A DNA stretch of 30,890 nucleotides from Candidatus Iainarchaeum sp. (GTDB taxonomy: Archaea; Iainarchaeota; Iainarchaeia; Iainarchaeales; CSSED10-239). The stretch lies in assembly GCA_028700115.1 (NCBI GenBank), contig JAQVTI010000012.1, positions 1 to 30,890 on the forward strand. The letters run 5' to 3'. The position numbers were made by a program, and so were the translations under genes. Below are positions 1 through 30,890 of the stretch, piece after piece. The stretch's first letter is position 1, and the number at the start of each line of letters is the position of its first letter. The notes beneath the pieces are model-generated. The model ran no database searches and was not told the origin of the DNA. It saw only the letters and a program-made list of their open reading frames with translations.

Positions 1-107
1 TTTAAAACAATAACAACCAAAGCTAAAGATATTAAAATTATTAAAACGGTTGCGATCAATGGACTTATAGATTTGGATTTTGAAAAGGGTAAAAAGTTTA
101 AAAACAT
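1..107 (-). CDS. Archaeal type IV pilin-like protein, 5' end only (continues past left edge)
   Basis: Minus-strand ATG near 107 translates MFLNFLPFSKSKSISPLIATVLIILISLALVVIVL... This matches the K-[GS]-ISPLIATVL class III signal and N-terminal helix of the pilin paralogs at 14648-16190. It is too short for the ORF track. Hand-counted coordinates. Confidence 0.6.
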   Translation of the reverse strand, partial: MFLNFLPFSKSKSISPLIATVLIILISLALVVIVL

Positions 108-204
108 AAGTTATCAAAAATAATATTTAAGAAAAAGTTTAAATAAGTATGGTTTTAGGGTATTTAAAAAAAAATAAAAAAACTAAGAAAAAAGAAAAAT
201 AAAT

Positions 205-1776
205 TTAAATAAAAGCAGAAACATCTTTATCTTTAGACATTTTAAAGTCAAGATATGATTTTGAAAGAGAACTTAAAGTTACATCTAAGCAAGAATCAAT
301 AGAATTCTTTTTTCTAACTTTAAAAAATACAGGATAAGAAGAAGCTTCTCCTACAATTAAAGCTTCTCCAACTCTTAAAGAAGTAATCATATCCATAGAT
401 TTTTGATCAAGACCTTCTGAAGATTGAGCTATATGATTTAAATCATATGGATTTGTAATTCTTAAAATTATATGAGTATTTGCTTGAGATAAAACAGTAG
501 TAGATAAATGAACAGGTCTTTGTGAAATTAAACAAATACAAGCACCAAATTTTCTACCTTCCCGTGCAATTGTTTCTAAAATACCTTTTGCAAGTGCTTT
601 ATCTCTACTTGCACTTTCAGGAGCAAATTGATGTGCTTCTTCTACAACTAAAAGAAATGGAGGTACAATAACATTACTGTTTACTCTTGCATAAAAAAGT
701 TTATGTGCAAAATAATATAAAATAATTTGTTTCTTTTTTTTATTAATCTCTTTAGAAATATCTATAATAGTTAAATTATTTAAAGAAACAATATCAAAGA
801 TAGAAGGAAAATCAATTTTTCCAAAAAGTTTATAAGAATCAAGTTCATACAAAGCAGAAATTAAAATAGAAGAAATATTTTCTTTAATATCAGAAGAATT
901 TATTTCTTTAATAATATCTTTTAAATCAAAAGGCCCAGCACCATGCTTTTTATCTTCTTGAAGTTTAGAAATAATTTTAGAAAGTTCTCTTTTTTGAGCA
1001 TGAGATAAATTTGGAAGAAGAGAATAATAAAATTCAGCAGAAAGACTACTACAACCAATTTTAATATCTTTTGAATTAATTTTTTTAGTTTTAAATGAAT
1101 AATCTTTATAATTTAAATTATTAGAATTATTAGAAGAAGACAAAACTTCAGAAAAATGAGAATATTCACCATGAGTATCAAAAAGAATAGTTGCAACACC
1201 TCCTTTTTCTTCAGGTCTACTTAATAATTCTTCTAAAAGAACAGATGTAAGATAACTTTTACCAGCCCCAGATTGTGCTAAAATTGCAAGATGTTTTTGT
1301 AATAATCTATTAATATCAAATTTAACTTCTAAAGAAGGATTTTGAATATTACCTAAAAAAATCCCATCTTCTTTCAAATGTAAAAACTTTTTTAAAATAT
1401 TAATATCTGCTAAATATACTTCTTGACCAGGAGATACAGGATAAGTAGACCTTAAAAACATTCCTTCATTAAATACACCTAAAGGTTTTACAACACCTTC
1501 TAAAAATTCCCAATCACTTACAGGAAATTGATCTTTAATATCAATATTATTATTTTCAAATTCTTTTACAGAATCATTGTTTTCAAAATATCTATTTGTT
1601 TTAACAACATCAATAACTAAACCAATTAAAATTCCTTGTTTATATTTTATTTGAATATATTCTCCTTTATGTATTTCTTTATTTACACCTACAAAAGAGA
1701 TTTTTGTAGTTGAAGGAGAATCAATAGTAGAAATAACAATCCCTATTTTTGAATCTTTATTATCCAAAATATCCAT
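205..1776 (-). CDS. herA: HerA-like FtsK/HerA-superfamily ATPase (DUF87)
   Basis: N-terminal HAS-barrel-like segment, Walker A AQSGAGKSY, Walker B LLVVEEAHQF. ATG at 1776 is preferred over the track's TTG at 1785 because AAGGT lies about 9 nt upstream of the ATG. Confidence 0.8.
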   Translation of the reverse strand: MDILDNKDSKIGIVISTIDSPSTTKISFVGVNKEIHKGEYIQIKYKQGILIGLVIDVVKTNRYFENNDSVKEFENNNIDIKDQFPVSDWEFLEGVVKPLGVFNEGMFLRSTYPVSPGQEVYLADINILKKFLHLKEDGIFLGNIQNPSLEVKFDINRLLQKHLAILAQSGAGKSYLTSVLLEELLSRPEEKGGVATILFDTHGEYSHFSEVLSSSNNSNNLNYKDYSFKTKKINSKDIKIGCSSLSAEFYYSLLPNLSHAQKRELSKIISKLQEDKKHGAGPFDLKDIIKEINSSDIKENISSILISALYELDSYKLFGKIDFPSIFDIVSLNNLTIIDISKEINKKKKQIILYYFAHKLFYARVNSNVIVPPFLLVVEEAHQFAPESASRDKALAKGILETIAREGRKFGACICLISQRPVHLSTTVLSQANTHIILRITNPYDLNHIAQSSEGLDQKSMDMITSLRVGEALIVGEASSYPVFFKVRKKNSIDSCLDVTLSSLSKSYLDFKMSKDKDVSAFI

Positions 1777-1822
1777 TTTTAACAAACCTTTTTTATTTTT
1801 AAAAAAATATATAAAAAGAAAA

Positions 1823-2620
1823 TTACCTAATATAATTAGAAGGTGTATCTTCTTTTTTTTCTAAAAGTTTAATATTTTTTGTAATCTCATTAAATGATTC
1901 TTCAATTTTTTTTGAATTTTTATCAATTTTTTTAAGATCTAATTTAAATTTAAATAATTTAGAAATAATTTCTAAAAGTTCCTTAGCAGAACCGTGATCT
2001 CCAAAAGTTAATTTCCCATTAGTTTCACCCATAAAACAAACAGAACTAATTTTATATTGTGTATATGCAATTCCAGGTAAAAGCCCAGCAACACCTGAAA
2101 TTAATGTATCTTTATTATCTTTTTCAAAAAATAAATTTTTTATATTTTTTTTAATAAGTAAATTTTTAGTATTTTCATCACTACAAACAGCTAAAACTTT
2201 TGGTTTATTTTTAATTCTTTTATCTCCTACATTTAAACCTGCAAAAGTATAAATTTCCTTAACTCCTTGCTTTTTAAAAAAATCTGCAAGCTTTTGAGAA
2301 AATTCGTAATGATCAGAAGAATTTAAAATATTCCCTAAAGCAGGCTGAACAGGTCCTACTAAAAAAAGATAATCTTGTGTTTTTGTAGAATAAATATATA
2401 TTTCATCATGAATAAGTTCAAAAATAGAATTTTTAGTATGAATTGCTTGAGGAAATTTATCAGAATAAATATTTGCAAAAAGTTTTGGTTTTGGAGAAAG
2501 TTCTTTAGATAAATAATCTACACTTATTTTCCCAACAAGACCAATTCCAGGAAGCCCAACAAAAACTATTGGTTTTTTTAATTTTTTAGGTTTTAATATA
2601 AGATCTATATTTGTTGCCAT
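1823..2620 (-). CDS. PAC2-family proteasome assembly chaperone-like protein
   Basis: 265 aa. N-terminus KPIVFVGLPGIGLVGKIS is typical of the PAC2 (COG1938-like) family. AAGGTG SD sits 5 nt upstream of the ATG. Confidence 0.65.
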   Translation of the reverse strand: MATNIDLILKPKKLKKPIVFVGLPGIGLVGKISVDYLSKELSPKPKLFANIYSDKFPQAIHTKNSIFELIHDEIYIYSTKTQDYLFLVGPVQPALGNILNSSDHYEFSQKLADFFKKQGVKEIYTFAGLNVGDKRIKNKPKVLAVCSDENTKNLLIKKNIKNLFFEKDNKDTLISGVAGLLPGIAYTQYKISSVCFMGETNGKLTFGDHGSAKELLEIISKLFKFKLDLKKIDKNSKKIEESFNEITKNIKLLEKKEDTPSNYIR

Positions 2621-2677
2621 AAAAACACCTTTTTTAAAATAATTTTATTAAATGTTAAAAAATAATTTATATAAAAA

Positions 2678-3445
2678 TTATTTTTTAGTATCATCTTTTT
2701 TAATAATTTCTAAATTTGAAGAATTTTTAAACTCTTTAGATAAATCTTTTGAAATATTTTCAAAGCTTTTTGCAGCAAGTTTAAAGTCTTTACCAATAAC
2801 TTTTAAATCATATACCCCAGGTCCAGAATAATAAATTTGTGCATTTGGATATTGTTTTAAAATTTTTTGAAAAACTTTTTTTATAATTTCAATTCCTTCT
2901 TCTTTTAAACAATGCACTTTAATTATCCCATAAATAAATTTATTTTTAATAGTAATATTTTTAGAAAGTTCATCAAATAAAATTTGATGATATTTTTTAT
3001 CAATATTATATGTTTCAAAACCATATCTTAAAATATTAATAAAACCCTTATAAAGTTCATCATCTTTTTCTAAAATAGGCTCAGCAATATCTTCCCAAGC
3101 CTTCTCATTTGAAATATTTAAATTTTGTGCAATAATTCCAAGTAAACTTTGAGCTCTTAAAGCAAGTCTATATTCTGAAATTTTTCTCTTTTCATCTTGA
3201 CTTGTAACCCTACTTAAAGATAAATCTATATGGTTTTTTTCAAAATCAATCTTTAAAACTTTTGCAGCTCTCATTTGATTTGGTTTTACATGATTGTGTA
3301 TATTTTTAATCCATGTTGAAGAAACTTGAGAAATATGAACAAATCCTTCACAACCGTCATATTCTAATAAATCAATAAATACCCCAAAATCAGTAATTTT
3401 TGTAACCTTTCCTATAATAATTTCATTAATTTCTGGATAATTCAT
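2678..3445 (-). CDS. eif2a: Translation initiation factor aIF2 alpha subunit
   Basis: N-terminal S1 domain (GKVTKITDFGVFIDLLEYDGCEGFVHISQVS) followed by helical and alpha-beta C-terminal regions. Length 255 aa. AAGGTG SD upstream. Confidence 0.9.
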   Translation of the reverse strand: MNYPEINEIIIGKVTKITDFGVFIDLLEYDGCEGFVHISQVSSTWIKNIHNHVKPNQMRAAKVLKIDFEKNHIDLSLSRVTSQDEKRKISEYRLALRAQSLLGIIAQNLNISNEKAWEDIAEPILEKDDELYKGFINILRYGFETYNIDKKYHQILFDELSKNITIKNKFIYGIIKVHCLKEEGIEIIKKVFQKILKQYPNAQIYYSGPGVYDLKVIGKDFKLAAKSFENISKDLSKEFKNSSNLEIIKKDDTKK

Positions 3446-3487
3446 ATATACACCTTTTTTAATTTACATAATTTAATTTTATAAAAA

Positions 3488-4051
3488 TTAATCAATAACC
3501 TCAATAATATTTTTAGACTCTAAAAGTTTACAGACATCTTCAGGAAGTTCACAAATTTGATCCTTTTCATAAGGTCCATATTCTTTTAAATCTCCACCAA
3601 TAAAAGCAGGGATTTCTTGTAAAAATTTAACTTTTAATAAATCTTTTACATTCTTAATATCTGCTTTTTTAATACCCATTATTGATTGAGTTTGATCATT
3701 TTGTTTATCTATTAATTTAATAATACCTTTTGCAAAATCTAATTCAAAATCAATAAGCCCATCTTCAGAAAAATCATTAGTTCTACTATACATTAAGCAA
3801 AGATTCAAACATTTTTTTAATCTAATTTCTCTTATTTTTTCAACCATTTGTTTAATAGTTTCTAATCTTTTAATATTTCTTGCAGAAAAAGAATCTTTCA
3901 TTTCTTGAGCATATTTTTTTCTTTCATCTATTAAAAATCTTTTTAACTCTTTATAAAAATCAGGATCTAATTTAGACAATAAAGGAGATTTAGTTTCTAA
4001 TCTATATACTTTTCTAAGTTCATCAATATCTAAAATATAATTTTCACTCAA
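3488..4051 (-). CDS. GINS subunit (Gins51/Gins15-like)
   Basis: 187-aa helical protein resembling archaeal GINS. Its start overlaps the priS stop by 8 nt, and priS-gins51 operon linkage is well known in archaea. Confidence 0.6.
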   Translation of the reverse strand: MSENYILDIDELRKVYRLETKSPLLSKLDPDFYKELKRFLIDERKKYAQEMKDSFSARNIKRLETIKQMVEKIREIRLKKCLNLCLMYSRTNDFSEDGLIDFELDFAKGIIKLIDKQNDQTQSIMGIKKADIKNVKDLLKVKFLQEIPAFIGGDLKEYGPYEKDQICELPEDVCKLLESKNIIEVID

Positions 4052-5288
4052 AGTTAGCCACTCCCTTTAAAATTAAAAAAATTGCAACATATTCTTTTAC
4101 TTCAATTATTTGATTTTTTTCAAAAGGTCCATAAAATTGATCTTTCAATCTAAATTTAGGGGTTATATGATTTAATTTAATTTTTTTAAAACTATCACCT
4201 AAAATAATAGGATCTGAAAATGCATCAAAATTTTTTAAATCATCTACAGATTTTATATAACTTGATAAAAACCCAGAACCACCATGAATAGTATCTGGAA
4301 CTCTCATTATTTTATAAATATCTGAAGAAGATTGGGGATCAATTTTTAATCTTATACACATTACACAAAAATTAATAACATCTTTCCAAAAAATATTTGC
4401 ATCAGTAAAATCATTCCAAAGTATATTATTATGATACAACTTCTTTAAAATAACTTCTTTATTTTTAAAAATAATATTTGCTTTCCTTTTACTTATATTA
4501 AAATTTTTAGAAAATAAATCAACATCATAAAAACTTATAATTTCTACTAATTTTTCTAAAATCTTTTTACTCCATCCATTAGAATCTATTTTTGGGGTTT
4601 TAAAAGTTTTATTTTCTAAAACAAAACCAAGTTTTTCTATATTAAGATCATTTCCTAAAATATAATTCATAAGTTCTAATCTAGAAGACTTTGAAAGAGA
4701 AATAATTGATTTATCAGTAATTCTTAAATGATATCCTTTAGAACCAGAAAAACTAATTATAAAAGTAGAAGAATCTAAATTAAAATCATTTTCTAAAAAT
4801 TCAATTAATCTAATAGTTTCTTCTTTAGCTTTATTTAAACAAACATCACAAGTCCATTGAATAATTTTAGTTTGAAAATTACAATATGGACATCTTTCTA
4901 AATTCCCAAAACCTTCTTTTTGACAAGAAGGATTTTGACAAACCCAGACATTATGTTTATCATGGCATGGCAAATCAAAATCATCTGAATCAAATTCATA
5001 AACAATATCTGCTCCATACCATTGTTTATTTTCCATTGGTCTTCTATCTGGAAATTTATAATAACCAACAGAATATGATACAAAAAAAGGAGTTTTTATA
5101 ACTAAATATTTATTAAAATCATCTAGATTTTTAAAAAACAGATGCCTAGAACTAATTTTTTTACCAAAATCCCCTATACCAAATTCTCTTTTAGAAACAT
5201 CTATAATTTTAGAAACATAGTTTTGCATGTAAAAATCTTTAAATTTCTGTCTAATATAATTTATTGTAAAAAAAGAATTTTTAGGCAT
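4044..5288 (-). CDS. priS: DNA primase small (catalytic) subunit PriS
   Basis: AEP primase motifs: EFDSDD (DxD), SGSKGYHLRI, and a zinc-binding insert CQNPSC...CPYC. Confidence 0.9.
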   Translation of the reverse strand: MPKNSFFTINYIRQKFKDFYMQNYVSKIIDVSKREFGIGDFGKKISSRHLFFKNLDDFNKYLVIKTPFFVSYSVGYYKFPDRRPMENKQWYGADIVYEFDSDDFDLPCHDKHNVWVCQNPSCQKEGFGNLERCPYCNFQTKIIQWTCDVCLNKAKEETIRLIEFLENDFNLDSSTFIISFSGSKGYHLRITDKSIISLSKSSRLELMNYILGNDLNIEKLGFVLENKTFKTPKIDSNGWSKKILEKLVEIISFYDVDLFSKNFNISKRKANIIFKNKEVILKKLYHNNILWNDFTDANIFWKDVINFCVMCIRLKIDPQSSSDIYKIMRVPDTIHGGSGFLSSYIKSVDDLKNFDAFSDPIILGDSFKKIKLNHITPKFRLKDQFYGPFEKNQIIEVKEYVAIFLILKGVANFE

Positions 5289-5327
5289 AATATATATTAT
5301 ATAAGAAAGAAATAAAAATATAGTTTT

Positions 5328-5519
5328 TTAATATAAAACCATAAATTTACAAGAATAACCTAAAGTTAAAAAACTTTGACCCCAAGCAGTTGCTGTAGCT
5401 TGACAATTTACAGTAGAAATATTTGTATTTTTAAAAATATAAATAAGAATAACAACATTTGAAACACCCCATTGATTAATATTAGGAAATGCTGTAATAT
5501 TATTATTTTCAAAAAACAC
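5328..5519 (-). CDS. Hypothetical small protein, possibly 5'-extended or a decayed membrane/pilin-like gene
   Basis: 63-aa GTG-start ORF. By my reading the same frame stays open upstream to the rad50 stop and encodes a TM-like helix (KKVIFLLIITVLIVLVYVVLIAGII), but no ATG/GTG/TTG precedes it. Confidence 0.25.
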   Translation of the reverse strand: MFFENNNITAFPNINQWGVSNVVILIYIFKNTNISTVNCQATATAWGQSFLTLGYSCKFMVLY

Positions 5520-5672
5520 ATAAAAAGAAATAATTCCTGCAATTAAAACTACATAAACTAAAACAATTAAAACAGTTATAATTAACAGAAAAATTACTTT
5601 TTTATTAAAAATATATTTTAAATTTCTAAAAAAATATAAACAAAGTAAAAAAATAAATTTATAAAAATAAAT

Positions 5673-7964
5673 TTATTTAATAATTGAAACACCATCAACT
5701 TCTTTATTTCTCTCAATAACTATTTTATTTGCATTAAGTGTATTTAATAATTCAGAATCATGAGTTATTATAAAAATTTGATCTACAAGATTAGGAAGTT
5801 GCTTTTCTAAGGTTTTTGAAAGAAGTAATACACTTTCTTTATCTAAATTATGAGTTGGTTCATCAAGAATAATTAAACCTAAACTTTCTGTTAAAACTAA
5901 AGAAATTGCAATTCTTATAGCAAGAGATGCACAACTTCGTTCACCACCACTTAATAATCCTTCTACTCTAATCCAATCATTTTTTAAAGTTTTAACTTCT
6001 AAAATATAATCATTTTCAGATCTAAGTCTTGCAGAAATAAAATCTTTATAAGCGTATATTTTTGGCCAAATAATATTTAATACACTATTAATATTATCTA
6101 TTAATACTTTTCTTAATTGAAATTGACTATTTTCTAAAGACTTTAAAAAATGAGAAATATCTTGTAACTTTAATTCTAGTTCATATTTTTGGTCAAAAGA
6201 TTGTTTTTGTTTAAATATTAAAGAATCATAAATATTTTTTTCTTTAGTTATTGACGATAATAGATCTTTATAAAGATTAATTTGTTTAACATTTTCTTTA
6301 AATATTAAATCTTGTGACATAATTTTAGAATTTAAAGAAATATATTCATTTTCATCAAAACAATTTTTAGAAAAAAGTAAATTTATATTTTCAAGATCTT
6401 TTTTAAACTTTTCAAAATTATTTAAATCTTTTAAATAATCTTCAAAGGATATTTTTAAAGAAATTAAAGAATCTATTTCTTTTTCAAAAACAGATAAATC
6501 TTTAATTTCAGGAATATCTTTTAAAAGTTTTAAAGAAGAATCTAAATTATTTTTTAAATTATTCAAAGAAATTTCATAAGAAGAAATATTTTTTAATAAA
6601 ATTTCATTTTGCTCAATTTTTTTTAAATAAGACAAATTTAAATTTAAATTATTAGTTATTTCATCGATTTGTTTTTGAATATTAATTAAATTATCATTTA
6701 AAAAAACTAAAGACTTATCTTTTTCAATAATCATAGAATTAATTTGCTCAGAACTAATTTTAGAATCACATACAGGACATTTTGAAAAACCTTTTTTTAA
6801 TTCTAAAATAGATTTTTCTAAAATATTAATTTCATTTAAATAATTATATTTTTTTTCTTTTAAAAATAACAACTTTTTTTCAAAAGAATCCACAATATCT
6901 TTAAAATAAAAAATATCTTTATCAATTTTAAAAAGATTATCTTTTTCAATAGATATTTTTTTTAAAAAAATAGAAATTTCTTTTTCATAAAAAGAAACTT
7001 TATTTTCAAGATCTTTTCTTTTTAAGAAAATAGAATTATTTTTATTTTTTTCTAATAAAAGCTGTTCTTTTTTATTAAAAAGAGATTTATCTAAATCATT
7101 AATTTTATTTTTAACATCAAAAACATTTTTAGAAAAATTAAAAGAATTAATTTTATTTTCATAAGAAGAAATATTTTCTTTTAAAACATTTATTTTTAAT
7201 TTTAAAAAATCATATTCTTTTTTTAGAACTATTAAAAATTTTAATTTATCTTTTAAAATATTATTTTCTTCTAAAATTAAATCTTTATTTTTTTCAAGAA
7301 AATCAATTTTATCAAAATATTTTTTCATTTTTTCTGTGATTAATAAAATATCATAATTTTTTATTTGATCACTATATTGATTATATAATAAATATAATTT
7401 ATCAACTTCTGTTTTTAAAAAATTATTAAGTTTTCTTATAAGTTCTTTCATATCTTCAAAATGAGAAATCCCAAACAAATCATCAAAAGTTTCTTTTCTT
7501 TTTGAAGGAGGAATTTTTAAAAAATAGTCAATTTCATTTTGTTCAGAATACACTATTTTTGAAAAAAAGCTATAATCAATTTTTAAAATTTCAAAAATTT
7601 TACTATTTACATCAGACTGTTTTGGTCCTGCAATTAATTTATTATCTGCATATAATTTTGCAATAGATGGTTTTGAAGATAAATAAATTTCTCTATGAAC
7701 AGAATAATTAATATTATTTATTTCAAATTCTAAAATAATTTTTGAAAAATCTTTTAAATTTGGTTTAAACATAATGTTTTCTACTAAAGAAAGTCTTCTG
7801 TTATTTAAAGAAGGAAATAAACCATATAATGCAAAACAAATTGCATCAGAAATACTAGATTTACCACTACCAATTGATCCAAGAATAATATTTGATCCTT
7901 TTTGAAAGAATATTTTTGAATCTAAATGTGTTTTCCAATTTTCTAAATAAATAGATTTAATCAT
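5673..7964 (-). CDS. rad50: DNA double-strand break repair ATPase Rad50
   Basis: Walker A GSIGSGKSS, long coiled coil, zinc hook CPVC, signature LSGGERS, Walker B LIILDEPT. Start moved to MIKSIYLENW (M18 of the track ORF), the usual Rad50 N-terminus. Confidence 0.9.
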   Translation of the reverse strand: MIKSIYLENWKTHLDSKIFFQKGSNIILGSIGSGKSSISDAICFALYGLFPSLNNRRLSLVENIMFKPNLKDFSKIILEFEINNINYSVHREIYLSSKPSIAKLYADNKLIAGPKQSDVNSKIFEILKIDYSFFSKIVYSEQNEIDYFLKIPPSKRKETFDDLFGISHFEDMKELIRKLNNFLKTEVDKLYLLYNQYSDQIKNYDILLITEKMKKYFDKIDFLEKNKDLILEENNILKDKLKFLIVLKKEYDFLKLKINVLKENISSYENKINSFNFSKNVFDVKNKINDLDKSLFNKKEQLLLEKNKNNSIFLKRKDLENKVSFYEKEISIFLKKISIEKDNLFKIDKDIFYFKDIVDSFEKKLLFLKEKKYNYLNEINILEKSILELKKGFSKCPVCDSKISSEQINSMIIEKDKSLVFLNDNLINIQKQIDEITNNLNLNLSYLKKIEQNEILLKNISSYEISLNNLKNNLDSSLKLLKDIPEIKDLSVFEKEIDSLISLKISFEDYLKDLNNFEKFKKDLENINLLFSKNCFDENEYISLNSKIMSQDLIFKENVKQINLYKDLLSSITKEKNIYDSLIFKQKQSFDQKYELELKLQDISHFLKSLENSQFQLRKVLIDNINSVLNIIWPKIYAYKDFISARLRSENDYILEVKTLKNDWIRVEGLLSGGERSCASLAIRIAISLVLTESLGLIILDEPTHNLDKESVLLLSKTLEKQLPNLVDQIFIITHDSELLNTLNANKIVIERNKEVDGVSIIK

Positions 7965-8084
7965 TAATAAATATAATATAAAAAAAGAATATAAAAGTAA
8001 CTGATAAATAAACAAAAATAAAATATACCTTAAAAAACAAAAATAAGTAAATTTAAAAATGATATCTATCTTAAAATATATTAT

Positions 8085-8285
8085 ATGAAATTAAAAGAAA
8101 AACTAAAAAACTTTCTAAAAGAAGAAAAAGCACAACTTTCTGCAGAAATGATTATTTTAATTGCAGCAATTGTTGCAATAATTTTATTAGTTGTTACACA
8201 ATTACAAAAAACTACAAAAAAAGCAAATGAAGCAGTAGATAAAACAACAGATGATGTTTTTAAAAAAATTGAAGAAATCAACTAA
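8085..8285 (+). CDS. Class III signal peptide protein (Epd-type small pilin-like)
   Basis: 66 aa. The sequence KEEKA-QLSAEMIIL fits the Pfam Class_IIIsignal motif QxSxExxxL exactly, followed by a hydrophobic helix and a short polar tail. Confidence 0.7.
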   Translation: MKLKEKLKNFLKEEKAQLSAEMIILIAAIVAIILLVVTQLQKTTKKANEAVDKTTDDVFKKIEEIN

Positions 8286-8313
8286 TAAATTAAAAAATTA
8301 GAAAGTTAATAAA

Positions 8314-8718
8314 ATGATATCCCAAAAAGCACAAATATCACTAGAATATATTCTAATAGCTCTTACAATTTTGTCAGTTTTAAGTATGCTTTCATATCAA
8401 ATTATTACTATTTATAATAAAAATATAGAAACAATAGATAATAAAAAACTAAAAAATCTATACACACAATTACAAGAAAATTTAGATTTTTCTGAAAATA
8501 TGCCTGAATATTATAAAAGTATAACAATTGATACAGAAAAAGAATGGGAAATATATAAATCTGGAAAAGAAATAATTATAATTAACAAATTTAAAAAATA
8601 TTCAATAAATACAAATCAAGATATAAAAATAATTAAAACAAAAATGTTTGATAAAAATAAAATAATCATAAAAAAAACAAATGATATTATTACAATTACT
8701 TTTGAGGATAAAAAATGA
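8314..8718 (+). CDS. Class III signal peptide protein (pilin-like)
   Basis: N-terminus MISQKA-QISLEYILIALTILSVL (QxSxE motif plus hydrophobic helix). 134 aa. Confidence 0.65.
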   Translation: MISQKAQISLEYILIALTILSVLSMLSYQIITIYNKNIETIDNKKLKNLYTQLQENLDFSENMPEYYKSITIDTEKEWEIYKSGKEIIIINKFKKYSINTNQDIKIIKTKMFDKNKIIIKKTNDIITITFEDKK

Positions 8719-9227
8719 ATCTTGAAAAAACACTAAATATTTTGCTTTTTCCAGGAATAACTATACATGAATTAGCACATATTACAGCATGTATACTTTT
8801 AGGGGTTAAAATAAAAAAAACAAAAATATTTGGAATAAATGGAGGTTATGTAGTTTATAATAAAACAAATACTTTTAAAAGTATAATAATTTCATTTTTT
8901 CCATTTATATTCAATATACTTATTTCAATTGCTTGTGTATTTTTAATAAAACAAAATTATTTAACAATATTTAAGATTATATTTATATGGATAGGGGTAT
9001 CTGCATTATATTCATCAGTACCAAGTATACAAGACTCTAAAATAGTTTTTGAAGCTATAAAAAATAGTTATTCTGGGAATGGGATGTTAAAATGGATAAT
9101 AAACCTATTGTTTTTACCATTAACAATAATTGTACTAATATTAGCATTTATTTTTAAAAACTTAGACCAATCTTTCATTTTTAGAATAATTTTAATATGT
9201 GGATGGATTATAATTTATTTTTTATAA
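8715..9227 (+). CDS. Small polytopic membrane protein with HExxH motif (putative minimal intramembrane zinc metalloprotease)
   Basis: The start ATG overlaps the upstream stop (ATGA). HELAH sits in the first hydrophobic segment, and a later SSVPSIQDSKI resembles the NxxPxxxLDG third-ligand motif of the M50/S2P protein at 20589-21218. About 5 predicted TM segments. Confidence 0.55.
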   Translation: MNLEKTLNILLFPGITIHELAHITACILLGVKIKKTKIFGINGGYVVYNKTNTFKSIIISFFPFIFNILISIACVFLIKQNYLTIFKIIFIWIGVSALYSSVPSIQDSKIVFEAIKNSYSGNGMLKWIINLLFLPLTIIVLILAFIFKNLDQSFIFRIILICGWIIIYFL

Positions 9228-9275
9228 CTTTATAAAAAGAAGCTTTTTAATAAAAAATATTATTTATAATTGTTT

Positions 9276-9304
9276 CTATATATTATATATTATAATTAAG
9301 GGGG
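9276..9304 (+). promoter_or_regulatory. TATA-like box (ctatatattatatattataa) plus SD (aaggggg) upstream of pcna
   Basis: AT-alternating TATA-like element 17-35 nt upstream and a G-rich SD 7 nt upstream of the ATG at 9311. Similar tatattata elements sit upstream of the ORF at 11342 and of rpoK. Confidence 0.4.
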
Positions 9305-9310
9305 AATTTT

Positions 9311-10063
9311 ATGATTAAATTAGTAATAAAAGATATAAAAGAATTTCATAAAAGTATTGATGCAATTGGAGTATTAATTAATGAAGGACTTTTTACTATA
9401 GATAATGAAAAAATGTTTTTAAGAGCTACAGACCCAAGTCAAATAAGCTTAGTAGATTTTGTAATGCCAAAAGATTCTTTTGAAGAATATGTAGTTGATT
9501 TAAATCAAGATATAGATAAAGTAACATTTGGAATAAATGTGAATAATCTATTACAAATATTATCACATTCAAATATAGATGAAAAATTAGTTTTAGAAAT
9601 AAAAGAAGACAAATCAACTCTTCAAATAGAACTAATTGGAAAATCAAAAAGAACATTTAGTATACCATTAATAGATGTATCAGAACAAGAACAACCACTT
9701 CCAAAAGTTCAATTTGATGTAGATGTTCAAATTCCTTCTGAAGAACTTATGGGTGGTATAAAAGATGCAAATCTTTTTAGTTCACATATTATTTTTAGAA
9801 TAGAAGATAATAAATTATTTTTAGAAACACAAAGTAGCAAAGGAAAATTTAAACAAGAAATAGAATCTGATTCAAAAAACATAATTATTTCTGGAAATAA
9901 AGCAAAGGCTATGTATCCATTAGACTATCTTCAAAATATGATTAAAAATGCAAAAACAGTTATAACTTTAAAATTAAAAGATGATATGCCTTTAGAATTA
10001 AGTTACACTATAGGAAATGCAGCAATAAGATATTTCTTAGCACCAAGAGTAGATTCAGAATAA
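9311..10063 (+). CDS. pcn: DNA polymerase sliding clamp PCNA
   Basis: 250 aa, two-domain clamp pattern, C-terminal RYFLAPRVDSE typical of archaeal PCNA. Confidence 0.9.
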   Translation: MIKLVIKDIKEFHKSIDAIGVLINEGLFTIDNEKMFLRATDPSQISLVDFVMPKDSFEEYVVDLNQDIDKVTFGINVNNLLQILSHSNIDEKLVLEIKEDKSTLQIELIGKSKRTFSIPLIDVSEQEQPLPKVQFDVDVQIPSEELMGGIKDANLFSSHIIFRIEDNKLFLETQSSKGKFKQEIESDSKNIIISGNKAKAMYPLDYLQNMIKNAKTVITLKLKDDMPLELSYTIGNAAIRYFLAPRVDSE

Positions 10064-10118
10064 ATTATTAATTTTTTAAAAAACCCCTTTTTTTCTTTTT
10101 TTATATTATATATTATTT

Positions 10119-11270
10119 TTAAAAATCAAGAATATCTCTATTTACATTAATAATTATAATTCTGGAATTACCTTTACCGTTTTTATTATCTTTTAAAGAA
10201 ATTAAATTAAGTTTATCTAATTTTTCTAAATATCTTCTTGCAGATCTTGAAGGAATATTTTCGGTAATATGAGCTAAAGAAGAATCTGATTGATCTTTTA
10301 AACTTAAAAAAAATCTTTTTTCATTATCATTTAATGTTTTAAATTTTTCTAAAAGTTTTACAGAATCAACTAAACTAGAACAACTTATTAAAATATCTTT
10401 AGAAATTTTTAAAAAACCATTTTTTTCAGAAAACTTTGAAGCCTTATAAACTAAATCAATTGCAATTCTTGCATCTCCAGAATTTTTTGCAGCAAAACCA
10501 GTAACAAATCCTATTAAATCTGTAGAAATTGCATTTTCAATCAATCCAAAATTAATTCTTTCTAAAAGGATATTTTTAAGATCAGAAGGAGTATATTTTG
10601 GAAACTCTAAATCTGTTAAAAATAAAGAACTTTGTGTTCTTAAATCTAAATAATTTATAAAAAATTTATTATTTGTTATTAAAATTAATGTAAAAAACTT
10701 AGAATTATATGAAAATCTACTTAAATCATAAAGAAGTTTTGAGCAATCATCTTTTTTTAAATTATCAATTTCATCTAAAATTATTACAGGATAAAAATCA
10801 GACTTTTTAAAAGATTCAACTAATCTATCCCAAACTTCATCAATTGCAAGCCCTCTTCTAGGCAAAATAACTTTATAAAAAGAAACAATTTTTTGAATAA
10901 TTGCAAATCTAGTATTATCTTGAATAGTATTAATATAAATATATTTTATATTATTAGAAAATTCACATAATTGATTTAAAACAAACTTAGAAATTAAAGT
11001 TTTACCTGTTCCAGAAGGACCAAAAATCAAAAGATTATTTGCTTTTTTTTTTGAAAGTAAGGGTTTTAAAAAAAATTGAAGATCAGAAATTTGTTTATCT
11101 CTAGAAACAATATTTTCTGGGAAATAATCTGGATAAAAAACAGATTCATCTTTAAATATAGATATTTCTGAATTTAAATATTCTTTAAAAATATTATTTT
11201 TTTTAGAAACCATATTTAAATAATATATAATATAATTTATAAAGAATTCTTTTTTTATTTTCTCGGTCAT
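10119..11270 (-). CDS. cdc6: Orc1/Cdc6 replication initiator
   Basis: AAA+ Walker [11 protein letters not shown], Walker B VIILDEID, C-terminal winged helix. The true start may be the internal MVSKKNN (11213). Confidence 0.9.
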   Translation of the reverse strand: MTEKIKKEFFINYIIYYLNMVSKKNNIFKEYLNSEISIFKDESVFYPDYFPENIVSRDKQISDLQFFLKPLLSKKKANNLLIFGPSGTGKTLISKFVLNQLCEFSNNIKYIYINTIQDNTRFAIIQKIVSFYKVILPRRGLAIDEVWDRLVESFKKSDFYPVIILDEIDNLKKDDCSKLLYDLSRFSYNSKFFTLILITNNKFFINYLDLRTQSSLFLTDLEFPKYTPSDLKNILLERINFGLIENAISTDLIGFVTGFAAKNSGDARIAIDLVYKASKFSEKNGFLKISKDILISCSSLVDSVKLLEKFKTLNDNEKRFFLSLKDQSDSSLAHITENIPSRSARRYLEKLDKLNLISLKDNKNGKGNSRIIIINVNRDILDF

Positions 11271-11341
11271 TTACTCTCTTTGATAATCTATATATTAACA
11301 AAAATCTTTATATATTATAAAAATACAAAAAAGGTGAAAAA

Positions 11342-11521
11342 ATGAATAAATTATATAGAAAAGACTTAATGAATATGCAAACAAGATTTTTAGTAAAAAT
11401 TAAAAAAACTCTTTTAAAAAGAATGGAATTTGGGGAATATATGACTAAAAAATATAATAATATGCTAATAGATATACTTGGGGAATTAGAAAGCAGATCA
11501 GAAATTAAAAAAGCAAATTAA
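11342..11521 (+). CDS. Unannotated 59-aa hypothetical protein
   Basis: Translates MNKLYRKDLMNMQTRFLVKIKKTLLKRMEFGEYMTKKYNNMLIDILGELESRSEIKKAN. Preceded by AAAGGTGAAAAA, the same SD used by neighbouring genes, 5-6 nt upstream. One residue under the track cut-off. Confidence 0.45.
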   Translation: MNKLYRKDLMNMQTRFLVKIKKTLLKRMEFGEYMTKKYNNMLIDILGELESRSEIKKAN

Positions 11522-11613
11522 AAATGCAATAAATATTTTTTTAAATAAAATGTTTTGAACTAAAAATACTAAATAAACCCAAAATTTATAAATATAATAT
11601 CTATAAATTATTT

Positions 11614-12126
11614 GTGCTAAAAAAAAATATTATAAAAAATAAAAAAGCATTTTTAAGTGTATTTACCTTGCTTTTTATTTTAATTTTTATAACTATATCT
11701 TTTTCTAATAATTATCAAACACTTAATGACTTTTATATAATTAATAATTTAAATACACAAAATGAAATTATCAAAAATAATTTTATAAAAATAATAGAAA
11801 ATAATTTAGATGATAAAGAAACCGATAATGAAATAATTAAACAAAAAATAAATATAGAACTTAAAAAATATACACAAGAAAAAGACATTTATATAAAGAA
11901 TAAAATAACAAATGAATTAGAAAAAATTACCCTAGAAAAATTAAATTTAATATCAGAAGTATTAATTATAAAACCTTCTAATAAAATTATTGTAAAAAAA
12001 TATATAATTACAAATGGAATATCAAAAGACAAAACCATAATTATTATACAAAAAATAAATAATCATAAAACAGAAATTGAATTTCCACAAAATTATTCAA
12101 TAACAAAGGTGGTTATTCTTGAATAA
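11614..12126 (+). CDS. Pilin-like protein with N-terminal signal/anchor (KNKKA-FLSVFTLLFILIF)
   Basis: GTG start. Basic stretch, then Ala, then a hydrophobic helix, consistent with a class III signal. First gene of an overlapping four-gene set. Confidence 0.5.
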   Translation: MLKKNIIKNKKAFLSVFTLLFILIFITISFSNNYQTLNDFYIINNLNTQNEIIKNNFIKIIENNLDDKETDNEIIKQKINIELKKYTQEKDIYIKNKITNELEKITLEKLNLISEVLIIKPSNKIIVKKYIITNGISKDKTIIIIQKINNHKTEIEFPQNYSITKVVILE

Positions 12127-12382
12127 AGCTCAAATCTCATTAGAATTTATATTTTGTATACTTATTCTATTAATAATATTAACCTTATTTATAAATATCA
12201 ATATATCTCTTAAAGAAAAATATGAAAAACAAAATGATAATATATATAATCTAAAAATATGTACACTTAAAGAAAAATATATTATAGAAAAAAATGGAGA
12301 AATAAAAAATGATTTCTGTAAAAGCACAAATTATGTTAATGGATATTTTAATATTTTTAATAATTTGCTTACTAATAATTAG
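12119..12382 (+). CDS. Class III signal peptide protein (pilin-like)
   Basis: TTG start overlapping the upstream stop by 8 nt. N-terminus MNKA-QISLEFIFCILILLIIL (QxSxE motif). Confidence 0.6.
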   Translation: MNKAQISLEFIFCILILLIILTLFININISLKEKYEKQNDNIYNLKICTLKEKYIIEKNGEIKNDFCKSTNYVNGYFNIFNNLLTNN

Positions 12383-12710
12383 TATAGAAACACAATATTT
12401 AAAAGAAAACATAATCATAAAAGAAAAAGAATATAAAAACTTAGAAGAACTAGAAAACATATTATTAATAGAAACAATGATTAGTGATAGTAACTATCTA
12501 GCAATACAAAAAGAAAACATAGATTGTAAAAATAAAATTGAAATAAAAAATTTAGATAAACTTAGAAAAATAAATAACTTAAAAAAAATAAAAATATCTG
12601 AAAAAGAAATACAAATAAACACAATAAAATGTAATTATAAAACCTATACAAGAGCAGTAATTTATAATAATAAATTTGAAATAATAGAGGTAAGTTTTTG
12701 TGAAAAATAA
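12309..12710 (+). CDS. Class III signal peptide protein (pilin-like, degenerate motif)
   Basis: N-terminus MISVKA-QIMLMDILIFLIICLLII. Overlaps the preceding gene by 74 nt in another frame. Confidence 0.55.
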   Translation: MISVKAQIMLMDILIFLIICLLIISIETQYLKENIIIKEKEYKNLEELENILLIETMISDSNYLAIQKENIDCKNKIEIKNLDKLRKINNLKKIKISEKEIQINTIKCNYKTYTRAVIYNNKFEIIEVSFCEK

Positions 12711-13059
12711 AGGCATTTTATTTACTATAGATGGTATGTTAGCACTAATATTTATAAGTTTATTAATAACTATAAATCTTAATAACACAAATAATCTAGA
12801 AGAAATTGAAAAATTAGACACACTTTTAAAAATATCAGATCTTTTAATAACATCACAACATATAGAATTAGAAAACATAAACATATTAGAAAAAAACTTT
12901 AAAAAAATATTTCCAAATAAAAAAGGATATATTAAAATAAATAATCAAATTAAAGAAATTGGAAAAAAATGTACTAATTGTGATATTATTTCACAAAAAG
13001 CAACATATATTAATAAATCTAATCAAGAAATATATATAGAAATTAGAATATATAAATAA
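12700..13059 (+). CDS. Pilin-like protein (KNKG-ILFTIDGMLALIFISLLI)
   Basis: GTG start overlapping the upstream gene by 11 nt. K-G followed by a hydrophobic helix, consistent with a prepilin-type cleavage site. Confidence 0.5.
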   Translation: MKNKGILFTIDGMLALIFISLLITINLNNTNNLEEIEKLDTLLKISDLLITSQHIELENINILEKNFKKIFPNKKGYIKINNQIKEIGKKCTNCDIISQKATYINKSNQEIYIEIRIYK

Positions 13060-13101
13060 ATTATTTTAAAAAAATATTTAAAAAATAATAACTGTAAAAA
13101 G

Positions 13102-13845
13102 ATGGAAAATATGTTTTATATAATAGGAATTGGATTAAAACCAAAGCAAATAAGTTTTGAAGCAATTGAAACTATAACAAAATGTAAAGAAATATATATA
13201 GATAATTATACAAATATATTTTCTAAAGGAAATATAAAAGATTTAGAAAAAATAATAAATAAAAAAATAATTCCATTAAATAGAAAAGAATTAGAACAAG
13301 AACAAAAATTTATTAAAAAAAAAAATTGTCTTTTAGTTATTGGAAATGCATTATCTGCAACAACACATTTTTCAATAATAAAAGATGCTGAAAAAAAAAA
13401 CATTAAAACAAAAATAATAACAGGAATTTCAATATTTAATTATAGAGGAGCATGTGGGCTTTATGAGTATAAATTTGGAAAAACTGTATCTATTGTTTAT
13501 CCTTTAAAAAATTTTAATCCAAAAAGCTTTTATGAAACTATTTTAGAAAATATTAAAATAGGAGCACACACATTATGTTTACTTGACATAAAAGTAGATG
13601 AAAATAAATTTATGACATGCAAAGAAGCATGTGAAATTCTTGAACAAATTGATGAAAAAAAAATATTAAAAGAAAAAGAATGTGTTGCATATTTTTCAAT
13701 GGGGTCAAATAAAGAAGAAATAATTAAATTTAAATTTAAAGAATATAAAGAAATAAAAACAATAAAAAAATACCCACAATCTTTGATAATTTGTGGGAAT
13801 TTAAATGAATTTGAAAAAGGGGCTATAAATGAACACAGAACTTGA
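13102..13845 (+). CDS. dphB: Diphthine synthase
   Basis: N-terminus FYIIGIGL, GNALSATTH motif, tetrapyrrole-methylase fold, length 247 aa. Confidence 0.85.
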   Translation: MENMFYIIGIGLKPKQISFEAIETITKCKEIYIDNYTNIFSKGNIKDLEKIINKKIIPLNRKELEQEQKFIKKKNCLLVIGNALSATTHFSIIKDAEKKNIKTKIITGISIFNYRGACGLYEYKFGKTVSIVYPLKNFNPKSFYETILENIKIGAHTLCLLDIKVDENKFMTCKEACEILEQIDEKKILKEKECVAYFSMGSNKEEIIKFKFKEYKEIKTIKKYPQSLIICGNLNEFEKGAINEHRT

Positions 13846-14116
13846 AGAATATGCTTTAAAATATAAACTACTTTTAGAAAAAGCACTAAGTATAATAAAA
13901 ATAAATATAGAAAACGAGTCTTTTTTAAGAGATATGGCAAAAGACTATGAACAGATGGCTAAAAATTATTTAAAAGATGGAAATATCTTTATAGAAAAAA
14001 AAGATCATAAAAGAGCACTTGCTGCATTTTCATATGCATATGGATGGATCGATTCAGGGGTAAGGATAGGTTTATTTTATGGAATTGATAGAAATTTATT
14101 TACATTATATAAGTGA
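13829..14116 (+). CDS. DUF357-family protein
   Basis: FSYAYGWIDSGVRIGLF matches the conserved DUF357 core. Overlaps dphB by 17 nt. Confidence 0.7.
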   Translation: MNTELEEYALKYKLLLEKALSIIKINIENESFLRDMAKDYEQMAKNYLKDGNIFIEKKDHKRALAAFSYAYGWIDSGVRIGLFYGIDRNLFTLYK

Positions 14117-14122
14117 TAATCT

Positions 14123-14617
14123 ATGGAAAACAAAATTGAAAATAATTTTTGTGAAATTAAAAATAATAATTTAAAATCCCAATTAATACAAAAAAATTAT
14201 GGAATTAAAGAAGATAATTTAATTTTAAAATTAGATTTATTTGAAACAATGTATCTATTTGAAAAAAACAAAATAAAAATAAAAAACATATCAAATATTT
14301 CAGAACTTGAAAAATATTGTTTAAAAAAAATTAAAAATTTTAAAGACAAATATTTAGTTTTTAAAGACTTTAGAAATAACGGATATATTATAAAAGATGG
14401 ATTAAAATTTGGATTTGATTTTAAAATTTATGAAAATGAAAAATCAAAAAAACATAATCACACAAAATATGTAGTAGATGTTAAAAGAAGCCATAAAGAT
14501 CAAATGAGTAAAATTATAAAATCAGAAAGACTTGCAAATAGTATAAAAACAAAATATATTGTAGCAATTATAGATTTAGAAAATAAAATTACAAAAATAA
14601 AAATAGAAAGAATATAA
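14123..14617 (+). CDS. endA: tRNA-splicing endonuclease
   Basis: 164 aa. YLVFKDFRNNGYIIKDGLKFGFDFKIYE followed by HTKYVVDV resembles the catalytic C-terminal domain of short-form archaeal EndA. Confidence 0.8.
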   Translation: MENKIENNFCEIKNNNLKSQLIQKNYGIKEDNLILKLDLFETMYLFEKNKIKIKNISNISELEKYCLKKIKNFKDKYLVFKDFRNNGYIIKDGLKFGFDFKIYENEKSKKHNHTKYVVDVKRSHKDQMSKIIKSERLANSIKTKYIVAIIDLENKITKIKIERI

Positions 14618-14647
14618 TAAAAAAAATAAAATTTAAATAATATAAAA

Positions 14648-15100
14648 TTATCTACAAGTTATTTCCCAAACATATCCTGTACATTGAGTATTTCTTAATT
14701 GTAAATTAATTGGAGTTTGACCATTATAAGATTCAATTAAAGCATTTGCTGATTCTCCTTTAGAAAGAGAATTTGAATCTAAAATATTAACATTACTATT
14801 ATCAAAAGAATCATCAGAATCAATTAAAATTACATTAAAATTATGATCTTCATTAAAAGAAATATCTCCTGAATTAACAAATGTAAAAGAAATTTTTTCC
14901 CCAACAGAATTATAATCACAACCTAAAAAAGTAATTGAAGCACCTATACAACTAGTATCAATAGCATTATCAGCATCAGATGTACTTTTTTGAACAAAAT
15001 TTTGACTCCAAGATAATAATAATCCAACTAAAACAATTGCAACAACAATAATTAAAACAGTTGCAATTAATGGAGATATAGATTTTTTTATATATTTCAC
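14648..15100 (-). CDS. Archaeal type IV pilin (Pilin_N/DUF1628-type N-terminus)
   Basis: GTG start. KKS-ISPLIATVLIIVVAIVLVGLLL. Four Cys arranged as C-x9-C and a C-terminal C-x8-C. GAAGGT SD upstream. Confidence 0.8.
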   Translation of the reverse strand: MKYIKKSISPLIATVLIIVVAIVLVGLLLSWSQNFVQKSTSDADNAIDTSCIGASITFLGCDYNSVGEKISFTFVNSGDISFNEDHNFNVILIDSDDSFDNSNVNILDSNSLSKGESANALIESYNGQTPINLQLRNTQCTGYVWEITCR

Positions 15101-15163
15101 AAAATAACCTTCTTTATTTTTTATTTTTAAATATAAAACAAACTTAATTTAAAATAAATATAA

Positions 15164-15190
15164 AAAAAAGATTTTATTAAAATCTTTTTT
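15164..15190 (-). terminator. Perfect AT-rich palindrome (aaaaaagatttta-t-taaaatctttttt) with a U-tract
   Basis: Lies 14 nt downstream of the stop at 15204. About 13-bp arms, and the minus-strand transcript would run into T8. Confidence 0.4.
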
Positions 15191-15203
15191 AAAATATATC
15201 TAT

Positions 15204-15680
15204 TTAACTATGACAATTCTTAAATGTGTAAGTTGCATCAGAACTACAAACAGAAGACTTCACAGTTACATTAAAGGTGTCTCCAGTTAAACCTAAATCT
15301 GAAATATCCATATTTACCTTAACTTGTTGACCAGAAGTTAATCCAGCCCATGTAGAATATGAAGATATAGTATTAGAACCATTATAATCCCCACCATCAC
15401 TAGAAACTTGTATTAAAAAATCATCTGCTGTTGTAAAATCATAATTTGAACCAATATTTTTAACATAAAAAACTATATTCCCATCTATTACAGAACAAGA
15501 AGGTATAGTTAAACTAGCCCCTGTACAAGTTGTATCAATAATATTACCTGTTTCAGAAAGACTATTTGTAGTAAAAGACTTACCCCAATTTAATACAATT
15601 GCAACTAATGCAACTGCAACAACAATTAATAAAACTGTTGCAATTAATGGAGAAATTCCTTTTTTATTTCTTAAATTCAT
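15204..15680 (-). CDS. Archaeal type IV pilin (Pilin_N/DUF1628-type N-terminus)
   Basis: NKKG-ISPLIATVLLIVVAVALVAIVL. Cys pattern C-x9-C plus C-terminal C-x10-C. AGGTGA SD upstream. Confidence 0.8.
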   Translation of the reverse strand: MNLRNKKGISPLIATVLLIVVAVALVAIVLNWGKSFTTNSLSETGNIIDTTCTGASLTIPSCSVIDGNIVFYVKNIGSNYDFTTADDFLIQVSSDGGDYNGSNTISSYSTWAGLTSGQQVKVNMDISDLGLTGDTFNVTVKSSVCSSDATYTFKNCHS

Positions 15681-15731
15681 TATTAATCACCTATTTTAAA
15701 TATTAAAAGATATTTTAATTTTTAATAAATA

Positions 15732-16190
15732 TTAATTACAATTTGTAGTTTGTGCAATTTTATCTGGGCAGCTATCAATATATACTTGAACTTTTTTTAA
15801 AGGCTCAGATAAATTTTGAAAATCCTCTATAGGAGAATATACACTATTATCTATAGCCATTGCATTTCCTACAAAATTTGGTGCAAAATCAGAACTTACA
15901 ATATGATTATTTGCATCAATTACTGTTAATATTAAATTATCATCAATCTCTACAGTTGATTTATCATATAAAATAAAACTTAGCCCATTTGTAGAATCAT
16001 AACTACAACCATAATCTATATAAAAATCAATAGCTGTACAATCAATCCATTCATTTGTTTTTTTAGTTAAACTTTCAGTAGTTTCTTTAGCATTTTGAGA
16101 AGACCAAGAATATAATATTCCTGCTAAAGATAAAGCTACTGCAACTAATAAAATTGTTGCAATTAATGGAGAAATTCCTTTTTGTTTCAT
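15732..16190 (-). CDS. Archaeal type IV pilin (Pilin_N/DUF1628-type N-terminus)
   Basis: MKQKG-ISPLIATILLVAVALSLAGIL. Cys pattern C-x10-C plus C-terminal C-x9-C. About 30 nt at the 5' end is nearly identical to the paralog at 15680. Confidence 0.8.
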   Translation of the reverse strand: MKQKGISPLIATILLVAVALSLAGILYSWSSQNAKETTESLTKKTNEWIDCTAIDFYIDYGCSYDSTNGLSFILYDKSTVEIDDNLILTVIDANNHIVSSDFAPNFVGNAMAIDNSVYSPIEDFQNLSEPLKKVQVYIDSCPDKIAQTTNCN

Positions 16191-16290
16191 AAAAATCTTA
16201 ATTTACTAAATTTTTTTAATAAATGTTATTAAAATATAATAAATATATTACCCATATATATATAAATGTTATTTATTTTATAAAAATAAA

Positions 16291-17130
16291 CTAAATAAAC
16301 AAAATTGTTGTAAGAACATAAATTGGAATAGAAACCCCTAACAAAATAATTGAATGCCTTATACCAGCAATTGCATTATTTTCAGAAATTTTACCAATTA
16401 CTGGACCTGCAAAAATACCTTGAATTAATATTAAATATAAAAAATATTTATTAAAATCTACATCAGACACAGGGGTTATACCACTAGAAGCACCAGTTAC
16501 AGATAAAGAATTGGAAGTAAGCATAGGTAAAAATATAATTTGGATAATTAAAACAATACCAATGAAAACAAAAAACATAAAATAACTTGAAAAAATTGTA
16601 GAAAATGTTTTAGATTTTCTTTGGGCAACCATATCATTTAAAGTTCTTACATAATTTGAAATTGATGCAAAAATTTTAATAATATTCCCCCCAACTTTAG
16701 TAGTTTCAGAAATTATTTGAGTTACTTGCTTAAATGTTGGAGAATCTAAAATACCAAAAGTATCATTAAAAGCACTCTCAAAAGAAACCCCAATTTTAAC
16801 TTGTGCTGCAAGCCTTTTAACAGGTTCATTTAAAGAACCATAATCATGTCTGGTTGTAATTTCAATAGCAGTTACAATATTCATACCACCTTGAAGAAGA
16901 TCTTTTAAATCATCTAAAAAAACAAAAAGATTTTTTTCATAAGATTTAATTTTTCTACTATATATTCTTGCTGCAAGCCCAATAGATAATAATAAAGGAA
17001 AAATAGAAAAAATTAAAATTTTAGTATTAAATAATAATACAAAAACAATAATACTACCAATTAAACCTTTAGACCCATAATTTAAAAAAAACTTTTGTCT
17101 TGGATTTAATTTAATATTTTTATTATCCAT
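16291..17130 (-). CDS. Type IV pilus/archaellum platform protein, single T2SSF domain (TadC/FlaJ-like half)
   Basis: 279 aa. Cytoplasmic helical T2SSF-like domain (LKDLLQGGMNIVTAIE...) flanked by TM helices. Confidence 0.7.
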   Translation of the reverse strand: MDNKNIKLNPRQKFFLNYGSKGLIGSIIVFVLLFNTKILIFSIFPLLLSIGLAARIYSRKIKSYEKNLFVFLDDLKDLLQGGMNIVTAIEITTRHDYGSLNEPVKRLAAQVKIGVSFESAFNDTFGILDSPTFKQVTQIISETTKVGGNIIKIFASISNYVRTLNDMVAQRKSKTFSTIFSSYFMFFVFIGIVLIIQIIFLPMLTSNSLSVTGASSGITPVSDVDFNKYFLYLILIQGIFAGPVIGKISENNAIAGIRHSIILLGVSIPIYVLTTILFI

Positions 17131-17132
17131 TA

Positions 17133-18008
17133 TTAATTACCTACCAAATTTATTAAAAATATAAAAAGAATATTAATTACAGGAACTAAAATAAAAACCC
17201 CAATTGCAAGAAGAGAACCAATACTTAAGCCTCCAATTGCACCTCCTACCATACCCATAAGCATAATTCCAGAAAATAAAAATAAAGGTCCTGCAATAAC
17301 AACAGCAGAATAAATATCACCAAAAAGTTCTGCTTTTTTATTTTGATTATCAAGTAAAAGATTATATTCAAATTTTGCATGATCAGCTTTCTTTTTCATA
17401 AAATCAGAAAGAGATCCCCCTGCTTCCAAATTAGATTTTAAATCTAATAAAAATTTTTTTAATTCAAAAGAAGGAGTTTTTTTTGCAACAATATCTATTG
17501 CTTCTAAAAGAGAAATACCTAATTTATCTATATAATAAATAATTTTAGAAAATTCATTATTTAAATATTGATTTTTATCTTTAACATTAGAAGTAGAAAA
17601 AATTGCTTCGGGAGGTGCACCAGATTCTGCAACACTAGACATTCCAAGTATAACTAATGGCAAATTATTTTTAATACTATTAACTTTTGAATTAATTATT
17701 ATATAAGGTCTTAAAAAAGAAAAAACAAAATATAAAATAAACAAAACAAAAGAAATTATAAATAGAATAGAAAAAGAAATTAATAAATTTGGAACAATAT
17801 TTGAAATTATACTCCCAGAAACAAAAACCATAATTGCAATAAAAAAAGAATAAAAAAGATTTTTAGAAAAATATTCACTTACATCTACATCTAAATCAGC
17901 TTGTTCAAATTTTTGTTGAACACTAACTACATCTAAATTTTTTGTAATCGGTATAAACATCCTATAAAGTTTTTCCTCAAAACTAAGATTATTTTCTTTA
18001 ATAGACAT
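17133..18008 (-). CDS. Type IV pilus/archaellum platform protein, single T2SSF domain (TadB/FlaJ-like half)
   Basis: 291 aa. T2SSF-like domain (GISLLEAIDIVAKKTPSFELKKFLLDLKSNLEAGGSLSDFM) plus TM helices. Its stop is 2 nt from the next start. Confidence 0.7.
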   Translation of the reverse strand: MSIKENNLSFEEKLYRMFIPITKNLDVVSVQQKFEQADLDVDVSEYFSKNLFYSFFIAIMVFVSGSIISNIVPNLLISFSILFIISFVLFILYFVFSFLRPYIIINSKVNSIKNNLPLVILGMSSVAESGAPPEAIFSTSNVKDKNQYLNNEFSKIIYYIDKLGISLLEAIDIVAKKTPSFELKKFLLDLKSNLEAGGSLSDFMKKKADHAKFEYNLLLDNQNKKAELFGDIYSAVVIAGPLFLFSGIMLMGMVGGAIGGLSIGSLLAIGVFILVPVINILFIFLINLVGN

Positions 18009-18094
18009 AATAATTTACATTTAAAATATATTTTATTAATAAATAGTAAATATAAATTCTTTTTAATACTTTCTATAATTTAAAAAAATAAAAA

Positions 18095-19207
18095 TTAAAC
18101 ATTAAATTCAACAACATCTTCATTTTTTAAAATATAAGACTTAGAAACAGTTTGACCAGGATATTTTGTAGATCCCCAAACTTTTGCAGATTTTAAATTA
18201 TTATAAATATTTTTGTGAATTATTTTTGCAGCATCTAATACAGTTTCACCTTTATTTAATACCAAGGGTTCATTTTTAGATAATTTTTGTCCAGGTTTCT
18301 TTGTAAAAATTATGACTTTATTTAATTTTTCAAAAATTAAATTTCTAACATTTTCTTTTTCAGAAAAATCTACACAATTAATACCTTTATATTTACTTAA
18401 TAATAATTTTTTAGAAAAAGGCATAGAAACACAAATTACAGAAACATATGCAGCTCTTGGATTTACTAAAAGTAATAAGTCTTCTAAACTTGTTTTTTGA
18501 TTTAAAATAATATTTGAATTTTTAATACCTGACGATTTCAAAAAATCTAAAGCTTGATCTAAAGGTAATTGTAAATTTTTTGGATTAATTATTGAAATCC
18601 CAGAAAATTCGCTTTTTGAAATTAAAATATCTGGTTTATTTATTTTTAAATAAACATCTTGCTTTCTAAAAATTTCTAAAAGAAAATCTAAATCTTTCAT
18701 ATTCCCATCTTTTATTATAAAAATTACAAGATCAGAAACTCTAATCATAGAATAAATTTGAGAAGTTAAATCATGACCTTCTAAAAAAGCAGGAAGTTCA
18801 ATAGTTTGAATTAAAGCACCCCCATAATTTAAAATACCTACTTCAGGTTTAGTAGTAGTATAAGGATAAGAAGCAATTACAGGTTTTGCATTTGTAAATG
18901 TTTGTAAAAAAGTACTTTTACCAGAATTAGCAAATCCAACTAAAACAACTTGACCAGCCCCATCTTTTTTAATATTTATTGTAGATCCAGATTTTTTGGC
19001 ATTATTTGCATGTTTTTCAATTTTTGATTTTAAAGAAACTAATTTTCTAGATAAATCTTTTCTAAGATTTTCAGCACCTTTATGAGCTGGAGCTTTAGAA
19101 ATCATCTCTTGTAAAGCTACAACTCTTTCTTCATCGCTTTTAGCTTCATCATATTTTTTTTGAGCAAGAGAAAATTCATAAGATGCATTTATTGGCATAG
19201 TAATCAC
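18095..19207 (-). CDS. DRG/OBG-family GTPase with C-terminal TGS domain
   Basis: G1 motif GFANSGKST, archaeal DRG-type N-terminal helix (AQKKYDEAKS...APAHKGAENLR), TGS-like C-terminus. Confidence 0.8.
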   Translation of the reverse strand: MITMPINASYEFSLAQKKYDEAKSDEERVVALQEMISKAPAHKGAENLRKDLSRKLVSLKSKIEKHANNAKKSGSTINIKKDGAGQVVLVGFANSGKSTFLQTFTNAKPVIASYPYTTTKPEVGILNYGGALIQTIELPAFLEGHDLTSQIYSMIRVSDLVIFIIKDGNMKDLDFLLEIFRKQDVYLKINKPDILISKSEFSGISIINPKNLQLPLDQALDFLKSSGIKNSNIILNQKTSLEDLLLLVNPRAAYVSVICVSMPFSKKLLLSKYKGINCVDFSEKENVRNLIFEKLNKVIIFTKKPGQKLSKNEPLVLNKGETVLDAAKIIHKNIYNNLKSAKVWGSTKYPGQTVSKSYILKNEDVVEFNV

Positions 19208-19234
19208 ATTATTATTAATTTAATTATCTAAAAA

Positions 19235-19825
19235 TTATTTCCTAATTTCAAAAACAATTAATTTTTCAAAAAATAATTTTTTTTCAGCAACTTGAAAATA
19301 TTTTAAATTATTTTTAATAATATTTTTTTTAATATTATCTATATTATTTAGAGTAGAAACTAATAAATAACAATTTCCATTATCTTTTAAAAAAATATTT
19401 AAATTATTTATAAAATCCAAAATAATTTCACTACCATTTTTACCACCATCATCACAAATTATTGTTTTAGTATTAGATGGGACATATGGCGGATTAAAAA
19501 CAATTAAATCAAATTTTAAATTTTTATTAATATTAGAAAACAAATCAGAATAAATAATAGTAACATTTTCTAAATTATATTTAGTTATAAAACTTTTCAA
19601 ATAATTAATAACATTTAAATCAATATCTGCAAGAATTAAATTTTTTGAAAAATATGACAGAAAAAAACTTAAAATTCCACTACCTGGACCGATCTCTAAA
19701 ACATCCAAATAGGTTTTAGAAATTTTTTTTTTTAAAACTTCTAAAAATAAAAAAGAATCATCACTAGGTTCATAAATATTTTTAGGTAAAGATAAATAAA
19801 AATCTTTATAATTTAAATCATTCAT
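19235..19825 (-). CDS. HemK/Mtq2-like N5-glutamine (release factor) methyltransferase
   Basis: SAM motif LEIGPGSGILS, catalytic FNPPYV, N-terminal IYEPSDDSFLFLE. Start placed at MNDLNYK (M19 of the track ORF), which avoids a hydrophobic, non-homologous extension. Confidence 0.75.
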   Translation of the reverse strand: MNDLNYKDFYLSLPKNIYEPSDDSFLFLEVLKKKISKTYLDVLEIGPGSGILSFFLSYFSKNLILADIDLNVINYLKSFITKYNLENVTIIYSDLFSNINKNLKFDLIVFNPPYVPSNTKTIICDDGGKNGSEIILDFINNLNIFLKDNGNCYLLVSTLNNIDNIKKNIIKNNLKYFQVAEKKLFFEKLIVFEIRK

Positions 19826-19842
19826 ATAATATATATGAATGA
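19818..19842. promoter_or_regulatory. 25-bp palindrome containing both divergent start codons
   Basis: tcattCATata-a-tatATGaatga has 11-bp arms. The minus-gene ATG (19825-19823) and the tatD ATG (19835) are only 9 bp apart. Coordinates anchored on the ORF track. Confidence 0.4.
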
Positions 19843-20581
19843 AAATAAATATAACTATTTTCTTGATATACATTGTCATTATGAAGAAATAAATCCATTA
19901 TATTTAAAACAAAAGCTTAAAGAAAATAAAATAATTTCACTAACTGCAAGTACAAATATACAAACTTATGAAAATTTAGAAAAAATAAGACTTAAAAATA
20001 TACCAAATTTATATTTTGCATATGGATTACATCCAGATAATGTAATAAAAAAAGAAATAAATGATAATTTAAAAGATCTTGAAAAAATAGATTTCTCAAA
20101 ATCAATTGCAATTGGAGAGATTGGCTTAGATTATAAAATCACTAAAAATAAACAAAAAAAAGAAGAACAAAAAAAAATATTTGAAAAACAATTAGAATTT
20201 GCAAAAAAATTAAAAAAACCAGTTATTATTCATACAAGATATGCCACAAAACCAGTTTTAGAAATATTATCTTCATGGACAGATTTAAAAATTATTTTAC
20301 ATTGGTTTGGAGGAAATGAAACCGAAATTGATAAAGCTTTATCTAAAAATTATTATTTAACACAAAGATTTGCTTTTCCTGAAATTAAAAATATTAAAAA
20401 GCATTTTGATAAAATATTTATAGAAACTGATTTTCCTGTATCTTATAATGGAGAAAATACAAATATTGAAAGTGTTATAAAATCTTATGAAAAATTTTGT
20501 GAAAAATATGATATAGATTTAACACAAATAAAAAAAAGAACAATACAAAACTTTGAAAAATTATTTAAAATTAAATTGTGA
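19835..20581 (+). CDS. tatD: TatD-family metal-dependent hydrolase/DNase
   Basis: DIHCHY (HxH), IGEIGLDY, PVIIHTR and a C-terminal ETDFP motif. Confidence 0.85.
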   Translation: MNENKYNYFLDIHCHYEEINPLYLKQKLKENKIISLTASTNIQTYENLEKIRLKNIPNLYFAYGLHPDNVIKKEINDNLKDLEKIDFSKSIAIGEIGLDYKITKNKQKKEEQKKIFEKQLEFAKKLKKPVIIHTRYATKPVLEILSSWTDLKIILHWFGGNETEIDKALSKNYYLTQRFAFPEIKNIKKHFDKIFIETDFPVSYNGENTNIESVIKSYEKFCEKYDIDLTQIKKRTIQNFEKLFKIKL

Positions 20582-20588
20582 AATAAAT

Positions 20589-21218
20589 ATGGAAGAAGTA
20601 AAATACGAAAAAATTAAAATTAAATCAAATAAATTTAAAGAAAGTAAAGAACTTATATTTGCATGGATAGCTATATCTATTTGTTTTACTTTTGTTTTAG
20701 GGGATTTTAATATATTTAATAAAAATTTAATTTCTAATTTTAATTCAATTAATTTTTTTACATTATTAGGGATAAGCTTAATAGTTACAGGATCTTCTTT
20801 TATATTACATGAACTTGCACATAAATATACAGCAATATATTTTGGAGCAAAAGCACAATTTATGATGTGGAAAAAATCATTATTATTTTCTATAATTCTA
20901 GCATTTATATTAGGATTTGTTTTTGTTGCTCCTGGAGCAGTATATATTTTTGGTAAAAGACTTTCTTTAAAAGAAGACGGAATTGTATCTCTTGCTGGAC
21001 CAATTACAAATATATTAATAGGATTTATATTTGTATTACTTGCAATGTTTGGAATAACTGGTGCAGTAATATCATATGGAATATTCATTAATTTTTGGAT
21101 TGCATTTTTTAATTTAATCCCATTTGGACCATTAGATGGTAAAAAAATATTACAATGGAATCCAATTATATGGATTATTATGACAGCAGTTCCAGTATTA
21201 TTTTTATTTGTTTTATAA
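20589..21218 (+). CDS. M50/site-2-protease-family intramembrane metalloprotease (short archaeal form)
   Basis: HELAHK in a TM helix plus NLIPFGPLDGKKIL. Start taken at MEEVKYEK, just after the tatD stop. Confidence 0.75.
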   Translation: MEEVKYEKIKIKSNKFKESKELIFAWIAISICFTFVLGDFNIFNKNLISNFNSINFFTLLGISLIVTGSSFILHELAHKYTAIYFGAKAQFMMWKKSLLFSIILAFILGFVFVAPGAVYIFGKRLSLKEDGIVSLAGPITNILIGFIFVLLAMFGITGAVISYGIFINFWIAFFNLIPFGPLDGKKILQWNPIIWIIMTAVPVLFLFVL

Positions 21219-22088
21219 AATAGAAATAATTTTATCTTTAGATATATATTTTATATCTAAAACTCTATTTTTTGCTTTAATTTCTCTTAATTTAAAATTT
21301 CCTGTTTCTAATTGCTTTAATTTTTCCAAAATATATTTATTATTAGAAGAATATAAAATATCTAAAATATAATCATCTGTTTTGTAAAAATCATCAAAAG
21401 TTATTAGATTTAAATCTAAAGCTTTTTTTAAAGAATCTACAAAAATAGAATATCTTGTTTTATGATTTGCATCACCCCAATGATTTTGAGAAAAATAAAT
21501 ATATATTTCTTTAAATTTTTTTGCAAGGCCATATGTTTTAAAAATAATACAGTCGTCTTTTAAAAAAATATTTTCTAAAAACATATTAATTTTATTTAAA
21601 TCTTTTTTTAAATAAAAAAATTCTCTTAAAGTATAATCAAATCTATCAAAATTAAGAAATCTATCTTTTCTTTTAATTATTTCAAATTTATCTTCAATAT
21701 TATAAAATTGTTTAATATCTATATTATATTCTTTTAAAATAGATTTAATTTCTTTATCATTATCTAAAAGAATTTTTAGATTATTATCATGAAAATTTTC
21801 TTCATAATTTTTAACTAAATAATCATATACATGAGAAAAAGCTGTATGAGCAAGATCATGAAAAATTGCAGCAATTTTATGTTCTAAACTTAAATTAAAT
21901 TTATAACACAAACATAAAACACCTAAAGTATGTTCAAATCTAGAAAAACCTAAATTATAATGTAACTTTGGAGGAAGCCCCATTTGCTCAATTTTCTTTA
22001 GTCTTAAAATACTTTTACAATTTAATATTTTTAAAATAATATCTTCATTAAATTCAAATTCACCATAGACTTTATCAACATATTTCAT
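21213..22088 (-). CDS. HD-superfamily phosphohydrolase (COG1078-like)
   Basis: RFEHTLGV ... IFHDLAHTAFSH motifs. Confidence 0.75.
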   Translation of the reverse strand: MKYVDKVYGEFEFNEDIILKILNCKSILRLKKIEQMGLPPKLHYNLGFSRFEHTLGVLCLCYKFNLSLEHKIAAIFHDLAHTAFSHVYDYLVKNYEENFHDNNLKILLDNDKEIKSILKEYNIDIKQFYNIEDKFEIIKRKDRFLNFDRFDYTLREFFYLKKDLNKINMFLENIFLKDDCIIFKTYGLAKKFKEIYIYFSQNHWGDANHKTRYSIFVDSLKKALDLNLITFDDFYKTDDYILDILYSSNNKYILEKLKQLETGNFKLREIKAKNRVLDIKYISKDKIISIL

Positions 22089-22090
22089 AT

Positions 22091-24250
22091 CTAATGCACA
22101 TATTTAGATATCGCAGCATCATTTTTAAAAGAATTATATAAATCTTGAGAAGAATCTTTTATTTTAGATTTCATATTTTTTAAAATATTAATAACATGGT
22201 CTTCTAAAATATCTGTTTTTTTATAATTATTTTTTTTAAGTGCAAATAAAATAGAATCAGATATTAAAAGATTTAAATCTGCTCCAGTAAAATTTTCTGT
22301 AGATTCTACAATTTCTTTTATAAAATTTTTTGAAAGTTTATTAGGTGTTTTTTTAATTAATAAATTAATGATTTCTAATCTATCTTTTTTATTAGGAAGT
22401 TTAAATTCTAAAATTTTATCAATTCTTCCACTTCTTACAAAAGATTTATCAATTAAATCAGGTCTATTTGTTGCAGCTATAAAAATAATATCTTTATTAG
22501 AAATATTATCTAATTCCATTAATAATTGACCTAAAACTTTAGTATTATTTCCAGAATAATCTCCTTTATCTTGAGTAATAGAATCTATTTCATCAATAAA
22601 AAGAATACATGGAGAAACATCTTTTGCTTTTCTAAAAATATCTCTAATTGCTTTTTCTGATCCTCCAACCCATTTATCAAAAATTTCAGGACCTTTTATA
22701 TAAATATAATTTATTCCAAACTCTTTAGAAGCAGCATTAACTAAAAGAGTTTTACCAGTACCAGAAGGTCCATATAATAAAATTTTTTTTAAAGGAGTTC
22801 CATTCATTTCTTTTAATAAATCTTTTTTATTTAAAGAAAGATTAATAATATCTTTTAACATATCTTTTTGTTCACTTAAAGCCCCAACATCAGAAAAATT
22901 AATATTCGATGAATCTACAAAAACTTCTCTTAAAGCAGAAGCTTGTACAATTTTTAAAGCATTATCAAAATCATCTTTTGAAATTTTTAATTGTTCTAAA
23001 ATTTTTAAAGAAATTTCTTTTTTAGGAACAGAAATATCTGAAATAACTTTTTTAATTGCAAAAATTGCAGCTTCTTTTACAAGTGCTGATAAATCTGCTC
23101 CAACAAACCCATGAGTTACTTCTGAAAGACTTTTTAAATCAACATCTTTTTCTAAAGGAACATTTCTAGTATGAATTTTTAAAATATCTAATCTTGAAGA
23201 CTTACTAGGAACACCAATATCTATTTCTCTATCAAATCTTCCAGGTCTTCTTAATGCAGAATCAACATCTGATTGCCTATTTGTAGCTCCAATTACAATA
23301 ACATCTCCTCTAGAATCCATACCATCCATTAAAGCTAAAAGTTGTGCAACAACTCTTTTTTCAACTTCAGAAATAAGACTATCTCTTTTTGGGGCAATTG
23401 CATCAATTTCATCAATAAAAATAATACATGGAGCTTTATCTTGTGCTTGTTTAAAAATTTTTCTTAATCTTTCTTCAGCTTCACCTACATATTTAGCCAT
23501 AATTTGAGGGGCATCTAAAGATATAAAATTAACTTTAAGTTCATTAGATAATGCTTTTGCTAAAAGAGTTTTTCCTGTTCCAGGAGGTCCGTAAAGTAAA
23601 ATTCCTTTTGGAGAAGATACATTTAATTTTTCAAAAAATTCAGGATATTTAAAAGGAAGTTCAACCATTTCTCTAATTTTTTCAATTTCTGCTTTTAAAC
23701 CACCAACATCTTCATAACCTATAATTGTTTTTGAAGATATTTTTTTTGAAGGTTTTTTATTTAAAATTAATTTTGATTCTTCAGACAAAATTACAATTTT
23801 TTCTGGAATAGTAGAAGTTACTTCATAAAAATAACCAGCACCAAAAATACTTATAAGAATAGTATTTCCTGAAACAAAAGGTCTTCCTAAAAAATTTTTT
23901 TTAATTAACAAATCTGTATTTTCAGACAAAAGATTAACTTCTTTTATAGGAGTCAATATAATTTCATGCGCTATTTTTGGTTCAATTTTTTTAATAGTTA
24001 CAAAATCACCAATAGAAACTCCTGCATTTTGTCTTTGATATTGATCCATTCTAATTATATTTTCATCTCCAGATCTAATTTTATCTGGCCAAACTTGAGC
24101 CGCTGTAATTTTATCTCCTTTAATTTCTATTACATCTCCAGATATTAAATTTAATTTTTGTTTTATAGAAATATCTAATGTAATTATATTTTTTCCAATA
24201 TATTCTTCTCTTGCTTCTGCAACTTTTAATTTAATTAAATCTTGAGACAT
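22091..24250 (-). CDS. cdc48: CDC48/VCP-like AAA+ ATPase
   Basis: N-domain (LKVAEA...GDVIEIKG), two AAA modules ([13 protein letters not shown] with IIFIDEID; [13 protein letters not shown] with ILFIDEID). Confidence 0.9.
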
Positions 24251-24336
24251 AAAAACACAATTTATAATTTATAAATATATTTTATATAAAAACCTTTTTA
24301 ATATAATTTAAAAAATAAAATTTATTTAAAAAAATA

Positions 24337-25134
24337 TTATACAATATTACAATCTCCAGGAGGAAGAATAGACTCAATTTCATCAATAGAAGCATTTATT
24401 TTTTTAGAAACTAAAATATCTCTTATTTGCTTAGAAATATCTGCTTTTTTTATATTCCCAGGGACAACTTTTATATAAAAATCATATTTTTTAAAATCTT
24501 TAGAAATTAAAGGAATTGCCATGACTCCATATTTTTTATCAAAAACAATATAAATTCCTATTTCAGATTTTCTAAAATATTCTCTTTTTCCAGAAATAAC
24601 AAAAGAACCAGTAGATAAAGATTCCCCTGTTTGAGCAGTTTTAGAAACTTGATTAGAAGAAACAGAATAAACATCTACTGAAAATATTTTAGACTTCCAA
24701 GCCGAAGAAAAACTTGCTGCAAAACAAGCTGCTTCTTTTTTATCAATAATAGGTACATCTTCAATTTGTGTTTTTAAAATAGTATGAGGGGCACCAAAAA
24801 TATCTGCATGAAAATAAACATCATTTTTATCCATATATTTTTTAATTAAAAGTTCATTATTTTTTGCATCCCTTCCAGCAATTACAAGAAAATTATTTGT
24901 TGTAAAAAACCATCTAAATTTAGAAAACCAAAATTTATTTTTTAAAACTCTTTTTGTAAAAACAATCTTACTAGAAATATCAATAATATCTTTATTTGTT
25001 TTCTCCAAAGAAGTTTTTATTTTATTATATGCTTTATCTAAACCTTCAACTTTAGATTTTAATTTATTTCTTAAAATATATTTATCTTCAGCATTTTTTC
25101 CTGCAGATAGCTTATAATTTATTTCTATTTCCAT
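24337..25134 (-). CDS. NFACT-R (DUF814) domain protein, short Rqc2/NEMF/FbpA-like form lacking NFACT-N
   Basis: FRWFFTTNNFLVIAGRDAKNNELLIKKYMDKNDVYFHADIFGAPHTILK is the DUF814/NFACT-R core. Only 265 aa, with a short coiled-coil N-terminus. Confidence 0.7.
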   Translation of the reverse strand: MEIEINYKLSAGKNAEDKYILRNKLKSKVEGLDKAYNKIKTSLEKTNKDIIDISSKIVFTKRVLKNKFWFSKFRWFFTTNNFLVIAGRDAKNNELLIKKYMDKNDVYFHADIFGAPHTILKTQIEDVPIIDKKEAACFAASFSSAWKSKIFSVDVYSVSSNQVSKTAQTGESLSTGSFVISGKREYFRKSEIGIYIVFDKKYGVMAIPLISKDFKKYDFYIKVVPGNIKKADISKQIRDILVSKKINASIDEIESILPPGDCNIV

Positions 25135-25139
25135 AAAGA

Positions 25140-25676
25140 TTATTCACCAATATTTTCTTTTAATAAATCTATTAAAACATCTATTTCATTTTTATTTTTA
25201 TAAATTTCTCCAGATAAAAAAAAATTCGAATTATTTTTTATAATATCATAATAATTTGGGATATTTGAAATATATTTTTTTTTAATATTAATATGATGAG
25301 ATTCAATATTTTTAGATAAAAAAGTTACAGCAATATTATAATTTCCATCAGAAATAACTTCAGAACAATACATAACACTATTATCTTTTTTAATAATATC
25401 TAAAATTTTTTTAAAATTATCTTTATTATTTAAATCAATTTGGAAATAATTATTATTTTTCAAATTATATCCAATCTTTAAAGAATCTAAAAGAGGTCTA
25501 TAACCTGTAATAAATTTTTCTGATTCTAAAAAATCTATAGAAGATTTAATTGTAGCTCTATGAAAACCTGTAACTTTTTTAATTTGTCTAATATTTGGAA
25601 CAACACATCCTTTTAAAGTTAAAGAAGATAAAATTTTAACTCTTAAAGAATCATCTATTTTTTTAATAACAGCCAT
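25140..25676 (-). CDS. Putative winged-helix DNA-binding protein
   Basis: N-terminal HTH-like segment (LRVKILSSL...NIRQIKKVTGFHRATIKSSIDFLESEKFITG). The C-terminal domain is unassigned. Confidence 0.45.
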   Translation of the reverse strand: MAVIKKIDDSLRVKILSSLTLKGCVVPNIRQIKKVTGFHRATIKSSIDFLESEKFITGYRPLLDSLKIGYNLKNNNYFQIDLNNKDNFKKILDIIKKDNSVMYCSEVISDGNYNIAVTFLSKNIESHHINIKKKYISNIPNYYDIIKNNSNFFLSGEIYKNKNEIDVLIDLLKENIGE

Positions 25677-25743
25677 AATTATTCACAAATAAATAGGCTA
25701 TAAAACTTATTTTAAAACTTTTTATTATACAAAATGGAACATT

Positions 25744-26034
25744 TTATTTATTAAAAGTCTTTTTTATTAATAAAATCAACTTATCAAAAGAAGAAATTAT
25801 TAAAAAGGTAATAATATTTGATAAAATTATTTGATTAATAGTTAATTCTAAATCTATATTAATAAAAAAAGTAAAAATAAAATTAATAATCAAAGGCACA
25901 AAATATTTATACAAAAAAATATTTTTAGAAACAGTAACATAAATAAATTTATTTTTCACTATTTCAAAAACATAATATAAAATAAATATAAAAGGATAAA
26001 ATAAAAAGAAAGCAATATAATCAATAAATATCAT
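25744..26034 (-). CDS. Hypothetical small membrane protein (may be spurious)
   Basis: 96-aa F/I/L/Y-rich ORF with no SD. This composition is expected by chance in AT-rich DNA. Confidence 0.25.
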   Translation of the reverse strand: MIFIDYIAFFLFYPFIFILYYVFEIVKNKFIYVTVSKNIFLYKYFVPLIINFIFTFFINIDLELTINQIILSNIITFLIISSFDKLILLIKKTFNK

Positions 26035-26339
26035 TTGATTTAAAGGAATAAAATAATAGAATAATTATATATCATAAAAAAATATAATAGATCTCCACAA
26101 AATCAAAAAAATCGCAGAAAAACCTTCTTTAATTGAATCTGAATTCATAATAATCACATTTATTTAAATTAAAAATACATAAAAAACATTAAAAATACTA
26201 CTTAAAATCATAAAAAAAAATAAAATATTGGAAAAATACTTAATTTTCCAAAAAAACTATATTTATAAGTATTTCTCATATTATAATATATTATAAACCT
26301 AATTTTATTTAATAAAATTAAATATAAATAAAGATAATT

Positions 26340-26546
26340 ATGGACGAAAAATTAACAAAATATGAAATAACTAGAATACTTTCAGCAAGAGCAGAACAAA
26401 TATCTTTTGGAGCCCCACCATTACTTAGAGCTACAAAAGAAGATACAGCTTATGGTCTTGCAGAAAAAGAATTTTTAAAAAAAACAATACCATTAGCAGT
26501 AATTAGAAATCATAATGGAATAAAGAAAATAATAAGTGTGAATTAA
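26340..26546 (+). CDS. rpoK: DNA-directed RNA polymerase subunit K (Rpo6)
   Basis: LTKYEITRILSARAEQISFGAPPLL core motif. 68 aa. Confidence 0.9.
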   Translation: MDEKLTKYEITRILSARAEQISFGAPPLLRATKEDTAYGLAEKEFLKKTIPLAVIRNHNGIKKIISVN

Positions 26547-26547
26547 T

Positions 26548-26817
26548 ATGGGAAAAGCAATGTCAAATAATATAAAAGCAAAAGCAAAAATCTTAATGAC
26601 AGAATTCAGATCAAATTTAGGAATAGATTTTGAACAAAATAAAAATTTTATAAAAAGAATAAATCTACCTTTATCTAAAAAGACAATAAATTTAATGTGT
26701 GGATATATTACAAGAACTATTAAAAAACAAGTAAAAGAAGAAGAAAAAACAAATTTAAATAAAGATAAAACAAAAACACCAATTAAGAAATTAAAAGATA
26801 CACAAATACATGTATAA
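26548..26817 (+). CDS. rps17e: 30S ribosomal protein S17e
   Basis: MGKAMSNNIKAKAKILMTEFRSNLGIDFEQNKNFI...LSKKTINLMCGYITR aligns by eye with the S17e N-terminal domain. Lys-rich tail. Confidence 0.8.
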   Translation: MGKAMSNNIKAKAKILMTEFRSNLGIDFEQNKNFIKRINLPLSKKTINLMCGYITRTIKKQVKEEEKTNLNKDKTKTPIKKLKDTQIHV

Positions 26818-26843
26818 ATTAAATTTCTTAAAATTTCTTTTTT

Positions 26844-27875
26844 TTAAAAAACCTTAAATTTTAAAACACCAATTATACCTGAAAAAGAATTTAAAGTTTT
26901 TGAAATATCTTCATGAGATAAATCTACAACATGCACTTTTGTTTTAGTTTTATCTGCATCAATTATTAGATTTTGGATAGAATCTATATTTTTCCTCCAA
27001 AAACTTTCTGAAATTAAAATAAAATCAATTATCCCTAATGTCATGTATTTATTAATATCATTATATCCATAAATAGCTTTATTACTAGACTTACCTAACT
27101 CTTCTTTAAATTTTTCAATCATTTCCTTTTCTTTAAAAATAATAGAATCTTTAAAAAATAAAGAAACTTCTTTTTTAGTAAAAAGTTCATTAATAGAAGA
27201 CTTAGATGTATTTTGTAAAGATACTTCTGAAATTCTTAATAAACTAGATTTAGATTTTAAAAATTTACTAAATCTAGACTTATAATGACCTGGACCTGCA
27301 ATAATAATAGGATTATTTTTAGATAAACAATTATAAACTTCTTCAAAAAAAGAAAAAGAATAATCTGATTTTTCAGAAAATCTTTTTCCACTTTTTCCAG
27401 AAGCAATCTTAGAAATAGATTTAACACCAATATCTGTAAGTTCAAAAATTTCTGCAAATTCATCATCAATTACAACTAAATTAATTTTATTAGTAATTTT
27501 AGAACTATTTTTAATTAAATTAATTTCATGATCAAAAAAATTCTTTTTTTCTAAAGAATATTTTTCATTAAGTTTAATTTCTAAAGTATGGAATTCGCCC
27601 TTAGGTGCAAGATCACTTGGAGATGAATTATTAATTATCCCTGTAAATCTTAAAGAATTTAAAAAAGAACTATATTCAATTTTATTAATTTCTAAACAAA
27701 CAAAAACAGGTTTTCTTTCAGAATTATTTGTATCTTCCTGCTTTTGACGTCTATAACTTTTTCCAGAAATTAAATCTTTTTCAAAAGAAATATTTTTTAA
27801 AACCCATAAATCTTCTATAGTTTGAGGGATAAACACTAATTTTTTTAATTTTTTATTTAATTCTAAAATATTCAT
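26844..27875 (-). CDS. pelA: Pelota (Dom34 homolog), ribosome rescue factor
   Basis: MNILELNKK...PQTIEDLWVLKNISFEKDLISGKSYRR N-domain, with eRF1-like central and C-terminal domains. ATG at 27875 preferred over the track's TTG at 27884. Confidence 0.85.
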   Translation of the reverse strand: MNILELNKKLKKLVFIPQTIEDLWVLKNISFEKDLISGKSYRRQKQEDTNNSERKPVFVCLEINKIEYSSFLNSLRFTGIINNSSPSDLAPKGEFHTLEIKLNEKYSLEKKNFFDHEINLIKNSSKITNKINLVVIDDEFAEIFELTDIGVKSISKIASGKSGKRFSEKSDYSFSFFEEVYNCLSKNNPIIIAGPGHYKSRFSKFLKSKSSLLRISEVSLQNTSKSSINELFTKKEVSLFFKDSIIFKEKEMIEKFKEELGKSSNKAIYGYNDINKYMTLGIIDFILISESFWRKNIDSIQNLIIDADKTKTKVHVVDLSHEDISKTLNSFSGIIGVLKFKVF

Positions 27876-27884
27876 ATATATCAA

Positions 27885-29402
27885 TCATTTTTTTATAAGA
27901 CTATTAAACATATATTTAGGTTTTTTAATATCTAATAAATCTAAAATTGTTGGGGCTATATTTGCTAAACCTAAAGATTTTGTTTTCAATAAAGAATATT
28001 TTTTAGAAGAAACTAAAATAAAAAACACTTTATGTAAACTATGAGATGTATTGATAGTTCTATTTTCATTAACCATTTCATCACAATTACCGTGATCAGA
28101 AGTAATAATTAAAGTAGTATCTTCTAAATTAATTTTTGAAAAAATTTTACCAATACAAGAATCTATTTTTTCAATACCTTTAATAGTAGATAAAATATTT
28201 CCAGTATGCCCAACCATATCTCCATTAGCAAAATTTACAACAAATAAAGAATAATCTTTATTTAAATTTTTCAAAAGATTATTAGTAATTTTATCAACAG
28301 ACATTTCTGGTTTTAAATCATAGGTAGAAACCTTTGGGGAAGGTACTAAAATTCTATCTTCATTTTTAAAAGGTTTTTCAAAACCTTGATTAAAAAAATA
28401 TGTTACATGCGCATATTTTTCAGTTTCTGCAAGTCTTAATTGTTTTAAATTATTTTTAGAAATAATTTCTCCTAAAGAAATTTCTGAAAATTTAGGAGTA
28501 TACATTGGAAACACCTTTTTTAAAGAATCATCATAAGTTGTTAAACTTATAAAATTTAAATTAAAATTTTTAGTTTTAAACTCTTTAAAAGAATTATCTG
28601 TTAAAATTTTTGAAAACTCTCTTGCTCTATCACTTCTAAAATTATAAAAAATAACACAATCATTTTCTTTAATAATTCCATTTTTATCAAATAAAGTCGG
28701 CACTATAAATTCATCTGTAATATTTTTTTTATAACAATTTTTAACAAAAGAAGAAACATTTTCTTGAGAAAAATTATTTCCTAAAACTAAACAATCATAA
28801 ACTTGTTTTATTCTTTTCCATCTATTATCTCTATCCATTGCAAAAAATCTACCAGATATAGAAGCAATAGAAGTATTATCAATTAAATTAACTTTATGTA
28901 AATATATTTTCAAAAGAGAAATATATTTTAAAACTGACTTAGAATTAACATCTCTTCCATCAGAAAAAATATGAATATAAATATTTTTAAAATTCTTTGA
29001 TTTTAGAATATCTAAAAAAGCAAAAAGATGTGAAATATGAGAATGCACTCCACCATCACTTAAAAGACCAACTAAATGAACTGAAGAATTTTTATTAACA
29101 TGTTTTAATTTAGATAAAAGTATTTTATTTTTAAAAAACTTTTTAGACTTAATATCTTTATTTATTCTTAAAAGATCAGAATCAATTATTCTCCCAGCAC
29201 CAATTGTTTGATGTCCTACTTCAGAACCACCTATTTGACCTTTTGGAAGACCAACATAAGTTTCAGATGCTCCAAGATAGGTTTTAGGATAATTTTTTAA
29301 AAGAAAATCTATATTTGGTTTATTTGCTTTTAAAAAAGCATTTCCATCATAATTTTTATTTACCCCTATACCATCTAAAATTAATAAAACTACTTTTTTC
29401 AT
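27885..29402 (-). CDS. gpmI: 2,3-bisphosphoglycerate-independent phosphoglycerate mutase, long (GpmI) form
   Basis: LILDGIG, GLLSDGGVHSH, ITSDHGN motifs. About 505 aa. GAGGT SD 8 nt upstream of the ATG at 29402 (track start is TTG at 29408). Confidence 0.85.
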   Translation of the reverse strand: MKKVVLLILDGIGVNKNYDGNAFLKANKPNIDFLLKNYPKTYLGASETYVGLPKGQIGGSEVGHQTIGAGRIIDSDLLRINKDIKSKKFFKNKILLSKLKHVNKNSSVHLVGLLSDGGVHSHISHLFAFLDILKSKNFKNIYIHIFSDGRDVNSKSVLKYISLLKIYLHKVNLIDNTSIASISGRFFAMDRDNRWKRIKQVYDCLVLGNNFSQENVSSFVKNCYKKNITDEFIVPTLFDKNGIIKENDCVIFYNFRSDRAREFSKILTDNSFKEFKTKNFNLNFISLTTYDDSLKKVFPMYTPKFSEISLGEIISKNNLKQLRLAETEKYAHVTYFFNQGFEKPFKNEDRILVPSPKVSTYDLKPEMSVDKITNNLLKNLNKDYSLFVVNFANGDMVGHTGNILSTIKGIEKIDSCIGKIFSKINLEDTTLIITSDHGNCDEMVNENRTINTSHSLHKVFFILVSSKKYSLLKTKSLGLANIAPTILDLLDIKKPKYMFNSLIKK

Positions 29403-29408
29403 AATCAA

Positions 29409-30383
29409 TTACCTCTTTTTTTTAAACAATTGGAAAGGATGTTTAACCTTACATTCATTTATACAAAGCCCATTACTTTTTAAAGTATCACAATTTGGAA
29501 CAGAATATTTTTTTTCAATTAATTTTTGAATTTGATAACCTGCAATCTTTTTATCAAAATTAGGTAAATTTTTATAAAGTTCTAAAATTTCATCAAATGT
29601 ATAACCTATATTTGATAAAAAAACAGCAAGAGTAAAATTTTCAATATGAGTTAATTTATTCCCAGAAATTAAATTATTATACATTTTAAGAAAGCAAGGA
29701 GGAAAAGAACTAATTTCTGGCTTATTAATTATTTGAACATTAAAAGTATTTTCATTTAAAACTTTATCTTTAATTGAATTTCCATAATCTATAAATAATT
29801 TTGGAAAAGAATCTATTTTTGAATCAATATTTTTCAAAATATTTTTTTTAATAATTATTCCAAAAAAATCAATTAATTCTTCTTTTTTTAAAAAAATAAA
29901 ACCATTTTCTAAATTCATATATTGTAATTTATAATCCTCCCCAAGCTCTAAAAAAAGATAAGAAACAATTGAAATAAAATATTTATCTTTAAGAGAATCA
30001 TATTTTAAATTAGGACAAATATCTTCTAAAATTGAATCAAATTCTTTATTATTTAAAGGTTTATTTAGAAAATAAATTAATTGCTTTTGAAAATGATTGG
30101 CAAATTGTTGATATAATGGATTATAATCTACAACTTTCAATAGAATTCTACAAATAGGATAAAGCTTTACAAAAAATAAAGCCACATTTTCATCTTCAAC
30201 AGATAAATAATTATGCCATTGTTTTTCTTTATCAATTTGGTTTTGGGGAATTGTCCTTAAAAGAAAATAAGCTGCTTTTTTAATATCTTCTTTACTAACT
30301 GATAATAAATCTATATTATGATTTTCTAAAAATAATTTTCCTTTCTTAGAAAAAGGATATCTTATTAAATAATTATACAACAT
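29409..30383 (-). CDS. priL: DNA primase large subunit PriL
   Basis: C-terminal Fe-S domain signature: FPPCF...SVPNCDTLKSNGLCINEC. 324 aa. Confidence 0.85.
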   Translation of the reverse strand: MLYNYLIRYPFSKKGKLFLENHNIDLLSVSKEDIKKAAYFLLRTIPQNQIDKEKQWHNYLSVEDENVALFFVKLYPICRILLKVVDYNPLYQQFANHFQKQLIYFLNKPLNNKEFDSILEDICPNLKYDSLKDKYFISIVSYLFLELGEDYKLQYMNLENGFIFLKKEELIDFFGIIIKKNILKNIDSKIDSFPKLFIDYGNSIKDKVLNENTFNVQIINKPEISSFPPCFLKMYNNLISGNKLTHIENFTLAVFLSNIGYTFDEILELYKNLPNFDKKIAGYQIQKLIEKKYSVPNCDTLKSNGLCINECKVKHPFQLFKKKR

Positions 30384-30464
30384 AATACTAATATTAATAT
30401 ATAAAAATAAATATATACTTATTTATTTTAGAAAAAAATCAAAAAAAATTCAAAAAAAGCTTTA

Positions 30465-30509
30465 GCAAAAATTTGAACCTTGCCTTACGGCAAGAGGACA
30501 AATTTTTGC
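30465..30509 (-). terminator. Nested GC-containing hairpin followed by three U-tracts (terminator-like or structured RNA/DNA element)
   Basis: Outer 11-bp stem gcaaaaatttg/caaatttttgc encloses an inner 6-bp stem cttgcc/ggcaag with a 4-nt loop (GUAA on the minus strand). The minus-strand transcript continues into T7, T8 and T7 runs at about 30430-30458. Confidence 0.45.
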
Positions 30510-30540
30510 AAGTTTCATGCATTAACAACTTCGCCAAATC

Positions 30541-30561
30541 CGTCTTGCCGTCTTGCCGTCT
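30541..30561. repeat. Tandem 8-mer cgtcttgc x2.6
   Basis: cgtcttgc-cgtcttgc-cgtct. Each unit carries cttgcc, the same hexamer as the 5' arm of the inner hairpin at 30479-30484. Confidence 0.6.
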
Positions 30562-30602
30562 ATCCCGTCAAGATACCAGATAGAAAAATATCAAATCCTT
30601 TT

Positions 30603-30890
30603 TTATGGAACTACTACACACCGGAAACCGAAGGTAAAGTGTCGGGACGAAGGACTAAAGAACAAATCCCGAGAAAGAACTCCGGCATAAGAACCAGCGT
30701 ACCAAGGACCACCCACAAGAAAGGCACGATCATCTATATTATCCCCTCTATCACTATAAAAAGCACCAATTCCATCACTAGTATCATAATTTTTATTTAT
30801 TAAAAAAACATCTTTATAACTTAAACTATTTAAATTAGTCAAAATATCATAAGAAGTAATACCACCTTCAGAATATTCTAACCATTCACT
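30603..30890 (-). CDS. Hypothetical protein, C-terminal part (5' end beyond right edge) with a GGxW...GFRC C-type-lectin/FGE-sulfatase-like terminus
   Basis: The frame is open from the window edge (SEWLEYSEGGITSYDIL precedes the track's TTG). It ends RAFLVGGPWYAGSYAGVLSRDLFFSPSSRHFTFGFRCVVVP. Confidence 0.7.
   Translation of the reverse strand, partial: SEWLEYSEGGITSYDILTNLNSLSYKDVFLINKNYDTSDGIGAFYSDRGDNIDDRAFLVGGPWYAGSYAGVLSRDLFFSPSSRHFTFGFRCVVVP
30606..30713 (-). other. Candidate DGR variable region (VR)
   Basis: In the last 36 codons I count about 26 NNY codons and about 11 A in 108 nt on the sense strand. Arg is coded CGG/CGA, unlike the AGA-rich rest of the window. Confidence 0.45.

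Follow-up and report, generated by a model that had tools for sequence, protein, structure and literature searches.

An edge-truncated minus-strand gene at the right end of a 30,890-nt archaeal contig (the whole stretch analysed here, referred to as the window) raises the question of whether its unusual 3´ end is the variable region (VR) of a DGR target and, if so, where the retroelement that writes it resides. The initial annotation, made from the letters alone, had placed a candidate VR at 30603–30730. The TAA stop codon of the open reading frame occupies 30603–30605, the protein ends with ...DDRAFLVGGPWYAGSYAGVLSRDLFFSPSSRHFTFGFRCVVVP*, and the frame is open across all 95 codons. The 95-aa fragment corresponds to the partial NCBI protein PHN22_03795 from the MAG 'Candidatus ainarchaeum sp.' (locus tags PHN22_), and the genes around it (PriL, iPGM, Pelota and S17e) are archaeal. 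The coordinates of all features, together with those of the cassette in a sister MAG, are summarized in Table 1.

The last 108 sense nucleotides of the target gene comprise 11 A, 26 C, 28 G and 43 T, which is exactly the adenine number that had been estimated by hand. Across all 61,566 108-nt segments on both strands of the window, the mean adenine count is 42.6 (sd 8.3), and segments with no more than 14 adenines are confined to 30602–30750 on the minus strand. The adenine-poor composition of the gene end is far beyond chance. The GC content reaches 0.42 at 30450–30749, compared with approximately 0.20 elsewhere in the window, which agrees with the compositional island that the initial annotation had extended into the downstream DNA; the downstream part of this island is the post-VR module (30454–30608). 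Codon reading also revealed the NNY codons and CGN arginines that had been pointed out between the scaffold residues: the intervening codons in the VR are almost all NNY, and arginine is encoded by CGT, CGG or CGA within the A-poor segment and by AGA immediately upstream. The idea that the island contains a tRNA or another ncRNA gene was dropped, as neither ARAGORN nor Rfam recognised a known RNA gene there (best E = 0.9–2.7, far below gathering scores).

Table 1. Coordinates of the target locus in the window, its PHN22 paralogues and the cassette of the sister MAG (L008).
Feature	Location	Strand	Description
DGR target gene, 3´ end	30603..30890	(-)	95 codons + TAA; truncated by contig end
Variable region (VR)	30609..30728	(-)	120 nt / 40 codons, RAFLVGG...GFRCVVV; defined by TR comparison
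Invariant VR 3´ end	30609..30629	(-)	GGTTTCCGGTGTGTAGTAGTT, encodes GFRCVVV; putative IMH-like boundary by position
Post-VR non-coding module	30454..30608	(-)	~93% identical to DNA after the L008 cassette-adjacent VR
AGACGG x4 element	30540..30569	(-)	GACGGG-AT-AGACGG-CA-AGACGG-CA-AGACGG; period 8 nt; 33 nt past stop
Long hairpin/cruciform	30465..30509	(-)	outer stem GCAAAAATTTG/CAAATTTTTGC; DNA fold
Inner GC stem of hairpin	30479-30494	(-)	CTTGCC/GGCAAG, GTAA loop
Three oligo-T tracts	30431..30460	(-)	directly past hairpin; sequence reading
P0002 = PHN22_01035	contig end, 81,820 nt		paralogous partial target
P0003 = PHN22_04195	contig end, 13,733 nt		paralogous partial target
VR	L008 1-123		cassette of sister MAG
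Post-VR module	L008, 3´ of VR		sister-MAG cassette
122-aa protein	L008 321-689		sister-MAG cassette
Avd	L008 692-1024		sister-MAG cassette; NF033474 match
Template repeat (TR)	L008 1081-1200		sister-MAG cassette, between Avd and RT, non-coding
RT	L008 1411-2472		sister-MAG cassette

The template repeat (TR) was read from the sister MAG GCA_028691725.1 (L008) and the Logan assembly of run SRR22315505 (L009), rather than from DNA of the PHN22 MAG itself; both carry the same sequence, CGTGCCTTTCTTGTGGGTGGTAATTGGAACAATGGTTCAAATGCCGGAGTTCTATCTCGGAATTTGAACAATAGTCCTTCGAACCGGAACTATAACATCGGTTTCCGGTGTGTAGTAGTT. It translates to RAFLVGGNWNNGSNAGVLSRNLNNSPSNRNYNIGFRCVVV, the Asn-rich template string that had been predicted from the window. 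The window VR differs from the TR at 20 of the 120 nt, and 19 of the 20 mismatches are located at TR adenines (hypergeometric p = 2.2e-14; 11 A>T, 6 A>C and 2 A>G). Nine of the 28 TR adenines are unchanged in the window VR, and the sole non-adenine mismatch (G87 of the TR to A) converts CGG into CGA and is synonymous. A blastn search of the window with the TR returned a match at 30609–30729 only (E = 2e-18). The proposed VR is thus borne out with a refined span of 30609–30728, and a repeat with adenine-directed mismatches, for which the initial annotation had recommended a search, is present in a sister assembly with an identical reverse transcriptase (RT).

The same pattern is observed among the three PHN22 copies of the gene (P0001, P0002 and P0003). 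Twelve VR codons vary among them; the TR has an adenine in each (12/12), and changes confined to TR adenines can account for all the substitutions. In the 22 TR codons that are free of adenine, no variation is found (0/22). Codon 14 is TAT (Tyr) in all three VRs and AAT in the TR, which may reflect common ancestry, selection or a slightly different TR. The paralogue differences A43V, I52M and D53G lie upstream of the TR homology; they were rejected as DGR-made and represent ordinary substitutions. At the other end, the 21 nt at 30609–30629 are the same in the TR and every VR copy, adenines included, and beyond 30609 the homology stops, with CCATAA following in the VR and TTTTCC in the TR. By its position, this segment is a putative IMH-like boundary. 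A metagenome scan in which the TR adenines were replaced by N gave 0 matches to further alleles of the VR or TR.

These results decide against an explanation that needs no retroelement, in which FGE-sulfatase-domain paralogues diverge under diversifying selection and the composition reflects a codon or amino-acid preference. Such divergence does occur in the gene, as the three substitutions upstream of the TR homology illustrate, and the homologues are annotated by NCBI as 'SUMF1/EgtB/PvdO family nonheme iron enzyme'. However, the placement of 19 of 20 mismatches at TR adenines (p = 2e-14) already refutes this explanation, provided that the organism itself carries the TR; in addition, the 22 A-free codons are invariant, a non-coding 120-nt copy of the segment sits between Avd and RT, and a tandem paralogue in L006 that has no VR is AT-rich at its C-terminus and is not followed by the downstream element. 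We therefore give ordinary divergence virtually no chance, and a DGR origin of the window VR is at the least highly probable.

Neither the RT, the Avd nor the 122-aa protein of the cassette was detected in the window by tblastn (best E = 0.2), and no TR is present elsewhere in the window, as had been claimed from the sequence. The cassette had been expected either beyond the right edge or in trans; it is found in trans, on a different contig, where a paralogous target adjoins it. A search with the RT of Ca. Forterrea multitransposorum identified the RT of the PHN22 MAG, P0304 (MDD3975738.1, 353 aa), which comes three accession numbers after the target P0002 (MDD3975735.1) on the 81,820-nt contig. 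The near-adjacent accessions, the shared contig and the PHN22_ tags place the RT, P0002 and the window protein in one assembly. P0304 contains the motifs IGNLTSQ and YVDD and is 55–60% identical to RTs of canonical target–Avd–TR–RT cassettes; the assignment of P0304 as the DGR-type RT that the initial annotation had called for is based on these motifs and identities. NCBIfam has no DGR-RT model.

An identical RT protein is encoded in L008 and L009, and the L008 contig displays the complete cassette. The L008 Avd, taken as 692–1021, scores 86.6 bits against NF033474 (DivGenRetAVD; NCBIfam cut-off 80) and has PF22296 (bAvd) on record, while the 122-aa protein shows a weak four-helix-bundle match. 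The L008 order of 122-aa protein, Avd, TR and RT explains the two accession numbers skipped in the PHN22 MAG, and from this gap we infer an Avd on the PHN22 contig as well. All three components, RT, Avd and TR, are intact, with Avd and TR read from the sister assembly; the cassette in the PHN22/L008 lineage adjoins a ribosomal S8e gene. Because the VR pairs with the TR in an adenine-specific manner and the window lacks the RT, Avd and TR, we conclude with high confidence that 30609–30728 on the minus strand is the VR of a remote, trans-acted DGR target in a DPANN archaeon.

The two further partial PHN22 proteins are both located at contig ends and are 86% identical to the window protein. Approximately 127 nt are common to the three contig ends before they diverge, which indicates a k-mer branch at a multi-copy gene. 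The PHN22 DGR has at least two targets and probably three, and the three contigs that break in this gene exemplify the fragmentation of assemblies by paralogous DGR targets. The same observation raises the concern of a chimeric contig end, in which the VR of the cassette-adjacent gene would have been joined to the PriL flank through a shared repeat. Since a stretch of approximately 155 nt behind the VR occurs more than once in the genome, the VR of the wrong paralogue could be attached, and the post-VR module includes a 64-nt exact repeat (30454–30517) common to the window and L008. L001, a Logan contig assembled independently, shows no mismatch to the window but supports it up to 30483 only, where it starts 30 nt inside the 64-nt repeat. 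This start fits a k = 31 repeat boundary, which implies that the module is multi-copy in the L001 sample and joined to PriL there; in this separate assembly, PriL is thus physically contiguous with the 3´ half of the hairpin module. Moreover, the post-VR module of the window differs from that of L008 at 11 positions, with the similarity ending abruptly at 30454, and in the related genome L039 a target gene occupies the corresponding position upstream of PriL. In the worst case, a VR allele was swapped among paralogues, which would leave the identity of the feature unchanged. A chimeric end is therefore quite improbable, and we retain the window locus as a genuine remote target.

L039 also suggests how the locus arose. 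This genome shows the succession target, 125-aa protein, Avd, TR, RT, PriL, iPGM, Pelota and S17e; in the window, it is target, PriL, iPGM, Pelota and S17e, with an AT-rich spacer of approximately 70 nt separating PriL from the post-VR module. The L039 RT is 60% identical to P0304, and its PriL is 50% identical to the window PriL. Because the L039 cassette lies between target and PriL, the window locus looks like an old DGR site that has retained the target together with the cis elements, the cassette now being located elsewhere, with the direction of this change read from one outgroup.

The 95-aa fragment alone has no Pfam match, and a protein scan of the GTDB species-representative genomes yielded no match to it, so that the MAG is evidently absent from this collection. 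A profile of the three PHN22 fragments detected 159 representatives at E <= 1e-3, nearly all of them matched at the extreme C-terminus. The full-length homologues (440–490 aa) consist of a pilin/archaellin-like N-terminus, a β-rich stalk and an FGE-sulfatase domain (PF03781), and the domain ends in the family with GGxWxxGxxAGxxxLxLxxxPxxRxxxxGFRCVVVP. The N-terminus of the window gene lies beyond the contig end, and N-terminal features are taken from these homologues, which begin with a class III signal-peptide-like sequence (KKSISPLIATILL...), show a weak Pilin_N match (E = 0.004, below cut-off) and are named 'flagellin-like protein' by JGI. The putative archaeal pilin-like signal peptide of the homologues leads us to propose that the target protein is probably displayed on the cell surface and probably serves in attachment.

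The fold was approached at the family level. A PDB profile search gave TaqVP (5vf4) as the best match (E = 2e-4), along with SUMF2, EgtB and Mtd, and Mtd matches the family profile over the VR stretch. An AlphaFold (AF2) model of the homologue P0011 (pLDDT 83.6, pTM 0.84) has TaqVP (2e-7), Mtd (4e-4) and TvpA as its best Foldseek matches. Together with PF03781 in the homologues, the model supports the CLec/FGE-type fold that the initial annotation had suggested for the target, as a property of the family; 30603–30890 encodes the C-terminal part of this FGE-sulfatase/CLec-fold domain. The enzyme name given to the homologues is doubtful, since the nearest structures are non-enzymatic DGR variable proteins and the similarity is at the fold level only; it is probably a domain-level carry-over.

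Several family members are themselves found in DGR cassettes. P0173 and P0155 each belong to a canonical cassette that has an adenine-specific VR/TR pair of its own. Downstream of the homologue in L003 (CP045477.1 of Ca. Forterrea multitransposorum) and in two other contigs, L004 and L005, come a 128-aa protein, bAvd and, after a gap, an RVT_1 protein; the L003 VR/TR pair (124 nt, 89% identical) has its mismatches at TR adenines. No RT was found within 10 kb of the family members in L002 and L006, which suggests that remote targets are common in the genomes that carry this target family.

The DNA downstream of the window VR contains three elements. The first is the AGACGG x4 repeat, a pattern whose expected number of chance occurrences in the window is 0. 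It is located 3´ of the VR in L003, L005, L006 and L008 and absent after the TRs. A scan of species-representative genomes returned three DPANN places, 36–41 nt past a gene end of the form ...GLRCV[QK]*, and a metagenome scan added eight loci, all past such gene ends, with spacers of 36–89 nt; in total, 11 of 11 DPANN matches to the pattern are behind a ...G[FLV]RCV..* VR gene end. The L006 tandem paralogue without VR has an AT-rich C-terminus and no AGACGG element. The 24-base pattern also occurs in 17 bacterial contigs, which are (GGGGAGAC)n-type simple tandem repeats with no relation to DGRs. The cassettes contain no complement of the repeat (CCGTCT), which was sought as a sign of RNA–DNA pairing, and a hairpin formed by the repeat itself is not convincing (z = -2.35). 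A keyword-level look-up retrieved no mention of the element in the DGR literature so covered, and it is the only feature of the system that is possibly new.

The strict association of AGACGG x4 with VR ends, despite RTs that are 55% identical and spacers that are unrelated, argues for a function. Our best guess is that it acts in target-site recognition as a candidate cis element; alternatively, it may serve as a terminator or in the regulation of the target genes. We tentatively raise the possibility, which we hold to be somewhat doubtful, that AGACGG x4 and the hairpin constitute a lineage-specific, portable 'address' that marks gene ends for this DPANN DGR clade. If so, one cassette could serve scattered targets, cassette and targets could move independently, and the target-recognition element would be distinct from the IMH and cruciform of the Bordetella phage. 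On this view, the window would represent an ancestral DGR site whose cassette was lost while the address persisted.

The second element is the long hairpin, which folds as DNA with -16 kcal/mol (z = -4.7; matched by 0 of 200 shuffles). Related hairpins follow the VRs of L039 (CCTTGCC-TAA-GGCAAGG) and L038 (a GC hairpin with a GAA loop), and an AT-rich hairpin of 14 bp follows the VR in the L003/Forterrea group. Neither such a hairpin nor an AGACGG element was found after the TR. Inverted repeats behind the VR have been described for other DGRs (PMC4372165, PMC5758913), and the window hairpin is their counterpart. The third element, the oligo-T tracts ahead of PriL, probably terminates transcription of the target gene in the archaeal manner.

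From established DGR biology, the TR would be transcribed, and an RT–Avd complex would copy it into cDNA with misincorporation opposite template adenines. The cDNA would then replace the VR in those target copies that possess the matching 3´ boundary and the downstream cis elements, such that 13 codons, mostly AAY, would be rewritten in the ligand-binding face of the C-terminal CLec/FGE-fold domain. Homing may be steered by the AGACGG repeats and the hairpin, and it may be ongoing at the window copy. The cassette-adjacent VR differs between L008 (GGSWGNGSNAG...) and P0002 (GGYWSIGSYAG...) at several adenine codons, even though the RT proteins are identical, which points to recent rewriting in the lineage.

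Alternatively, the window VR could be a fossil: the DGR wrote it in the past but no longer acts on the remote copy, and the paralogues preserve frozen differences. The non-adenine mismatch to the TR, the Tyr that all three PHN22 copies share at codon 14 and the absence of a cassette within 30 kb would fit this scenario, and the same possibility has been raised for the RT-less VRs of Nanoarchaeota (Paul et al., 2015, PMC4372165). Against it stand the reading frame, open over all 95 codons, and the intact IMH-like end, AGACGG repeats and hairpin, with ~93% identity to the copy beside the cassette. Intact, too, are the RT, Avd and TR, and the cassette-adjacent VR has changed between L008 and P0002 despite the identical RT proteins. 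We thus regard a fossil VR as unlikely, and current homing activity at the window copy as the better-than-even, moderately likely reading of these sequences.

DGRs with CLec-fold targets are a known type in archaea, to which the window VR adds another case; archaeal DGRs, CLec-fold targets, RT-less VRs and post-VR hairpins are described in PMC4372165, PMC5006420, PMC5758913 and PMC6349945. Since DGRs are reported as prevalent in DPANN archaea (PMC6349945), the existence of the PHN22 DGR is unsurprising. Contig-based metagenome surveys miss remote DGR targets by design (PMC8144416), and the window VR is a clean case of this class, recognisable at a contig edge from its composition alone. Should sites be singled out for homing by the module of AGACGG repeats and hairpin, this module would provide a testable handle on target-site recognition, one step of DGR homing, and a simple tag for orphan targets in DPANN genomes.

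The PHN22 element most closely invites comparison with the DPANN DGRs of Nanoarchaeota (AvpA), Pacearchaeota and Woesearchaeota (Paul et al., 2015, PMC4372165; Handa et al., 2016, PMC5006420; reviewed in PMC6349945). It shares with them a tiny AT-rich archaeal genome, an RT, an Avd-like protein and a TR, adenine-specific VR/TR mismatches, a CLec/FGE-type fold, an inverted repeat downstream of the VR and RT-less VRs elsewhere in the genome. Whereas the AvpA hairpin is inside the ORF, the protein of the window gene terminates with the VR (...GFRCVVVP*), and a non-coding hairpin follows approximately 100 nt downstream. The window target family also differs in its putative pilin-like class III signal peptide, and the hairpin of the window in being preceded by the extra AGACGG x4 element.

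The TvpA DGR of Treponema denticola, as summarized by Wu et al. (2018, PMC5758913), likewise combines one cassette with scattered paralogous FGE-type targets and acts in trans, although it is bacterial and has seven remote targets, compared with at least two and probably three for the PHN22 element. The prototype Mtd DGR of Bordetella phage BPP-1 has the same flow from TR to VR with adenine mutagenesis, an invariant IMH-like 3´ end, a VR followed by a GC-containing inverted repeat, and Avd and RT; however, its target is a phage tail fibre that adjoins the cassette, its hairpin is directly past the IMH, and it has no AGACGG repeats. TaqVP of Thermus aquaticus (5vf4), the best profile and structure match, is a DGR variable protein that resembles the target family in its FGE-type CLec fold and in having its VR (GGxW...G..R) at the C-terminus, whereas the identity is 16–18% and TaqVP is bacterial, without the pilin-like N-terminus or the β-sandwich stalk of the archaeal proteins.

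The AGACGG element, four AGACGG repeats with an 8-nt period in the post-VR module downstream of genes that end in a variable region (VR), accompanies VRs at separate positions of one genome. The complete genome of Ca. Forterrea multitransposorum contains two VR-bearing targets with the element, one adjoining the DGR cassette and the other elsewhere (L023 and L012/L003; CP045477.1); the observation also covers the loci L031 and L032 (Ga0210034_1000002). The two tandem target-family paralogues of L006 serve as a natural control on the association of the element with VRs. In the first, the C-terminus is AT-rich (...VGFRCVK*) and both the GC-rich VR and the AGACGG element are absent; the second carries both. 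No reverse transcriptase (RT) was found within 10 kb of the second paralogue. Matches to the AGACGG pattern in bacteria were rejected as a DGR element, since these are octamer tandem repeats whose periodicity fits the pattern by chance and that have no link to DGR targets. They consist of intergenic (GGGGAGAC)n or (GGGAAGAC)n repeats on Cyanobacterial, Planctomycetota, Gemmatimonadales and other bacterial contigs (L010, L015-L018, L020, L025-L027 and others). The coordinates of the features are collected in the table.

Coordinates of features in the window and in related loci
Feature	Locus	Position	Remark
First target-family paralogue	L006	8564-9922	tandem
Second target-family paralogue	L006	10001-11356	tandem
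Putative pilin-like gene cluster	window	14648-16190	minus strand; three tandem genes, 150-158 aa
Further D1-D4 repeat copies	window	14-74, 5540-5600	
VR codon 14	window	30687-30689	
Cassette-adjacent VR	L008	1-123	GCA_028691725.1, contig JAQUYT010000034.1
Target-to-S17e region	L039	2368-10003	JGI Ga0643562_0001310
TR-downstream motif, AAAAACTACATCTGTA	L008	1259	
TR-downstream motif, AAAAACTACATCTGTA	L003	12689	
TR-downstream motif, AAAAACTACATCTGTA	L005	12681	
TR-downstream motif, AACTACATCTGA	L039	about 4886	
122-128-aa gene	L008	321-689	
122-128-aa gene	L003	11681-12067	
122-128-aa gene	L005	11679-12065	
122-128-aa gene	L039	3870-4247	

Compared with the template repeat (TR), the cassette-adjacent VR of the sister MAG (L008) lacks 1 nt (TCTCG-ACTTTGA), a deletion that causes a frameshift and a TGA stop. 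Either the target is disrupted or the consensus is an artefact of the assembly of hypervariable reads. At VR codon 14, all three paralogous partial targets (P0001, P0002 and P0003) have TAT (Tyr), and the sister-assembly TR reads AAT. The common Tyr could mean that an aromatic residue is selected for at the base of the binding site, that the copies share ancestry, or that the TR differs in this MAG.

The products of the three tandem small genes of the window start with class III signal peptides of the archaeal type (KKSISPLIATVLIIVVAIVLV..., KKGISPLIATVLLIVVAVALV...). N-termini of this kind are also seen in the DGR target family, in its full-length members, and on this basis we assign the three genes as a pilin-like gene cluster. 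The repeat families D1-D4 correspond to this cluster and also occur at two other positions.

In the related genome L039, the gene order is target, 125-aa protein, Avd (accessory variability determinant), TR, RT, PriL, iPGM, Pelota and S17e. The complete cassette occupies the same spot where the window has only ~70 nt, from the post-VR module to PriL. In L003 and L004, an IS gene (DDE_Tnp_1) lies immediately upstream of the cassette-adjacent target. The AAAAACTACATCTGTA motif (AACTACATCTGA in L039) is conserved ~60-90 nt downstream of the TR within otherwise divergent AT-rich spacers. It may belong to the spacer region of the DGR RNA that is used for priming. The DPANN cassettes of L008, L003, L005 and L039 contain an additional gene between target and Avd; its 122-128-aa product shows weak four-helix-bundle/23S_rRNA_IVP matches and thus may represent another Avd-like protein, of divergent sequence, in addition to Avd.
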